From the IMG/VR virus record IMGVR_UViG_3300049023_000063, positions 1,175 to 65,174 of that record: a stretch of 64,000 nt of DNA. One strand, 5' to 3'. A program made the translations under genes and the position numbers. Position 1 is the stretch's first letter. The number at the start of each line of letters is the position of its first letter. Source of the DNA: a virus. Taxonomy: Duplodnaviria; Caudoviricetes. Positions 1-64,000 of the stretch are shown in pieces. Below the pieces are notes generated by a model. That model searched no databases, was not told where the DNA came from, and saw only the letters and a program-made list of their open reading frames with translations.

Positions 1-551
1 CTGCCACCAGCGATGGTGTAGTTGCCGCTTGCCGCACCCAATACGCGACCACAATACAGTCCAGCACTCTGTCCAGTCAGAGAGTATGTGCCAGCAGCAG
101 CTGTCAGCTTGCGCGCCAAGATCAATGCCGCAGACTGAGCGGTAATAATGTAAGACCCGTTTGTGGCAGTCAGAAGTCGCCCGTAAAAGAGTCCTGCGGC
201 TTGCCCGGTGATCGAATAGGTGCTGGCTGCAGCACTCAATATTCGTTGAAGCGCCAACGTCGCAGCTTGGCCTGACAGCAGATAGCTGCCAGATGACGCC
301 AAAATCAAGAAGCCGCGCTTTAGGGCTGTATCGTTCCCGGTCAGAACGAAAGTGCCACTGGTGCATGTTAGGGTGCGATTTACCCGCAGCGATGCTGCGT
401 TACCGGTGATGGAATACGTTCCAGCATCGGCGGTTAGCGTGTAGCTTGCCCCTGAACCAGATGTCTGATTAATGAACGTGCCAACTAACTGCCCATCATC
501 TCCACTCGCCTCGTTTATGTAGACGCCAGGCAGTTGCGCTTGGCGAGCCAT
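1..551 (-). CDS. 22-aa-repeat putative virion fibre/decoration protein (runs off the window edge)
   Basis: Manual translation from ATG at 551, which abuts the upstream stop: MARQAQLPGVYINE..., then at least 6.5 repeats such as LTADAGTYSITGNAASLRVNRT and LTAAAGTYSLTGQSAGLYCGRV. No stop before position 1. Not in the ORF track. Confidence 0.75.
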   Translation of the reverse strand, partial: MARQAQLPGVYINEASGDDGQLVGTFINQTSGSGASYTLTADAGTYSITGNAASLRVNRTLTCTSGTFVLTGNDTALKRGFLILASSGSYLLSGQAATLALQRILSAAASTYSITGQAAGLFYGRLLTATNGSYIITAQSAALILARKLTAAAGTYSLTGQSAGLYCGRVLGAASGNYTIAGG

Positions 552-1867
552 TACGACACCTGTAATACTGGATCTACATATACAGTAGTATTAAGCTTAG
601 CCAGCCTTACCTTTGCAAAAATCCAGCCTTTTTCTTGCGGCGTCACCGTAACGGAAAGCTTTTGTTTATTAGGGTTCGACATGCCGGTAGTTGTCCAAGT
701 TGCAGAGCTAGATGTTTGATCGGCAGCGGTTGCGAAAATATCAGTGCGGCAATCATTAGTAAAGCCGCTAAGCGGATAGCCAGATGTATTCAATGACTGT
801 ACTTCAAGCCATATTTCACTGTCTTTTAAGTTTGTCGCACTATCCCTAAGAATATCTACAGTTAGAGTAACGGCACTGCCTGTTGTTTCATTCCATACGG
901 CAATATCGTCCGTATCCAGCGTGTTGAATACTTCATTTGCATAAGAAACGTTAGAAACCATCTTCCAAGATATACCGGTCGTTCCATCGGATGCGCCACC
1001 GGTTTTAATCAAGGTAGTCTCGCTCTTGATGCTGCCAACGTTATCTTCAATCCACAAGCGATAGTTAGTGTCCGTGCTATCGCAGTTGTACATTGAGATA
1101 CGCAGACCTGGGCCAGATGTGCTACTGGCTACCAAGGAGCCGGACCACGAAGCCGGTAGTTTGCAATTACGAAAAACACAAGTTCCAGATGCTAATGGGG
1201 TAGTAACTATCAGGTTCATGGTGCTACCGAAGCCCGAGAAATCAAAACCCTCAACCAGCATCTTGCCACCCCTACCATCCGCACCGAAATGGAAAAGGCT
1301 AGTCGGGGTAGATGAGCCAGACTCCATTGACCCACCCTGAATATGCAGACTGTGCTGTACAATAAATTTATTGGCGGCGTTAGAGAAATATAAGGTAGTA
1401 TTAATAAGCTTCAGGTGCGTAATAATATTGGTCTGCGGCATTGTAAAGGTGCCAGAAGAGCCAGTATTTGTTGTTTTAAATTTACAATTACTATAAACCT
1501 GCGAGCCACCGCCGCTGCACAATTGAATGGATGAGCTAGTAGTAAAGGAAACACCCTCTGCGTATAACCACCCTGATATTGTGATTGCATTACCGCCCGT
1601 GGTTGCGATTGTCGCGCCATACGAGAATGCCGTGGGTGGCTCTGCGCCATCATTAACGCTTAATAGCCTAGTTGGATTCCCGTTCACGCCTGCAAACGCA
1701 AGTGTTATTGGACTTGCTGTGGACTCAGAGTGCACAGAGGAAAGGTATAAGTTATCTCCTGCTGCATCAATTGCCGCCAAACCAGTTGTGGTCGCCTTGG
1801 CCAATGCCCAAGTCGTTCCGTTATCTGCGTCGCTACCATCGCTAGAGCGACCGTACCTGTTAGCCAT
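551..1867 (-). CDS. Ser/Thr/Gly-rich putative virion structural protein (438 aa)
   Basis: Long ORF abutting both neighbours; beta-rich S/T/G composition typical of fibre or appendage proteins. Confidence 0.6.
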   Translation of the reverse strand: MANRYGRSSDGSDADNGTTWALAKATTTGLAAIDAAGDNLYLSSVHSESTASPITLAFAGVNGNPTRLLSVNDGAEPPTAFSYGATIATTGGNAITISGWLYAEGVSFTTSSSIQLCSGGGSQVYSNCKFKTTNTGSSGTFTMPQTNIITHLKLINTTLYFSNAANKFIVQHSLHIQGGSMESGSSTPTSLFHFGADGRGGKMLVEGFDFSGFGSTMNLIVTTPLASGTCVFRNCKLPASWSGSLVASSTSGPGLRISMYNCDSTDTNYRLWIEDNVGSIKSETTLIKTGGASDGTTGISWKMVSNVSYANEVFNTLDTDDIAVWNETTGSAVTLTVDILRDSATNLKDSEIWLEVQSLNTSGYPLSGFTNDCRTDIFATAADQTSSSATWTTTGMSNPNKQKLSVTVTPQEKGWIFAKVRLAKLNTTVYVDPVLQVS

Positions 1868-2304
1868 TAATCAGCCCCAATTACATCGGCACGCGCTTGC
1901 GTCAGAAGATTAACGGACACCAGATAAGCTAATCCAGGGCGAGCGTTATACAGCCTGACAAGATACGCAGAATCCAGTAGACGCAGGAAATCATCAACAA
2001 CAGCATTGGACGCGCGCGCAGCATAGATGCCGATGCGCTCAGCCGCCGTGAATCGCATTAGGAATTCATATGGGGTAATAGCGACGGGGCTTCCTGCGAT
2101 TTGCTCTGCAATTGCCTGACGTTGATTTAACGTTTCGTTGATGTGTGATGCGCGCGCCTGCAACACCGCCTGCGGGTCCAAACCATCATTCAAATACTCG
2201 TAAGTGTAGACAGAGCCATTACTGTCTACGTGGTTCTCGGTGACAGGCACCCTTCCATCTACCTGTGGCACCCCAAGTGTGTATGTGGACGAAACCAGGG
2301 CCAC
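1867..2304 (-). CDS. Phage hypothetical protein (145 aa)
   Basis: Coupled ORF within the structural-like cluster. Confidence 0.55.
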   Translation of the reverse strand: MALVSSTYTLGVPQVDGRVPVTENHVDSNGSVYTYEYLNDGLDPQAVLQARASHINETLNQRQAIAEQIAGSPVAITPYEFLMRFTAAERIGIYAARASNAVVDDFLRLLDSAYLVRLYNARPGLAYLVSVNLLTQARADVIGAD

Positions 2305-2314
2305 AATTGCACCA

Positions 2315-2728
2315 TTAAGCCAACGTGAACAGGCCGTTCGTACCGTCGAAGTCGATGGTCAGCGTTTCGCCATCGGCCAAGGTGATCGAGGAGCCGTAGT
2401 CGTAATAGCCGATCAGGTCGTCATTCGTGGCGGTATCGTTATAGACAACCACATATCGGAACGCACCCACAGTACCGCCGGATGCAGTAAGCACCAGGTC
2501 GTTCAGCACCAGCTTGTACGTACCGGACGACTGCGACGACGAACTGGTTGTGATGTTGCGCGACGAGCAGTTCGTATAGCTGATCTCGGTGATGTCGGTC
2601 AGCACCGCACCGGTAGATGCGGTAGGCGCGGTATTGGTCAGCGCCACCTTCAACTGATCGGAGCCGAGGTTGTGCTTTTTCTCGGCCATCGCCTCAACGA
2701 AGGCATGGAATTTAACGTAGGTTGCCAT
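2315..2728 (-). CDS. Conserved phage structural-type protein (137 aa)
   Basis: MATYVKFHAFVEAMAEKKHNLGSDQLKVALTN...LIGYYDYGSSITLADGETLTIDF resembles a recurrent phage virion-associated family (recognised from memory). Confidence 0.65.
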   Translation of the reverse strand: MATYVKFHAFVEAMAEKKHNLGSDQLKVALTNTAPTASTGAVLTDITEISYTNCSSRNITTSSSSQSSGTYKLVLNDLVLTASGGTVGAFRYVVVYNDTATNDDLIGYYDYGSSITLADGETLTIDFDGTNGLFTLA

Positions 2729-2802
2729 GTTGAGGCCTTTCTATGGACGCGCGAAATCGCGGGGCAGCTTTCGCCGCTCCGACCGGTTCTTGGTGCTTTG
2801 GA

Positions 2803-3021
2803 TTACTTACTGGCTTTCTGAGGCGGTGGGGCAAGCGTCAGGTTACCGACCACGAACCCCTTAGACTTCTCGATGCGCTGCAACTGCAGGGCGCCGCGCT
2901 CGGCGATCTTGTCACCCCAAGCGTCAACCCAATCTTTCAAGGTCAGGCTGAATGGGATGTTGCGCGCCTCGCAGTGCCGGCGCAGGTTGTCGTGTTTGCG
3001 GATTGCTTCTTCTGGGGTCAT
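2803..3021 (-). CDS. Small hypothetical protein, possible degenerate endonuclease-like fragment
   Basis: RNIPFSLTLKDW...LQRIEKSKGFVVGN resembles segments of small phage endonucleases; stop/start overlap with 3018..3218. Confidence 0.35.
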   Translation of the reverse strand: MTPEEAIRKHDNLRRHCEARNIPFSLTLKDWVDAWGDKIAERGALQLQRIEKSKGFVVGNLTLAPPPQKASK

Positions 3022-3342
3022 GAATACTTCAGGCTTGCAGGCGGTACACGCTTCACCATCTCGACCAAGCTCAACCCCTCGTAGCCCTTCGAGCGCAGGA
3101 TGGTCATGGCGATCTCGTTGTCCTCAAGGCGAATGGCCAGTTGATCCAGGATCTCGCCTGGGTCACTCTTCACCAACCTCGGAAACAGGCTGCGGTAGTA
3201 GCGCCAATTGAGCTGCATATCAGGCTTTCGATAGGTACAGCAAACCGGCTGGAATCACCATTGCCAGGATCATCAAGCCAAGAATGGCTAGGTATATCTT
3301 GTCCTCTTGGCGGCGGAAGCGTGGGATTCTCATGGCCTTACG

Positions 3343-3370
3343 AATAAAAAGGCCGCCCGAGTGGGGCGGC
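3343..3370 (-). terminator. Intrinsic terminator
   Basis: Minus strand GCCGCCC-CACTC-GGGCGGC followed by CTTTTTATT. Confidence 0.75.
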
Positions 3371-3479
3371 GAGAATACCGGGTGACTAGATCCGGTATTG
3401 GAGACTGGTTGTGATGAATCCATGTGGCGTGCGTTGGAAGCTTGCCGCAAATTACAGACCGTCATCCTTTCGGAATTTC

Positions 3480-3553
3480 TCGATCTGGCAGGACTCGAAC
3501 CTGCGACCTCCGGGTCGCCACTCCCGGCGTTCTATCCACTGAACTACGGCATT
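3480..3553 (-). pseudogene. tRNA-like element with intact D- and T-arms but unpaired acceptor stem and 8-nt non-canonical anticodon loop
   Basis: Minus strand: TA GTTC-AGTGGATA-GAAC G CCGGG-AGTGGCGA-CCCGG AGGTC GCAGG-TTCGAGT-CCTGC. Acceptor strands AATGCCG/CAGATCG pair at only 2 of 7 positions. No CCA end. Confidence 0.7.
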
Positions 3554-3712
3554 ATGCTGCGCAACTTAGCGCGTCACCACACAGAGCCACGCTGCCGCCA
3601 AGTCCAATGCGGGAACAGATGCGACAAGATGGCTGTGTGTGGCGCCTCGTTTCGTGAGGCAACGGCAGGCTTGCTACTCCAGCGTCCTGGAGCGCGTTGG
3701 TCCGCACCTAAT

Positions 3713-3943
3713 TTAGGTTGTTGGCCTTACGCCAAAATATGTTCCAACGAATGCGCCGAGTATCGCAGGGATCAGCGCATAGTTGTCGTTCACGATACTG
3801 ATCGTGGCCAACGCCTGCATTCCATATAGGAATCCGGCCCAACTCGCGGCGCGGAGCGGGGCGCCATCCTTCACGCTGCCGATGTAGCGCGCCCATGCAA
3901 AGTCAACGATAAATAGCGCTACGAAGATGCCAAGGTAGATCAT
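3713..3943 (-). CDS. Small membrane protein (76 aa)
   Basis: Three hydrophobic segments; lies in the late transcript after tR'. Confidence 0.55.
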   Translation of the reverse strand: MIYLGIFVALFIVDFAWARYIGSVKDGAPLRAASWAGFLYGMQALATISIVNDNYALIPAILGAFVGTYFGVRPTT

Positions 3944-3955
3944 TCACTGCTGCCG

Positions 3956-4111
3956 CTAGTCATCGTGGTTGTATGGCTTCGAATCGGGCACGAGCTGCCA
4001 GCCTAGCTCGCGACGCGCCTCATCCGGCGTCGGCGGCGGGTCTTTCGATTCGTGGCGCTTGTAAAGGTATTCGCGGAGCTGCTGTTTAGTAGGACGCTTC
4101 ACTTCAGTCAT
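3956..4111 (-). CDS. 51-aa microprotein with PTK-x-Q...PPP-x-P...RR-x-LGW motif
   Basis: Manual translation MTEVKRPTKQQLREYLYKRHESKDPPPTPDEARRELGWQLVPDSKPYNHDD; paralog at 24120..24260. Confidence 0.7.
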   Translation of the reverse strand: MTEVKRPTKQQLREYLYKRHESKDPPPTPDEARRELGWQLVPDSKPYNHDD

Positions 4112-4126
4112 GGCGCCCTCCGGCTG

Positions 4127-4480
4127 TTAGTCCGGTGCTTCAGTGAAGGTCACGTAGTATTTATTGCCCGGAACCAGCTTATCAACTACAGACTGATTTC
4201 GGATTGTCGCGTCGAAGCGCGCTTGCGGAGTTTGGTGGCCGAAGATGGCGTTTTCGGACGCTGCCTGCTTTTCCGTAGAGCCTTCCCATACAGCGCCAAA
4301 TTCAACCTTGACCATCGGTTCAGTCTGGTTGACGAAGCGATGTTCAGCGATCCCATTCAACGTCAGCTTACAAACCATCACCGAGCCAGGGATGCCTGCG
4401 GTAACGCAATCGTCAATACCAGACGCATCCATTTCGGCCAGCTTTTGAAGCAGCCATCCGCGTGTAATTTGGAATTTCAT
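4127..4480 (-). CDS. Phage hypothetical protein (117 aa)
   Basis: First ORF downstream of tR', with a GAGG ribosome-binding site. Confidence 0.6.
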   Translation of the reverse strand: MKFQITRGWLLQKLAEMDASGIDDCVTAGIPGSVMVCKLTLNGIAEHRFVNQTEPMVKVEFGAVWEGSTEKQAASENAIFGHQTPQARFDATIRNQSVVDKLVPGNKYYVTFTEAPD

Positions 4481-4542
4481 TTCAACCTCTATGTGAAAGC
4501 CTTGTGGGGCGTAGAGGCCTTGTTCTCACAATCTTGCGGGCC

Positions 4543-4571
4543 AAAAGAAAAACCCGCACGAGGCGGGTCTT
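4543..4571 (-). terminator. tR'-like intrinsic terminator
   Basis: Minus strand ACCCGC-CTCGT-GCGGGT followed by TTTTCTTTT, about 150-175 nt downstream of the late promoter. Confidence 0.75.
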
Positions 4572-4725
4572 GGGGTTGACTCCCGCGACTATAGTGCGCG
4601 GTGAGTCGGTAAATTTTTAGTGCGAGCAAGGGCTGTAACGTTTGGCCTGGTCTGCTCGCTAATCCCGGTTATCGGTGGCGATTTCTCGCACATTACGAGG
4701 GCCGGAAGTATGTAGGTTCGTGCGT

Positions 4726-4754
4726 ATTATAGTTTGGTGTTTTTTGGTTTACAA
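4726..4754 (-). promoter_or_regulatory. Late promoter pR'-like (sigma70)
   Basis: Minus strand TTGTAA-17 nt-TATAAT downstream of the Q-like gene and followed by a terminator, as in lambda pR'-tR'. Confidence 0.75.
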
Positions 4755-5025
4755 GCACAATTTCATATTTTTTCGAAACTATCCCATCCTACTGGGAAGC
4801 AGCATCCAAACGACAGATGGTCGCCATTTCGAGTGAGAATGTATGCAAACATCTCCACGATGTACGAATCTCTGATCTGAATTTTCAACTCACGGATTCG
4901 ATGTGATTCCGGCTTAATCTGCGACTCTAGGTCGCAGAATTCCGCCTCAAGAATCCTACCCACCAATTCAACCCTGACCACAGGAAGTAGCTCACCGTCC
5001 ATTTCAAACCTAACGGTCGGAGGTA

Positions 5026-5568
5026 TCAACCTTCCCTCCTGTTCAACGCTGCTGCTGCACGCTGGTGCGACATGAGTAAGTCTTGCAGTTCGCTGACCAT
5101 ATCCGCGACACGCTCGCGCTCGAATCCTCCACCTGGTATCGGCGCGCAGCCAGTTCCGTTGCAGGTCGGGCAGATGCGGCGGTCTGGGGTTTGCTTGGCG
5201 CCGTGGCATGAGCTGCAGTTCGGGTCCATCCAATATGCCAGGGAGGAATGGGCGACACGCTTGAACAAGGCGTGGGCTGCGTTCGCATCCCACTCGGTGT
5301 TTAGCTTCACCCACTTGCGGGCCAGACCTTGCTGCTTAACTCGCGCTTCCCATACTCGAAGCAGTGCGACCAGGTTGCCGGTGCCAGCCTCGAATGCTTT
5401 GTGCACGCTGCCATCGGCATATTTGACGCGGGCAAGGAGGGAACCAAGGGCGCGGCCAGATGCATCAGCCAGTGCTGCGGCACATAGTGCATCCGTGGCA
5501 TGGTGGTGCTCATCGTCGCGGAGGTCGCTGGAGCCGAGGCTATGGACGTATTTTTCGATGAAGGACAT
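5026..5568 (-). CDS. Q: Late-gene antiterminator Q-like protein with CxxC..CxxC zinc finger
   Basis: Last gene-sized conserved ORF of the early-right operon before pR'; CSSCHG...CPTCNGTG motif. Start moved to MSFIEK. Confidence 0.65.
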   Translation of the reverse strand: MSFIEKYVHSLGSSDLRDDEHHHATDALCAAALADASGRALGSLLARVKYADGSVHKAFEAGTGNLVALLRVWEARVKQQGLARKWVKLNTEWDANAAHALFKRVAHSSLAYWMDPNCSSCHGAKQTPDRRICPTCNGTGCAPIPGGGFERERVADMVSELQDLLMSHQRAAAALNRREG

Positions 5569-5573
5569 GGTGG

Positions 5574-5891
5574 TCAGCAGATCAGTGTTTCGCGTGGAAG
5601 ATTGCGAAACCAATCAAAGCCCGGAACTTCCCATTCTGGCCTTGGTTCCAGCCAATCAATTCCTCGCTTCTGCTTCGCCTCTTGGTATTGCCGCATGAGG
5701 CGCTGCAGCATTTCTGATTCAGTCTCGGGCTTCGGTGTAAGCGGGTTCTGCACTTCCTTGACCGGTGAGGTCACCTTTTTGAACACCAGCGCCAAATGCT
5801 CGCGGATCGAATCCCATTGCTCTTGCGTTGGTGGGGTTGGTGAGAGTTCCGCGAAACCCTGGAACCAATATGCAAACTGTTCTGGCGTCAT
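5574..5891 (-). CDS. Phage hypothetical protein (105 aa)
   Basis: MTPEQFAYWFQGFAEL N-terminus is a recurrent phage motif; tightly packed in the operon. Confidence 0.6.
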   Translation of the reverse strand: MTPEQFAYWFQGFAELSPTPPTQEQWDSIREHLALVFKKVTSPVKEVQNPLTPKPETESEMLQRLMRQYQEAKQKRGIDWLEPRPEWEVPGFDWFRNLPRETLIC

Positions 5892-6419
5892 GACTGCCTC
5901 TTAGCTGTGGCGGCGATAGGCGCCGGCCATAGAGCGCTCAATGGCCTCACGAACCTGACCGACCGTCACACGCTGATTGATTTCCCATTGCACTGGATCG
6001 GCTATAACCATGGTGCCTAATTGATCTTGAGACAACGGGATTAATGGCATACCCCTGAAGCGCATGACGTTCTGGAAGCGCATTTCGCACTTCTCGATCC
6101 CATCATTGTTCACCGGATATACCGGCTGCATCACCCAATGTTCGAACTGCTTTGGCATATCACCTCCGACGCTATGCTGAATGCTTGCCGATGAATAAAC
6201 CGATACCAAATAGGATTAACCACAACCCAGCAGGCGCCAAAATAAGTACAATCAAACTGATCATGCCGGCCACATCCCAGAGCCAATCCACAGCCCCAAT
6301 CTGATCCAACGCGTATATCAGAAATGCCAAGACAAAAGCGCTACATGCCAGCGTAACCATGATTTCCCCTATGTTTTGCGCTTTATATCACCGCCTTGAA
6401 AATCGTGCAGTGCTCGTTT

Positions 6420-6890
6420 CTAGAACGGGATATCCGAGTCCATGTCATCGAAGTTCGGTGCGGGGCGCGATGCCGGTTGTGACGCTGGCTTGCCTTTGCC
6501 CTTTCCTTTTCCGGTGGCCGGCGCGGCGGCTGGCTGCGCGGAATCTTGCGCGTCCTGACGCCCACCCAGCATCTGCATGTTCTCGGCGATGATGTCAGTG
6601 GCGTACCGCTCGATGCCGTCCTTGTCGGTGTACTTGCGGGTCTGCAGGCGGCCTTCCACGTAGACGCTACTACCCTTCTTCAGGTATTGACTGACCACCT
6701 CGGCAAGGCGACCAAAGAACGAGATCCGATGCCACTCGGTGTGCTCTTTCTGTTCACCTGTGTTGCGGTCCTTGGTGTGGTAGCTCGTAGCGACTGCAAT
6801 GTTTGCGATTGCATCGCCGGCAGGGGTGTAGCGCACATCGGGATCTTTCCCGAGGTTGCCCACGATGATGACTTTATTTACTGATGCCAT
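6420..6890 (-). CDS. ssb: Single-stranded DNA-binding protein
   Basis: [21 protein letters not shown]...[12 protein letters not shown] and acidic C-terminal DSDIPF. Confidence 0.98.
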
Positions 6891-7171
6891 GATTTAACTC
6901 CAATCCATTTCTACTTTAAGGGTGTGGCTGCATCGCATCGGCCCGCCAATTGCGCTATCACATACGCGTTCAGTTACCACTACCAAGTTGCCGCCGTGGG
7001 TGTTGAGTAAGTCCTCAAGCTTCTGTGCGGCCAGTTCAATCTCAAGGCGTGATGGCGTTGCTTTACTGCCTTGATCTACGACCTTGATTTCGGACATCTT
7101 ACGTCTTGGGCATTCAGCGCATGGGAAATTCAAGGCCTCCGCGCAATCTAGGCATTGATCCACCTGCCTAC

Positions 7172-7804
7172 TCATGCCTTACCCTCCCTTACGGCCTTGA
7201 TGATGGCGTCCAAATCGATGCGCCCAATTCCGCGCTCAAGATCGAATCCATTTTCGTAATCGACGCATCCAAGTGCGCAGCGGTTGCGCACAGTGACAGC
7301 CACCTTCTCCAGCATGGTAGTAGGGACTACATCGCCGTCTTCGATGGCGCGAGCGATTACCGCGTCAGCGACCCTTGTGCTAAAACCTGAATCAGCGAAG
7401 ATGGATGACAACTCCATGTTGGTCATCCTCGTTTGCGGATACTGTGGCGCTGGCTTGGGCCATGTGCAAACCGACCAATCAAGCCCAGGATTATCAGCCG
7501 GCGCAGTGAACTCGTCACCGCGACCGTCCAGTAACTTATCGCCCCACCATACTGGCTTACCTTCACACATGCCGAGAGGGATCATGACGAGATCGCAGTC
7601 AGATGCGGACCCCGAGTTGAACTCGCCGCCAGCCATGGTCCATGAGTTAGTATCGTCATGCTCGGTGTAGACCCCAATCAGCGGATAATCGGCTGATCGG
7701 CCATCCCATTTAAGGATGGTGGCCGCCTGGCCGTCACGGCAGCAGTATGGTGCGCCAGCCTTGGCGGCTTCCAGGTCGAAGGGCTTGGTGTGTTCTGGTC
7801 TCAT
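7172..7804 (-). CDS. Phage hypothetical protein (210 aa)
   Basis: KPFDLEAAKAGAP...RDG motif; coupled to neighbouring ORFs. Confidence 0.55.
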   Translation of the reverse strand: MRPEHTKPFDLEAAKAGAPYCCRDGQAATILKWDGRSADYPLIGVYTEHDDTNSWTMAGGEFNSGSASDCDLVMIPLGMCEGKPVWWGDKLLDGRGDEFTAPADNPGLDWSVCTWPKPAPQYPQTRMTNMELSSIFADSGFSTRVADAVIARAIEDGDVVPTTMLEKVAVTVRNRCALGCVDYENGFDLERGIGRIDLDAIIKAVREGKA

Positions 7805-8593
7805 GGCTTTGGCCTCTCCGGCAATATGACGATGATAGCTGCGATGAACATCACAACCACGAAGCCAGCACCGATATATAGACCGTCATGCCTGACTATT
7901 TCCGGCTTAACGATTGGTTGAGCGGGCTTTTCGGTAGATGCTCTCGATTGGTTGGCCACATGACCGTGCGCCGCAGAGAGGGCTACGGAAGTTGCTGTGA
8001 ATGGCATCACGCCACCTCCATGAACTTCAGTGCGATGCGAGCCTCAGCAATCGCTGGTGGCAGGTCGCCCTCGAATTCGATTTGCGCCAGGGTGCGGCCT
8101 GCCGGATCAAGGTCGAGCGCTTGCCTTTCAGCCAGCGCCAGCAGTTGTTCCATCTTCTGTTTGATGTTGATGAGGGTCACGATTTTTCCTTTGGGGTGTA
8201 GGTGGTGAAGTTCCTGCAGATGAAAATTGAGGATTCGGTATACAGGACTGGGGCATCAACTCCGCGCGGCGTCATGTCGATTGCCTTCTGGCGCCAATGG
8301 TGCAAGGCGAATGCCTCCGTTTCGTTCTCTGCTGTGATTCGAAGCTTACCGTCCATTTGGATATCAACTTTCACTTTCCGCCTCCTCTTTAACTCGTTGC
8401 ACCGGTTGCAAAATCTTCCGCCAATATTCACGCTTTACTTCGCGCTGGGCTTCGTTCATCAAGACGAACTTCCCGCACTCCCGTTCGTAGTGCAATGTCT
8501 TGAAGGTTGCACTCGGGTCGTCTGGGCAGTGGCATAGGCCGGAGTGCATGTGCTCGCGGCGTGGTGGTTCCATGCGGAGGCAGTCAACGCATT

Positions 8594-9358
8594 TCATGCT
8601 GCAGCCTTTCGGAAGTCGGGCCAGGTGAAAGCGGCGATGAACGAGTTTTCATTCAGGCGAGAATCCACGCGATCACCGACGAAGTTATGAAGCGTTTCGA
8701 GCGCCTGGTTTGTGATGGCGATCACCGGTCGCAGGCTGTTGTAGCGGCGGTTGATTACCTCGGTCAGCAGGTTCTTTGCGTTGTCGGAAGGCGGCATCGC
8801 GTCGATCTCGTCCAGGATCAGCACGTCGAATACGACGAAGCGTAGGATCTCGCCCTCTTGCGATTTACCCTTGGCCTTGCCATCGGAGCTGTAGGCGTCC
8901 TGAATCTCCGAGATCATCTGGCTGGCGGTGCAATAGCGAACGGTGATGCCGATCTTGTCAATCATGTATTGCGCCAACTCGGTTGCCAGCAGCGTCTTGC
9001 CGGTGCCGTTCTTCCCCACCATGAGCAGGGTGGTCCAGAGGCGTTCCTTCTTGAGGCAATCGAGGAATGCCTTACCCTGGGCGCGGGCCGCGCGCATCGC
9101 CGGCGTGGTGGCCGGGAAGGTTTGCCCGACGTACTTTTCCGGCAGCGTGGCGGCGCGATAGATGGCTTCCTTGCGCTCGCGAACGAGCTTCGCATCCTCC
9201 TCCAGCTTTCGCAGTTCGTGGGCGCAGTCGCTGCAGAACCACTCCTGAGGCTGGACCTTGAACAGATGCACCGTGCTTTCGCCGTGTGTCGGGCAAGTGC
9301 CGGTGAAAGCTTGGGTGCGCGGCAGGTTTGCGATGTCGCTGATTTCCTTGAAGGTCAT
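8594..9358 (-). CDS. DnaC/IstB-like AAA+ helicase loader
   Basis: Walker A GKNGTGKT, Walker B LILDE, VINRRY..LRP; directly follows the initiator. Start moved to MTFKEIS. Confidence 0.9.
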   Translation of the reverse strand: MTFKEISDIANLPRTQAFTGTCPTHGESTVHLFKVQPQEWFCSDCAHELRKLEEDAKLVRERKEAIYRAATLPEKYVGQTFPATTPAMRAARAQGKAFLDCLKKERLWTTLLMVGKNGTGKTLLATELAQYMIDKIGITVRYCTASQMISEIQDAYSSDGKAKGKSQEGEILRFVVFDVLILDEIDAMPPSDNAKNLLTEVINRRYNSLRPVIAITNQALETLHNFVGDRVDSRLNENSFIAAFTWPDFRKAAA

Positions 9359-9365
9359 GGTCGCC

Positions 9366-10211
9366 TCAGTCGAAGGTGATTTCACCGGTTTCAGGGACTA
9401 CGGTCCCACGCTGTGCCAGGTTCGCCGCAGCAGCGGCCTCTGTGCCGGAGTGATCAACGTTCCCGATTTGGAACTTGCTGCTGCCCGTCGCGTTTTGCGT
9501 TGTGCCGCCCTTCTCGTTGCGCACCCAGTTGCGCCAGACAGCAGACCAGTTGGACTTGCGCCCCTTCGCGCCAGGCTGGGCCGTCCAGTAGTCGTAGAAC
9601 CGCTGAGCAACCTCGGAAGGCCTGAGGTCAGGACGTTCGGTTTTGCAGAAAAGCGTGTCTTCGGCTGTCGGGTGCCAGTCGTCGGGCAAGCGGGAACCGC
9701 GCGCCTCTACACTCTGCTTAGCCACTGGCTTTTGCTTTATCTGGGTTTCTTTCTCTTCTTCTCTACTCTCCTCTTCTCTAGGCGTTTTTTGGTGTGACAT
9801 GGTGTGACATGTTGTGACAGTGGATTCAGGTGGCGTGACTTCACCTGCCGTGGCTTCGCGTGCGCGCTGTTGGCGCTTACGTTCTGCCGCAGTAACATCT
9901 TCACGCTCGCGCTTGGGCTGGCGCTTTTCCCAGGAAACTACGTATCCAGCGGCTATGAGCTTGTTCGACTCCATCGCCTTCATAATCTCGGCGGTGCGCT
10001 CGTCTGGAAAGTTGAAAAGACAATCGAGAGCTTCGGCATTGATTTCACCGAATTTGCCGCGCTCCCCTGCGGCACTGGCTTGTTCCAGCAGGTAAGCCCA
10101 CACAGCCACCACATCCGATAGGCTTGCACCTGATCGCCTGGCGACAGGGAGGAACTTAGGGTCGGTCACGCTGCCGTGGTGCCAGCGAAACCAGTCTATG
10201 CCGTTGCTCAT
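9366..10211 (-). CDS. Phage replication initiator (lambda O-analogue)
   Basis: N-terminal WFRWHHG..DPK, internal iterons and EESREE linker, C-terminal FYDYW...W.AVWRNW domain; upstream of the loader. Confidence 0.85.
   Translation of the reverse strand: MSNGIDWFRWHHGSVTDPKFLPVARRSGASLSDVVAVWAYLLEQASAAGERGKFGEINAEALDCLFNFPDERTAEIMKAMESNKLIAAGYVVSWEKRQPKREREDVTAAERKRQQRAREATAGEVTPPESTVTTCHTMSHQKTPREEESREEEKETQIKQKPVAKQSVEARGSRLPDDWHPTAEDTLFCKTERPDLRPSEVAQRFYDYWTAQPGAKGRKSNWSAVWRNWVRNEKGGTTQNATGSSKFQIGNVDHSGTEAAAAANLAQRGTVVPETGEITFD
9791..9820. repeat. Putative origin iterons, 3 x 10 bp
   Basis: GGTGTGACAT GGTGTGACAT GTTGTGACAG inside the initiator gene, next to a pyrimidine tract. Confidence 0.65.
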
Positions 10212-10222
10212 TGGAGTACGCC

Positions 10223-11155
10223 TCAGGCGGCTTCTTTCACCATGTCGCCCTGCGAAGTCTCCATGGTGCGGTCACGAACGCGCTGTGCGGCGTTCTGGCG
10301 GGCCTGGGCGATATCTTCGAAGGGCTTGAGGAGTGCAGCAAGTGCGTGGGCGGGCACGGTAATCAGCGCGCTCTCGTCCAGTGCGCCGGATTCCATCCGC
10401 ATGCGGTCGGAAAGGTCGATGGCATCAACCAGCTTCTCGGCTGCCTGGATCATCGGGGTGGCGAGGCGTGGGCTGGGCTTCCATGGCTTCATGGTGCCAT
10501 CCGTGGCCTTCTTGCGGCCCTGCGCCTTCGCTTTCTTCACTTCAGCCTGAATGACCGCGCCGGCCTTGGACTGGTGTTGCTTGATGATCTTGATGGCGTT
10601 GGTGACGGAGATTTCACCGTTCTCGACAGCCTTACGCACATCGACGTTTGCATCGATAAGCATCAGGTAGTCCTGAACGTGATCGACCTCTTCGCCTACA
10701 CGGGCGGCAATGCGTTCCTCAGACCAGCCCCAGTTGCGGAGATCGCGGTATTTCTCGGCGCGATAAAGAGGTGTGACGCCCAGGCCACCAGAACTGGTGA
10801 GCGTATGCGCGGCACGTTCATCATCGCCACCACGGAACTGCTGGCAGGCCAACGCACGAACTGGAACGCCGCGATCAATGGCCTGCTGTGCGGCCAAGGC
10901 ACGGTGTTGACCATCGACCACGATGATGCGCCCTTCTTCGACACGCACATCCAACGGCGGGAACTTGGCGCCATTCTCGTAGGCCTTACTCAGTTTCGCT
11001 ACGTGTGCCCAGTTGATCGGGCGGTTTACACCAGGTTCGTCCAACTCGATGCGCTTGGGGTGTACGTCGAAGGCGGTGATCTTGCTGACCTCCTCGTCGT
11101 TCTTGTCTTCCGCCATTACCTTGAGGGATACCGCAGGCTTCATTTCTTTCTCCAA
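10223..11155 (-). CDS. ParB/Srx-domain protein
   Basis: FPPLDV...IVVDGQHRALAA motif followed by an HTH-like region (WSEERIAARVG). Confidence 0.8.
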   Translation of the reverse strand: MEKEMKPAVSLKVMAEDKNDEEVSKITAFDVHPKRIELDEPGVNRPINWAHVAKLSKAYENGAKFPPLDVRVEEGRIIVVDGQHRALAAQQAIDRGVPVRALACQQFRGGDDERAAHTLTSSGGLGVTPLYRAEKYRDLRNWGWSEERIAARVGEEVDHVQDYLMLIDANVDVRKAVENGEISVTNAIKIIKQHQSKAGAVIQAEVKKAKAQGRKKATDGTMKPWKPSPRLATPMIQAAEKLVDAIDLSDRMRMESGALDESALITVPAHALAALLKPFEDIAQARQNAAQRVRDRTMETSQGDMVKEAA

Positions 11156-11219
11156 TTAATTTTGATCTTGTAGTTCGCGTTTTATCACTGATCTTTAAAA
11201 CGTGCAGTGGTCGTGAGGC

Positions 11220-11618
11220 TTATGCTTGATCGTCAAGTTTCCCAACGCGCTCGAAATGGAAAATGACTGGGCTGCCAGTGGCTGCAACTAGGCTGAACCG
11301 GAGCGCATGGCGCCACGCGGAGCTGTAGCGCTGCAGGGATGCGACTGATCCCGATAACTTCGTGCGCCACTGTTCCAACGTCATTGAGGTCTTATCGAGA
11401 TTGCACGGTGCGCATGACGGAAACATGTTCTCGACGCGGTCTCGGTCTAAGTGCAACATCCCGTGCGGGTTCTCTGCTGTTTTTGGTGCATAGTCGCGGA
11501 GAACCGGCTCCTTGTGGTCGGAGTGCCAGCGCTCACCGAGTGGCTGGCCGCAATAGGCACATAAGCCATCGAACATTGCGCGCAACGTCGCGCGTTGGGC
11601 CTTGGTGAGCTTTGCCAT
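11220..11618 (-). CDS. HNH endonuclease
   Basis: CAYCG...HSDHKEP...NMFPSCAPCNLDK. Start moved to MAKLTKAQR. Confidence 0.9.
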   Translation of the reverse strand: MAKLTKAQRATLRAMFDGLCAYCGQPLGERWHSDHKEPVLRDYAPKTAENPHGMLHLDRDRVENMFPSCAPCNLDKTSMTLEQWRTKLSGSVASLQRYSSAWRHALRFSLVAATGSPVIFHFERVGKLDDQA

Positions 11619-12135
11619 CACGCACCTCCGTTGCCGTGGCGGCGCTGGTAGTCCCACGAATAGGCATTCAGCAATGCGATGGCACCGTAAATAACGGATA
11701 ACTCAGGACGCCACGCAGCGGAAACATTCCAGATAGCCGATACGCCCCATAGCGCCGCGCAAAATGGATCGCCGGGAACAAAGAAAATCCAAATCTTGCG
11801 CATCATGCCGACTCCTTTGCCTGATCTTCTTCCAGGCACTGGATCATCCAGTTGATCCATGCGACACGACCCTGCTTAACGCCTTTATTCCATTGGCTAG
11901 CGGTAGTTGCGCCCCAATACACGGATGGGTGGACCTCCATAACCCACGTGGCATAAAAACTATTCCCTTGTAGGGCATTGGCTATATACGAACAGAGTGA
12001 GCGCATTGCCTCAAATTTATATTCTCGTTCGTGATTAACGGAATGTGAATTGCATGCCAAACAAAGCGCGCCACAAATACCTGCGTGCGCTCCAACTGAG
12101 GTTCCCTCGGGTTTTCACCTTCCAACGATCCGACT

Positions 12136-13026
12136 TTATGCTGCCTGCTGATTCAATCGTTGCGAAACCCTCCAGCGCTCAAGAAACGCGATGGGTGAAC
12201 GGTAACCCAAGGATGAATGCTGGCGTTGGCGATTATAAAAGACTTCAATGTATTCAAAGCTGGCTGTTTTCATTTCCTCCAGTGTCGTGTACTTCACGCC
12301 ATGAACGCGCTCGTTCTTGAAACTGTTGAACCAGCTCTCTGTCGGGGCGTTGTCCCAGCAGTTGCCTTTGCGGCTCATCGAGCAACGCATGCCATACTCC
12401 GCCAGCTTGTCCTGAAACGCATTGCTGGCGTATTGGCTGCCGCGATCCGAATGATGCAGCAAGCCCGGCTCTGGCCTTCTGCGGAACCACGCCATGGTCA
12501 GGGCGTCGGTGACGATGTCGGAAGTCATGCGTGGCTTGAGCGACCAGCCGACGACTTCACGGTTGAACAGGTCGAGCACGATCGCCAGGTACAGCCAACC
12601 CTCGTCAGTCCAGAGGTAGGTAATGTCGGACGTCCAGACTTGATTGGGCGCCTCTGGCGTGAATTTGCGATCAAGCAGGTTCTCTGCCACCGGCAGTCGA
12701 TGGCGCGAGTCCGTCGTCGCCTTAAAGCGGCGCTTATGCCGAGCACGAATGCTGTTCTCGCGCATCAGGCGCTCCGTACGTTCTTTGCCTGCAGTGAAGC
12801 CACGCATGCGAAGTTCACGCATCATCCGAGGACTTCCATAGGCACCTTTCAGCTCGGCGTGAATGGCGCGCATTACGGTGACCATTTGTTCATCCGTCAG
12901 TCGCTTCCGATCAGGCGTACCGCCGCGCTTCCAGGCACGGTAGCCGCTCACGCTGACGTTTACCAGGGCACACAGTTCTCGCAACGGCGCTTCGGTCAGG
13001 ACACTGTCGATCCAGGCGTACTTCAC
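12136..13026 (-). CDS. IS3 transposase OrfB (DDE integrase core)
   Basis: WTSDITYL...HSDRGSQY...CWDNAPTESWF. Confidence 0.97.
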   Translation of the reverse strand: MKYAWIDSVLTEAPLRELCALVNVSVSGYRAWKRGGTPDRKRLTDEQMVTVMRAIHAELKGAYGSPRMMRELRMRGFTAGKERTERLMRENSIRARHKRRFKATTDSRHRLPVAENLLDRKFTPEAPNQVWTSDITYLWTDEGWLYLAIVLDLFNREVVGWSLKPRMTSDIVTDALTMAWFRRRPEPGLLHHSDRGSQYASNAFQDKLAEYGMRCSMSRKGNCWDNAPTESWFNSFKNERVHGVKYTTLEEMKTASFEYIEVFYNRQRQHSSLGYRSPIAFLERWRVSQRLNQQAA

Positions 13027-13313
13027 AGAATTTCCCGCGCGAAGTACGCCGCCGCTTTTTTTAACAGGGCGTTCTCCCGTTCCAACCGGGCCACCTCGGC
13101 GCGCATCCGGGACAGTTCCATTTGTTCCGGCGTGACGGCCTTCCCAGCGACTTTCAACTCGCCCTTGGCCGCTGCCTTAACCCAGTTGCGCAACGTCTGG
13201 TCGCTGATGCCCAACGCTTTGGCGGCGGCAGGCACCGACTGCCCCTCCTGGACGCGCTTAACGGCCAGCTCCTTAAACTCCGTCGTGAACGCCTGCTTCG
13301 GTATCTTTTTCAT
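13023..13313 (-). CDS. IS3 transposase OrfA (HTH)
   Basis: FTTEFKELAVKRV...TLRNWV...LLKKAAAYFA; AAAAAAA slippery run near 13057-13063. Confidence 0.95.
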   Translation of the reverse strand: MKKIPKQAFTTEFKELAVKRVQEGQSVPAAAKALGISDQTLRNWVKAAAKGELKVAGKAVTPEQMELSRMRAEVARLERENALLKKAAAYFAREIL

Positions 13314-13440
13314 GCTTTATCTTCCTTTGGTAACGGTAATTTTACGTCACCGTTGGAAGACGAAATTTCGGGGGAACCTCAAACTTCTTTCCTCGCATAC
13401 TTCAACATGTCAATCTTGACTTGACGCAGTTCTTTGTTGT

Positions 13441-14220
13441 TCACGCCGCCTCCTTCAGCCTATCAGCAGGCTTGCCAAACAGAGCATTGATGAATGGGTC
13501 ACCAGACTTGCGCTTGGTGCGGATTGCCTGGCGGCTGGCGGCGCGCCGGCGGTAATCCTCCAACTCGCCGTTCTTGTGGAGCTTTTTCAGGTAGCGCTCG
13601 AAGATTTCACGCTTGGTGAAGTTCTCGATCTTGCAGGTCGCATCCTTGTGCTTGCCCGCCTTGAATACCGCCACCGCACCACCAGTTCCATTGCGCTTCC
13701 ATTTGGTAATGTAGCAACGGCCTTCCTTGCGTAGTTGCTGGATGGCTACGCATACCGAAGACTGGGATAGTCCAGTTTTCCTGCGGATCTCCGATTGGAT
13801 GGCCGGCATGGCGCCAAGGATCACATGCGGCAACAGGATCTTGTGCGCTTCCTTGAATTCTTCGGGCAGGATGCTTACGATGGACCTGGGGTTAGGTTTG
13901 ACCCAGAATTCATAGGGCGATGTGTTTCGCGGCACTTCACCCTCGACTCGAACCAGCTTGACCATGTGGCAGATACCCTCCTCGATCCCACGCTTCAGGA
14001 TGCGCTGGATGGTCTTGGTGGGCAGCTTGAATTGTTCGCTCAGCCGCGATGGGCTGGAAGGCAGGGCCGCCAATACCCTACGGCGGAAGCCGTTGCTTTC
14101 ATGGCGGCATGCCGGCGAACAGTATTTGCGGAAGCCTTGCTCCAGCTTGCACTGGTGGGCGGGGAATGTCTTTCCACAGGTCTGACATTCGACATTGAGG
14201 GGTTTGCGGCGCTCAGGCAT
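13441..14220 (-). CDS. Zn-ribbon plus HTH-type hypothetical protein (259 aa)
   Basis: CQTCGK...YCSPACR and IRRKTGLSQSSVCVAIQQL segments. Confidence 0.6.
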   Translation of the reverse strand: MPERRKPLNVECQTCGKTFPAHQCKLEQGFRKYCSPACRHESNGFRRRVLAALPSSPSRLSEQFKLPTKTIQRILKRGIEEGICHMVKLVRVEGEVPRNTSPYEFWVKPNPRSIVSILPEEFKEAHKILLPHVILGAMPAIQSEIRRKTGLSQSSVCVAIQQLRKEGRCYITKWKRNGTGGAVAVFKAGKHKDATCKIENFTKREIFERYLKKLHKNGELEDYRRRAASRQAIRTKRKSGDPFINALFGKPADRLKEAA

Positions 14221-14854
14221 ATTTCTTCTCCAGGCGTTTAATCTTGCGGCGCATGATGTTTGAGAGTCGGATTAGCCACTCGGCGTCGTACTTGCGCACT
14301 CGGTCGTGACACTTCAACCAATCCAGTCGCTCCGAACCAATTTTCAACAGCAGGCGCTTTTCGTATTCAGCGATGTTTCCCGACTTGAATAGGTTGCATT
14401 GCTCGCAGCTCTTGTGGATGTTCCACAGGTTGAAGCGGAGAGCTGAATTGCTGCCGACGCTCTTGAAGTGCGAGGCATGCCAGATTCCGTCATAGTGGGA
14501 TGGCATGTGGCAGGAGATGCAGCCGTCACTCCGGTCGCGCAGGACGACGTAGCGGTTCACCAGCTTTTCAGTTGCCTTCAGGCGCTTCTTGATTGGCATA
14601 TCCAACTCTTTGCGGCGGCGGATCTCCTGTCGCTCTGCTTTTTCCTGCTTGGCGCGCTGCTTGGCAGCTACACGGTTGGCAACCTCCTCTGCGCACTCCG
14701 GTTTGCAGGCCTTATGGGTCATGGAGCGTGGAATGAATGGCTCGCGGCAGATTGCACATTTACGCTTTCGCGGTCCAGCCGGAGGCTTAGGCTCTGCCGG
14801 CTTGAACTCTGTACGTCTCATTGGGGTCTTGCGCTTGATTTCAGTTTGCTTCAT
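14213..14854 (-). CDS. ninG: NinG/Rap-like recombination endonuclease
   Basis: VNRYVVLRD..DGCISC...HASHFKSVG....LRFNLWNIHKSCEQCN. Confidence 0.92.
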   Translation of the reverse strand: MKQTEIKRKTPMRRTEFKPAEPKPPAGPRKRKCAICREPFIPRSMTHKACKPECAEEVANRVAAKQRAKQEKAERQEIRRRKELDMPIKKRLKATEKLVNRYVVLRDRSDGCISCHMPSHYDGIWHASHFKSVGSNSALRFNLWNIHKSCEQCNLFKSGNIAEYEKRLLLKIGSERLDWLKCHDRVRKYDAEWLIRLSNIMRRKIKRLEKKYA

Positions 14855-16248
14855 GCGCAATCCTCAAACAGGGAACCCTGTGCTGAATTGGGACTGACGA
14901 CGACATCCAGGTGTGCTTTAGATCGTTCGTACTTAATACGCGCAGCGGCGATGCCAACGTACTCCGGTGTCATATCGACTCCGACGAAGCGTAGACCTTC
15001 CCGCATGACCGCCTTGCCTGTGCTGCCAGAGCCCATGAAGGGATCTAGGACGAGCCCGCCGGGTGGCGTCACCAGCCGCACCAGATAGCACATCAGCTCG
15101 GTGGGCTTAACGGTCGGGTGAGTGTTACCTTCGCCACGGTCGGATTTGCTGGCCTTGGCGCAGTAGAAGAAGCGGGCGCCGCTGCCGGTGTCGCCACGCG
15201 GCTCGTACTCTTTGCCGTTGTCGCTCAGCTCACCATAGGTATTCGCTCGCGTGCGCTGGCTGTCGCTGCTTCTCCCCTGCTGCCCTTTGGCGTCCGGGAA
15301 TGCGGCGCATACTTCGTCGCTACCGTCGTGGATCAGGTTAGCTGGCCAGCGGCCTGTCCGCTCCGAATGGTCGAGCTTTTCACGCTGATCGACGGTACGA
15401 CCGCTTTGTTCTGCTGATGTTTCGCCTGGCCGTTTCGGGAAAGCCCCGTTGACGCCACGAGAATGCGTTGAGATGGTTTCCGTACCGACCCGGCACCCGT
15501 CAATATTCAGCGCCCCCGTGCCGAACTCCAGAACGTTCGCCGCTACAGTGCCAACCAGCGGTTTGCGCGCCACGCAGATAGGCTCATGCGCCGGTTTCAG
15601 CGCGGTGCCCCAGCCTTCCCACTGGCGGGCGGCGCCGGTGGCAGGGGCGGTGATGTCCCGCGAGCCGTCACCCATGATCGCAACGGTGCCACCACCTGTA
15701 CCGATGCCGGTCGTGCGCTGGCCGATGACCGCGCGCTCGATTTCGCCCCACTGTTCCGGTGAGAGAACGGCCTTAAACTCGCTCCACCACTTGTCGCCTG
15801 GCGCGTGCTCGGCCTTCGTCCAGTCGTGCAGGTTGTTACCGGGAATAGTGAGGCCCAGTTCAACGGCGGCCAGAACATAATCACGGCGGCGTGTCTTGTC
15901 GATTGCCTTGCTCACGTCCAGCGACTTCGGGAAGCCCGATCCGTACACCCACATGATCTGGTCGCGGATCTCGAAGCCAGCATCCTCGATCGCGCAGGTC
16001 ATGCGGTGGTAGGTGCGGCTGCCGCTGAATGCCAGCAGGTGGCCGCCTGGTTTCAGAACGCGCAGCGCCTCGCGCCACATATCGACGTTGTAGGCGATGC
16101 CGCTGGCGTCCCAACTCTTGCCCATGAAGCCGAGTTCGTATGGTGGATCGGTGACGATGCTGTCAACGCTGGAGTCGGTCATGCTGCTCATCACTTCCAG
16201 GCAATCCCCAATATAGAGTGTTGCGTCTCCGATGATGACTGGATTCAC
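14851..16248 (-). CDS. Beta-class N4-cytosine/N6-adenine DNA methyltransferase
   Basis: DPPY catalytic motif near the N-terminus; LDPFMGSGSTG SAM-binding motif near the C-terminus; HPTVKP. Start moved to the GTG at 16248. Confidence 0.93.
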   Translation of the reverse strand: MNPVIIGDATLYIGDCLEVMSSMTDSSVDSIVTDPPYELGFMGKSWDASGIAYNVDMWREALRVLKPGGHLLAFSGSRTYHRMTCAIEDAGFEIRDQIMWVYGSGFPKSLDVSKAIDKTRRRDYVLAAVELGLTIPGNNLHDWTKAEHAPGDKWWSEFKAVLSPEQWGEIERAVIGQRTTGIGTGGGTVAIMGDGSRDITAPATGAARQWEGWGTALKPAHEPICVARKPLVGTVAANVLEFGTGALNIDGCRVGTETISTHSRGVNGAFPKRPGETSAEQSGRTVDQREKLDHSERTGRWPANLIHDGSDEVCAAFPDAKGQQGRSSDSQRTRANTYGELSDNGKEYEPRGDTGSGARFFYCAKASKSDRGEGNTHPTVKPTELMCYLVRLVTPPGGLVLDPFMGSGSTGKAVMREGLRFVGVDMTPEYVGIAAARIKYERSKAHLDVVVSPNSAQGSLFEDCA

Positions 16249-16707
16249 ACCGCACCTCCCTGGCAGCACTTGCACCGCCAGCCGTCCGGCGTCAACTTCC
16301 TTCCAGCTATTGCCTTGCCCTTATTGCACCCTCTGCACCAGAATGTGTTAGAGGGTGGTTGCTTTGGCTTTTTGCCGTAGTCGTAGGATTGGTGGCGGTA
16401 GGTCATTGGAGTCGCTCCGCATCAAGTTCAGCGCGGCGTGCGCGCATTTTTGATAAAGCTTCAGCCAATTCTTCCGGTGATTTCGAAAGCCACCTTTTCC
16501 GCGCCTCCGTTATAACTTCATCGATATCTCTGCCGACATAAAATCGGGCACCAGTCTCAACGTGAGTGGCCGCGAAAAGCTTAGTTGGATCTTGAAGTTG
16601 CTCCCACGCTTGCGTTGGATGTACCGCAAAAACATCTTTGTGACCAGAAATAATGAATTCCTCGCCAATCACAATCACATCGCTAAGATCACCAGAAATT
16701 CGAACTC

Positions 16708-17007
16708 TCATACAACCCCCAATGGCCGCGTAAGCCGATCAACCAGGGCTTCGTAGACCTGCAGTGCATCATCGGATGATGGGTTTGGTTTCTTGCGCAG
16801 ATGTTCAGGACGAACGATTGCGCGAATGTCGCCGCTGGCGGTGATGCCGTAACCGTCGATTTCAACCGGGCGCGTTACGCCGTTGATGCGGAAGACCTCG
16901 CCTTTCTTGACGATGCGGACAATGGTGCATTCCTCGCCGTTGAGGCCTTTGTGGCGGTCGGGCATGTTTTGGAGGATGGCGATTTCGCCGATCTCGAAGG
17001 TAGTCAT
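16708..17007 (-). CDS. Small hypothetical protein, paralog of 18858..19157
   Basis: F.IGE...GEEC.I and C-terminal YEALVDRLT. Confidence 0.6.
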   Translation of the reverse strand: MTTFEIGEIAILQNMPDRHKGLNGEECTIVRIVKKGEVFRINGVTRPVEIDGYGITASGDIRAIVRPEHLRKKPNPSSDDALQVYEALVDRLTRPLGVV

Positions 17008-17341
17008 GAGATCGACCTCATTGCCACAAGAATCAACACTAAGATATAAAGCGCAATCGTTGTAACCTGCGCCGGAACTGACATTCCATCAAAGTCTTCG
17101 GTGTAGCTAAACAATGAAGCGCCAAGAATGATAATGAAAAGTAGTGTCACACCACACCTCCAAACACCAAGGCTACAGCAGCAATGAGGAACATGCTCAT
17201 GATGGAATAACTCTTCCATGACCTCATGGTGCGACGGTGGGGCCAGAAGCAGAAGAAACTGATGGCGAGCATGGTGAGGACGAAGAATTGTGCGAATGTC
17301 ATAGGACGGCCCGTTTAAGATCGAAATATCTTGAGGTCGAA

Positions 17342-17695
17342 TTAGTCCTCGACGCGGCGCCAACCTTCTGGAGAATATTCGCGCTGCCGGCGAATCTCAA
17401 AGATGCCGGTTGGGATCTTGATCGTTTCGTGCGTGTCATAGCTGCGCAGGTGTTCCAGTAGCGTTTCAGTGGCATCCGTCGCTTCGATCACTTCCAGGTA
17501 GGAGACCATGGGATCGCCGGTTGTGTAGAGGTTTACGCCAGGTCGATCAGCTATGACATGGTTATGCCCGGTTTCACTGTGGGCGACGATAAATACGCCC
17601 TTTTCGGCTTCGACTTTCTTTGCTGCGGATGGCAGTTCCTTGATGCGGATGATCATCAGATCACCTTGTGCCGCCTGGTCTTTGAACGTTTTCAT
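17342..17695 (-). CDS. His-rich cupin-like small protein (117 aa)
   Basis: QGDLMII...HSETGHNH...H...HETIKIPTGIFEIRRQREY motif. Confidence 0.7.
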   Translation of the reverse strand: MKTFKDQAAQGDLMIIRIKELPSAAKKVEAEKGVFIVAHSETGHNHVIADRPGVNLYTTGDPMVSYLEVIEATDATETLLEHLRSYDTHETIKIPTGIFEIRRQREYSPEGWRRVED

Positions 17696-17713
17696 GAAAA
17701 ATCCTTTCAGTGG

Positions 17714-18835
<1,122 letters not shown>

Positions 18836-18857
18836 ATCTATCTCCGTTTTATTTTTG

Positions 18858-19157
18858 TCACGCGGGCGCGCGCTCGGTCAGGCGCTCGATCAGCGCGTTG
18901 TACTCCAGCTTTGCTGGGTCGTCACCCTTGCTGCGCAACTCGTGGCGCTGGCAAGCCAAGACGGAACCATCTTTGGTCTGCACGATGTGGAAGTAGCGCA
19001 GGCGGAAGCCGTTGGGTGCAGCAGGGTCATCGAACATCTGGTGGCGGTGGATGGCGATTACCTGAACGTCCTCGCCGTCATGGTCGAGGGCTGGCTCGTT
19101 GCTGCATTCCAGGTCGTTGATGATGGTGACGATATCACCGATGCGGAGCGGTTTCAT
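18858..19157 (-). CDS. Small hypothetical protein, paralog of 16708..17007
   Basis: LRIGD...GEDV.V and C-terminal YNALIERLT; ATGA overlap with the upstream gene. Confidence 0.6.
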   Translation of the reverse strand: MKPLRIGDIVTIINDLECSNEPALDHDGEDVQVIAIHRHQMFDDPAAPNGFRLRYFHIVQTKDGSVLACQRHELRSKGDDPAKLEYNALIERLTERAPA

Positions 19158-20631
19158 GCTGCTTCTCCCCGCTCCCATTTCAGGACACGCAGATGCGTTG
19201 CTTTAAGCTTCTCGATGGCGGCAAGGCGCGCATCCGAATCTCCAGCCGCGATCAGGAGTTGATCAAGAGCGCCATAGATATCGCCGGTATATTCGGTGCG
19301 GCATGTGCCGGAACGCACAACCATTTTCACTGGCGCTGTTGGTTTTCGAGTACTCATGCCGCTACTCCCTGTGGTGCAAAGAAAAGTGCTTCCAGTAGCG
19401 TTGGGTTAGGACGTTGCGGCTCCCAACGATGGATGGTGATCTGCAGGGGTTCGCTCGGATCGTCTTCGTCGCCGTATGGGCACGGGCCGGCGGCGTAGAC
19501 GCGGCCAAGGGCGTGATCGGCAGTGAAGGGTTGGACCTTGTGAACCAGGCCTTCACGCGCCATCGGGCGAAGGTAAGACAGGAGGGTTTTTTCGTCGGCG
19601 GCGAATTCATCAACCAGAGCTGACAGGGTTACTTGGCCGCACATTTTGATGTAGCCGACGATGGCCGTGCGAAGAATCTCGCCTCGCTCGATGGAAACGT
19701 GGTTCACGATTGCACCTCGCGGCGCATGACCTCAACCAAGTAGTGACGCAGGCGCTTATGCTGGCTGGCGCAGATGGTGCGCTGCTCCGGCGTGCTGGCG
19801 TTCACGATCCAGTGTTCCAGCAAACCGAGTTGGCGCAAGCAGCGGCGAACGTGTTGAATGGATGGTTGTTTGGCGCCCATAGTGGATTGATGGGCTATGC
19901 GCAGGTAGCTCATGATGCGTCCTTTGCGTGTTGGGAATTCAGTAGGTGACGCGCTTGCGGGCCAACTCGTACACGACCAGCGCCAGCAGGCTCACGATGG
20001 GGGCAATCGGCGCGCCGCTGTAGTACAGACCAACCGCGATCAGGATTTCGGCGAACAGGCGGTATGTGGTGAAGAGCATGGTGCGCGGCTCGACCCAAGC
20101 GCTGGTCATGATGAACGCTACGTAGATGATGCCGAAGCTGCGCAGGATGGAAACTACAGGGAACGCCATGCGTGTGATTTCGTCGGTGCCTTGCGCCAGG
20201 ATGAATAATCCTGCGAGGCCCAAATACATTACAGTCCAGTGAATCCAGTCAGGCAATGCTTTCATGATGGGCCTCGCAGTGTGAATTGGTGGCCGCCGAA
20301 GCGGCCTGGTTGATGCTGTCTCTTTCAATCGGGCTTGCTGCTACTTTCGAGAAGCATGTCTGCAGCTTCCCGTAGTTCGCGGCGCGTGCGGTATTCCATC
20401 GTTGCGGCGTAACGGTCTTGCTTGTTTGCCGCCGCTTTTCTATCCCACTCGCGCCATTCACGTACCAAGTGCAGCACCCGCGCCTCTAGAGGGACTGGCG
20501 TATGCCTTTTTTCCCCCGAATCTCCTTCCGGCTGCATGGGAGTGATCCTTGGTTCATGGGCGATCCGCTATGCGGTTTCCTTTGTTGCGACACCGTTTCC
20601 ATTACTGGCCGGTGCTTCCATTTCTTCCGCA

Positions 20632-20880
20632 TCAAAGCCGTAGGTGAATCGGCGCGCTGCCGAAGTTCACCCTGTCACACGCTGCAGGTTGGGCCTGAAC
20701 TAGGGCCATGCTGGTACTATGACCAGCCAGCCCTGCCGCCCTATCATTCGTCCATTGAATTGCTAATGAACGAAGGAGGCTGCTGTGCGACATTCCAAAG
20801 TCCTTGCATCGGTTACTGAACGCGACGAAAGAGTCGGCGTCCAAGTAGACCTTCACAGGGATGTTGCGTGCATCTGCCAT
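20632..20880 (-). CDS. CII-position small DNA-binding protein (RHH-like)
   Basis: Directly after cro; PVKVYLD....AF...C...GMSHSSLLR pattern. Confidence 0.45.
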   Translation of the reverse strand: MADARNIPVKVYLDADSFVAFSNRCKDFGMSHSSLLRSLAIQWTNDRAAGLAGHSTSMALVQAQPAACDRVNFGSAPIHLRL

Positions 20881-20949
20881 TCTTTTTCTCTCCCGTTAAA
20901 TCGTGCTGCTGGACTTCTACTCCCGGTGCTTCTACTGCGCTTACAACTT

Positions 20950-21177
20950 TTATTCGTCTTTGTTGGTGTCGCGGAGATAGCTCCAGTCAACCTTGTCGTT
21001 CAAGCGCTCACAGCGAACAGCGCCTTGAGTCAACTTCTCAATCTCCGGACACTTATCTGCTGGAACACAACCACGTGTGATCCATTCGTAGACAGATACC
21101 GGGCTGATGCCGAAGTACTCGGCAATCTTTGATACGCCGCCGGCGTCGTCTATTGCTTGTTTCAATTCAGTGGTCAT
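20950..21177 (-). CDS. cro: Cro/YdaS-family repressor
   Basis: AIDDAGGVSKIAEYFGISPVSVYEW...VPADKCPEIEKLT; divergent from cI. Confidence 0.9.
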   Translation of the reverse strand: MTTELKQAIDDAGGVSKIAEYFGISPVSVYEWITRGCVPADKCPEIEKLTQGAVRCERLNDKVDWSYLRDTNKDE

Positions 21178-21185
21178 GCGCTTAG

Positions 21186-21250
21186 CTTAGGTGATACCTA
21201 AGTTCAAGTCAAGGCCTTACCTAAGTATTTTTTGTTAGGCTATACCTTAT
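21186..21250. promoter_or_regulatory. OR region: three 17-bp operators overlapping PR and PRM
   Basis: CTTAGGTGATACCTAAG (21186-21202, perfect palindrome), TCAAGGCCTTACCTAAG (21209-21225), GTTAGGCTATACCTTAT (21234-21250). PR on the minus strand is TTGACT-17-TAAGCT, 6 nt before the cro ATG. Confidence 0.85.
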
Positions 21251-21719
21251 GGAATTTCCGCAAATAGTCCGACTTGCTCGGAGAAAAAACGACATGACCC
21301 AGGCTGACCTCGCTGGGTTGCTGGATATCGCCGACACCAATATATCGGCCTACGAAAATGGGCGGGATGGTCAGCAAAAATGGCCGACGCTTGAAAACCT
21401 CAGGAAGATGGCTGAGAAGTTCAAGATGACCACATCGCAGCTATTGGGGGAAACGGATATCCCAGCGCACCTTCTTTTCAAGAACGAAGTTGAGGCGCTG
21501 GCGGCGGGCCACAAGTGGGATGAACCGGTGAAGTCCAATCCAAGGCCATTCCAGCCAGATGACCAGGAACCGGGGCGATTCCTGATGCGACTCAACATGG
21601 AGGACTGCGAGCTACTTTCCCTTTTTAACCAGCTGGATCGAAACAGGCGCCAGCTCTTGCTGCGCAACGCCAGGGATAGCGTCCGGGAGCAAGGGCAAGC
21701 GCGGGAGCAATCGGAGTAG
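21249..21719 (+). CDS. cI: CI-type XRE repressor lacking an S24 peptidase domain
   Basis: HTH MTQADLAGLLDIADTNISAYENGR; only 156 aa, ending in a short helical domain with no LexA-type peptidase. Confidence 0.85.
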   Translation: MEFPQIVRLARRKNDMTQADLAGLLDIADTNISAYENGRDGQQKWPTLENLRKMAEKFKMTTSQLLGETDIPAHLLFKNEVEALAAGHKWDEPVKSNPRPFQPDDQEPGRFLMRLNMEDCELLSLFNQLDRNRRQLLLRNARDSVREQGQAREQSE

Positions 21720-21833
21720 CGGTTTCTTTGGCGGATATTCGCGCTCCAGCAATTTGGCATAGCGCAAAAGCTCCAATTTTGCCCAATCGCTCATGTTCGA
21801 GTGCGCAGCAATGATCCGGTTCAGATTGTCCAT
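21612..21833 (-). CDS. Small protein resembling the CI C-terminal helical domain, convergent with and overlapping the cI 3' end
   Basis: IIAAHSNMSDWAKLELLRYAKLLERE aligns without gaps to CI LLSLFNQLDRNRRQLLLRNARDSVRE. Confidence 0.55.
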   Translation of the reverse strand: MDNLNRIIAAHSNMSDWAKLELLRYAKLLEREYPPKKPLLRLLPRLPLLPDAIPGVAQQELAPVSIQLVKKGK

Positions 21834-22000
21834 GATGTAGGCCAAGTAGGATTTGTCTTACAAAAACTCTACGCCGAATTGCCGAGCTTAAACCAGGAAA
21901 TAGAGGGTATTTCCGCCTCTGCTTTGCATGTTAGAATTCGACAATTCTCACTTTTTCGTGACATGCATAACCATGCATTTTACAATCTAGAGGAAGTGCC

Positions 22001-22399
22001 ATGAAAAAGATCTACTTTGCTGCGCTCTCGATCCTGGTTGGATGCACAGCACCACCACCGACGCAACAGGAGCTGGCGGCAGCAAACTACGGGCCACCAC
22101 CAAAGAACTACAAGGCGACCGTAATGATGTTCATGGGTGGGATACTTAAGGACCCCGAGAGCGCCCGCTACGGCTTCTACATCGAGCCGGCCAAGGGATA
22201 TATGGGCGCCTCAAGAAAGTTTGGATGGGCCACGTGCGCGACGATCAACGCGAAAAACAGCTTCGGTGGCTACGTTGGAGCGAAGCTCTATTTCTTACTC
22301 ATCCGAAATGATGTGGTAGTGGACTACGATAACACCGATGGAAAGTCGTACCTGTACGACCGAGAGATCAACGAGCGGTGCGCCAGTCTGCAGCGCTAA
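22001..22399 (+). CDS. Immunity-region lipoprotein (possible superinfection exclusion)
   Basis: Lipobox LVGC; LKDPESA...INAKNSFGGYVG motif. The exclusion role is inferred from position. Confidence 0.7.
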   Translation: MKKIYFAALSILVGCTAPPPTQQELAAANYGPPPKNYKATVMMFMGGILKDPESARYGFYIEPAKGYMGASRKFGWATCATINAKNSFGGYVGAKLYFLLIRNDVVVDYDNTDGKSYLYDREINERCASLQR

Positions 22400-22848
22400 C
22401 CCTATTCTCCACGCAATGCGCGCTCGATCTTGTCTATCTGGGTTGAGCGGGCGACCACACTTGCTTTGGCCGGCTCTTGCGCCACGACCTGCTGGCTTTG
22501 CGGCGTGACCGCTTCCTTCATCACCTTCATTGCACCGAGTGCAGCACCACCGCCGACCACCATTAGCAGTGCCCACCGTGCTATAGATCCCCGTCTCACA
22601 ATTTCCCTCCGTTATTTCGCATTGGTATCTTCACTATAGACGCTGGAAGCCTCCTGCAGTCTATCGGATTATCACATTGCATCCTGCAATCATTGACTAT
22701 GTGTAACTCTTAGGTTAAACACATAGGTTCTCACTGTTTGTCACAAAATTTCCGCGAAGTACCAACCATTCTGTCTTATAACATGCCACTGGAATGGCTC
22801 TTAGTTTTTCCAGGGATATCCCAAAAACAACAGCTGCCTTAAATTAAT

Positions 22849-22890
22849 CTTAGGTCACACCTTGCTTTTTACTTAGGTTTAGCCTAAGCT
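22849..22890 (+). promoter_or_regulatory. OL operators and PL promoter
   Basis: CTTAGGTCACACCTTGC (22849-22865) and CTTAGGTTTAGCCTAAG (22872-22888); TTGCTT-17-TAAGCT, the same layout as PR. Confidence 0.85.
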
Positions 22891-23393
22891 GGAGTCATGG
22901 TTGTGGTTTGGAGTAAATCAATGACCCCCACCAGGAAACACGAAGTACCGAAGCGCGAAGTACCAGTCGCGATACCACTGAAGCCAGGTTATCAGGATGG
23001 AAGAAATGCCGAGATCGTGACCGACGCTAACAACGTCGCACAGGGCACATTCTTCGGAATCAAGCCAGGCATGACGGTGGATGAAGCAAGAGATTGCCCG
23101 TTGACCGCAGCGAAGTTCAGGAGCTTGGAATACATGCTCGCTGCGATCAACAACTATGAAGTGCTGGTGACTGCATTGCAGGCCATTGAGCTAACCACTC
23201 CAGGTCGCCGAGTCAGCCAGATCGTGAAGGAAGCCCTGCAGAAAGCAGGGGAACTGAAGGAATAAACATGAAGTCGCAAGCATCTCTGCTGATCATCATC
23301 CTGTTGGTTGTCTTGTACGTCGGCTTCACCGCGTATCAGTCGATGGGTGTATTGAAGCAAGTGGTACTTGCGTGACCGAGTTAGGAGCGAATC

Positions 23394-23798
23394 ATGGGCG
23401 CCAACGACCGCATCAACTGCTACCCACCGCGTGATACCGTGACCGAGGTGGAGCGCCGGGAGTTTCGCTTGCGCGACCTAGTGCAGAAAAAGTGGCTCAA
23501 GCGCCGCGACGAGATCGCAGCGGGCGCGCCGGCAGCGATCAGGGCCGCCAAAAACGACCTCATGACCTACTTCATGGACTCGCATGAACTGGAGTCCTTG
23601 ATTCAAACCGCAGTGACAAATCCTAGTGACACGACCGGGCGCGAATTTCTCCGCGTGCTGAAAACGATGATCACCGCCGATGCTATGGCAGAAGCAGAAC
23701 TGGAACTCGGGCCAAAGCCTTCGCGGCGCCCGCTTGGGACTTCTACTGTCGCCGGCCTGGATGCTATTGGCGATGCGCTGGCGAGTCTCAAAGAATGA
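23394..23798 (+). CDS. Early-left hypothetical protein (134 aa)
   Basis: GGAG ribosome-binding site; lies in the PL operon. Confidence 0.55.
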   Translation: MGANDRINCYPPRDTVTEVERREFRLRDLVQKKWLKRRDEIAAGAPAAIRAAKNDLMTYFMDSHELESLIQTAVTNPSDTTGREFLRVLKTMITADAMAEAELELGPKPSRRPLGTSTVAGLDAIGDALASLKE

Positions 23799-24119
23799 TT
23801 ATTTCGCTCCCAATGTGCCGTGAACAGCGGTTGATGCAGTTGTACCGCATGGTGTATGAGGAGCAAGCGATTTACCCGGTGGGCTGGCTGGTAGGCCTTC
23901 TGGTTGCAATTAAGGGCAGTTCTTCACGGGCGCGATGGAGGCGCAACCAGCGGGCTGGGACGCCACGGCCTTACCTCCAGGTGGTAGACGCAGGCCCGAC
24001 CTAAGCTCGGTGGTCTGAAAGCCCTGATCGCAGGGTGCGCAAAAAGCGAAACGGCAAGAAGGCGCTATGAACTCGGTAGCCGTGGGAGCCAACCCACAAC
24101 CACAACTACGGAGGCAATC

Positions 24120-24260
24120 ATGGCAACCGCAACTCACCCGACAAAAGAGCAGGTCCGTGCATGGCAGCAGGAGCGCATCGAAGCGAAAGCGCCGCCACCA
24201 TCGCCTGAGGAGATCCGCCGCCAGCTTGGCTGGGGCTTGATGCAATCCTCGGGACGCTGA
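24120..24260 (+). CDS. 46-aa microprotein, paralog of 3956..4111
   Basis: Manual translation MATATHPTKEQVRAWQQERIEAKAPPPSPEEIRRQLGWGLMQSSGR; GGAGG ribosome-binding site. Confidence 0.75.
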   Translation: MATATHPTKEQVRAWQQERIEAKAPPPSPEEIRRQLGWGLMQSSGR

Positions 24261-25333
24261 TCATGGCGCGCTTCCCTAAAGAGATCATCCCTACCCTGGT
24301 CGTCATCTTCGTTCTGTATGCGTTTGCAGGGACAGCGGATTACCGGTCGCAGCAGGAGATGGTGAGGGTTTCGAAATGAACTTCCTGCACAACGTTCTCA
24401 TTGGCATTCGCGCCGGCCTGCCGCTTCTGTACTCGATACGCTTGGCGATGCTGGTGCGCGGGGCGGAAGATGCGCTTCGGAGGTGTGGCAAATGACTGCC
24501 TTTTGGGTCAGGTTCGGGAACCACAGCGCCGGGTGTGTCGAGGGTGTCAACGAGGATGATGCGCGCAATGCCGCAGAGGCTTTAGGCCTCGGTGGTGTCG
24601 TCAAGATCGCACGATTGCCCTACCCCGCCAGGCCGCGCCTCAATCACATGCGCGATGCCCACGGCCACATTGCCCACTCGTTCTGCACCGATCCATCGCG
24701 CTGCGCTGGCCACCATTTCTGCCCAAAGCAACCCTGTTGCACCGAGTAGATATGAGCATCAAGCGCGAATCCGAAGCTGAACGCCTTGAACGCCTGGACC
24801 GTGAGGCGGGAAGGGTCTACAGGACGCATCGGGCTATGCGCAGGTACAAGACATACCGCCAACAGGATGCGAAGGACGAAGCGGCACGCGAGTGTGAAGT
24901 GGCGAAAGACAAAGTTTCAAAGGAAACATCATGAACCAGGTCGCATCGGCGATCCAACAGGACCGCGAATCTAAGGTGTGGGAATTGATGGACGAGCGCA
25001 CAACGATCTCCGACGAGGAGCTTGTCGAGCTGGTGTTTGAGCACTTCGACATTACTGCATCAGAAGCTATCGGACGCCTTGAACGCTTCAACGCGGCGAA
25101 AGCTAGGCAATCCATGAGGTTCGAATGACAGCCATCGCCGGAACGCTACTCATGACCACCTCTGACCTTGATGGTAACTATTCCATCTTGGTCAGTACCT
25201 CAGAAGGGCCAAGGCAAATCAGTAACTTGAGCGTCGAAATGATTTTAGTACTGCACGAGAACCTACCGAAAGACAACTACGTTGACTTCACCTTTGTTTC
25301 TAAGGATGAAGGCGGCGATCCATTTGAGGAACA

Positions 25334-26227
25334 GTGATGTTCAAAGCCGTCCAACTCTACCGCCTACCAGCCTTCTCTATGAAGTCCACCGACTTCGAGA
25401 AGGCCCTGTCGCAGCATAACTTCTACCCACCCACCGCAAGTGCGCTGATGTCCCAGGGCTTCACCGGCCCGCGCGATGTCGGCTACCTCCATGTCGTAGG
25501 CGATCAGTGGCTAATCCAGTTGACGACCGAGAAGAAGATTCTTCCATCCTCTGTTGTGAACCAGGTGGTCAAGGTGCGCGCTGCCGAAATGGAAGAACAG
25601 CAGGGCTTTGCACCCGGCAAAAAGGCCGTGAAGGAACTCAAGGAGCGAATCTTTGACGAATTGCTTCCGAAAGCCTTTTCGACGCGCACACATACGCGCT
25701 GCTGGATCGACCGCAAGGGTGGTTGGCTGGTGGTGGAAGGCACCGCCAGTAAGGCAGACGATATGATCCGGTTCCTGTTGAAGGCCATTGACCGCTTCCC
25801 TGTCGAATCGCTGCGTGTGGTCCATCCTCCGGTTAGGATGATGACCTCTTGGCTGGAGCACGATGAAACGCCAGCCGGCTTTACCATCGACCAGGACGCC
25901 ACCATGCGCGCGACCGGGGAATCCAAGGCCCAGGTCACCTACAAGCGCCACACGCTGGAACCGGACGCCATGCGCCAGCACATCGCAGCCGGTAAGCAAT
26001 GCACGAAACTGGCGATGACTTGGGACAGCAAAATCAGCTTCGTGCTGACTGAAGACCTGTCGATCAAGTCGATCAAACTGCTCGATGTGATGACCGAAAA
26101 CGCGCCGGCCAATGACGTAGAACGGTTCGATGGTGAGTTCGCGTTGTTCGCCGGGGAGTTCGGCAAGCTGTTGGGCGACTTGACGAATGCGCTGGGCGGA
26201 ATGGCTAAAGAGCAGGAGGCAGCGTGA
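25334..26227 (+). CDS. rdgC: Recombination-associated protein RdgC
   Basis: FKAVQLYRL...EKKILPSSVV...LLPKAFS...GKQCTKLAMTW...FVLTEDLSIK...FDGEFAL. Confidence 0.95.
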   Translation: MMFKAVQLYRLPAFSMKSTDFEKALSQHNFYPPTASALMSQGFTGPRDVGYLHVVGDQWLIQLTTEKKILPSSVVNQVVKVRAAEMEEQQGFAPGKKAVKELKERIFDELLPKAFSTRTHTRCWIDRKGGWLVVEGTASKADDMIRFLLKAIDRFPVESLRVVHPPVRMMTSWLEHDETPAGFTIDQDATMRATGESKAQVTYKRHTLEPDAMRQHIAAGKQCTKLAMTWDSKISFVLTEDLSIKSIKLLDVMTENAPANDVERFDGEFALFAGEFGKLLGDLTNALGGMAKEQEAA

Positions 26228-27029
26228 AAGTTGAAGGTCACGAGGTTAGCCAAGATGCCATCGACGCATGCATTGCTCGCATGAAGAATGGTGGGTATTT
26301 CCGCGCCTTCGAAATCGAAGGGATTGTTGAGCGCGCAGGCCTTCCGAAAAGCATATCAGCGATGCGCGTTGCTGATCGTATCATCCAGCGCGAACGAAAG
26401 GCGGGGAATATCACGACCTGCACGATCCGGCCCTACTGGAAATGGGTAGGTCCGAAATGATCTCCCGGCCCACCAACATCTACCCCTGCAACGGGCGCGA
26501 ACGCACCACCAAGCCCTACATCGTGCAGAACGGCTATCACGAGTTCGAGCAGAACGGTGTCTTGGTTCGCGGCGCACCTCGCTACGAGTGGATTACCACT
26601 GAATTCAAGCTGGATCACAAGTGCGTTGACCGCGAACGTGATCCGAAGTGCCAAGGATGCGGGCACCGTCAATGCGTCCAATCATCCGGAGGCTGACGTG
26701 GCCTACATCTTCCCTACTTTCTCCAGCGTCATTGGAGCGCGTAAGCCGGTGCAGGAATCTGTAAAAGGCTATGACAAGTGGAGCGATTCTCTTGCGATCT
26801 TGGCCATTAGTCTTGCTGGCCATGGCGCCCCAATTGATGGTGACCTGGTGACGATCTATGACGACGATCAAACCACCAGCAAGTACTTCCTGAACGGCGA
26901 TTGGGTTAGCGACAGCGACTATATCCAAGCACTGCAGAAAGCCGGCGAAGCATTGATAATCGACTCACGGCCTGGTATTGCCGATGAAATCAAGCCGGAA
27001 CTCAAAATCAAAAGACTGAGGGACTGGTG

Positions 27030-27266
27030 ATGCTTGACGATAAAACCTACACACCCAATCGGTTCCTGAACTTCCTGCATGAACAATTGGGAACGAAGAA
27101 CCACCTGCAACTGGCAAAGAGGCTCAATGTAAGCCACTCCCTGATCTACCGGATCAGCTACAAGGAGTCGCCTATCGGGCCAGGTGTATTCATGGCAGCT
27201 CTGGACTTGCTGCCTGAAGTCTCCATCGCACAGTTGCGCAAGCTGGCTGGAATGCCGAAGGACTAA
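27030..27266 (+). CDS. Small XRE-like HTH protein
   Basis: LAKRLNVSHSLIYRI pattern. Confidence 0.55.
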   Translation: MLDDKTYTPNRFLNFLHEQLGTKNHLQLAKRLNVSHSLIYRISYKESPIGPGVFMAALDLLPEVSIAQLRKLAGMPKD

Positions 27267-27708
27267 TCATGAGCGCGCGCCAAGAACTGTTGGATTGGGT
27301 CGATCAATCGTTCGGGGATTTCACGGTCGGCAAGCCACATGCAGTTGTAGAGCAGATCAAGGAAATCATGTGGCAGATCCACTTGCGCCAGGTCGAGCGA
27401 GTTGAAGAACTGCTTTCCGTATGCATTGCTGACGCAAATATTCAGTTCCGGCTTAATCAAGATCTTATGAAGGCCGGTTTCGAGATCAATGAGTTGAGTC
27501 GCGAACTGGCAGAGGTGCGGAAGGATGCGCAGAGGTACAACTGGCTGCGCAACCAAGACCCATGCCAGCAGATCGGCTCATTTACTCCATACGCCATTCA
27601 GGGTCAGACTGGTAAATACCTGGATGGACGGGGGCTCGACGCCGCTATCGACGCCGCCATGTCCACCCCCAATAAAGGTGAATCGACCCTCGCAGCCAAG
27701 GAGCAAGC

Positions 27709-28551
27709 ATGAACACGATAAATACTTGGCAGGAGCGAATGGACGCCGACCCGAAGTTGCTGGAACTTGGTGCATTGCATCAAGAGGTTACTGAACTCCG
27801 CGCTGCCCTAGCCGCCCGCGCTACTCCAGCACAGCCGACCGAAAAGCCGCTTGCTTGGCTTGCCACCGACCTTGACGGACACGGCGACGTGGCCTTCACC
27901 CAGGAAGAAGCAAAGCGCCGCGCCGGGGAGTCCTGCACGTACTTTTACCCGCTTTACGACACCGACAAGCCGCAGCCATCCCCATCTAGCGTGGGTGCGG
28001 CTATCCCGGAACAGCCAGTGCAGCATAAAGTTATTGAATCGCTTTTGCGTGAGGCACGTACCACACTGGAAATGTGGAAAGATGTAGCGCCAGCAGTCAG
28101 TCTATGTGCTGATATTGATAAGGCATTGGCCGGAGTAAGTTCCTCCAACCTACAGCCATCACAAGTATCGGAGGGTATCCGGAAGCTGCCGCTGAAAGCC
28201 GCTGACGTGTATCTGTTCGTTGACTGCGACACCGGGCAGTATTGCGAGGCGCGCGGCGAAAACGGCGACGAGCTCTGGAACGAGGAATCAATCCGCGCCC
28301 TTCTCTCCGAAGCAGCGGCACTAGCAGAGCAGGTGCAGGGGCAGCAGAAATCTGAAGAATTCATGCGAGGCGTAATTGCATCCCTCGGTGCGCTGGCACC
28401 GCACTGCAAGTACGGCGACGTCATCCATGACGAAATAGTTCGTTCGGTCGGAAAGGACGCGCTGTACTGTGCGGCCGAACCAGAAGATATTAAATGGGCT
28501 GGCCTCGACCCTTTGTATTACGCCGAAATCAAACAAAAGGAAGGAAAATAA
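27709..28551 (+). CDS. Mosaic early protein (Ea22/EaA-like)
   Basis: Low-complexity linkers; shares a module with 29539..31254. Confidence 0.55.
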   Translation: MNTINTWQERMDADPKLLELGALHQEVTELRAALAARATPAQPTEKPLAWLATDLDGHGDVAFTQEEAKRRAGESCTYFYPLYDTDKPQPSPSSVGAAIPEQPVQHKVIESLLREARTTLEMWKDVAPAVSLCADIDKALAGVSSSNLQPSQVSEGIRKLPLKAADVYLFVDCDTGQYCEARGENGDELWNEESIRALLSEAAALAEQVQGQQKSEEFMRGVIASLGALAPHCKYGDVIHDEIVRSVGKDALYCAAEPEDIKWAGLDPLYYAEIKQKEGK

Positions 28552-29030
28552 TGGACTTCTCGCACCCTCTTTGGATCGTTTATTACTGGATCACATTTGG
28601 CGTCTCGCTGATCTGCTTGCTGAGACTGCCTAGTAAGCTGGATGGTATGGACAACTTCGGCGGATCTACTCTGTGCGCCATGTTTGGCTTTGTATTCTGG
28701 CCGCTGTTTATAGCAGCAGAACTCAAGCGTCACGTCGCTCCTGGCGCTCAGGATGGGCAGAAGTCGGAGGGCGTATGACGTGCATTCGATTCAATGGCGG
28801 CATTATTTGTGTCAGCCCGTATGGTCGCCTGCATCTCGGCAACCGTTACATCATGGTTGAATTCCATGAATATCTTGGGCCGACATTTTTCACCGACCGG
28901 GACATGACGAAGCTCTACGAGCCGAAGGATGAGAGCGCCCCCATCTGGCCGGTTTTCAACAGATGGCTGACGAAATTCATGGCAGCAAAAGCAAAGCGGC
29001 GCGCCGCCCAGCAATCCAAAGGAGACGGTC

Positions 29031-29324
29031 ATGGCTGAACGTTACGAAGACCGTCCGGCGCGATCCGTGGTATGCGCGGCCAACAAGTATGGCGATCTGG
29101 TGTTCGTCGGCGTCCGTCACTTCTGCCCGGTGACGCAGTTCAACATGCGGGCCTACGACATTCCGGCCTTGCGCAAAGAACACGGCGAGGTGCAAGGCTT
29201 CATCGACCAGTTCGGCGTGTTCATGGATCGCAAGGAGGCGGCAATCGTCGCCAAGGAATCAGGCCAGCTTGCGCGCTATGGCGACAACATTCCTGAAATT
29301 CTGTTCAGCGAAGACCTGTATTAA
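29031..29324 (+). CDS. Conserved phage hypothetical protein (97 aa)
   Basis: CAAN...GVRH...QGFIDQFGVFMDRKEA...LFSEDLY motif. Confidence 0.65.
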   Translation: MAERYEDRPARSVVCAANKYGDLVFVGVRHFCPVTQFNMRAYDIPALRKEHGEVQGFIDQFGVFMDRKEAAIVAKESGQLARYGDNIPEILFSEDLY

Positions 29325-29538
29325 CGAATAACCACCACCCCGCAATAGCTGCGGGGACAAGGAGAAGAAAATTGAATGCCTATATTCTGATTATTTACAT
29401 GTTTGCATCGAACCGTGCGACAACGATTGTCGCGGAGTTCAACGACAAGCCATCGTGCGAAGCTGCCGCTCAGGAATTCATGCGGCAAAAGCAATCCCGC
29501 CCCGATGTCATCATGTGCGCACGTAAAGGGGCGACAAA

Positions 29539-31254
29539 TTGAACCAACAAGACATTCAAAAGCTGCGCAAAGCACTGGAAACTGGGCGCGATGCAGCACA
29601 GGAAGTGGCCGAGCGCTGCCATCAAGAATTTGCTGGGTACAAAGAGCATCGCCACAAAGCTGTTGACGCTGACGTAGCTGAAATTGAAACCGCTTTGGAG
29701 ATGATCGCCCTTGCCGAGCGCGCTGTATCTCCAGCAGAGAGCGTGCAGAGCATCGATACGCCGGAGTTTCGTAGTCTGCTCGGACGCTGGCATGCAGCAG
29801 GGCCAGGAACGCACACGGTGACTGCGTTCTTGAACTTCGTCGCCCACATCGACGCATCCCGCGCAGCCGCTTACGAGCGCGGCTATGACGATGGCCACAT
29901 CGCAGGGCGTGATAAAGGCAAGCGCTCAAGCACAGAGGAAGCTCACGCCGAAGGCCGACGCAGCGCCATGGAAGAACTGCACCCGCAATGGCTGAAAGAG
30001 AAGGAGCGGGCGGATAGGGCGGAACAGGCACTTGCTGATAAGACTGAAGCGTATAAGGCGATGACCAACTGCGCCCAAGAGTATCAGCAGCTTGCACAGA
30101 AAGCACGGGAAGAAGCGGACGAACTCGCCGCCAAGCAAGTGCCTGACTTGACCGACAAGCAAATCATGGCCCTCTGGGCGCAATGCAGTATGCCAAGTGA
30201 AGAAAACGACTTCATCACCGGCCCATTGCCATTCGCTCGCGCCCTTCTAGCACAGCCCTTGCAGCAGGAGGGCGGGAAGGTTCTGTCACGGGCCATCGAC
30301 TGTTTGGAAATTCTCAATAAGCGCCCGCGTCCAATGTGCCGCGATTGCGCTGATGAAGATGGCGTATGCCCGCACGACAAGTTGGATTGCGACATGCGGA
30401 AGTTGATTTCAGATGCACGCGCTGCACTTTCGCAGCCAGCCGACAACCTGCAACAGGCCAGCACCGCACAGGCAGAGCCAACGAAAGAGTGCGGGAACTG
30501 TTTTGAAGGCAAGTCCGACATGGACCATGCATGCCGCGCTTGCAGCGGAACTGGCGTTGCTACTACGCCAGCCAAGGAAGCGTCCACCGCCACCGATGTA
30601 TGGCAACGAGGACAGCGCATCGAATTGCGCGTTAACGGTAAATGGGTTTCTGCGCGCTTCATCGCCACAGATTTGGTGGGCGGCGAACCAATCGTCCAGC
30701 GTGATGGTGCAATGCCGGTATTCGCTACATGGAACGAAGTGCGAAGCATCGACCACCCTACCACAGCGCAAGCCACGCCAGAGGGCGCAGACCTGCCGCC
30801 GCTGCCGGACGCATATTACAAAGCGCTTGATGGCGATGTGTTCACGCCGCAGCAGATGCGCGATTACGCCCGCGCCGCCCTTGCGGCCAGCCAGCAGGCG
30901 GCAGAGCCGGTGGCGATGGCTGATGTACTGGCCGCGATCCGCACTGTTGACAAAGAGGCTGAGCGCCGTGGCGGAATGTTCCCTCAGGACGCTGACGAGC
31001 ATCGCGCAGATCGGCGTGCGGTGCAGCGCGTACTCGGGATGCTGAAATGGTACGGCGACCGGCAGCAGTGCGAGAAGTGGAAGGAATGGCCTCGCCGCGC
31101 AGCACCGCCACAGCAGGTAGACACCAAGATCATTGCGCTGCTTCGCGAAGCCAGATCCACGCTGGAAATGTGGAAGGATGTAGCGCCTGCCATCAGCCTG
31201 TGCCGCGACATCGACGCCGCCCTGGCACAGAAAGGCGGTGCATCCAATGGATAA
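29539..31254 (+). CDS. Large mosaic early protein with Cys motifs (571 aa)
   Basis: Coiled-coil segments, CRDC..C and CGNC..CRAC motifs; coupled to neighbours. Confidence 0.6.
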   Translation: MNQQDIQKLRKALETGRDAAQEVAERCHQEFAGYKEHRHKAVDADVAEIETALEMIALAERAVSPAESVQSIDTPEFRSLLGRWHAAGPGTHTVTAFLNFVAHIDASRAAAYERGYDDGHIAGRDKGKRSSTEEAHAEGRRSAMEELHPQWLKEKERADRAEQALADKTEAYKAMTNCAQEYQQLAQKAREEADELAAKQVPDLTDKQIMALWAQCSMPSEENDFITGPLPFARALLAQPLQQEGGKVLSRAIDCLEILNKRPRPMCRDCADEDGVCPHDKLDCDMRKLISDARAALSQPADNLQQASTAQAEPTKECGNCFEGKSDMDHACRACSGTGVATTPAKEASTATDVWQRGQRIELRVNGKWVSARFIATDLVGGEPIVQRDGAMPVFATWNEVRSIDHPTTAQATPEGADLPPLPDAYYKALDGDVFTPQQMRDYARAALAASQQAAEPVAMADVLAAIRTVDKEAERRGGMFPQDADEHRADRRAVQRVLGMLKWYGDRQQCEKWKEWPRRAAPPQQVDTKIIALLREARSTLEMWKDVAPAISLCRDIDAALAQKGGASNG

Positions 31255-31460
31255 GGTCCAACGCGCCTTCGAGGAATACGTCGAACTCTTGGGGCTGAAC
31301 TTGACGAAGCGCCGGGACGGCAAGTACCTGATGAAGAACGTCCGCTCAGCGTTTGCGCAGTTTAGGGAGGTGTATGAGATTGGGCATCGGGCCGCGCGCC
31401 AGGAAGCAGCACTCCAGGCGCTGACCGAGCAGGCCCAGGAACTGGATATGGGGTACTGAC

Positions 31461-32000
31461 ATGGGATGGGGTCTCGGATATGACGACAACTGGGGGCGGG
31501 ACATTGGCTATGCAGTGCCCGCCTACTGCGACCATCCAGGATGCAACCGGAAGATAGACCGAGGGCTGTCCTATGTGTGTGGCGGTGAACCTTACGGTGG
31601 TGAGAATGGATGCGGCCTCTACTTCTGCGGACATCATTTGACCGCTGCCGGGCAGAAATGCGCCTGCTGCGCGAATCGCCGCCGCCCGTATAAGCCAACG
31701 CCGGATCATCCGGAGTGGATCAGCCATAAGTTGACCGACGAATCCTGGGCTACATGGCGGGACGAAAACCCTTCCGAAGTCGCCAGGCTCCGCATTGCAC
31801 TGCTGCTGCCTACTGAAGAAGCAGCTCGAGCGGAATTCGAAAAGCAGCACGAAGGTCGTAACCTGAGGCGACACCATCTTCGCGGCACGTATTCGTCGCC
31901 ACCAATCGCCGCACTTTGGAACCAGCACATCCGCTCTCTGCGCTGGCTGAAGTCGTTACTTGAGCGTGCGCAGGAAAAATCAACCAAGGAGCCAGCATGA
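31461..32000 (+). CDS. Cys-rich two-domain phage protein (179 aa)
   Basis: GRDIGYAVPAYCDHPGC...IDRGLSYVCGG.PYGG..GCGLYFC motif. Confidence 0.65.
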   Translation: MGWGLGYDDNWGRDIGYAVPAYCDHPGCNRKIDRGLSYVCGGEPYGGENGCGLYFCGHHLTAAGQKCACCANRRRPYKPTPDHPEWISHKLTDESWATWRDENPSEVARLRIALLLPTEEAARAEFEKQHEGRNLRRHHLRGTYSSPPIAALWNQHIRSLRWLKSLLERAQEKSTKEPA

Positions 32001-32272
32001 GCGACATGAGCGAACTGAATTTGATCGAGAAGCTGGCCGATGAAGTCGCCAAGCGTCTGCAGCCGGTAATCCCACTGTCGATTGATCTGTGGGACATCGC
32101 CACGATTGCCGCCTTCCTGAAGCGTGATCCCCAGGTTGTGCGCGAACGCATGGCCTGCACACCATCCTTCCCGAAGGCGATCAGACTGCCAACGAAGAAC
32201 GGGCGCGCGCAACCGCTGTACAAGGCCAAAGAGATTATCGAGTGGGCCGACCGGCACCAGGAGAAGAATTAG
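31997..32272 (+). CDS. xis: Excisionase / recombination directionality factor
   Basis: Winged-HTH pattern LWDIATIAAFLK...FPKAIRLP...PLYKAKEIIEWA; last early-left gene before att. Confidence 0.75.
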   Translation: MSDMSELNLIEKLADEVAKRLQPVIPLSIDLWDIATIAAFLKRDPQVVRERMACTPSFPKAIRLPTKNGRAQPLYKAKEIIEWADRHQEKN

Positions 32273-32296
32273 AATGAATCCTCCAGCCACACGCAG

Positions 32297-32323
32297 ACGC
32301 ACCTTCGGGTGCGTTTTCTTTTT
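32297..32323 (+). terminator. Intrinsic terminator after xis
   Basis: ACGCACC-TTCG-GGTGCGT followed by TTTCTTTTT. Confidence 0.85.
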
Positions 32324-32406
32324 GTGGCATACTGATTTTATCGGGATGGTGGATCGCACCAAAGAACACTTTCAGCCATCTCCTTCTTCCGAAAAGCTCT
32401 GCGGCA

Positions 32407-32664
32407 TTACGACGAAATTACGATTCGACTTCGTAAGTATTTGATATCTATAACAGTAAGATTCCGGCCCGGGGCACCACATACCGAATTTGTTGCATTT
32501 CCAACTATTCGACACTCGGCAACACATTCAAACACTTTCCTTTGTAATTCATAGACTTACAAGCGAAAGAGCGACCTGAAACCGCAAAAGCAAACATACC
32601 AAAAACCACAATAGAGCACCGTTTTCTGCTAGCCTTTACGACGAAATTACGACGACATTACGAC
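32407..32664 (+). repeat. Integrase arm-type repeats flanking the att core
   Basis: TTACGACGAAATTACGA at 32407-32423 and TTACGACGAAA-TTACGACGACA-TTACGAC at 32636-32664, the latter abutting the int GGAGG site. Confidence 0.8.
32460..32479 (+). other. att core = 3' end of a tRNA (Leu-like)
   Basis: GATTCCGGC-CCGGGGC-ACCA is the T-arm 3' half, acceptor strand and CCA. No tRNA 5' part lies upstream. Leu identity is from memory of betaproteobacterial tRNA-Leu 3' ends. Confidence 0.8.
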
Positions 32665-32674
32665 GGAGGGTGTT

Positions 32675-33667
32675 TTGGCTACTTTTAAACGCACGGCTGG
32701 TGGGTGGCAAGCCCAGGTGGCGGTGAAGGGTGTACGCGAGGCGAAGACGCTATCCACGAAGGCTGAAGCGGTGGCGTGGGCAGCAGAGCGGGAAACACAA
32801 TTGCGGAAGATGGCCGAGACTGGCGTCGATACCGACAAGACCTGCCAGGATGCTTTTAATCGCTATATCAAGGAAGTCTCGGCGCACAAGCGTGGTAAGG
32901 AGTTCGAGGTCAGGCGCCTAAACGCCTTCGCGCGCCAGAAGCTGGGGAAGATAAACTTCGGGGATACGCCGATCCATGCGGTAACTTCTGACATGCTCGG
33001 GAGATGGCGGGACGAGAGATTGAAGACCGTCAGCGGGTCCACGGTGAACCGGGAGTTCAACTTACTATCCAACGTGTTCACGACGGCAAAGCAGGAATGG
33101 AAGTGGATTGCCGCCAACCCGGCGAGCGACGTTAGGCGCCCAAAGGAATCCGCACCGCGCGACAGGCTGATATCTCAGTCTGAGATTGACGCGATCACCT
33201 ACACTTCAGGGTTCGCTGAATCGATGGCTAATTCCGTGCAGGAGCGAGTCTGCATAGCCTTCCTATTTGCCCTGGAAACAGCCATGCGCGCCGGCGAGAT
33301 TTGCGGCCTGCCAGCCAGCGAGATTACAGGATCGGTGGCCCACTTGGGAGACACAAAGAACGGAACCAGCAGGGACGTTCCGCTTTCACCCAGGGCACTG
33401 CAGTTGCTTTCCTTCCTGCCGGCGGTTGACCGTAATGGGCCAGTGTTTGGCTTATCCACCAGCCAGCTTGATGCGAACTTCCGTAAGCTGCGAGATATGG
33501 CCGGGGTGGAGGGGCTAACCTTCCACGACACCCGCCATGAGGCAATCACCAGGCTGGCGCGAAAGCTGAACGTACTGGAGCTGGCGCGGATGGTCGGGCA
33601 CCGGGACTTGAAGATGCTGCAGATCTATTACAACGAGACAGCAGCAGAGATTGCGAAGAAGTTGTAG
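32675..33667 (+). CDS. int: Tyrosine recombinase (phage integrase)
   Basis: AMRAGEI, TKNG, FHDTRHEA, GHRDLKML.IYY catalytic motifs; TTG start after GGAGG. Confidence 0.97.
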   Translation: MATFKRTAGGWQAQVAVKGVREAKTLSTKAEAVAWAAERETQLRKMAETGVDTDKTCQDAFNRYIKEVSAHKRGKEFEVRRLNAFARQKLGKINFGDTPIHAVTSDMLGRWRDERLKTVSGSTVNREFNLLSNVFTTAKQEWKWIAANPASDVRRPKESAPRDRLISQSEIDAITYTSGFAESMANSVQERVCIAFLFALETAMRAGEICGLPASEITGSVAHLGDTKNGTSRDVPLSPRALQLLSFLPAVDRNGPVFGLSTSQLDANFRKLRDMAGVEGLTFHDTRHEAITRLARKLNVLELARMVGHRDLKMLQIYYNETAAEIAKKL

Positions 33668-33692
33668 ATTTTGTGCTTATTCGATACGGATT

Positions 33693-33712
33693 TACTGGAT
33701 ATTTATACAGTA
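33693..33712 (+). promoter_or_regulatory. LexA (SOS) box
   Basis: TACTGGATATTTATACAGTA matches the TA-CTG-N10-CAG-TA consensus; intergenic, 41 nt upstream of the GIY-YIG ATG. Confidence 0.8.
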
Positions 33713-33753
33713 TGTTCTATTATGAAAATTCTCACACTTCATAGGTCGAAGAC

Positions 33754-34212
33754 ATGAAACAGCAAGGCATCTATACAATCAAAAATTCAATTACCGGAGA
33801 GGTTTATATTGGAGCAAGCACGAACATCAAATATCGGTGGCGGCAGCACAAGGAGCAGTTAAACTGCGGAACACATATCAATAAAAGGCTTCAGTCCGAT
33901 TGGACCAGTTATGGGTCGAGCCAATTTTCCTTTGAAGTTATAGCTGAATCCGACGAAGCGTCACTCTTTCGCATTGAGGCAGAATATATTGCTGAAGCCA
34001 GGAAGCGAGGCCCATGTTACAACATGAGTCCTGGCGCGCCACAGAAAATGAAGGGTGGCAAGCGGCGATTCCCTTACTTGGATGATGTTACCGTCGCGGC
34101 GGCTACGCGCCTAGGCAATGGGAATTTGAGTGAAGGGCTGCGGCTAGCTGTGGAGCCGCACATCAGGGATGAGGATTATTCCGTTCCTGGCAGTGAATCA
34201 GCAATCGTGTAG
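33754..34212 (+). CDS. GIY-YIG endonuclease fused to an RHH-like C-terminal domain
   Basis: GIYTIKN...YIGAS.N...RW.QH...E; C-terminal PYLDDVTVAAATRLGNGNLSEGLRLAV. Confidence 0.85.
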   Translation: MKQQGIYTIKNSITGEVYIGASTNIKYRWRQHKEQLNCGTHINKRLQSDWTSYGSSQFSFEVIAESDEASLFRIEAEYIAEARKRGPCYNMSPGAPQKMKGGKRRFPYLDDVTVAAATRLGNGNLSEGLRLAVEPHIRDEDYSVPGSESAIV

Positions 34213-34622
34213 TGCCTCGGGTTCTTATCGGCGTACCGTTCTCGGATCAGCGGCATGAGTGCTTCAAACTCCGCGCGGATCTTCGCTAGTGCTTTGGCAT
34301 TGCTTGGCGGTCGGTCATCGACCAGCCCGCCAGCATGTTTTGCCTCGATTAGGATGTTGATGCAGCACAGGGCATTGGCCAGGTGTGGCGTGCCATCCGT
34401 AGGGTCGGTTTCCTCGCCTTCCCACCATGCGTCAAGGTGGCGATCTACTGCCGCCCGGTAAATGGATGCCCGAGCGCCGGCAGCACGGAAGTTCCAAGCT
34501 CCATATTTGACGTTGCCAAGAAAGTGTGCGATGGCCTGATAGGCTTTGACGATTGGCGAGACAAGGTGGCTTGGCAGTTTGTTCGTCGCAATCGCATCTT
34601 TTGGATTGGTATCCTTATCCAT
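34176..34622 (-). CDS. dATP/dGTP diphosphohydrolase (DUF5664-like)
   Basis: NPKDAI...K...G..KYGAWNFR...Y..A..RHL.AWW.GEE.DP..G.PHLA.A motif. Confidence 0.85.
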   Translation of the reverse strand: MDKDTNPKDAIATNKLPSHLVSPIVKAYQAIAHFLGNVKYGAWNFRAAGARASIYRAAVDRHLDAWWEGEETDPTDGTPHLANALCCINILIEAKHAGGLVDDRPPSNAKALAKIRAEFEALMPLIRERYADKNPRHYTIADSLPGTE

Positions 34623-34866
34623 TCTTCGTCAATCTCCCATGTACCCACATTGAACACATACAGCCTAGGCCGGCTCCCAGCCCCATTGCAACGACGATCC
34701 AGCCGTAACCCTTCGCGGCGGTCGTAATCAGGAACACCTCGCATGCGGCCATGCACATAGAGGTTGGCAATACCCACCAGTATTTACGGTGGACGACATT
34801 CAACTGTTGGAAGCTACGAAGCCCAACAAAGACGAATGAGGCGCAGAAGGCAAGTAAATAGCTCAT
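34615..34866 (-). CDS. Small multi-pass membrane protein (83 aa)
   Basis: Three hydrophobic segments; overlaps both neighbours. Confidence 0.65.
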   Translation of the reverse strand: MSYLLAFCASFVFVGLRSFQQLNVVHRKYWWVLPTSMCMAACEVFLITTAAKGYGWIVVAMGLGAGLGCMCSMWVHGRLTKNG

Positions 34867-36032
34867 GTCAGCATCCCAACATCAACGCGGTGGCGCTCTA
34901 CCTCGCCATGTTCTTTGTGGTGGACGATACATACCATGTCGCGGCCCGCGCGGTAGCCGTGGCCGTTGGCGTAGCTGTCCTTTGCCGCCAATGTCCGGAA
35001 CGACTCACAGATCACACCTGGTAGCTCAGTAACGTTCTGTGAATGCACGTGGCCGGTGTACCAGTGCCGTTGCGTGGTTTCGCCCCAATCCTTCGCGCGA
35101 TCCGCAGCCATGATGCCGCCAAGCTGCTTGTGCTGTACCTTGTCGCCGTGGGTGGACCCGATCAGCACCTTGCCAAACCTGTAGTACCAGAACGGGGATG
35201 GGTGAAGGTCTACCTCAACACGCGGATCGCTGGAGAAGAATGCCTGGAGCGTGAAGGCGAGCGCCCAAATGGCCTCGGGATCGTGATTGCCCTGCACGCA
35301 GCGCACAACCACTTTTGCGTGCTTCTGGAGCGCGCGCTGAATGGCGTGGCGGTATGTCTCGATCCCAACCTGGAGCACCTTGACATAGCGGCTATCAACG
35401 TCCAATTGATGCTTCGAGCGTGGGGTGGCGTTGCTCTGGTCATTCATGTGGAATACGTCACCAAGCAACAGGATGATTCCTGTCTCGGCCTCCGGGGCTG
35501 ATTGCATCAGGCGGTCAACCGCGCCGAGCGTCATCTCGCGGGCAATCTTCAGGTCGAAGGCATCGCCGCATTCCTGTTGCCAAACCTGGAGTCCAACGTG
35601 GGGATCACCAATTGGGTAGACGGCTAGATAATCGGCATTCGTACGCTTCGGGGGCTTGGAGATTGGCGCCAGACCACGCACATCCTCGGTCATGGCCTTG
35701 ATCATTTCGCGGACCAACTCTTGCTGGCGCTCCATGTCGATGCTGGACTTGACCCATTGGCCAGCCGGTTTGCCGTCCTTGTCGTAATAGGTTGAGACAC
35801 CTTTGACGACATAACCATCTGGCACGGTGCGGGTCATATCATGCTCAGGCGAGTATCCCTGCTTAGCCGCACGCGCCTGAAGACGACGCATCAGATGATC
35901 GACGGTGCCGCGCACAATGCCAAGCTGACGCGCCACTTTCGTTACGCTCCCGCCATTCGCTGCAAGAGCCTCAAGCACTTCAATCTGTCGTGCTGATGTG
36001 GCGAATTCACGCCATTTGAGATCCACGTTCAT
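34863..36032 (-). CDS. HTH-fused calcineurin-like metallophosphoesterase
   Basis: GDPHVG, LGDVFH, GNHD, THGD, GHVH motifs; N-terminal HTH GGSVTKVARQLGIVRGTV. Confidence 0.85.
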   Translation of the reverse strand: MNVDLKWREFATSARQIEVLEALAANGGSVTKVARQLGIVRGTVDHLMRRLQARAAKQGYSPEHDMTRTVPDGYVVKGVSTYYDKDGKPAGQWVKSSIDMERQQELVREMIKAMTEDVRGLAPISKPPKRTNADYLAVYPIGDPHVGLQVWQQECGDAFDLKIAREMTLGAVDRLMQSAPEAETGIILLLGDVFHMNDQSNATPRSKHQLDVDSRYVKVLQVGIETYRHAIQRALQKHAKVVVRCVQGNHDPEAIWALAFTLQAFFSSDPRVEVDLHPSPFWYYRFGKVLIGSTHGDKVQHKQLGGIMAADRAKDWGETTQRHWYTGHVHSQNVTELPGVICESFRTLAAKDSYANGHGYRAGRDMVCIVHHKEHGEVERHRVDVGMLT

Positions 36033-36457
36033 GATTTACCGCCCAACGTCATGGTTTGAACTTCTGGACTAGTCGAAGGATCATGCTTTGCCGCGATCCT
36101 GATGGCTTCCGCTGGCTTAGCTCCCATTTCAAGTGCACCAGTTGCATATGCAGCGCCAGTGCCGATGGCGTAGAATTCATCCTCGATAGGGACCGCTACC
36201 AACTCAGTGCCCCACCAAAGGATTTCTCCCTTAGTGGTCAGCTCTAGTGCTGAGAATGTGGAGTCTGCGAAAACCGGCTTGTCGCCAGGCTTGCGCCGCC
36301 ATTCGATAAACTGCATCGCATGCTCAAGATTTCCGCAAACCCCGAGAAGAGAGCCGCGAATCTTGTAGATCTTGGTTACGGAGAAGGATGCACTTCCGTC
36401 GAAAGTGGCGCGCTTGTCGGCCACGATCATGCGCCGGTTGCAGACAACGGTAGTCAT
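36029..36457 (-). CDS. Proteasome-beta/HslV-like Ntn hydrolase
   Basis: Start at MTTVV (ATGA overlap with the o-spanin stop) exposes an N-terminal Thr; AD.RAT...TKI and YAIGTG motifs. Confidence 0.7.
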   Translation of the reverse strand: MTTVVCNRRMIVADKRATFDGSASFSVTKIYKIRGSLLGVCGNLEHAMQFIEWRRKPGDKPVFADSTFSALELTTKGEILWWGTELVAVPIEDEFYAIGTGAAYATGALEMGAKPAEAIRIAAKHDPSTSPEVQTMTLGGKS

Positions 36458-36726
36458 TTGGACACGCAGCCGGCCACGAGGATTTCGAGGCGGATTGAAT
36501 AAGCTTGGAGCCGGTTCTTGTCGTGCAGAAGGTTCTTTGCCGCTACGCCACCATCGATCCACGGCGATTCCTCAAACAGAAGGACTGGCTTTTCAGGGAC
36601 ATCGGTTGGGTCGATACAGGGCACTGCAACAGGAATCTTGGTCACTTGGGGTTCTTGTGTCGCGCAGCCGGCCAAGGCGAGGACGACGGCTACCGTCACC
36701 CATACGAAGAGGATCGTCCTGTTCAT
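36454..36726 (-). CDS. o-spanin (Rz1-like lipoprotein)
   Basis: Lipobox LAGC, Pro-rich; follows the i-spanin. Confidence 0.8.
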   Translation of the reverse strand: MNRTILFVWVTVAVVLALAGCATQEPQVTKIPVAVPCIDPTDVPEKPVLLFEESPWIDGGVAAKNLLHDKNRLQAYSIRLEILVAGCVSK

Positions 36727-37103
36727 CGTGCATCCCCATGCGCCTCTTTAAGGACGCCTTCGCAATCAGTGGCCACGATCCCATCCACGCCAGCATCACG
36801 GCGAGCAATGGCTGCGAGGGTCGCCTTACTCATGTCGGCAGCAAGTTTGCGGCGTTCGTCAGCCGCGATCTTCTTCTCGTTAAGCAGATCGGCAGCGGCA
36901 TTCTGATCACGCACTTGGCTTTTCCACTTATTAACTTCTGCGGTGAGATCCTTGATGTCCGTCGCATATGCCGCATCCTTGCGCCAGCCATTGACTGCCC
37001 AGCCGGCACTGAATGCCCCACCAATTACCGCCAGGGCGATCAGAATTGCCGCCCACACCTTCCAGCCTGAAAACAGGCTATCAACTGTACTAATTCCAAG
37101 CAT
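36723..37103 (-). CDS. i-spanin (Rz-like)
   Basis: N-terminal TM helix plus coiled coil; after the endolysin. Confidence 0.8.
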   Translation of the reverse strand: MLGISTVDSLFSGWKVWAAILIALAVIGGAFSAGWAVNGWRKDAAYATDIKDLTAEVNKWKSQVRDQNAAADLLNEKKIAADERRKLAADMSKATLAAIARRDAGVDGIVATDCEGVLKEAHGDAR

Positions 37104-37152
37104 TTATCGCCCCTTCGGATAAAGTGGATTTATCTGTGTAACGGGTATCGCT

Positions 37153-38112
37153 TCAATTAAATCGACCTGCCATCATCAGGCGGTATTTGCCGGGGCGGAT
37201 AAGGACCACGGCGCGTACGTGCTCTCGATTTATGTCGCAAGCAGAGCGCTTGCCATAGATCGGCTGACGTGACTTCAAGCAGTGCTTTTCGACGTTATCG
37301 AACCACTCGCGTGCATTGCAACCCGGAGATAGTTCACATGCGCGGCGCTCGCGCTGAACACCTGGAACGCCGCCGTTATAGGCCGCATCACCGAAGCCGA
37401 ATTCTCCAGCGGTGCGGATGAATGGCCGCGTAGATTCCCTTGCCAGCAAGACGATTGCGCGCAGTTGCAAATCTGGGCGCTTGTAGATGTTCTGCCAGCT
37501 AAGATCCGCCAGCGGGGCGTACTTCGAGCGCATATCGGCTAGCGTGTCGAAGCGCAGGGAGCCATCGGCGCGATAGGCTTTCGTGATCTGCCCCATTCCA
37601 GCGCCTTCTTCTCGTGCGGTTTTCAGTTGCGCGCCGGGATTCCAGCACTTTGGATGCTTGAGGCTGATGCACGATTCCTGCTCGACCAGTGCGGCAAGCA
37701 GTTCCGGCTTCGGGTGATCGGGCCAATATTTGCGCTGCTCTTCTTTCAGCATCAAACCGTACTTAAGTGCGCCGGCAGGCAGTTCCGTCGCATGGGCACG
37801 GGGTGACAGAACGAACAGAACTGCGACGAAAGCAAAGATGATGCTGAACACAACAATCGCAGCGCCAATTGGATGCTCCGCGGCCTTGCGCATATTCGAC
37901 CTTAGGTCTGACTCAGGGTAATCGAACAAAGCCTTGCGCGCCCAGTGCGCCAGCGCGATAGCGCAAACCGCTTGGATTGTTGAAATGAATCCTTGGAATG
38001 TGGCTTGCCCATGATCTGGATCGCACCACAGCGAAAGCGCCAGCGCCAAAGCCGACACTCCAAATAAAAAAAGCGCCCTATGGCGCTTTAGTCCGCGAAT
38101 GAAGTTCATCAT
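37153..38112 (-). CDS. Lytic transglycosylase endolysin with N-terminal holin-like TM domain
   Basis: About 105 aa with 2-3 TM segments, then ALVEQES...EGAGMGQIT...AAYNGG SLT motifs. Confidence 0.85.
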   Translation of the reverse strand: MMNFIRGLKRHRALFLFGVSALALALSLWCDPDHGQATFQGFISTIQAVCAIALAHWARKALFDYPESDLRSNMRKAAEHPIGAAIVVFSIIFAFVAVLFVLSPRAHATELPAGALKYGLMLKEEQRKYWPDHPKPELLAALVEQESCISLKHPKCWNPGAQLKTAREEGAGMGQITKAYRADGSLRFDTLADMRSKYAPLADLSWQNIYKRPDLQLRAIVLLARESTRPFIRTAGEFGFGDAAYNGGVPGVQRERRACELSPGCNAREWFDNVEKHCLKSRQPIYGKRSACDINREHVRAVVLIRPGKYRLMMAGRFN

Positions 38113-38387
38113 GGTTTGTCCTGCTTATGATCCAGTTTTTCTTCGATGCGATCCAGCTTTGCAAAGACCGCCTTCATCGTTTCGTTGATGGCGTCAATGG
38201 CTTTGGAAAGCTCCCGCGTGGTGGCGTAGTTTTCGGCTACGTGCAGCTTGTAATCCGCCAGATCCTTTTCCGTTGATACTGCGCGTCTTTTGACCTCATC
38301 GAATGCCACCCACAGAACCTTCACTAGCCCAATGCCGAGAAGTTGTAAGAGGACGCCCGCCACAGCGAGCACTGTTATCAAATCCAT
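38109..38387 (-). CDS. Holin/antiholin-like single-TM coiled-coil protein
   Basis: One TM helix plus coiled coil, directly before the endolysin. Confidence 0.55.
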   Translation of the reverse strand: MDLITVLAVAGVLLQLLGIGLVKVLWVAFDEVKRRAVSTEKDLADYKLHVAENYATTRELSKAIDAINETMKAVFAKLDRIEEKLDHKQDKP

Positions 38388-38420
38388 GAACTTCCCCGGT
38401 AATGCCCGAAGGCGGTTGAA

Positions 38421-39026
38421 CTACTTTCCTGCGGCATCCTCGCAATGGCCGCGCTTAAACAAATCCAGAACCCTGCACAACACACAGCCCCAACGACGCT
38501 TCTTGATCCTTGCCCTGTTCGCCCTACTAGAAATGGTTTCCTGTGGGTTGCCGTGAAGCGCGCCGTTGGCGGCCTGGTCAATCCTGACTGCGATGCCTCT
38601 CGTACGCTCGGGGTCGCGGAAGACCCAATAGAACTGACCAATAGCGGTTACCACAAGGCCAGCCAGGCACACGAGGTATATACCGAAAGCGACAACGCGA
38701 TTCCATGCGGCGGCAGCGATTCTCGATCCAATCGGCGTGATGTACTCGAATCCCTTTTCTTCGAATCGAGAGCATTGCTCCTCGATCCAAAGCGTGATCA
38801 TTTGCCGTGGACGTTCTTCGACCGTAATCGCAACCTCAAAGGAATTCAGGCGGCGGTGCGCTTCGATCTTGTATGGTCCTTCTGGCCAGCCCGCAGCCCG
38901 CATTGCAGCCCTTACCAACTCTCTGCCCGATGCATCGTCGGAGACCTTGATCGTCCATTCGTGGGCATGGTGGACAAGCCCCTTCCCTGGCGATGCCCAA
39001 TTGAAGTAGCGCGCGCGAAATTGCAT
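38421..39026 (-). CDS. Phage membrane protein with DQAAN..GxPxETISSRA...WGCVLC domain
   Basis: The C-terminal motif is recurrent near lysis genes; true start uncertain. Confidence 0.5.
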   Translation of the reverse strand: MQFRARYFNWASPGKGLVHHAHEWTIKVSDDASGRELVRAAMRAAGWPEGPYKIEAHRRLNSFEVAITVEERPRQMITLWIEEQCSRFEEKGFEYITPIGSRIAAAAWNRVVAFGIYLVCLAGLVVTAIGQFYWVFRDPERTRGIAVRIDQAANGALHGNPQETISSRANRARIKKRRWGCVLCRVLDLFKRGHCEDAAGK

Positions 39027-39028
39027 GG

Positions 39029-39187
39029 CTAAGTGCAGATTATGACAACAGGACGTTGAGTATTCGGAGGAGCGTCAGGAGCGTTGGGCCGAACAACCTC
39101 CAAAACAACTTGAGACAAGCGGATATTATTGGCGGTGTTGAGGCGTACTACTTCAGCCACAACCTGTGAGGTGCGAGCAACCGTCAT
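39029..39187 (-). CDS. 52-aa protein with an internal duplication
   Basis: Manual translation MTVARTSQVVAEVVRLNTANNIRLSQVVLEVVRPNAPDAPPNTQRPVVIICT; GGAG site. Confidence 0.55.
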   Translation of the reverse strand: MTVARTSQVVAEVVRLNTANNIRLSQVVLEVVRPNAPDAPPNTQRPVVIICT

Positions 39188-39197
39188 GGCGACTCCT

Positions 39198-40205
39198 TTA
39201 TGCGGTTACTTTGACGCCAACCTCGGCGGCGTTGACTGTTGAATCAGTCCAGGCCACAGATCCATTAGGATTGGTTTCATAAACCTGAGTCACAATAACC
39301 TGAGATGTGCCAAGCGCCACCGATGCACCATCTCCATTAGTTCCGCTAGATCTCATGAACGTAGAAGCGCTCTTGGAGCCGGCATCATCTTTGTTGATGG
39401 CTACGCTTACTTGAACACCGTAGACGGTCGAAGAAGTCAGGGCTGATAGATCGCCCATGCCGTAGCTATCCCGATCACCTACGGTCGAACCGTCGTTATA
39501 GTCGGTCGTGTTTGGCGTCGATTCATCCACCAACTGGTAATGGGAAGTGCCGGTGCTAGGGGTGAACTGGGTATAGTTTCCATCCGATGTGGGGAACAAT
39601 GTATCTACCCTGATATCCCCGAGGAAGTCATTGTTTGTACTGCCACTGGTGTCGCAGACGTAAAGGTCATCAACCTTCGAGGTATTGATGATGCCTCGGA
39701 AGGTAATGCCGGTCATTGATGCGTTACCGCCGTTGCGAGTATCCTGGCCAGTCAAACTTAAAACACTAGCGCCATTCACTTTTACTTCGACCGTACCGGT
39801 CGTATCATCAATCTTGGTTTTCACCTCGATGTAACAGAACCCAGATGATGGGACCACATTATTTGCCGAGGTGCCAAGCACGGTTGCATTCGTTCCACGG
39901 AAGGCGGAAATGGCATTGTTCGCTGTCAGGAATAGGCCAGTGTGAACCGTCGCTCCATCCAGGAACCGCATAATGTCCGTGGTATTGCCAGCGGCGGCGT
40001 CTAGCGCAAACCCTACTATCAGGGTCTGGTAGGAACTGGGTAAAGTCTTGTCAGCAAAACGGGTGTTCCCAGAAAACTGCATGCAACCAGAACTACGCCT
40101 TCCGGATGTAGCCTGAATCGAAACGCCAGTGCCGAAAGTGTTCCATTTCTTGGTCCCATCGGCTGTCGCGTAATGGTCAAAGCCATCGCAGAAAATCAGT
40201 GCCAT
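39198..40205 (-). CDS. S/T-rich tail-associated protein (335 aa)
   Basis: MALIFCDGFDHY N-terminus and beta-rich composition; last tail gene. Confidence 0.6.
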   Translation of the reverse strand: MALIFCDGFDHYATADGTKKWNTFGTGVSIQATSGRRSSGCMQFSGNTRFADKTLPSSYQTLIVGFALDAAAGNTTDIMRFLDGATVHTGLFLTANNAISAFRGTNATVLGTSANNVVPSSGFCYIEVKTKIDDTTGTVEVKVNGASVLSLTGQDTRNGGNASMTGITFRGIINTSKVDDLYVCDTSGSTNNDFLGDIRVDTLFPTSDGNYTQFTPSTGTSHYQLVDESTPNTTDYNDGSTVGDRDSYGMGDLSALTSSTVYGVQVSVAINKDDAGSKSASTFMRSSGTNGDGASVALGTSQVIVTQVYETNPNGSVAWTDSTVNAAEVGVKVTA

Positions 40206-40270
40206 TTGATACCTCTAGACAAGCGAAAGCACGCCTCCATTACTGGATGCGGCTCTAAATCGTTGGTGGA

Positions 40271-41701
40271 TTAGCGAGTAGCTACTAATGTGAATGCGGG
40301 GTCGGCAAGTGTTGCATCAGCCGTGCCAGGCGCGATGATCGCCAAGATATCGCCGGCGGCAAGCGACTGAGATGTTCCGCCAGAGGTCGCAAAGGTGGCG
40401 GTCGTCCCGCCAGCACCGATAGTTACAGAGCCAATACTTGATCCGTTTTTCTGAACATCAAAAACAGTCGAGGCAGTAGCGTTTGCGGTGGCCGTAAAGT
40501 ATGACCCAGCAAAATTTGCTGCAAACGTTATAGCCCTGGCGATAGGAATGCGCATGACTTTCGCGCTAGATCCTGGAATACCTGGATAGAATGAAGAAAC
40601 ATCGAATGGTTGGGTCAACGTCGATGATAGTGTGGCTTTTATGTTGGCCCATGAAACCTTTTTCAGGATATTGGAAGCCGCACTGTCCATCAGGCCGATA
40701 TAGTCCGCATCGACCGGTGTAGTCTTGCTCGTAGCTCCGTTGATCAGTGCGCCTGCGGTGGTCGTGGTTTCATCGCCCGTGTTGGTGCCGGATATTGTCA
40801 GTCCGGAGTCCTTGATAAGCTTGCCGCTTGCTCCATCAAACAAGGCCACATGGCCATCGGTCGAAGATGCTGGACCAACTACTGCGCCATCAATATTCGT
40901 CTGGATGACTGTCCAGTTTGAACCAACTGCGCCTTGCGCGCCGGAAGATGTGCCATCGGTAAGGCACATGAACAAGTCGCCTACCTCGACATTTACCCCG
41001 CTGGCCCCGCCGATCTTGCCAGCCACGCTGACGCGATAGGTATGACCACGGTCCGCCGCTGGATAATTGGGGTTCCCAGAGCAATCCGTAGCCCCCTTGA
41101 ACACCATTGCGTCATTGGCGGCGACGATGCCATCTACGTAAGTCTTGACCGCCTTCTGCGAAGCTAAACGGCTATCGCTGTTGGCCGCAAGTGCAGTGTC
41201 AGTATCAACTGAAATACCAGAATCAGCGATGACTTTACCAGTCGTTCCACTGAAAACAGCGAGGTTATTATTTGTCGAAGAGCCTGGACCAGACACATCA
41301 CCTGAACCAACTCCGGCGCCAGGGGTTACCGCAACGACATTCGTACCATCGCAGCGGAGGATGGACGTGACGCCGCTCGATACGGCGATTCCAGTCCCTC
41401 CACTAGTTTTCAGCGTGATCGAATAACCTCCACTCGTAGCATTGACGAGCGTGTATTCCTTCTTATTTGTCGGCACCACAATGTTTCGATTTGCCGTGAG
41501 CGCACCAGTCAGCTTGATAACGCGGTACTGCCACTCCTGCGGTACAGTCGATGTGCTCAAGGTGTAGTTGGCATCAGTCATCGCGATGGAGACTTCCGAC
41601 AGGGCCGCATCCAAAACCGTGACGGCCTCGTTGACCGTCACCTCCTTCTGAGCCTGCGATGCTTCCACCAGGGTAATCTCAAGATTGCTAGTTGCGGTCA
41701 T
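40271..41701 (-). CDS. Tail fibre/receptor-binding protein with DUF2793-like N-terminus
   Basis: LVEASQAQKEVTVNEA...LD N-terminus; repeated GP.SSTD...A.F.G.TGK.I.DSG segments. Confidence 0.75.
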   Translation of the reverse strand: MTATSNLEITLVEASQAQKEVTVNEAVTVLDAALSEVSIAMTDANYTLSTSTVPQEWQYRVIKLTGALTANRNIVVPTNKKEYTLVNATSGGYSITLKTSGGTGIAVSSGVTSILRCDGTNVVAVTPGAGVGSGDVSGPGSSTNNNLAVFSGTTGKVIADSGISVDTDTALAANSDSRLASQKAVKTYVDGIVAANDAMVFKGATDCSGNPNYPAADRGHTYRVSVAGKIGGASGVNVEVGDLFMCLTDGTSSGAQGAVGSNWTVIQTNIDGAVVGPASSTDGHVALFDGASGKLIKDSGLTISGTNTGDETTTTAGALINGATSKTTPVDADYIGLMDSAASNILKKVSWANIKATLSSTLTQPFDVSSFYPGIPGSSAKVMRIPIARAITFAANFAGSYFTATANATASTVFDVQKNGSSIGSVTIGAGGTTATFATSGGTSQSLAAGDILAIIAPGTADATLADPAFTLVATR

Positions 41702-42549
41702 ACCGTGCCTTCCAATGCATAGCCGCGCCCAACTACGGCGCTGATTTGGTAAATGCGGAGATAAACCGGATCGCCAGGCGTGATGCCATCTGTGGTTTGA
41801 TCTGCTGCGGTGTAATCGGTGGTGACGTTGTTCACGCCGGATATCGTGCGGATCAAGGTCGAGTAATCCGAATTCCAGACCTCGACATCAAATGCAAGCG
41901 TTGCCTCACCCACTTGCACATCGACGTAATCGCGCCACTCGCCGCCAATGCGCGTGCGGCGCACCCAATTGATCGTCAGGTTATTCGACCCGTCGCGCTG
42001 GCCTGCCAGATGAACTGGGGCGTAGGGCTTCAAGCCAACGGCGCCATTGGCGAACGTCTGGGCCGTGGTGTTGCTCAGGGAGTCTCGGAATGTGACCGCC
42101 TTGAAGTATCGGGAGAGTCCGATTTCCGCCGTGCCAGGGTTGGGGCGCTGCCAAGTACTCACGTTGGCTAGAACAAACCTATCACCGACCTGATGCAATC
42201 CCTGCGCCCACTCGGTGCCGCGTCGGCCCCGTAACAGGCCGCTCAGGGTGTACACGCCAGCAGAAACCAGCGTGGCAGTCTTATACTGAACCACCTCCCA
42301 ACGTCCATGAGCGCCCAACATGAAAGCGCCTGCTCCGTTCAGCACTTGCAATTGCGTGTAGCTCGTGAGACTTCCAGTCGTTTGCAGCGTGATCGTGACG
42401 GTGTTCTCGTAATCGAACACGTTGCCACCACTAAAATCGCCCAAGGCATCCTGCGCGCTGCCGATGATTGTGCCACTGGTGGACGAAAGGACCGCCTCAT
42501 AGTTCGAGGCATCCGCGCTTTTGTAAAGCTGTGCGCCGGTCCATGTCAT
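41698..42549 (-). CDS. C-terminal part of the GTA-type baseplate hub/tail protein
   Basis: W.GA.LY.S...WEVVQY..A.LV..G.YTLSGLLRGRRGTE...WVRRTRIGGEW motifs. Confidence 0.75.
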   Translation of the reverse strand: MTWTGAQLYKSADASNYEAVLSSTSGTIIGSAQDALGDFSGGNVFDYENTVTITLQTTGSLTSYTQLQVLNGAGAFMLGAHGRWEVVQYKTATLVSAGVYTLSGLLRGRRGTEWAQGLHQVGDRFVLANVSTWQRPNPGTAEIGLSRYFKAVTFRDSLSNTTAQTFANGAVGLKPYAPVHLAGQRDGSNNLTINWVRRTRIGGEWRDYVDVQVGEATLAFDVEVWNSDYSTLIRTISGVNNVTTDYTAADQTTDGITPGDPVYLRIYQISAVVGRGYALEGTV

Positions 42550-45002
42550 GCTTCGCCCCCCATTGCCACGTAATAACCAGCGTTGTCATCCTCGTCGCGC
42601 AGAAGCGGCGCATCCATCATCACCAGGAAAGTGCGGCTCGCCTCGAACACGGATTGGATCTGGTAAGGAGGTGTGATCGCGTCGTCACCCGATTGTGTGT
42701 ATGTCGCCGCATCTTCAATTGCGCCTTCCCAATCGATCAGTCCGTTAGGCTGGTCGCGGCGGTTTGTGATGCGCACTCGATAGGTGACTTCATCAGTTGG
42801 AAGCAGGACGATATCGGTCGGTTCCAAGTATGCGTATTTACGCGTCGTGACCCAGCGGAAGGTCAGCTTTTGCCATGCCTGATACAGTGTGCACCTGGCG
42901 ATTTCCTTGGCCTTTGGCGCAGACATGACAATCGCCAACTGCAGGTTGATACGGTTGCGTGTGTCCTTCGTGATGCGGCGGTCGTACTGGTTCCCGATCT
43001 GGTGATCCGCATCAAAGTCGGGATATTCCACATCGCATTGGATCGGCAGTTCGGTATCGAAGGCACGGCGAATTTCAAGGTGTGCCGGCACTTCCTCTCC
43101 ATCCATGTGTGCCGCGCGGTCAGCCTTTGGAATAGTCGTCGTGGTGCTGGAGCCACGCTTGACGAACTTGATCTTGTCGTCGGATTCAACCGCGTCGAAG
43201 TAGAAGCCCTGCTGGAGTACTTCAATCGCTGCACGACCGGACATCTGGCGCGGCACGATGTAGCCCTTCACTTCGTCGGTCAATTCGCTAACGTTTATAT
43301 CTGATGCATCCAGATCCGCGCGTTCGCAAATATCGGTGACGATGTCAGACAGCAGAACACTTTCCGGGTCGATGCGATTGAACAGAGGGAGCTTGTAGAT
43401 CGTGCTAGTTCCGCTATCGGTGTAGATCAGGAATTCAGGATGGTTAGGGTATTCGAGCAGGTTGCCAACATTGGTAGGTCCTGTGTAAAGCCGCGCGGCT
43501 TCAACCTCGTAGGTGTTCGGGTTGATCGTATACAAGGTCCAATCAAGCCCCGCCTCATGGGCTGTGACGTAGTACTTGTCGTTTTGCTCGTGCCACAGAA
43601 TGCGCCTAAAGTTGGTGCTTGCAGTTACCGGCATCAACTCTGGCGGGAAGCTGATTACATGGTTTGTATAGGTGGTGGTATTTTGATTGAACTCGATAAT
43701 CGTACTTACCGATTCATTGATGATCAGAACACGATCACGATTGAGGTCGGCGGCCATGAATGCGGAGCTGCCGATATCTGTATTTCCGTAAGAACCAACC
43801 AGGCCACTAGACGATCCATTGAATATGCAAATCGACAATGCTTGATATGTCAGCACCGCGTCAGTTCCGTCACTCAGGTTAAGGATCTGATCTACGCCAA
43901 ATACCGAACCAGACAGAAGAATTCGCCCGGTCATGGAAGCTGGTGTGCCGCCACCGCCGGAATACAAAGTATCTGTGATGTTGGTGTTGGCCATCACCAC
44001 AGCACTGTGCATCGGAGAGTAGTGAATCAAGCCAGCCCACGTAATTGGGATACCTGGGCTTGGAGGTGGAGGCCACGTGTACCCACTTTCCTCGGTAACA
44101 TCGTAGGTAATTGGATCGATCATGACGACTTGCGAGCCGTTCTCGTTCTTGATCCAAAACTGACCTACATTCGGGTTATAGATGATGTCGCTACCCATGC
44201 TAGAAGAGGTAACGATAGGCGTGTAATTGATTTGTTGAATCAACGAACCTGTGATTGGGTCCGTGACAAATACTTCAATCCGCGTGCTTGGCACGCCTTG
44301 CACCGACCATACATAGCCCGACACCGGGTCAATCGCCATTTGATTGCCGCAGTCGCCAAGAGGAATCGCATCCTCATCACCAGGAACTCCAACAGTCACA
44401 ACCTCAAACTCGAATTGAGGCAAGCGACCATTCATTTCCGTTACGTCGTAATCCTCGAACACGACATAGGCATAACCGAGGTATGCGGGACTTGCTCCAT
44501 CAGTTGCCTCGATCAGCGGGTCAACCTCTTGATCTTCAGTGCCCAGGTAGAAGCGCAGACCGCTAATCATTGGGTCTTGGATCGCACCTTCGTTGGTCGT
44601 AGAAGCGTCGTAGACCAGCTTCTTGTTAGCCCAGATGCGGCGGATACCATCAATTGGGCCTTCGCAAACCATCACGGCAAACGACATGGTGTAGGTGTAG
44701 GTCGTCTGCTCCGGTCCACCTTTTGCGCTTTCCGAATGTGAGTGTTCGTTTGCCTCAAGGATCTGTGGCCAGATAACCGTGCCAGCATGTCTATTAGTGC
44801 CCCACTCAAACGGGATCGGCGCTCCATAGACGGAAAGCTGCTGGCGCAAATCTTCCAGGCGCGGGCCTTCGCGATCTGGTTGATCGAGATAGGCACCAAC
44901 ACCGGCAATCGCCGCGTAAGTAGCAAAGCCAGCCTGTGGGCTTTCCGTAAAAAAGCCAACTACCGCGCCAGCAATTGCGCCGACAACTTGATAGACGGAC
45001 AT
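42546..45002 (-). CDS. Baseplate hub/central tail protein, N-terminal part (GTA-like)
   Basis: GPRLEDL...S.YGAPIP...G...AGTVIW; PAYLGYAYVVFED; FYFDAVESD..IKFV.RG. Confidence 0.85.
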   Translation of the reverse strand: MSVYQVVGAIAGAVVGFFTESPQAGFATYAAIAGVGAYLDQPDREGPRLEDLRQQLSVYGAPIPFEWGTNRHAGTVIWPQILEANEHSHSESAKGGPEQTTYTYTMSFAVMVCEGPIDGIRRIWANKKLVYDASTTNEGAIQDPMISGLRFYLGTEDQEVDPLIEATDGASPAYLGYAYVVFEDYDVTEMNGRLPQFEFEVVTVGVPGDEDAIPLGDCGNQMAIDPVSGYVWSVQGVPSTRIEVFVTDPITGSLIQQINYTPIVTSSSMGSDIIYNPNVGQFWIKNENGSQVVMIDPITYDVTEESGYTWPPPPSPGIPITWAGLIHYSPMHSAVVMANTNITDTLYSGGGGTPASMTGRILLSGSVFGVDQILNLSDGTDAVLTYQALSICIFNGSSSGLVGSYGNTDIGSSAFMAADLNRDRVLIINESVSTIIEFNQNTTTYTNHVISFPPELMPVTASTNFRRILWHEQNDKYYVTAHEAGLDWTLYTINPNTYEVEAARLYTGPTNVGNLLEYPNHPEFLIYTDSGTSTIYKLPLFNRIDPESVLLSDIVTDICERADLDASDINVSELTDEVKGYIVPRQMSGRAAIEVLQQGFYFDAVESDDKIKFVKRGSSTTTTIPKADRAAHMDGEEVPAHLEIRRAFDTELPIQCDVEYPDFDADHQIGNQYDRRITKDTRNRINLQLAIVMSAPKAKEIARCTLYQAWQKLTFRWVTTRKYAYLEPTDIVLLPTDEVTYRVRITNRRDQPNGLIDWEGAIEDAATYTQSGDDAITPPYQIQSVFEASRTFLVMMDAPLLRDEDDNAGYYVAMGGEA

Positions 45003-45415
45003 TATTCAATCCCAGGAAAGCGGTACACGGCGACAGTCTTTTCTTGCCAGTACTTGGAGTAGGTTTGCTTGGCGGTCTTGCGCGCTTGCGTATAAGCGTG
45101 GACGATCTGGCCTTCGCCTACGTAAAGGGCCACGTGATGTGGCTCCATGCCGTTGAAGGCCATCAGCAACACATCTCCGGGCGCCAATTCGGATGCCTCA
45201 ACCCGCGTCAGGTAATGCTCAAGGACTGGTTGCAGCGCGCCATTCGGGCGCATTGGGTAGGCGGTCTGGTCTTGGAATACAAACCCAGCCTGGCGGGCGG
45301 AGCATGCGACCATGCCAATGCAATCAAGCCCGACACCTGGTTTGCGGCCTTGGGCGTGGAAAGGCGTTCCGATCATACTTTCGGCGGCTGTGATTAAATC
45401 TTCTCTTTTCATCAC
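45002..45415 (-). CDS. NlpC/P60 tail-associated peptidase
   Basis: GTPFHAQGRKPGVGLDCIG...HHVALY...HAY. Confidence 0.9.
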   Translation of the reverse strand: MMKREDLITAAESMIGTPFHAQGRKPGVGLDCIGMVACSARQAGFVFQDQTAYPMRPNGALQPVLEHYLTRVEASELAPGDVLLMAFNGMEPHHVALYVGEGQIVHAYTQARKTAKQTYSKYWQEKTVAVYRFPGIE

Positions 45416-46263
45416 ACGCCCTTAAACATTTGATCTTGCCCTGGTAGAGAAGGAAAACCCCTGAACCTGATGATGTTGCTGAACTTTGTATTGCAATCCT
45501 CGCTAGCGCGCTTGCGGCACCCGGCCCACACCGTCATCTGGTCGCCAATCGAAATCGCATAGGGCATCGATTCCTGAAGTTCAAACACGCCTCCGGACGA
45601 GTGCTGTTTGATCTCCATCGATAAACCGACATTCAGGCCGGTCGTGAAGGTGACCTTGCCAGCAGTGAAGAAGTCTGCAGCTTGTGCGAGAGTGGAAATG
45701 GTGAACGCGCGTTGGCTGGTGGCGGTCGTTACTGCTTTTCCGGAGAACTTCCAAGTACCCTCGGTTTCAGCGATGCCGCAGCGGGTGTCGAACAGGTTTG
45801 CATTGCACGCAGGTGTGACCACATCGCCAAGGGTTTGCTGGAGCTTCTGGGTGATACCGCGAAACTCCGCGCTATAGGTCCCACGACCGATGGAAATCTC
45901 ACCGAATGTGAAGCGCTTAACCTTCTCGCACCCCTGTGTAAGGTCTGAGTAGTTCACGCGCAGGACGCGAACGTCGCACAAGTCCCATAGGCCGGCGATA
46001 ATATCCGCCTCATTCACACCCAACGCCATCAGCGCCCCGCGCGCGTCCATCGTATCGACGTTCATCGCGGCGCTGGTTTCAGCCGTCGATGGGATGATCC
46101 CGAACGCTGACTTGTAGGTCACTCCATCGAAAACCAAATCTTGATCATGGTCGGGTGTCACAGCCAACACCTCGCCATCGGTGCGGGTCATTTTGATAAG
46201 GTGGCAAATCGTTGTGACAGGAAGGGCAAAATGCGCCTTCAGTTCCGCCGACATGGACTTCAC
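45412..46263 (-). CDS. DUF2163-family baseplate protein
   Basis: CNANLFDTRCG...GC.KR...C..KFSNIIRFRGFP.LPG. Confidence 0.88.
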   Translation of the reverse strand: MKSMSAELKAHFALPVTTICHLIKMTRTDGEVLAVTPDHDQDLVFDGVTYKSAFGIIPSTAETSAAMNVDTMDARGALMALGVNEADIIAGLWDLCDVRVLRVNYSDLTQGCEKVKRFTFGEISIGRGTYSAEFRGITQKLQQTLGDVVTPACNANLFDTRCGIAETEGTWKFSGKAVTTATSQRAFTISTLAQAADFFTAGKVTFTTGLNVGLSMEIKQHSSGGVFELQESMPYAISIGDQMTVWAGCRKRASEDCNTKFSNIIRFRGFPSLPGQDQMFKGV

Positions 46264-46838
46264 AGCACCATCTCCATCATTTTCAATTGGTCAGCCACAT
46301 ACATCAGACTGCCAGCCGCGCGCGCGACAATCTGCCAGGTCAATTCGGAGTTTTCAAACTGGACAGGGATATCGAAATCGCCAGTCCAGCCAGTTGGATC
46401 TGCGCCAGAGACTTTGGTGATGATCCCGGTCGTGTAATCGACCGTGTAGCTGCCGCCACCAGAAACAGTGATAGAGCTGACTGGCTTGGTGATCTTGCGG
46501 GTATAGGTCGCACTGCCTTTCGTGTACCGCTTCCCGATTTGGAAAGTAGTCGATGTCAGCATCGTGACAACACCAGACGTTCCGGCCTGATAGTCCGAGT
46601 AGTCGCGCATCCGGAATCCATCCGCTCGAACTGCACGGAAGAAGTTATCAATCTCGTCGCGCTCCGCTTGGGTGCGCGCGGTCGTGGTTCCGTCTAAGCG
46701 AGTCAGGTAGTGCGACCAATTCAGATTTGTGAAAACCTGGCCGCCATCTGTGCGAATGCGCGAACGCGAGTCAACCGGCCCCACTACCAACCCAAAGGCA
46801 AGATAATCTGGAAATCGTGGTGTTTCGAGGAAGGCCAT
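46260..46838 (-). CDS. DUF2460-family distal tail protein
   Basis: FLETPRFP...FF....ADGFRMRDYSDY...FDIPVQF. Confidence 0.85.
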   Translation of the reverse strand: MAFLETPRFPDYLAFGLVVGPVDSRSRIRTDGGQVFTNLNWSHYLTRLDGTTTARTQAERDEIDNFFRAVRADGFRMRDYSDYQAGTSGVVTMLTSTTFQIGKRYTKGSATYTRKITKPVSSITVSGGGSYTVDYTTGIITKVSGADPTGWTGDFDIPVQFENSELTWQIVARAAGSLMYVADQLKMMEMVL

Positions 46839-49800
46839 TAGTTATTCCTCCGGTTGCTGCGCGCAATGGCAATTGCAGTGCGGGATGCGACCTGATCTGC
46901 GCTCTCGCGCTGCGTGCCAGGCGGCACGTCAACTTTGATGTTCTGAATGATGTTGTTTTGCATGGGTTCAGTAGCCGACATCCAGCCCCCCGACATGGAT
47001 GACAGGCCGCTGCTGGTTACCCCAGAAGCGTTAGTGCTGAAGGTTGGAGATAAGGAGCCGGCGCTGAAAACGCCGCCGTTTGCAAAGGCATGGACCTTTC
47101 CATCAGGGGCGCGCACCGACAGTTTGCCGTTGGCATCGCGCGTCAGCGGGAGCATCATGTTCTCGCCACGGTTGCCGATCATCTTGATGGCCAGCTCGCC
47201 TTGCTTGTCGCGGTGCAGCGGCATGATCGCCTCAGGCCCAGCCTCGCCCATCAGACCAGTCCTGCCACCCGACATGGCGAACATGGTTGGTTTATCTACG
47301 ACGCCAGGAATACCACCCTTTGCGAACGGCACTACATTGCCGATGTCGTAGATGTTGCCGTTGGCAGCAACGGATGCGAAATCAGCGAAAAGGCCAATCA
47401 ATCCGCTTCCACCACTACTTGCGCCGCTACTTGCTGCCGCAGTCGCTGCAAACTCCAATGCCGCAGCCGCCGCAACAGCGGAAGTGGCAAGGGTGGCGAA
47501 CGAGGCATCTACCGCAACGGTCGTGGCACTGAGCGTCACCATGGAGGCGTCGGTAGTGGCCGTGACGGCAGCTAGTGATGTGAGTGCAGCGGTGGTTGCG
47601 GCGGCGGCTGTGGCTTCGGTCCCTGCGCTTGCCGCCTGGGCTACTGCGCCGGCTACCGAATCGGAAACCTGCGGTGTCGCACTTTTACCGCCAAACAGGC
47701 TTGAGGCGAAATCAACAATCCCGCCGAGACCACCATTCTTCCCAAAGAGCTGCTTGCTGATATCCTGCGCTGCCATCTTGGTCAGTTCAGCAGAAATACT
47801 GGAGAACATCGCCTTGAAGGCATCTTTGACGCTGGCGGTGCCGCTGGTCAGCTTGTCAAAGAAGCTCTCGAAGCCCGACTCGAAAACGCCCTCGAACTTA
47901 TCGCGCACCAGATCAGCGGAGGCGGCCAATTTCTCAACCTCTACCTGCAATTCCTTGGCGCGCTGGACAATCGCTGGATTTCCGGTTTGTGCGGCAACCT
48001 TGGCGTAGGCATTGGCAACGGCCTGGAGATCAACAACAGTCTGTGCGCGAGCATCACTCACAGCCCGCAGGCTTTCCAGTTCGCTCAGCGATCCATTTTG
48101 CGCGGCGATCTGCGCCTTATCCGTTGCGATAGCAAGGTCGGATTGGATACGCGCGCCCACTTCCTGCAACTCGTTCAGCTTGCCTTGTGCGGAGGTTATA
48201 TCGCGCAGCGCGGAAAGGTTGTTTAGCGCCCGGTTGGCCACAGTGGCTGCAGGCCCATCGCCCTTTTGTTGTGCTGCAGCCAGTTCGGATTCCAGCCGTT
48301 GGCGCAATTGGCGGTTCTGGTCGTCAAAACGACGCGCCGCCGCTTCGCCGGATTTACCCTGCTGCTCCAACAATGCAGTGTTCACATCTTCGATGGAACG
48401 CTTCAACTGATCGTAGGCGACTGCCTGGTCTTGAAGGTTGCGGATCGCATCGACGCCAGCCTTTTCCTGAAGTTGGGCTTTCTTGTCGATCAGCTCCTTG
48501 ATCTTGGCTTCGTTCTGCGCCTGTTCGCTGGCATCCTTAGCCTTGCGACCTCGCAGAAGTTCAATCTCTTTGGTGATATTGGCCTGTTGTGCGGCAAGCG
48601 CTTCGTCGGCTGCCGATTTGCGGGCGGAGTAATAGTCGGCAATCGAGATCAGGTCTTTCTGGTAAGCGTCCTGCAGGAACTCGTTACGTTGCACCAAGAG
48701 TTCGCGCTCGCGGTCGTTTAGCCGCTCAAGCTCGCGGATCTGGCCGGCTAGAATTGCGATAGCTGGATCTTGTCCGGAACCAGGAAGGCGTGGCGCTGCT
48801 GGTTTTGGTTTTGCCTGCTCAGGAGCCTTTTTGCTATCCTGCTGCGCCTTCTTTGGATCAAGGATTTCTTGCGTGGTCTTATCGACTGCAGCGCGGGCGG
48901 CTTTCGCGTCCTCCTTCATCTGCTCGCCGATGCTTGAGAACGCATTGAAGTCAAGGCGACCCAAGGCGGCTAGCTGCGCCGTGATGCCGCCGATTTCGTT
49001 ACCGACCTGCTTGAACACATAGCTCGTGTTGACGCCTAATACACTAATGGCCTCCACGACAGTATTGATTGCCTTACCAACACCGCTGAAGCCAGAACTG
49101 CTTTCCTTGACCTCCACCATCTTGTCTGCCAGCAGTTGAAGCGTTGGCAGGAGTTCAGCAGCAATCTGGTTACCAGCCGCGCCGGACAACAGTTTGATCT
49201 TCTCAAGAGTATCGTTGAAGGCATCGGACTTTTCAGCGATCTCTTGAGTGACCCCGGAATACTTCTGGAAGTATTCGATGTTCTTGCGCAGAGCTTCGCC
49301 GCCATCGTTCAGCAGCGGGATCATGTCAGCGCCAGCCTTGCCGAACAGGCGCAGAGCGATGGCTGCTTTCTCAGGGCCATCCGCATAGCCCTGGAACTTG
49401 TCAGCCACCTCCGCGATCACCTTGTCGGCGGTTTTCAGCTTTCCGCCAACGTCCTGAACGGAAATGCCCAACGCCTTGAAAGCGTCAATGCTCTCCTTAT
49501 TGCCCGATGCAGCCTCGGCGATGGATTTATTCAGCTTACCAGCGGCGGCAGATGCTGTTTCTAGATCACCACCAGCCTGCGCGGCAGCAAAACCAATACC
49601 ACCCAAGACATCGACAGCTACGCCTGTCTTTTTAGACAGGTCGTTCAGATGGTCTGCTGCGTCAATTGAATTCTTGACGATAGCGACCAAGCCGGCAACA
49701 GAGATGCCAGATGCGAGGCCAGCAAAGAGATTGCCTGCAAAGGCCTCCTTGATACCACCCGCCGACTTCTGTGCGGACGCCTGAATCTTATTCATGGCGT

Positions 49801-49849
49801 CTACAAACTTGGCGTAGTGTGCCTCGATGTCAATGCTCAGTAATGGCAT
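46838..49849 (-). CDS. Tape measure protein (1003 aa)
   Basis: Ala-rich helical protein; C-terminal FAKGG...GEAGPEAIMPL; follows the chaperone genes. Confidence 0.95.
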   Translation of the reverse strand: MPLLSIDIEAHYAKFVDAMNKIQASAQKSAGGIKEAFAGNLFAGLASGISVAGLVAIVKNSIDAADHLNDLSKKTGVAVDVLGGIGFAAAQAGGDLETASAAAGKLNKSIAEAASGNKESIDAFKALGISVQDVGGKLKTADKVIAEVADKFQGYADGPEKAAIALRLFGKAGADMIPLLNDGGEALRKNIEYFQKYSGVTQEIAEKSDAFNDTLEKIKLLSGAAGNQIAAELLPTLQLLADKMVEVKESSSGFSGVGKAINTVVEAISVLGVNTSYVFKQVGNEIGGITAQLAALGRLDFNAFSSIGEQMKEDAKAARAAVDKTTQEILDPKKAQQDSKKAPEQAKPKPAAPRLPGSGQDPAIAILAGQIRELERLNDRERELLVQRNEFLQDAYQKDLISIADYYSARKSAADEALAAQQANITKEIELLRGRKAKDASEQAQNEAKIKELIDKKAQLQEKAGVDAIRNLQDQAVAYDQLKRSIEDVNTALLEQQGKSGEAAARRFDDQNRQLRQRLESELAAAQQKGDGPAATVANRALNNLSALRDITSAQGKLNELQEVGARIQSDLAIATDKAQIAAQNGSLSELESLRAVSDARAQTVVDLQAVANAYAKVAAQTGNPAIVQRAKELQVEVEKLAASADLVRDKFEGVFESGFESFFDKLTSGTASVKDAFKAMFSSISAELTKMAAQDISKQLFGKNGGLGGIVDFASSLFGGKSATPQVSDSVAGAVAQAASAGTEATAAAATTAALTSLAAVTATTDASMVTLSATTVAVDASFATLATSAVAAAAALEFAATAAASSGASSGGSGLIGLFADFASVAANGNIYDIGNVVPFAKGGIPGVVDKPTMFAMSGGRTGLMGEAGPEAIMPLHRDKQGELAIKMIGNRGENMMLPLTRDANGKLSVRAPDGKVHAFANGGVFSAGSLSPTFSTNASGVTSSGLSSMSGGWMSATEPMQNNIIQNIKVDVPPGTQRESADQVASRTAIAIARSNRRNN

Positions 49850-49851
49850 CG

Positions 49852-50522
49852 CTATCCCTTGTTGAACGGTGTGTTATTTGCTACTGCGGTGAAGTAGGCG
49901 AGCGGATCTGGTTCTTCCTGCTCTACTTCTTTCTGGTCGCCGTAGATCGGCATAAAGTCCTGCGGCCTGGTGGTCGCATGGTTAGCAAGTTGCTTACCGG
50001 CGAAATTGGCGACTGTCGAAGCTATGACGCCGGCGCGGAAATCATCATCCTTGCCACCCCACTGATCGTCTTTGTAAGCCTCGATCCACAGGCTGAATTC
50101 TGCGGAGGACATGCTGTCGCATAGTTCCCCCAAAGTACGCCCCATCCTGAGCGCCAGCATCATCGCTAGGCGGAGGTCGGGGCTTCCTCGTTTTTTGAGG
50201 CTTGCTCACCGCCGAAGTCACCAAGGCGCCACGCGATATCCCATAGGCGCATTGCTGCGGAGAAGTTGGAGCCAATACGACCAAAAGCCTCCCACTCGCT
50301 GATGGTAAATATTGGTTGGTAGTCAGCATCCAGCACCGACACTGCGAGCAGCTTGGAAATATGAGCGAACTTGCTTCCACTGGTGTGCGGCGCGGACATA
50401 TCAAGTCGTTCGGACAAGCCTGGTGCTCGCACGATGACTTCGCCGCCCAACTCGGGAACATCAACGACCTCCTCCTTCTGGAGGATTGGTGCTTTTACTT
50501 CTGATTTCTTGAGGATTGCCAT
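49852..50522 (-). CDS. Tail assembly chaperones G (50166..50522) and GT via -1 frameshift
   Basis: Slippery heptamer A AAA AAC at 50190-50196; the -1 frame reads KKRGSPDLRLA into the 49852..50163 ORF. Confidence 0.85.
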
Positions 50523-50587
50523 TGCGGTTCCTTACTGGTTGAAAAACTGTGCGCCGCGTGACCGCAATCGCGGCGCACAGCGGCCTA

Positions 50588-51229
50588 TTAGCTCGCGTAT
50601 ACAGTCGGCCTGCCGAACATGGTCAGGGTTGCCTGAGTCACCACCTTGTCTTGCGCGTTACCAGTTGGCAGCAACGTGCAGCCAACGTAGCTGTTGAACA
50701 GGACTTTTTGACCGCCAGCGAAAGTGATCCTGATGCTTCGCTGTGCCTGGTTATCCGATGCAGCCTTCAGTGCAACAAGGGCGGTATCGGATGGGTCCCA
50801 CAAGTTCTCGAAGGTGTAGACGCCTGCAGCAGCGGCCCCTGGAACTTGCTTCTTCACGTTGTCGTGAATGGTGGTCACGTCGATGAAGTCAAAGTCACCG
50901 CCAGATGCCTGCAAACCGCTTGCGGTGGACATAGTCGTGCCGAACGTAATCGCTTCGGCGGTGCCGGAGCTGAACGTGTCGTATGCCGTGGTGTTCTCGC
51001 CTTCGAGTTCGAACGTGTCAGTGGTCTTGTTCGCTACACGGAAGATGCGCGAATCGACTTGGTACATGCCCTGAACGGTCAGCTTCACATAGTCGCCGTT
51101 GTTCAGGCCGTGCGCGGTTGCGGTAACCACGCCTGGGTTTGCCTTGGTGATCGCCGAGATCGTGTCGGCAGCGGCCAGGGCGGATTGAATGGCGACTTGA
51201 ACGCCACTCCATTTAACTACGGTAGTCAT
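50588..51229 (-). CDS. Major tail tube protein
   Basis: Positioned before the chaperones; GGDFDFIDVTTIHD...K.VPG motif; hairpin downstream. Confidence 0.85.
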   Translation of the reverse strand: MTTVVKWSGVQVAIQSALAAADTISAITKANPGVVTATAHGLNNGDYVKLTVQGMYQVDSRIFRVANKTTDTFELEGENTTAYDTFSSGTAEAITFGTTMSTASGLQASGGDFDFIDVTTIHDNVKKQVPGAAAAGVYTFENLWDPSDTALVALKAASDNQAQRSIRITFAGGQKVLFNSYVGCTLLPTGNAQDKVVTQATLTMFGRPTVYAS

Positions 51230-51365
51230 AGTGCTTCCTCATCAATTAAGACGAGGCGGCACATAGTAGGCGGGCACCATGCGGTGATGGCCTACTGCGG
51301 ACTCGTTTCTTTGGTTCGGCTGGTCTTGGTAGCGAGGGCGGTCGCGTGGCTACCTACGGGCCAAA

Positions 51366-51476
51366 TTAGTTTTTGGGCTGATCCTTCTGCTCTTTCAGCC
51401 AGCTTTCCCATGCGTTGACCATTCCTCGTACAAGGCGAATCAACTGCTCGTGGAGTTTCAAGGTGGATGGCTTCAT
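51366..51476 (-). CDS. 36-aa microprotein
   Basis: Manual translation MKPSTLKLHEQLIRLVRGMVNAWESWLKEQKDQPKN; ATG overlaps the upstream stop. Confidence 0.55.
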   Translation of the reverse strand: MKPSTLKLHEQLIRLVRGMVNAWESWLKEQKDQPKN

Positions 51477-51826
51477 ACCCAAACCTTATATGTCAGGACT
51501 GTGATCAAAGCTTCGGTTTCTGGGTCAACCTCTTGGCGGCGACCAACTGGATAACCAACCACGGAAGTCATTGCGGTTTCGACCGCATCAGCAATATCCT
51601 CTGCCTTGGCAAAGCTCTCTGCAATACACCAGATGTCCATCGTGACGCTTGATGCTTGCGGCGTGGCGCTGTGAATTGTCGTCACGTAATCCGTATCCGT
51701 CCTGATGTACACGATGGCTGGCAACTTCTTGCCTTGCGGGAGAATGGCGGCATAAATCTTGTCTGATACATGGGTGGTGACGCCTACCACGTTCAGAGCC
51801 GCAAGGACAATCGATTCAGCGCTCAT
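51473..51826 (-). CDS. Tail terminator (DUF3168-like)
   Basis: IYAAILPQG..LPAIVY motif; position in the neck cluster. Confidence 0.75.
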   Translation of the reverse strand: MSAESIVLAALNVVGVTTHVSDKIYAAILPQGKKLPAIVYIRTDTDYVTTIHSATPQASSVTMDIWCIAESFAKAEDIADAVETAMTSVVGYPVGRRQEVDPETEALITVLTYKVWV

Positions 51827-52382
51827 TCAATTCTTTCTGTGCTTTTGCGATCCGCGCTTCGATACGCTTGTTGAACGCCGCAATCGCCTGATCCTGCTTG
51901 GTCTGGAATGCGCGGCGCAGGTATGCAACAGGTGGAACAAACTTCGCTCCACCAGCCTTCAATCGTGATCGCTGCAGTTCTCGGCTTCGGTTGCCGCCCT
52001 TGAGTTTCCCACCAGGACCGCGTACCAGGTGACCTTCTTCCACGAACCGCCAATAAAACGCGCTGGCGGTTGGCTTCTTGGCTCCCTTGTTACCGGTACG
52101 GCCAGCCACAACGATTGCTTCCATACCTGGACGCGATTTATTTTTAGACCTGGTTGCGTAGATGGATTTCTTCAATGCGCCCGAAACGCGATCCTTGCGT
52201 GCCTTCCGCAACACCGGAGCAAACTCCCGGGCGGCATTCCTGAAAACAATACCAGCGGCCAATGCCCCAGCACGCACAATCTTGCGCTGCATATCCGAAC
52301 CAAGCGCCCGCAGGCGTGCCGAGAATTCCGGCAAACCAACCATCTTAGCTGTAACGGAATCAGGCATCTGCAGGAGGATCAA
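51816..52382 (-). CDS. HK97 gp10-like tail completion protein
   Basis: GL.E....L..L...SGALKKSI...FYWRFVEEG...YLRRAF. Confidence 0.85.
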   Translation of the reverse strand: MILLQMPDSVTAKMVGLPEFSARLRALGSDMQRKIVRAGALAAGIVFRNAAREFAPVLRKARKDRVSGALKKSIYATRSKNKSRPGMEAIVVAGRTGNKGAKKPTASAFYWRFVEEGHLVRGPGGKLKGGNRSRELQRSRLKAGGAKFVPPVAYLRRAFQTKQDQAIAAFNKRIEARIAKAQKELNER

Positions 52383-52752
52383 TCTTGGTCGAGTAGCTCG
52401 AGCACATCATCTCGATGCGGTCTTTCGGGCCACCGATTTCGGCAGGACCGGAGCGAATTTCGAACGTCTGGTCGATGTCGCCGTAGACCGTGATGCGCAT
52501 CGTTGCGTCAATGTCCGTGCGGTAGCGCATACGAATGCGCGTCATACCCTCGCCCAACGCCACGGCGCCATCAACCTTCTCAGCGCGCGATGGAAGTACG
52601 TCTTGAACCTCTGCCCACCAGCGCTCAGGAAGCACCGGGCTACCTGGCAAGGCCACCAACGGCACCCACTCTACCACCTCGCCGCCGCGATTATCCTTCG
52701 AAGTCGATTTGCGCAGCACCGAGATTTGACGGTTGAATCGGCTAGGCTTCAT
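52360..52752 (-). CDS. Head-closure (head-tail adaptor) protein
   Basis: Start moved to MKPSRFNRQI; WWAEV.D...RIRMRYRTDI..TMRI motif. Confidence 0.85.
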   Translation of the reverse strand: MKPSRFNRQISVLRKSTSKDNRGGEVVEWVPLVALPGSPVLPERWWAEVQDVLPSRAEKVDGAVALGEGMTRIRMRYRTDIDATMRITVYGDIDQTFEIRSGPAEIGGPKDRIEMMCSSYSTKIDPPADA

Positions 52753-53407
52753 AGTTGTCCCGATAAAACGCGTAGGCGCCAATACTCTCCCGACCAGCAT
52801 CAACCTCATGGCCGCTGATTTCCAGCACATGGAAGCGGCGCAATGCCATCCAGCGCAGGAATCCTTGCTCGGTGAAGTAATACAGGTGTTCGCCTGGGCG
52901 ATAATGCTTTGATTCGCGGATGCGAAGCAGATCCTCAAAGATCGGGATGGCCACCAGCACCACGCAACCAGGCTGGATCTGCTCCAGCACTTCGCCTGGG
53001 TTGTCGATATGCTCCAGCGAATCCCAGAAAGTGGCGACATCGAACTTTGCCGGATCGGTGGCAAAAGCCTTGATACTCCGGAGGTATTCGACCGTCTTCG
53101 GGATTACATCAAAGCCGCGCGATTCGAAACCCCAGGCTGCTGCGGCCCTAACGAATGTCCCGCAGCCAGCTCCGATATCCAGAACCGTTGCGCCCTCAGC
53201 GGCATGACGCGCCAGCATCGCGCACCGGCCACGATTCAGCGCTTTTTCGACTTCGGTTCCCTCGTAGGAGGCATACTTATCGAAGTAGTTGTCGTCATAT
53301 GGGACCCTGCCGGCACCCATGTCCGTCTGATAGGCAACCCCCGCACCAAGGCACAGCGATAGGTCGCCATCTTCGACCTTCTCGAAGGCGGCAATATATT
53401 TGTCCAT
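52742..53407 (-). CDS. Class I SAM-dependent methyltransferase
   Basis: Start MDKYIAAF; VLDIGAGCG, FWDSLEHIDNP, HLYYF motifs as in glycan-cluster methyltransferases. Confidence 0.85.
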   Translation of the reverse strand: MDKYIAAFEKVEDGDLSLCLGAGVAYQTDMGAGRVPYDDNYFDKYASYEGTEVEKALNRGRCAMLARHAAEGATVLDIGAGCGTFVRAAAAWGFESRGFDVIPKTVEYLRSIKAFATDPAKFDVATFWDSLEHIDNPGEVLEQIQPGCVVLVAIPIFEDLLRIRESKHYRPGEHLYYFTEQGFLRWMALRRFHVLEISGHEVDAGRESIGAYAFYRDNYEA

Positions 53408-53408
53408 G

Positions 53409-54002
53409 TTAGGCCTTCGTGCGGTCCCAAATGGCCAGCCCGAAGCCGCCATGTTCAACCTGATCACCAGGCAGTGAGTGAACCAGGTTCCATACCGGCT
53501 CTTGGTGCGGCCACACTTCATGGAACAGCACGCGCCCGCAGTGCTTCACCAAATCGAAATCCGTGTAGGTGTCGTTCGCGTGATCACCGTCGATGTAGGC
53601 GAAGTCGAACTTCGTCGCGGCGGCGACCTTCGCCTTTTCGGCGTTATCCGCAATGTCAATGCATTCGATGTTGGTGATTCCAAGCGCTTTGATGATATCG
53701 CGCTTGATGCTGTTGTGGGCGATATCGACTGTCACCACCTTTTTAAAGAAGCGAGACAAGACAATCGAGGTCAACGCATTCCAGGTTCCAACCTCGAAGC
53801 AGGTGTCGCCACTCACACCTGCAGAAACCAGGAAGCGTCCAAGGCCATGGAACACGCTCGACCGGCGAAACACCCCGCCACCGAACTGCTGGTAGACCTT
53901 CAGCAGATCCGGGTCAGTCATGACGATATCCAGGCGATCACCGACCTGTTTTTCCATCTGCATGGACCAGAACATCGGCTTATAAGCTGGATCAACTTTC
54001 AT
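53409..54002 (-). CDS. Class I SAM-dependent methyltransferase (Methyltransf_24-like)
   Basis: FEVGTWNA.TS...FDFAYIDGDH...VLFHE. Confidence 0.8.
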   Translation of the reverse strand: MKVDPAYKPMFWSMQMEKQVGDRLDIVMTDPDLLKVYQQFGGGVFRRSSVFHGLGRFLVSAGVSGDTCFEVGTWNALTSIVLSRFFKKVVTVDIAHNSIKRDIIKALGITNIECIDIADNAEKAKVAAATKFDFAYIDGDHANDTYTDFDLVKHCGRVLFHEVWPHQEPVWNLVHSLPGDQVEHGGFGLAIWDRTKA

Positions 54003-54672
54003 CGGTCGCTTCCATCATCTGCTGCAGTCGTTTATCGAATGTAATGCTTTTTCCGGCGTGGTTCGCTCGGAGCCATGCAGCCTCAAGATCGGGCCGATGG
54101 CAAATTGGATCTTGCGGGTTGCCCGCCTTCCAGGCCTCGTCCACGTTATGGATGCCAGAGGTGAAGAAGTCGAAGCCGGTCAGAAAAACGCTTGCCGGCT
54201 CGCAGGCCAGCACATCGAGAATCGCGGAAAAACCAGTCGTCGGAATATGCTTCCCAAGCAACTCAAAGGACCGAACGAAGTGTTCATCGGTCGGCACAAA
54301 CGTATCGCAAAACCAGAATGAAGCGCGGTTCTTGTAGATGTATTGGAAGTCAATTCCAACTTGTTTTCCGTTCCGCTCGTGCCACTCAGATTTAATCGGC
54401 TTGGAGTTCGGGCATTTGCACATGCAAAGCTTCACGCCGTCGTGAATCAGATCCTCTTTTGTCTTGCGGATCGAGGTGCCGTAAAAAGAATAGTGGATGT
54501 CGGTCCTGAAGCCCTGCGCCGGCCCGGTCTTGTAGTTATTGACGCGTACCACGATGTTGTAACCATCCACCAGCCCAGGAGCGTTATCCAGACTACCTGG
54601 ACCGCTTCCTACGATGGCAATGTGCTGACCTTTCAGCTTTGCCGCAACTTCCTCAAATGTGACGAAACGCAT
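53992..54672 (-). CDS. GT29 sialyltransferase-like glycosyltransferase
   Basis: Sialylmotif-L-like IAIVGSGPG...VDGYNIVVRVNNY...GFRTD and motif-S-like PTTGFSAI...LTGFDFF. Confidence 0.75.
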   Translation of the reverse strand: MRFVTFEEVAAKLKGQHIAIVGSGPGSLDNAPGLVDGYNIVVRVNNYKTGPAQGFRTDIHYSFYGTSIRKTKEDLIHDGVKLCMCKCPNSKPIKSEWHERNGKQVGIDFQYIYKNRASFWFCDTFVPTDEHFVRSFELLGKHIPTTGFSAILDVLACEPASVFLTGFDFFTSGIHNVDEAWKAGNPQDPICHRPDLEAAWLRANHAGKSITFDKRLQQMMEATDES

Positions 54673-55426
54673 TCACAGCCTCGGTGATCTGTTCTTTACT
54701 CCAATCGTCCATCACGAAAGTGGAGGTCGATTTGCTCAACACCTTTTGTGGCGTGATCGTCTTGATGTACGCCTGGTTTGACACGTGGACACGGTGACTC
54801 CACACGGCCAGCATCGGCTTATCGAAGCACTCTGCCAAAGGAATTGCGAAGCTACATTGGGCGATAACCGCATCGCACGAGTAAGCCATATCGAGCAGAT
54901 CGGAAACGCTTGTGCTTCCGGTCATATCTAGTTCGACTGGAATGCCGTACTTCACACCATCCTTGGACCCGATTCCGACAACGAAGCAATCACGCAGCTC
55001 AGCCAAGCATCGCTCGAACGCGGCGCGCTCTGGAAGCAAGTCGTTGGCAAAACCATCCGACCGACCCATCGGCGCGCGCCCACCATGAGCCAAGATAATC
55101 GGACGCCCTGCAGCCAAGCTGCGCAACCGGTCAACCAACCTCAGATTTCTAATCGACCAGGTGAAGCGCATTTCAGCCTGGACCTTCGCGCTCTCGCAAA
55201 TGTCCTGCCATTGTGTCGTACCGGCTTTGGATTTGCCGTTCACATAATGAGCAACCACCTGGACATTATCTCGGCAGAATGGCTTGACCTCCGCACCAGA
55301 TCCAATGAACACATCTGGGTAGTTCGATAACACGGTGATCTGCTCACCGCGCCTGATTAACTCGTCACAAATCGGGCGCACATATAGGCTGTCGCCAAGC
55401 CCGGACCCGCCGCGCAGCCTTTTCAC
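54653..55426 (-). CDS. GT9 (ADP-heptose transferase)-like glycosyltransferase
   Basis: GLGDSL N-terminal motif; DMTGSTSVSDLLDM....DAVIAQCSF..PLA..FDKP.LAVW C-terminal motif. Confidence 0.7.
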   Translation of the reverse strand: MKRLRGGSGLGDSLYVRPICDELIRRGEQITVLSNYPDVFIGSGAEVKPFCRDNVQVVAHYVNGKSKAGTTQWQDICESAKVQAEMRFTWSIRNLRLVDRLRSLAAGRPIILAHGGRAPMGRSDGFANDLLPERAAFERCLAELRDCFVVGIGSKDGVKYGIPVELDMTGSTSVSDLLDMAYSCDAVIAQCSFAIPLAECFDKPMLAVWSHRVHVSNQAYIKTITPQKVLSKSTSTFVMDDWSKEQITEAVNAFRHI

Positions 55427-56127
55427 AGAACATCCTCAATCGCAACTTTTGGAAACGAATCAATTGCAGTGCCAGGGCTTGCATTCAGCACTTCTACACC
55501 AGCCTCCACCAGCGCATTTTCAGCAGCCGACATGGCCTGTTTGAAGTATGAATAGACCGAATTTGGCATCGCTTCTGGGTGCTCGCCAAACCAGTGCGAC
55601 TTACCATCTTGCGATGGTTTTCCATCAAACCCAAGCAGGATGATTCGCTTCGCACCAGCAAGCACCGCGAGATTCAATGCCTGGAAACCTGAGTTGCGGC
55701 CAGTTACCACCGCGCGCGGATCGCTAGACAAGCCATTGCCATGCGCCGTGCCGTGCGCATTACGCAGAACGTGCACCGATTCATCATCAACAACACCAGC
55801 GCCATTCTCAATACTGCACTTCTGGCCCTTGAATTCAGCCCAGCGCTGTTTCACTTCCTCGGCTCCGAAGCCGACCTTCCCGACTCCTTGCTGTTGCCAC
55901 AGATGCCAACGGATGTCTGCCGCATAATGGGTATCCGCCCATGGCGCCAATAGGTAAGCATCGTTGACCGCTATGCACTTTACCGCCTTAGCAGCGTGCG
56001 CCTCACGCACTTTCTCCACCTGATCATGGGTGAGACTTGGACCACCCGCAATAATCACGGCGGTTTCGCCCGACCAGGCCGGCACTACTTCGCTAAACCG
56101 GTCACCTTCAATTCGCTTCAAAATCAT
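55423..56127 (-). CDS. Maf/MptE/CstII-like putative glycosyltransferase
   Basis: IIAGGPSL...IAVND...NSGFQALNLA..AGAKRIILLGFD...HWF motif. Confidence 0.65.
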   Translation of the reverse strand: MILKRIEGDRFSEVVPAWSGETAVIIAGGPSLTHDQVEKVREAHAAKAVKCIAVNDAYLLAPWADTHYAADIRWHLWQQQGVGKVGFGAEEVKQRWAEFKGQKCSIENGAGVVDDESVHVLRNAHGTAHGNGLSSDPRAVVTGRNSGFQALNLAVLAGAKRIILLGFDGKPSQDGKSHWFGEHPEAMPNSVYSYFKQAMSAAENALVEAGVEVLNASPGTAIDSFPKVAIEDVL

Positions 56128-56750
56128 GCGAGTGACAACTCCACGCGCTCACTACGGATCAGGTTTTCAGCGGCCCGCATCAGTCCATCGAATTCCTCGA
56201 CATTCGGGTTGTAGTTAGCCTGCACCCAAAGCTTAATCGCCTGAACGAATCGCTTAGGCGGGATATCGTCTGGATAACCTGCCTTGAAGGTAATCTCCAG
56301 CGTGCTTTGCGACCACTTTGCGCCATTAAGCGCAACAACCTTCGGCCATTTCGAGCTGGCCAGACGGAGCGAATACGAATCCGCATCAATCTCCGTCGAA
56401 ACGCCAGCAGTATCAATCGAGTTGATCGACACGATAGAAAGGACTGGCGACCTGCGCAGCAGAATTTCGCTTTCGTTGGTCGTCATCCACTGCCCGGTAA
56501 TAGCGGTGGTGTTGGTCGAAACCGAATCCGCCGGCAGTGCTGAATCACGTTCGACGGTCAGCCTCCAGGTCTGTTCGATTAGGGCACGACCGGTAAAGCT
56601 CTCGGCCCATTCCCGGCCAGCCGTGATCAGCGCGGAGATTGTGGAATCCATAGCGGTCATCGATTCATACTCGCGCAGATGGGTTTTCATCTGGGCTAAA
56701 GTGACTGGCTCAAATTCCGGTTCGGCGGTGCGCTCCAGTGAAAATCTCAT
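56124..56750 (-). CDS. Head-tail connector (gp6-like)
   Basis: EPVTLAQMKTHLR...LITAGREWAE.FTGRALIEQTW. Confidence 0.88.
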   Translation of the reverse strand: MRFSLERTAEPEFEPVTLAQMKTHLREYESMTAMDSTISALITAGREWAESFTGRALIEQTWRLTVERDSALPADSVSTNTTAITGQWMTTNESEILLRRSPVLSIVSINSIDTAGVSTEIDADSYSLRLASSKWPKVVALNGAKWSQSTLEITFKAGYPDDIPPKRFVQAIKLWVQANYNPNVEEFDGLMRAAENLIRSERVELSLA

Positions 56751-58111
56751 GCCAGCCTCACTGGTTCAACGGAACGTGGCTTGTCATCGCCAGCGTCCTT
56801 GCCATCCCGACCGCGCTTGGCGGCCAAACGCCAGTCTTCCGACGATCCAGGCTTGCCAGCCGGCCCGTCCTTCTGCGCCAGGAACCAAGAGCCGCCAAAG
56901 GTCACTCCATCACCCTTCAGGTATTCATCGCCTTCGCGGAAAATACCCTTGTCCTCGACGCCTGGGACCGTAAATTCTTTGCTGGACTCGCCTCCACTGG
57001 AAAGGCGAACGACCACCGCGCATTTCCGTGGGGCCGGTTCAGTGATCTCAATCGAGGCAATTCCATCAACGATGCATTCCCAACCGCGCATACCGACCGT
57101 CGTTTCAAACGACCTCCAGAAGCCACCAGCATGCTTCGCATATGTGTTGCGTGGATAGGACTTTTCCAAGTCGATGGACGGCAGGATTTCAAGATGTGCC
57201 GCATCGCGGCCCGGGGTTCCATCCTTCGGGAGTTGGATACCCGCCATGGCCTTTGCCACGGCTTCATCGATCATGCTGCGAACTTGCTCGACCGGAACTG
57301 ATTCGCCATCTTTGGCTGGCGGAATTTCGTCAACGGCAGCTTGGACGAGAGCCTTTACGACTTCAGGGTCCGCATCCTTGCCGTCCTTTGGCTGTGGAAG
57401 CTCGCCAATTGCCTTCGCCACTTCTGTGCGCACCAGATCCGCAACTATGACTGGATCTGCATCCGCGCCATCTTTCGGTGCCGGGATTGCTTTTACGGCA
57501 CTCTCAACCAAAGGCGCGATCTCCTCCAAGGTTGGCGCTTTAGGCAAGGACTGCGCCGCCTCTTGGACCAGTGCCTTGATTAACTCAGGATCGGCATCAG
57601 CACCATCCTTTGGTGCCGGAATATCCGCAACCGCAGCCTTCACCAGGTCGGCAAGCATCGGCGCAACCTCTTCGACCGTGATCGACTTCCCATCCTGAGG
57701 CGCAGGAATGGCGGCCACCGCCTCCTGCACCATCTTCGCGATGACTTCCGGGTCAGCGTCCTTCCCATCTGCGGGTTTAGGAAGCGCATCGACTGCGGCC
57801 TTTGCTGCCCGAATCACCGATTCGGGGTCAGCATCCTTCCCATCTACAGGGCGAGGAATCGCGGCCACCTCAGCAGCAACCATCAGCTTAACCTGCTCGA
57901 TATCGACGCTCTTACCATCCGCGCCATCCTTCGGGGCGGGGACAAGTTCAGCAGCAGCCTTGGCAATTTCAGCCAGCTCCGGCAGCTTGATACCGGCCAT
58001 CTTCTGCTCGATGGCATCTAGGCGTACAACAGTGCCAACCACGGCTTTATCGACATAGCCTTTGATTGCGTTGATGACCTTCGCGGCCAATTCGTCAAGA
58101 TTCACAGTCAT
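56747..58111 (-). CDS. Repeat-rich protein with P.P.DG.D.DP + helix units (454 aa)
   Basis: About 9 units of 20-30 aa; C-terminal GVFREG..Y..GDGVT.GGSW motif; coupled to portal and connector. Confidence 0.7.
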   Translation of the reverse strand: MTVNLDELAAKVINAIKGYVDKAVVGTVVRLDAIEQKMAGIKLPELAEIAKAAAELVPAPKDGADGKSVDIEQVKLMVAAEVAAIPRPVDGKDADPESVIRAAKAAVDALPKPADGKDADPEVIAKMVQEAVAAIPAPQDGKSITVEEVAPMLADLVKAAVADIPAPKDGADADPELIKALVQEAAQSLPKAPTLEEIAPLVESAVKAIPAPKDGADADPVIVADLVRTEVAKAIGELPQPKDGKDADPEVVKALVQAAVDEIPPAKDGESVPVEQVRSMIDEAVAKAMAGIQLPKDGTPGRDAAHLEILPSIDLEKSYPRNTYAKHAGGFWRSFETTVGMRGWECIVDGIASIEITEPAPRKCAVVVRLSSGGESSKEFTVPGVEDKGIFREGDEYLKGDGVTFGGSWFLAQKDGPAGKPGSSEDWRLAAKRGRDGKDAGDDKPRSVEPVRLA

Positions 58112-59469
58112 GCGAATGCCTCAAGTATCGTGGTCATCATTTTGGCGGCCTGTTCTGCCGAATCATCTTCTTCGGCAGGTTCCGTTTCCTGAGTTGCCGA
58201 TGGTGCGGCTGGTGCTGCCGGCGCGGTTTTTCCGAACGGATCGTCTTGTGCATCCCGTTTGGCCAATGCCGCAAGGCTGTAGTTCTGCTGCTGGAGGTAT
58301 GGTGTTTCGCCGCCGGCGGTTGCGCCAAGATTGATTTTCCGGCGCGCTTCGTTTGGCGCCATGATGCCGCCGCCAACAGCTTTGCTTAGAACCTCGATCT
58401 GCGCCACCGAATCCATGCGGATCAGGCCTTCGGTATCGAACTCGGTGCAGTAGTTCGATGGCAGGGATAGGCCTTCATCCAAGCAAACCTCAAGCTGCTC
58501 TATGTATTTCTGCAGACATTGGGTGTAGTAGCGCAGGGTTTCCGCCTCAACCGTGCTGCCTGCTGGCGTCTGCCCGCCAACCATGAATTGCGGCACCAAC
58601 AATGCGCGCGCAATGTCTTTCACGGTCCAGTCCAACTGCTCGATCAACTGCGACTGCTCGGCGGGAATCGTGAAGGCCTTATACTCCAGGCCGCTACCAC
58701 CAACAGCCAAGCGGCCAAGGTTACCGCCCGAGTAGTTTTGCTCCCACTGCACCTTCAGGCGGTTCGCGGTTTCATCATCAATCGAATTCGGGGATGTCAG
58801 CATGCCGCTCGGGCGGCTCATATTCTCGAAGAATTTGGCGCTATTGTTTTGGATCTTGCGGCCCTGGGTTGCCGACATCGCTGCGGCGTACAGCGGAGCC
58901 ACGCCGACCAATGGATGCCACAGGCAATTGATCCGGTCGTGGATGATCTCCGATGCCGGCAGGGTAACTCCCTGCTCCAAGCCAGAAAGGTAATCCGCCG
59001 CGACTTGGTAGTAGACATCGCCATTTGGCGCGACCAGCGGCGTAACTCGCTCGGAATCAAGTACGTGCATCTGGACCACGATGCCGCGATTGTCCCGCTG
59101 CTTCAGGACGTATGTATTGCCGTAAAGCAGTTTCATCAGCATCCAGAACTCATAGAACTGGATGCGGGTTTGGTAGTTGTTCGGTTTCCGCAGGACTGGC
59201 AGAAATGGTGAGTTTGTAGAAACTTCCCTCCAGATGCCGGCGTCCATCTCAGTCAACTTCACGCGTAGCTTTCCGACATCCCCTGCGATCAGGGTGATAG
59301 GTGCATAGATACCTGAATACGACAGCAGGTCACGTGGCGCGTCAACCTCCACATGAGACTGGAAAGCGCCAGCGAAAGACTCGCTGATGATGCCGAACCA
59401 GCCGGAGCTGGAGCGCACCGGGGTTGGCACCGACTTTTTCAGTGCGATATCGTATCCAAAAATGCGCAC
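58108..59469 (-). CDS. HK97-family portal protein
   Basis: LRKPNNYQTR..F...LL.GNTY; LVGVAPL.AA; MAPNEARR. Confidence 0.95.
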   Translation of the reverse strand: MRIFGYDIALKKSVPTPVRSSSGWFGIISESFAGAFQSHVEVDAPRDLLSYSGIYAPITLIAGDVGKLRVKLTEMDAGIWREVSTNSPFLPVLRKPNNYQTRIQFYEFWMLMKLLYGNTYVLKQRDNRGIVVQMHVLDSERVTPLVAPNGDVYYQVAADYLSGLEQGVTLPASEIIHDRINCLWHPLVGVAPLYAAAMSATQGRKIQNNSAKFFENMSRPSGMLTSPNSIDDETANRLKVQWEQNYSGGNLGRLAVGGSGLEYKAFTIPAEQSQLIEQLDWTVKDIARALLVPQFMVGGQTPAGSTVEAETLRYYTQCLQKYIEQLEVCLDEGLSLPSNYCTEFDTEGLIRMDSVAQIEVLSKAVGGGIMAPNEARRKINLGATAGGETPYLQQQNYSLAALAKRDAQDDPFGKTAPAAPAAPSATQETEPAEEDDSAEQAAKMMTTILEAFA

Positions 59470-59470
59470 G

Positions 59471-59713
59471 TTAGCCTACCTTGCGAAAGTTGGCACGGCG
59501 TGGGCGGGCCGTCATGGCTGGAGGATTGATTGGCTGTGGATTGTCGATCATTGCACGGGTCATGTAGCCTGGAATTGGGTCAGTTTCGACGCGGGCAATC
59601 CAACCCATTGCGACGAACAGCGGCTCATGTTCTGGCTCAACCTCTACCTCATCGCCAATCACAACCTTGCGGCCTGCATATTCGAATTCTGCGGTGCTGA
59701 TGCGTAATGTCAT
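59471..59713 (-). CDS. Small head-associated hypothetical protein (80 aa)
   Basis: Lies between capsid and portal genes with 1-nt spacing to the portal. Confidence 0.55.
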   Translation of the reverse strand: MTLRISTAEFEYAGRKVVIGDEVEVEPEHEPLFVAMGWIARVETDPIPGYMTRAMIDNPQPINPPAMTARPRRANFRKVG

Positions 59714-59763
59714 GTCATTCTCCGAAAGAAAGACCCGCCGAGGCGGGCCTTTCGTTACATCGC

Positions 59764-61164
59764 TTAGGCCACGTAGGCGGCTTCTTTGATGTATGCAACA
59801 GCAGTGGTACGGCGCTTCGCCCAGTTGATGAAGCGGGTCGCACGCAGAGCCAGCGAGTGGGTCTGGAACATCGACACCATGGAGGTTGCGGTGGTGGAAC
59901 CGGTGGAAGTGTTGGTCGGGTTGTCCAGCATTTGGATGCTGGCTTCGCGGCTCACGTCCACGGTAACTTGACCATCGTCGGCCAGGAACACTTCGCGCTG
60001 GTTGACCAGGATGATCATGCAGCCCGAGTTTGGCGAACCTGGGATGTTCGCGGAGTTCGAGGTGATCACTGGGATGCCCAGCAGCTTACCGCCGTTGACG
60101 CCCATTTCTGGGTACAGAGGCAGGCCCAGCGAGTTCAGCATCAGGCTGATCTGCAGGGCTTGGTTCGGCGTCATGATCCAGACGCAATCGCTGATGTCTT
60201 GATCAGCGTCGGCCATCGACTTCAGCAGGGTTGCCAAGTCGGTACGCAGGTTTGCAGCGGCGGTGCCGGTTGCGGTGACTGCGCTAACGCCGTTGGTAAC
60301 CGATGCTGGCGAAACGTTGGCAACGGCAGCGACGTTCGGGTCAACGAACTGAACGTCCAGGAAGGTGCTGATGGTGCCAGCCAGGTCGTCACGCACCAGC
60401 AGTTCTGCCGATGGCGAGGAGCTGCGCGCCAGTTCTTCATCGATTGCCACAAGGCCGGCGCACTTGGCTTGGCCCAGCGATTGGCTGGTGAAGCCAGGCT
60501 TGGACATCGGAATCGGCGCACCCTGGCCAACCCAGTAGCCGCTCGCGGTGCCGTTTTGCTGGCCCATGCGAACGTTGAACGGGATGCGGCGCAGGTTCAG
60601 TTTGCCCAGGATGGTCATCGGACGCAGGTACTCGACAAACTCAGCGGCCAGGTTCTGGTTGTAGACCAGTTCCGAGGCCCAGCCGGAGGTGGTGGTGTCA
60701 CCAGCGGCCACGGCGGCCTTCAGAACTTGCGCGATTTCCGGGGTCTGGTCCATCCAGCGCTTTTCGTTCTGGAAGATCGCCAGCGCGTCGTTCAGGTTGC
60801 CCTTGGCGCGGATCAGGGACATCGCGAAGCGGGCGAACTTCACGCCTTTTTCGATGTTCGGACGCACGGTGATGATGCTCGATGGAGCGCCGGCGCGGTG
60901 CGAAGCTGCGGCCTTGATGGTGTCAGCGGCTTTGGTGTCAACGGCAACGGCTGCGGTCTTGTTGCGTTCTTCGTGCGCTTTCAGGCGGGCGATGTGCTCG
61001 TCCATTTCCTTGATTTCTTCAGCGTGGGTGTCGTACTGCTCCTTTTCGCTGGCGTCCAGGGTGCGCACTTCGTCGCTGGCCTTGGTCATGATCGCGTCTT
61101 GTGCGGCCACGGTTGCGGCACGCTTCTGCTCGAAAGCAGTGATTTGTTCTGCAATGGTAGGCAT
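59764..61164 (-). CDS. HK97-fold major capsid protein with N-terminal delta/scaffold domain
   Basis: Coiled-coil N-terminus; AAVAAGDTT...; LLGIPVITS; SMFQT...RA.RFINW. Confidence 0.95.
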   Translation of the reverse strand: MPTIAEQITAFEQKRAATVAAQDAIMTKASDEVRTLDASEKEQYDTHAEEIKEMDEHIARLKAHEERNKTAAVAVDTKAADTIKAAASHRAGAPSSIITVRPNIEKGVKFARFAMSLIRAKGNLNDALAIFQNEKRWMDQTPEIAQVLKAAVAAGDTTTSGWASELVYNQNLAAEFVEYLRPMTILGKLNLRRIPFNVRMGQQNGTASGYWVGQGAPIPMSKPGFTSQSLGQAKCAGLVAIDEELARSSSPSAELLVRDDLAGTISTFLDVQFVDPNVAAVANVSPASVTNGVSAVTATGTAAANLRTDLATLLKSMADADQDISDCVWIMTPNQALQISLMLNSLGLPLYPEMGVNGGKLLGIPVITSNSANIPGSPNSGCMIILVNQREVFLADDGQVTVDVSREASIQMLDNPTNTSTGSTTATSMVSMFQTHSLALRATRFINWAKRRTTAVAYIKEAAYVA

Positions 61165-61179
61165 GATTCTCTTTCCGGT

Positions 61180-61788
61180 TTATTTGAGATAGACCACACC
61201 AGGACGGCGTGGGGTTTGAGTTCCCGAGACGCCGGGAGAGGATTTGCTGATGTCTTCAGCGGAGAGGCGGACGATTGCGCTCCGGCCTTCAGGGCCAAAC
61301 GCGGCGCGGCGGATTGCTTCGTCTGCGGATTTAATAGATTGGATGGATGCTTCGGCATTTGCTGGCACCGTTACGGCACTCAACTCAAGCCATTCCCACT
61401 CCTGGTACTCGTAGCTATACGTGTCAGCGATGCGGGCATATTTGATGGGGTTGAAACCAATCGACAGGCCGCGCACCAACTTGTATTTGATGGATTGCCA
61501 AGCTTCGTCCAGGCGTTCCTTCAACTTGCCGTCTTCGGGAATGTCTGCGACCTCGCCCTTAATCTCGATACCGGTGCTGGTGACTTTTGCCTCAGTAACC
61601 CAGCCGATAGGCTGACTGTGCATGTGCTGCCAAAGCAGTGGTACAGGCAGTTTGAACTTGGCGCCCTTCGGCAGCACAACGTCGCCCATGCGGTCTGCAC
61701 TGATGGTCGATGCAACACCAGAGAACGTGCGTTTTGCGCCCGGCTCGTCCATCGCTTTGATCTCGATTTGCGCGTAGGCTCGTTTCAT
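61180..61788 (-). CDS. HK97-type prohead protease
   Basis: FSGVAST...DRMGDVV...LLWQH...PIG...GLSIGF...ELSAVTVPAN. Confidence 0.95.
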   Translation of the reverse strand: MKRAYAQIEIKAMDEPGAKRTFSGVASTISADRMGDVVLPKGAKFKLPVPLLWQHMHSQPIGWVTEAKVTSTGIEIKGEVADIPEDGKLKERLDEAWQSIKYKLVRGLSIGFNPIKYARIADTYSYEYQEWEWLELSAVTVPANAEASIQSIKSADEAIRRAAFGPEGRSAIVRLSAEDISKSSPGVSGTQTPRRPGVVYLK

Positions 61789-61849
61789 GCTGTCTCCAGA
61801 AATGCAAAAGGCCCGCGCGGTGGCGGGCCTCGGTTAGGTAATCAATGGG

Positions 61850-63508
61850 TCAAACAAAGAACATCTGGTGTTTCGCACCTGGTGCAGCGGGGTTCAACGA
61901 TAAGAGGGTGACGGCATTGAATAGCGCCATCAGTGGGTCAATCTTGGCCGAGCCGCTTGCTTGCTTAGTGATGATGATCGCGTTTCCGCGCGGTTCGACC
62001 CGTGCGTTACCCACGCTGTACGCCATCAACTCCTGGCCGGCATGTACCAATATCCCCTCTGCCAACTTACGCTCAGTGGTCTTGATCGCGCCGGTCATCT
62101 TCCAGCCTTGCGAAATGCCAACCACCATGTCCTCCGGGATGCTGGCTTCAACCAGGGCATCCAGAATCGCGCCGATCCCGCTTGGGTCAACGCCAATCTT
62201 GTCCAGCTTTCCTGAGTCGTGGATCTGCGCGCAGTAGTCAGCGACCTCCTGAACGTCCTCGCCAATGTGGCGCACGAGCGTCAAGTCACCCTGCTTTGCA
62301 AAATCCTGGAATCTCGGCGCTTCGGTTTTGCGGCGCTCCAGCACGGATGGATGCGCCCAGGCGTGCCCCCATGCCAACCATTTGCGCGTGGTCTTGCAGC
62401 GCCCAACTACGGCGAAGCCAAGCAAGTCATCCAGGCCGCCGCCGTCGATGCCAACATCAACGACTTCACATCGTTCGAGCAATTCTTCCAATGAGAAGGC
62501 GGGAATTGCCGCAGCTTCCCAGAAATCCGCGCCGGCCCACCGGTCGGAGCGCAGAGCCAAGCCGATTTCGACGTTGAGGAACTTGGCCAGGAAGCCGCGC
62601 AATTCTTCTTCGCCGGCGCTTTGTGCTTTCGCCAGCTCACGTTCCAGGTATTCCGAATCCACCGAGTACCCGTAGTTCGGGTTCACCATGTGGAAGTTCT
62701 CAGGCTTCAGGTGCTCCTTCGCCTTGATCATGTCGTCCGGGAATTCGTAGATCACCGGCACAAAGCGTGGGTCAACTAACTTCCCATCGCGCACATCGCG
62801 AGCGTACTGGAGCTTCTGCTTGAACACGCCGGCAGGCGGCTCGTTTGACTGGGTGGTCAGGTAAATGACAAAGCCCTCGGGCCTGGACGCCAGGCCACCG
62901 GTTGCCTCACGCAACATGTCGCTTGCGTTGGCCTGCTTGCCAAACAACCAGAGTTCGTCAATCAGCGTCCCGACACCCTTCTTGCCGCCTACCGTGTTGG
63001 CGTCTGCCGCGATCACCTTCAGGTTTGCATTACTCTCGCGGTGCGTAATCTGCTTGATGTGGGACTGCACGTGCAGGAGCGCTTCGAGATCTTCATCGCG
63101 CGCCACCATGTCCCAACTCGGCTTGAAGCTGTTGTTTGCCACCTCCAGCGTCGGAGCCAGGATCGCGAATTCAGCCGACTGCCGCCAATTCAGGATCAAC
63201 GCGGTCATCATGATGCCCGCCGCGATGGTGGACTTCGAGTTCTTCTTCGGCAGGCAGACGAACCATTCTGTAATCAGCCGGCGACCGGAATCCGGGTCGT
63301 ATGCACCGAAGATCGACGCTACCAGGTCAAAGACCCACTCCGCGCAAGCCTCACCAAAAGTCGGGCTGCCAGGTGCATCGACAATCTTCAACTGCTTGAA
63401 AACGTGAAGTGCCGCTTCGGCCTGTTCCGGGAATATCGGCGGCGGGATGATGCTTCGCCCTTCCTTCAGCCTATCCGCCCAATCTGGACAAGCTGTGGAC
63501 CATTCCAT
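61850..63508 (-). CDS. Terminase large subunit
   Basis: Walker A PKKNSKS, IDELW Walker B, GIDGGGLDDL and KIDP..A nuclease motifs. Confidence 0.97.
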   Translation of the reverse strand: MEWSTACPDWADRLKEGRSIIPPPIFPEQAEAALHVFKQLKIVDAPGSPTFGEACAEWVFDLVASIFGAYDPDSGRRLITEWFVCLPKKNSKSTIAAGIMMTALILNWRQSAEFAILAPTLEVANNSFKPSWDMVARDEDLEALLHVQSHIKQITHRESNANLKVIAADANTVGGKKGVGTLIDELWLFGKQANASDMLREATGGLASRPEGFVIYLTTQSNEPPAGVFKQKLQYARDVRDGKLVDPRFVPVIYEFPDDMIKAKEHLKPENFHMVNPNYGYSVDSEYLERELAKAQSAGEEELRGFLAKFLNVEIGLALRSDRWAGADFWEAAAIPAFSLEELLERCEVVDVGIDGGGLDDLLGFAVVGRCKTTRKWLAWGHAWAHPSVLERRKTEAPRFQDFAKQGDLTLVRHIGEDVQEVADYCAQIHDSGKLDKIGVDPSGIGAILDALVEASIPEDMVVGISQGWKMTGAIKTTERKLAEGILVHAGQELMAYSVGNARVEPRGNAIIITKQASGSAKIDPLMALFNAVTLLSLNPAAPGAKHQMFFV

Positions 63509-63982
63509 TTAGTGCTTCCTTTGGTTCATTGGCGCCCGGGGCGGCGGGGTCGTTGAGAACTTGCTTGCCGCCTGCTTGGCGGCATTTGCCTTTTCGGCGT
63601 TCTTGCCACCATCGCCAGGCTTGGCATGCTGGAAGTCAACAATCTTCTTCGCGCAGTCGATCCGATACTTTTTATCCAACTCGGGATCATTCATGCAGGC
63701 GATCAGGAAATTCAGCGCATCGGTGTGCAATAGCACTTTTGCAACATCGAATGAGGGACTTACGTACTCCGGTGGCGCGTCTTGCTGCGGCTTATCTGGT
63801 GCTTTTTTGACATCCTTCTTGCACTGTTTTAGGTAAGCAACAACATCCTTATCTTTAACAAGACGTGACCCGGCCTGTGATGCGGTCGCGGCGCTGTAGC
63901 CAGCCTTAATCGCTGCGTCCTTATTGGAGAAACCAGCTATCACGGCAGTGGCAAACTTTAATTTTCTGCCTGTTAAAGCCAT
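63509..63982 (-). CDS. Terminase small subunit
   Basis: HTH N-terminus SNKDAAIKAGYS..TAS..GSRL; abuts the large subunit gene. Confidence 0.9.
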   Translation of the reverse strand: MALTGRKLKFATAVIAGFSNKDAAIKAGYSAATASQAGSRLVKDKDVVAYLKQCKKDVKKAPDKPQQDAPPEYVSPSFDVAKVLLHTDALNFLIACMNDPELDKKYRIDCAKKIVDFQHAKPGDGGKNAEKANAAKQAASKFSTTPPPRAPMNQRKH

Positions 63983-64000
63983 TAACAAAATCCCCTATCC

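Follow-up and report, generated by a model that had tools for sequence, protein, structure and literature searches.

Between two genes that serve to join head and tail, a temperate tailed phage with a betaproteobacterial host has five coupled genes that very probably act as a module for building and methylating a glycan, expressed together with the structural genes. In the window (the whole stretch of 64,000 nucleotides that was analysed), this cassette spans positions 52742-56127 and comprises five overlapping genes, A to E, all on the minus strand, as are both flanking genes. Its upstream neighbour is the head-tail connector (56124..56750), a gp6-like adaptor of 208 aa (PF05135, 21.7 bits; TIGR02215, 6.7e-19; phrog_442, 7e-17) whose stop shares 4 nt with the start of A. 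Downstream lies the head closure/head completion protein of 130 aa (52360..52752; PF05521, 3.5e-15; phrog_25, 4.5e-13), whose first 11 nt lie within the end of E. The cassette genes are themselves joined by overlaps of 4 nt (A/B), 20 nt (B/C) and 11 nt (C/D) and, between D and E, by a 1-nt gap. Boundaries, strands and overlaps are as the original prediction had stated, and two junctions were read directly: GTGA is common to the A stop and the B GTG start, with GAGGA upstream, and the D stop TAA (53411-53409) is followed by c and then by the E ATG at 53407, which is preceded by GAAGG. For B and E, the homologue alignments begin at the residues of the starts used here, and homologue clusters numbering from hundreds to over 1,400 show that the ORFs are real genes. 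Connector and head-closure genes are adjacent in BP-4795, FSL SP-016 and PAJU2, which have the same TerL-protease/MCP-portal-X454 head module as this phage, and are separated by one small ORF in RHph_X2_26, also with this module; the proposed insertion between normally adjacent genes is thus confirmed.

All five enzyme assignments made originally (A Maf/CstII/MptE-like, B GT9-like, C GT29-like, D and E class I SAM methyltransferases) held at the level of fold or profile. None of A, B, C and D reaches a Pfam gathering cut-off, and the structural comparison first suggested (AlphaFold and Foldseek), run on B and C, yielded GT9-like GT-B and sialyltransferase folds. Gene B (54653..55426; 257 aa, GTG start) has at least 262 homologues and no Pfam match, including none to PF01075. 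Its AF2 model (pLDDT 95) matches WaaF (4e-9), the GT9 structure 3tov, TibC and WaaC in Foldseek. VIA Z is 16.7/16.5/15.5/15.0 against GT9-type structures and at most 11.5 against other GT-B enzyme families, with 234-235 of the 257 residues aligned to the best GT9 structures (rmsd 3.2-3.7), which supports a predicted compact GT-B enzyme closest to the GT9 heptosyltransferases. WaaC, WaaF and the protein heptosyltransferase TibC, its best whole-protein structural matches, have an N-terminal G-D motif like that of B (an invariant GLGD at residues 9-12), but B is about 70-90 residues shorter and its C-terminal nucleotide-binding motif has diverged; heptose use by B would be only an analogy.

For gene C (53992..54672; 226 aa), the AF2 model (pLDDT 92.6) matches CstII, ST3Gal-I and ST6GalNAc2 at about 2e-6 in Foldseek, with VIA Z from 13.7 (ST3Gal-I) down to 11.5 (CstII) and below 4 for unrelated folds. 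An L-like motif (IAIVGSGPGSL, 18-28), an S-like motif (IPTTGF...LTGFDFF, 143-170), HNVDEAW (175-181) and a VS-type H-x4-E motif (HRPDLE, 192-197) are all invariant across the C family. Relatives score above the PF00777 cut-off, C itself below it. Model and motifs support a predicted enzyme with the fold and the L-, S- and VS-type motifs of the animal sialyltransferases (GT29) and Campylobacter CstII/Cst-I (GT42). This fold alone is no proof of transferase activity, since it is common to the MptE HPPK pyrophosphokinase (Z 12.0 vs 13.7) and SteA; C also scores 8.1 against thiamine pyrophosphokinase. Such matches, together with an MptE-like family as the only Pfam match of A, would fit a cassette that makes a soluble methylated oligosaccharide or glycoside, or in which A is a pyrophosphokinase-like non-transferase, the product being packaged or used in anti-defence. 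We consider this improbable, given that the C family keeps its sialyl motifs, with relatives scoring as PF00777, and that all fusion partners of C are glycan enzymes (GT2, GT7C, sulfotransferase, methyltransferases).

Gene A (55423..56127; 234 aa) matches phrog_4603 (9e-36) and, below the 34.6 cut-off, PF01973 (4e-6, 27.1 bits). It carries the motifs VIIAGGPSL (24-32), NSG...LLGFDG (145-169) and SHWFGEH (177-183), and has a putative CstII-like histidine motif. Comparison of the A and C families by hhalign (91% probability, E 1e-6) identifies A, at profile level, as a distant homologue of C. These matches support A as a putative DUF115/MptE/CstII-like member of the sialyltransferase-fold superfamily; with this profile-based assignment, A is the protein whose transferase activity is least secured by fold. 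Both A and C differ from GT29, GT42 and Maf enzymes in being minimal cytoplasmic proteins (226-234 aa) with no stem region, disulfide pair or Maf flanking domains.

The two remaining genes are predicted methyltransferases. Gene D (53409..54002; 197 aa) scores 16.8 bits against PF13578, below the cut-off, and carries the motifs FEVGT (69-73) and YIDGDH (136-141); its family profile matches the O-methyltransferases 6jcl and 3dul and TrmR 8k1f in the PDB (E 6e-4 to 8e-3), supporting a class I SAM methyltransferase that resembles cation-dependent O-methyltransferases. Gene E (52742..53407; 221 aa from the ATG at 53407) belongs to Methyltransf_23 (PF13489, 51.4 bits against a cut-off of 27) and matches phrog_6564 (3.6e-44), PDB 3cc8 (5e-6) and PAJU2 gp12 (hhalign 100%, E 1e-44), which identifies it by profile as a class I SAM methyltransferase and the orthologue of gp12. 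One could imagine that such enzymes hypermodify phage DNA, glycosylating and methylating modified bases for protection against restriction. The T4 DNA glucosyltransferases have a GT-B fold. DNA hypermodification by viral glycosyltransferases is on record (Pyle 2024, cited in PMC12619734). We nevertheless give this idea very little credence: no gene resembling thymidylate synthase or dCMP hydroxymethylase is present in the phage genome, D and E look like O-methyltransferases of small molecules or sugars and not like DNA methyltransferases, and the cassette sits in the structural and not the replication module. We also know of no sialyltransferase-fold enzyme that acts on DNA.

The same gene order, A-B-C-(extras)-D-E, is kept colinearly in 77 of 80 contigs of uncultured viruses (IMG/VR) and in a Pseudoduganella prophage. 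Median identity in those contigs is 57% for C (inflated, C being the search bait), 44% for the MCP and 49% for the portal. The cassette occurs seven times among 185,579 species genomes, each time inside a phage structural module. Several natural single-ORF fusions (B+C, C+Methyltransf_23, C+Methyltransf_24, Sulfotransfer_2+C and GT2/GT7C+C) tie the cassette enzymes to one common glycan product; the extra genes in other copies likewise encode glycan-tailoring enzymes, namely a carbohydrate-type sulfotransferase and, in 11 loci, a third methyltransferase. Head genes lie upstream in 46 of the 50 IMG/VR contigs with enough upstream DNA. The neck position is not general: another lineage (L094) has these enzymes between tail genes and terminase, and PAJU2 has a reduced set behind head closure, which in D3-like phages is divided to either side of the neck genes. 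Since position varies by lineage, it argues only for late co-expression.

By tblastn, A has homologues in 70 phage records, and neither B nor C has a match in 50,697 GenBank phage records. The A homologues include PAJU2 gp10 (Pseudomonas Detrevirus), D3 orf7 and P1 PmgO (26-31% identity), as well as P7 HdmB. PAJU2 has the same head module, the gp12 orthologue of E and its gp10-gp12 set one gene downstream, after head closure; its gp11 has the N-terminal RG..GLGD..R motif of B, with a weak overall match (E 0.017). PAJU2, D3 (orf7 and neighbours), P1 and P7 differ from the present phage in having neither the GT29-like C nor D, and for none of these proteins is a function known. P1 can do without pmgO (PMC10695390), as expected of an accessory modifier. 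In a siphophage record, 'Tetraselmis viridis virus S20', a methyltransferase and two A-like genes lie between MCP and head closure, which matches the present cassette in position and theme, with B and C replaced by an enzyme of GT-D fold (PF08759, 3e-25) and one of GT2; this structural-module cassette is uncharacterised, like the one described here.

The cassette genes are translationally coupled within the virion structural operon and lack a promoter or terminator of their own, promoter-like sites not being enriched (5 found vs 6.8 expected). All five proteins look soluble: as originally noted, none has a signal-peptide-like N-terminus or a membrane segment, the most hydrophobic 19-residue window reaching 1.44 on the Kyte-Doolittle scale against a threshold of 1.6. 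The reported lack of nucleotide-sugar synthesis genes extends to the whole 65-kb phage record, from which the CTP_transf_3, NeuB, NTP_transferase and Epimerase families are absent, so donors must be host-derived. The host of the sister Pseudoduganella prophage has KdsB, a second cytidylyltransferase beside NeuB and three GT9 genes, and it also makes a nonulosonic acid. A CMP-Kdo/ADP-heptose, 'LPS-core-like' glycan would be plausible, though only by fold analogy.

Lipid A-core is the usual substrate of GT9 and Kdo-type enzymes, so that host LPS is chemically just as natural an acceptor and the main rival to virion proteins. The enzymes might elongate or cap a nascent lipid-linked glycan (lipid A-core, lipooligosaccharide or another) at the cytoplasmic face of the inner membrane, altering the phage receptor and excluding superinfecting phages or keeping progeny off debris. 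The structural proximity of B to WaaF and WaaC, the temperate lifestyle and, as a lead only, a language-model look-alike of A in a cluster carrying MptE-like and WaaZ KdoIII-transferase families fit this idea. Phage-driven surface conversion is moreover a well-known theme, and LPS-core enzymes are likewise soluble or peripheral, without membrane helices. Still, we judge it unlikely. A cassette coupled into the late operon without its own promoter or terminator should be silent in lysogens, and expression only shortly before lysis would leave little time for outer-membrane remodelling; classical conversion modules work through integral membrane proteins; the close relatives found all lie in phage structural modules; and profile comparison with WaaZ gave a weak match for the A family (13.5% probability) and none for the C family. 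The late timing argues equally against glycosylation of a non-virion protein, either host flagellin or pilin, as by Maf, or a non-structural phage protein, which would block a receptor or alter host physiology late in infection. Although A falls in the DUF115/MptE-like group, which includes the Maf flagellin glycosyltransferases, and TibC-type GT9 enzymes have bacterial surface proteins as targets, the 234 aa of A make up a core domain that lacks the Maf flanking domains expected to bind flagellin, and retention in the structural operons of widely differing phages argues for a target on the phage side. We hold this reading to be a long shot.

A virion protein has roughly even odds of being the acceptor. 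TibC, among the top structural matches of B, heptosylates a protein in the cytoplasm. Virion glycosylation is reported for the mycobacteriophages Che8, Corndog and Myrna (Freeman et al. 2023, Cell Host Microbe, as given in citing papers), where phage-encoded glycosyltransferase sets lie by virion genes, are dispensable for growth and are proposed to modify structural proteins in the cytoplasm before assembly; the subunits that bear the glycans are those of capsid and tail tube (Freeman 2023, quoted in PMC12619734). Those phages differ from this one in their actinobacterial hosts, as against a Gram-negative betaproteobacterium, and in that glycans were seen on their virions, the present glycan being predicted from the genes. 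The two sialyltransferase-fold enzymes and the GT9-like enzyme would set the cassette apart by pointing to CMP-ulosonic acid or heptose-type chemistry. A Ser/Thr-rich MCP loop is present in cassette-free relatives too, which counts against it as acceptor evidence. That no virion-glycan cassette of this kind has been described for phages of Gram-negative bacteria, in line with the original remark on proteobacterial siphophages, fits our literature searches and the absence of B and C from GenBank phages. We propose that the five genes would be translated late as part of the virion structural operon, giving cytoplasmic enzymes. A, C and B would assemble a short oligosaccharide from host-supplied sugar nucleotides, by fold analogy a CMP-activated ulosonic acid (Kdo or nonulosonic acid) and an ADP- or NDP-sugar, and D and E would O-methylate it. 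The late module may, with about an even chance, build this methylated glycan most likely on at least one virion structural protein synthesised in parallel, and the phage would then release a glycosylated particle, as do some mycobacteriophages.

The five cassette genes, A (55423-56127), B (54653-55426), C (53992-54672), D (53409-54002) and E (52742-53407), all lie on the minus strand of an IMG/VR virus record of 65,174 bases that is rated complete by CheckV and that the window covers nearly entirely. In order of transcription, the late operon on this strand runs from the small (63988-63509) and large (63508-61850) terminase genes through the S78 prohead protease (61788-61180), the HK97-type major capsid protein (MCP, 61164-59764), the portal (59469-58108), a 454-aa repeat protein (58111-56747) and a gp6-like head-tail connector (56750-56124); the cassette follows the connector and precedes the head-closure gene (52752-52360), after which come genes for gp10-like, tail completion, tail tube and tape measure proteins. 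The five reading frames and their junctions proved to be as originally predicted, with overlaps of 4, 4, 20 and 11 nt, a 1-nt gap and a final 11-nt overlap. Base by base, GTGA is common to the stop of A and the GTG start of B and is preceded by GAGGA; at the D/E junction a single base separates the TAA of D from the ATG of E, which GAAGG precedes. The start residues of B and E are also where the alignments of their homologues begin. We compared this arrangement with that of phages sharing its unusual head module (terminase, protease/capsid, portal and a homologue of the 454-aa protein). The adaptor adjoins head closure in BP-4795, FSL SP-016 and PAJU2, and one small ORF separates the two in RHph_X2_26. 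Compared with this layout, in which adaptor and head closure are neighbours, the five genes are inserted.

The cassette genes are coupled by overlaps within the late operon, and we found no internal promoter signal: promoter-like sites between 50000 and 64000 were in no excess (5, vs 6.8 in shuffled sequence). No terminators bracketing the cassette were found on the coding strand, and no membrane segments or signal-like N-termini were found in proteins A-E (maximum KD 1.44). These features bear directly on the possibility that the cassette is a moron serving lysogenic conversion. Serotype-converting modules include integral membrane proteins and are expressed independently, in the manner of morons, whereas the cassette has neither its own promoter or terminator nor membrane proteins, and this reading was rejected. 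Two further observations concern the upstream part of the operon. Of the terminator-like hairpins in the region, the strongest (61808-61831, minus strand; 9 pairs, 7 of them G-C, then a T-rich tail) lies within the operon, between the large terminase and prohead protease genes. On the plus strand, the protease and capsid genes are overlapped in antisense by a 734-aa open frame (59707-61911), which has no family match and most likely represents a shadow ORF.

The original prediction had read the products as a Maf/CstII-like enzyme (A), a GT9-like enzyme (B), a GT29 sialyltransferase-like enzyme (C) and two class I methyltransferases (D and E), assignments that folds, profiles and motifs support. 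B (257 aa) has more than 262 homologues of equal length, and an AlphaFold model built on 34 homologues reached a pLDDT of 95. Its best structural matches are GT9 enzymes, namely WaaF, a Veillonella GT9 (3tov), the protein heptosyltransferase TibC and WaaC, with Foldseek E-values as low as 4e-9 and VIA-align Z scores of 16.7 (3tov), 16.5 (WaaF), 15.5 (TibC) and 15.0 (WaaC) over 225-235 residues, whereas other families of GT-B enzymes did not exceed 11.5. A GLGD motif at the N-terminus is invariant. At the sequence level, B had no match in Pfam and a single one in NCBIfam (TIGR04372, 16.5 bits against a cut-off of 45), and the B-family profile found nothing among PDB sequences. In its modelled structure B is GT9-like by fold, and by sequence it is not filed as GT9; ADP-heptose is its putative donor.

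C (226 aa) belongs to a family of more than 1,400 homologue clusters, a few of which carry a precomputed GT29 Pfam label; some homologues at 60-68% identity have a precomputed PF00777 annotation. The model of C (pLDDT 92.6) matched the sialyltransferase fold group only, with VIA Z scores of 13.7 for ST3Gal-I (rmsd 2.7, 177 residues aligned), 12.9 for ST6GalNAc2, 12.5 for ST8SiaIII, 12.0 for the MptE kinase, 11.5 for Cst-I and CstII and about 10 for SteA; unrelated folds remained below 4. Counterparts of the sialyl motifs can be recognised: L-like (IAIVGSGPGSL), S-like (IPTTGF...C...LTGFDFF) and VS-type (H-x4-E, HRPDLE), and 34 family members share G22, P25, T146, G147, F148, G166, F167, D168, H175, H192, P194 and E197 without exception. 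C itself had no match in Pfam, and its profile aligned with motif L of ST3Gal-I at an E-value of 0.22, which alone is non-significant; distant relatives linked to C by profile exceed the 23-bit cut-off of PF00777 (P0258, 42.7; P0254, 37.5; P0335, 62.4 bits). The nearest ESM Atlas clusters are viral, with GT29 in 57-73% of members, which we take as a lead only. Altogether, model and motifs support a sialyltransferase (GT-A variant 2) fold for C, GT29-like, with transfer of CMP-sialic acid as a putative activity.

A (234 aa) matches PHROG 4603 ('alpha-2,3-sialyltransferase') at 9e-36. Against PF01973 (MptE-like) it scored 27.1 bits over residues 11-54 only, and because this falls below the cut-off of 34.6 we describe A as a member of a fold superfamily rather than as Maf or MptE. 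A matched no further Pfam family and has the core domain alone, not the Maf architecture of N- and C-terminal domains around DUF115. Aligned with hhalign, the A and C families gave 91% probability (E 1e-6, 153 columns) across both the GxGPS and the NSG..LLGFD..H motifs, and it is on this alignment that we assign A to the predicted sialyltransferase-fold superfamily of C. Against the PDB, the A-family profile hit the sialyltransferases 9c08 and 2x63 at a non-significant E of about 2. As a test of the idea of a Kdo transferase, both families were compared with WaaZ, the KdoIII transferase: with the E. coli enzyme, the A profile gave 13.5% probability (E 0.002; 83 columns, spanning the core motif that the two share) and the C profile 0.3%.

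For the two remaining genes, E scored 51.4 bits on PF13489 (Methyltransf_23; cut-off 27) and is clearly predicted to be a class I SAM-dependent methyltransferase. The same prediction is weaker for D, which reached 16.8 bits on PF13578, below the cut-off of 26.3, and whose family profile matched structures of cation-dependent O-methyltransferases with E-values of 6e-4 to 8e-3.

The way in which these genes are joined in relatives suggests that their products work together. A profile search recovered B and C as single ORFs of about 480-500 aa in six representatives and at two further loci on other viral contigs, L094 (fusion at 7986-9488) and L096 (7986-9476), where the ORFs measure 496-500 aa; a single-sequence scan with the protein P0272 found nothing, and it was an alignment-based scan that recovered the two loci. 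The profile search also revealed natural fusions of C with Methyltransf_23, of C with Methyltransf_24 and of Sulfotransfer_2 with C, as well as large proteins joining GT2, GT7C and C-like domains. The interval between C and E also takes up additional genes: a third Methyltransf_23 gene at 11 loci (L006:1298-2233 and 10 more), a Sulfotransfer_2 gene (L006:3200-3787) and, in one case, a NUMOD3 homing endonuclease (L028:3829-4506). The fusions constitute our strongest computational argument that the transferases and methyltransferases would act in one carbohydrate pathway.

To define how widely the cassette occurs, IMG/VR was scanned with the C family, which yielded 106 confirmed stretches, the best 80 of which were kept as loci. 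Among these, C is present in 80/80 as the search bait, B in 78, A and E in 73 each and D in 65. All five genes occur in 50 of the best 80, many of the contigs being incomplete, and the cassette is colinear on a single strand in 77. Head genes lie upstream of A in 46 of the 50 loci with sufficient upstream DNA. In these genomes C is conserved best: its median identity was 57%, a value biased upward by its use as bait, vs 49% for the portal and 44% for the capsid protein. In 185,579 species genomes we found only seven cassette loci. Each lies inside a phage structural module, and the records are of Betaproteobacteria/Burkholderiales type or are binned phage contigs. Pseudoduganella sp. UC29_106 carries one of the seven as a prophage, in which C is 83% identical.

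In GenBank phages, blastn with the whole cassette found no match, and neither did tblastn of B and of C against 50,697 phage records, so the B and C families are absent from cultured phages at tblastn sensitivity. A does have matches there: P1 PmgO, P7 HdmB, D3 orf7, PAJU2 gp10, the TvV-S20 record and jumbo phages of Caulobacter, Brevundimonas and Xanthomonas. PAJU2 combines the head module of the window with a reduced set (gp10-gp12) located just after head closure, in which gp10 is A-like, gp12 is an orthologue of E, and gp11 has the RG..GLGD..R motif in common with B with a weak overall match. The position of the genes differs in PAJU2, D3 and TvV-S20, and at L094 an A-like gene (3448-4044), the B+C fusion and an E-like gene (9490-10137) follow the tape measure and large tail genes and precede the terminase. 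Because of this variable position, the association is with the late structural operon and not with the neck. TvV-S20 is a siphophage record that bears the name of an algal host. Its structural module holds a different glycan cassette (L002, 6001-11869), in which two A-like genes and genes for a methyltransferase, a GT2 enzyme and an enzyme of GT-D fold occupy the interval from capsid to head closure.

Genes of the cytidylyltransferase, NeuB, nucleotidyltransferase and epimerase families are absent from the phage record, which leaves the host as the necessary source of the donors. The UC29_106 genome encodes KdsB (at 1.62 Mb) and three GT9 genes, the latter implying that ADP-heptose should be available. 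A second cytidylyltransferase gene lies about 2 kb from that of a NeuB-type nonulosonic acid synthase (C1:7221543-7224602), and a CMP-nonulosonate donor is probably available as well. It is plausible that this host of the sister prophage provides all three donors, CMP-Kdo, CMP-nonulosonate and ADP-heptose.

What would the cassette modify? Glycosylation of virion proteins is the best available reading, and one on which we stand evenly divided. It is favoured because expression is locked to the structural genes, because the cassette is found only in phage structural modules, because TibC, which acts in cytoplasmic protein heptosylation, is among the top structural matches of B, and because pmgO is dispensable in P1 (PMC10695390). 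It also has a precedent in mycobacteriophages, where glycans are carried by capsid and tail-tube subunits according to PMC12619734, which cites Freeman 2023. A system of this type has glycosyltransferase genes co-transcribed with virion genes; the cassette genes, too, are coupled by overlaps to virion genes, and they keep this position in 77 of 80 related loci. The main rival is that the enzymes modify the nascent LPS core of the host, which would suit the GT9 and Kdo analogies; the late, promoter-less and phage-only setting suits it less well. The original prediction had placed an LPS-core-like glycan on capsid or neck proteins; its specific version, with neck proteins as the acceptor, has no support beyond analogy. 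Modification of phage DNA is unlikely: DNA glycosylation systems include an enzyme that makes hydroxymethyl-pyrimidines, whereas PF00303 (thymidylate-synthase-like) is absent from the complete phage record, and D and E are of the wrong methyltransferase type. With no base-modifying gene present, this reading was rejected.

If virion proteins are the acceptor, the MCP offers a possible site. An insertion at residues 370-381 (60022-60057, minus strand; NSANIPGSPNSG), 7-10 residues long and bearing a conserved Ser-Pro, occurs in 14 of the 17 capsid proteins of phages with the cassette and in 0 of the 7 of phages without it, the sequences not being phylogenetically independent; PAJU2, with its reduced cassette, has an intermediate, 5-residue version. 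We regard this insertion as a possible acceptor loop and as a lead only. A Ser/Thr-rich MCP loop (residues 415-428) was also considered as a cassette-specific acceptor signature and was rejected, since cassette-free MCPs have it too.

Two other structural proteins have unusual features. In the tail tube protein (50588-51229, minus strand), the N-terminal residues 31-89, which precede the Phage_tail_3 domain, match the ubiquitin-E1 FCCH model PF16190 (2e-7), and this segment may form an extra surface domain. The 454-aa protein (56747-58111, minus strand), encoded between portal and connector, has about seven repeats of roughly 25-45 aa, each with P-x-P-KDG-x-D-A-D-PE at its end, and then a distinct C-terminal domain. 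Its PHROGs label, 'portal protein' (phrog_1289, 1e-110), probably stems from portal fusions (phrog_2271). The protein also occurs in the cassette-free phages BP-4795 (ORF59), RHph_X2_26 and FSL SP-016 and could be a head or neck fibre.

To our knowledge, phage-encoded virion glycosylation has been shown so far for mycobacteriophages only, where it alters antibody recognition. Our literature search turned up neither a description of such a cassette for phages with Gram-negative hosts nor a function of PmgO. The mycobacteriophage system is the closest established one; the closest relatives by sequence, in PAJU2, D3 and P1, are uncharacterised. Provided that the acceptor is a virion protein, the novelty would be a known principle, phage-encoded virion glycosylation, carried out in another host group by different enzyme families, most of them unnamed. 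In its most specific form the proposal is a tentative one that we think is probably not right in every part: a large group of as yet uncultured betaproteobacterial siphophages would coat their own capsid or neck proteins with a methylated, sometimes sulfated, LPS-inner-core-like glycan, built from host CMP-ulosonic acid (Kdo/nonulosonic acid) and heptose-type donors by unnamed, phage-specific GT29-like and GT9-like families, D3 and PAJU2 having reduced forms.

A test is already within reach, since the sister prophage resides in a cultured Pseudoduganella strain and D3 and PAJU2 have the reduced set. If virions are glycosylated in phages of Gram-negative bacteria by enzymes of sialyltransferase and heptosyltransferase type, two large families, that of B and the viral GT29-like family of C (more than 1,400 clusters), which are without a Pfam model or a cultured-phage representative, would gain a name, and compact cytoplasmic enzymes would be provided for glyco-engineering. 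The surface of the phage particle would also have to be rethought, including its stability, its adsorption and its recognition by immune and host-defence systems.
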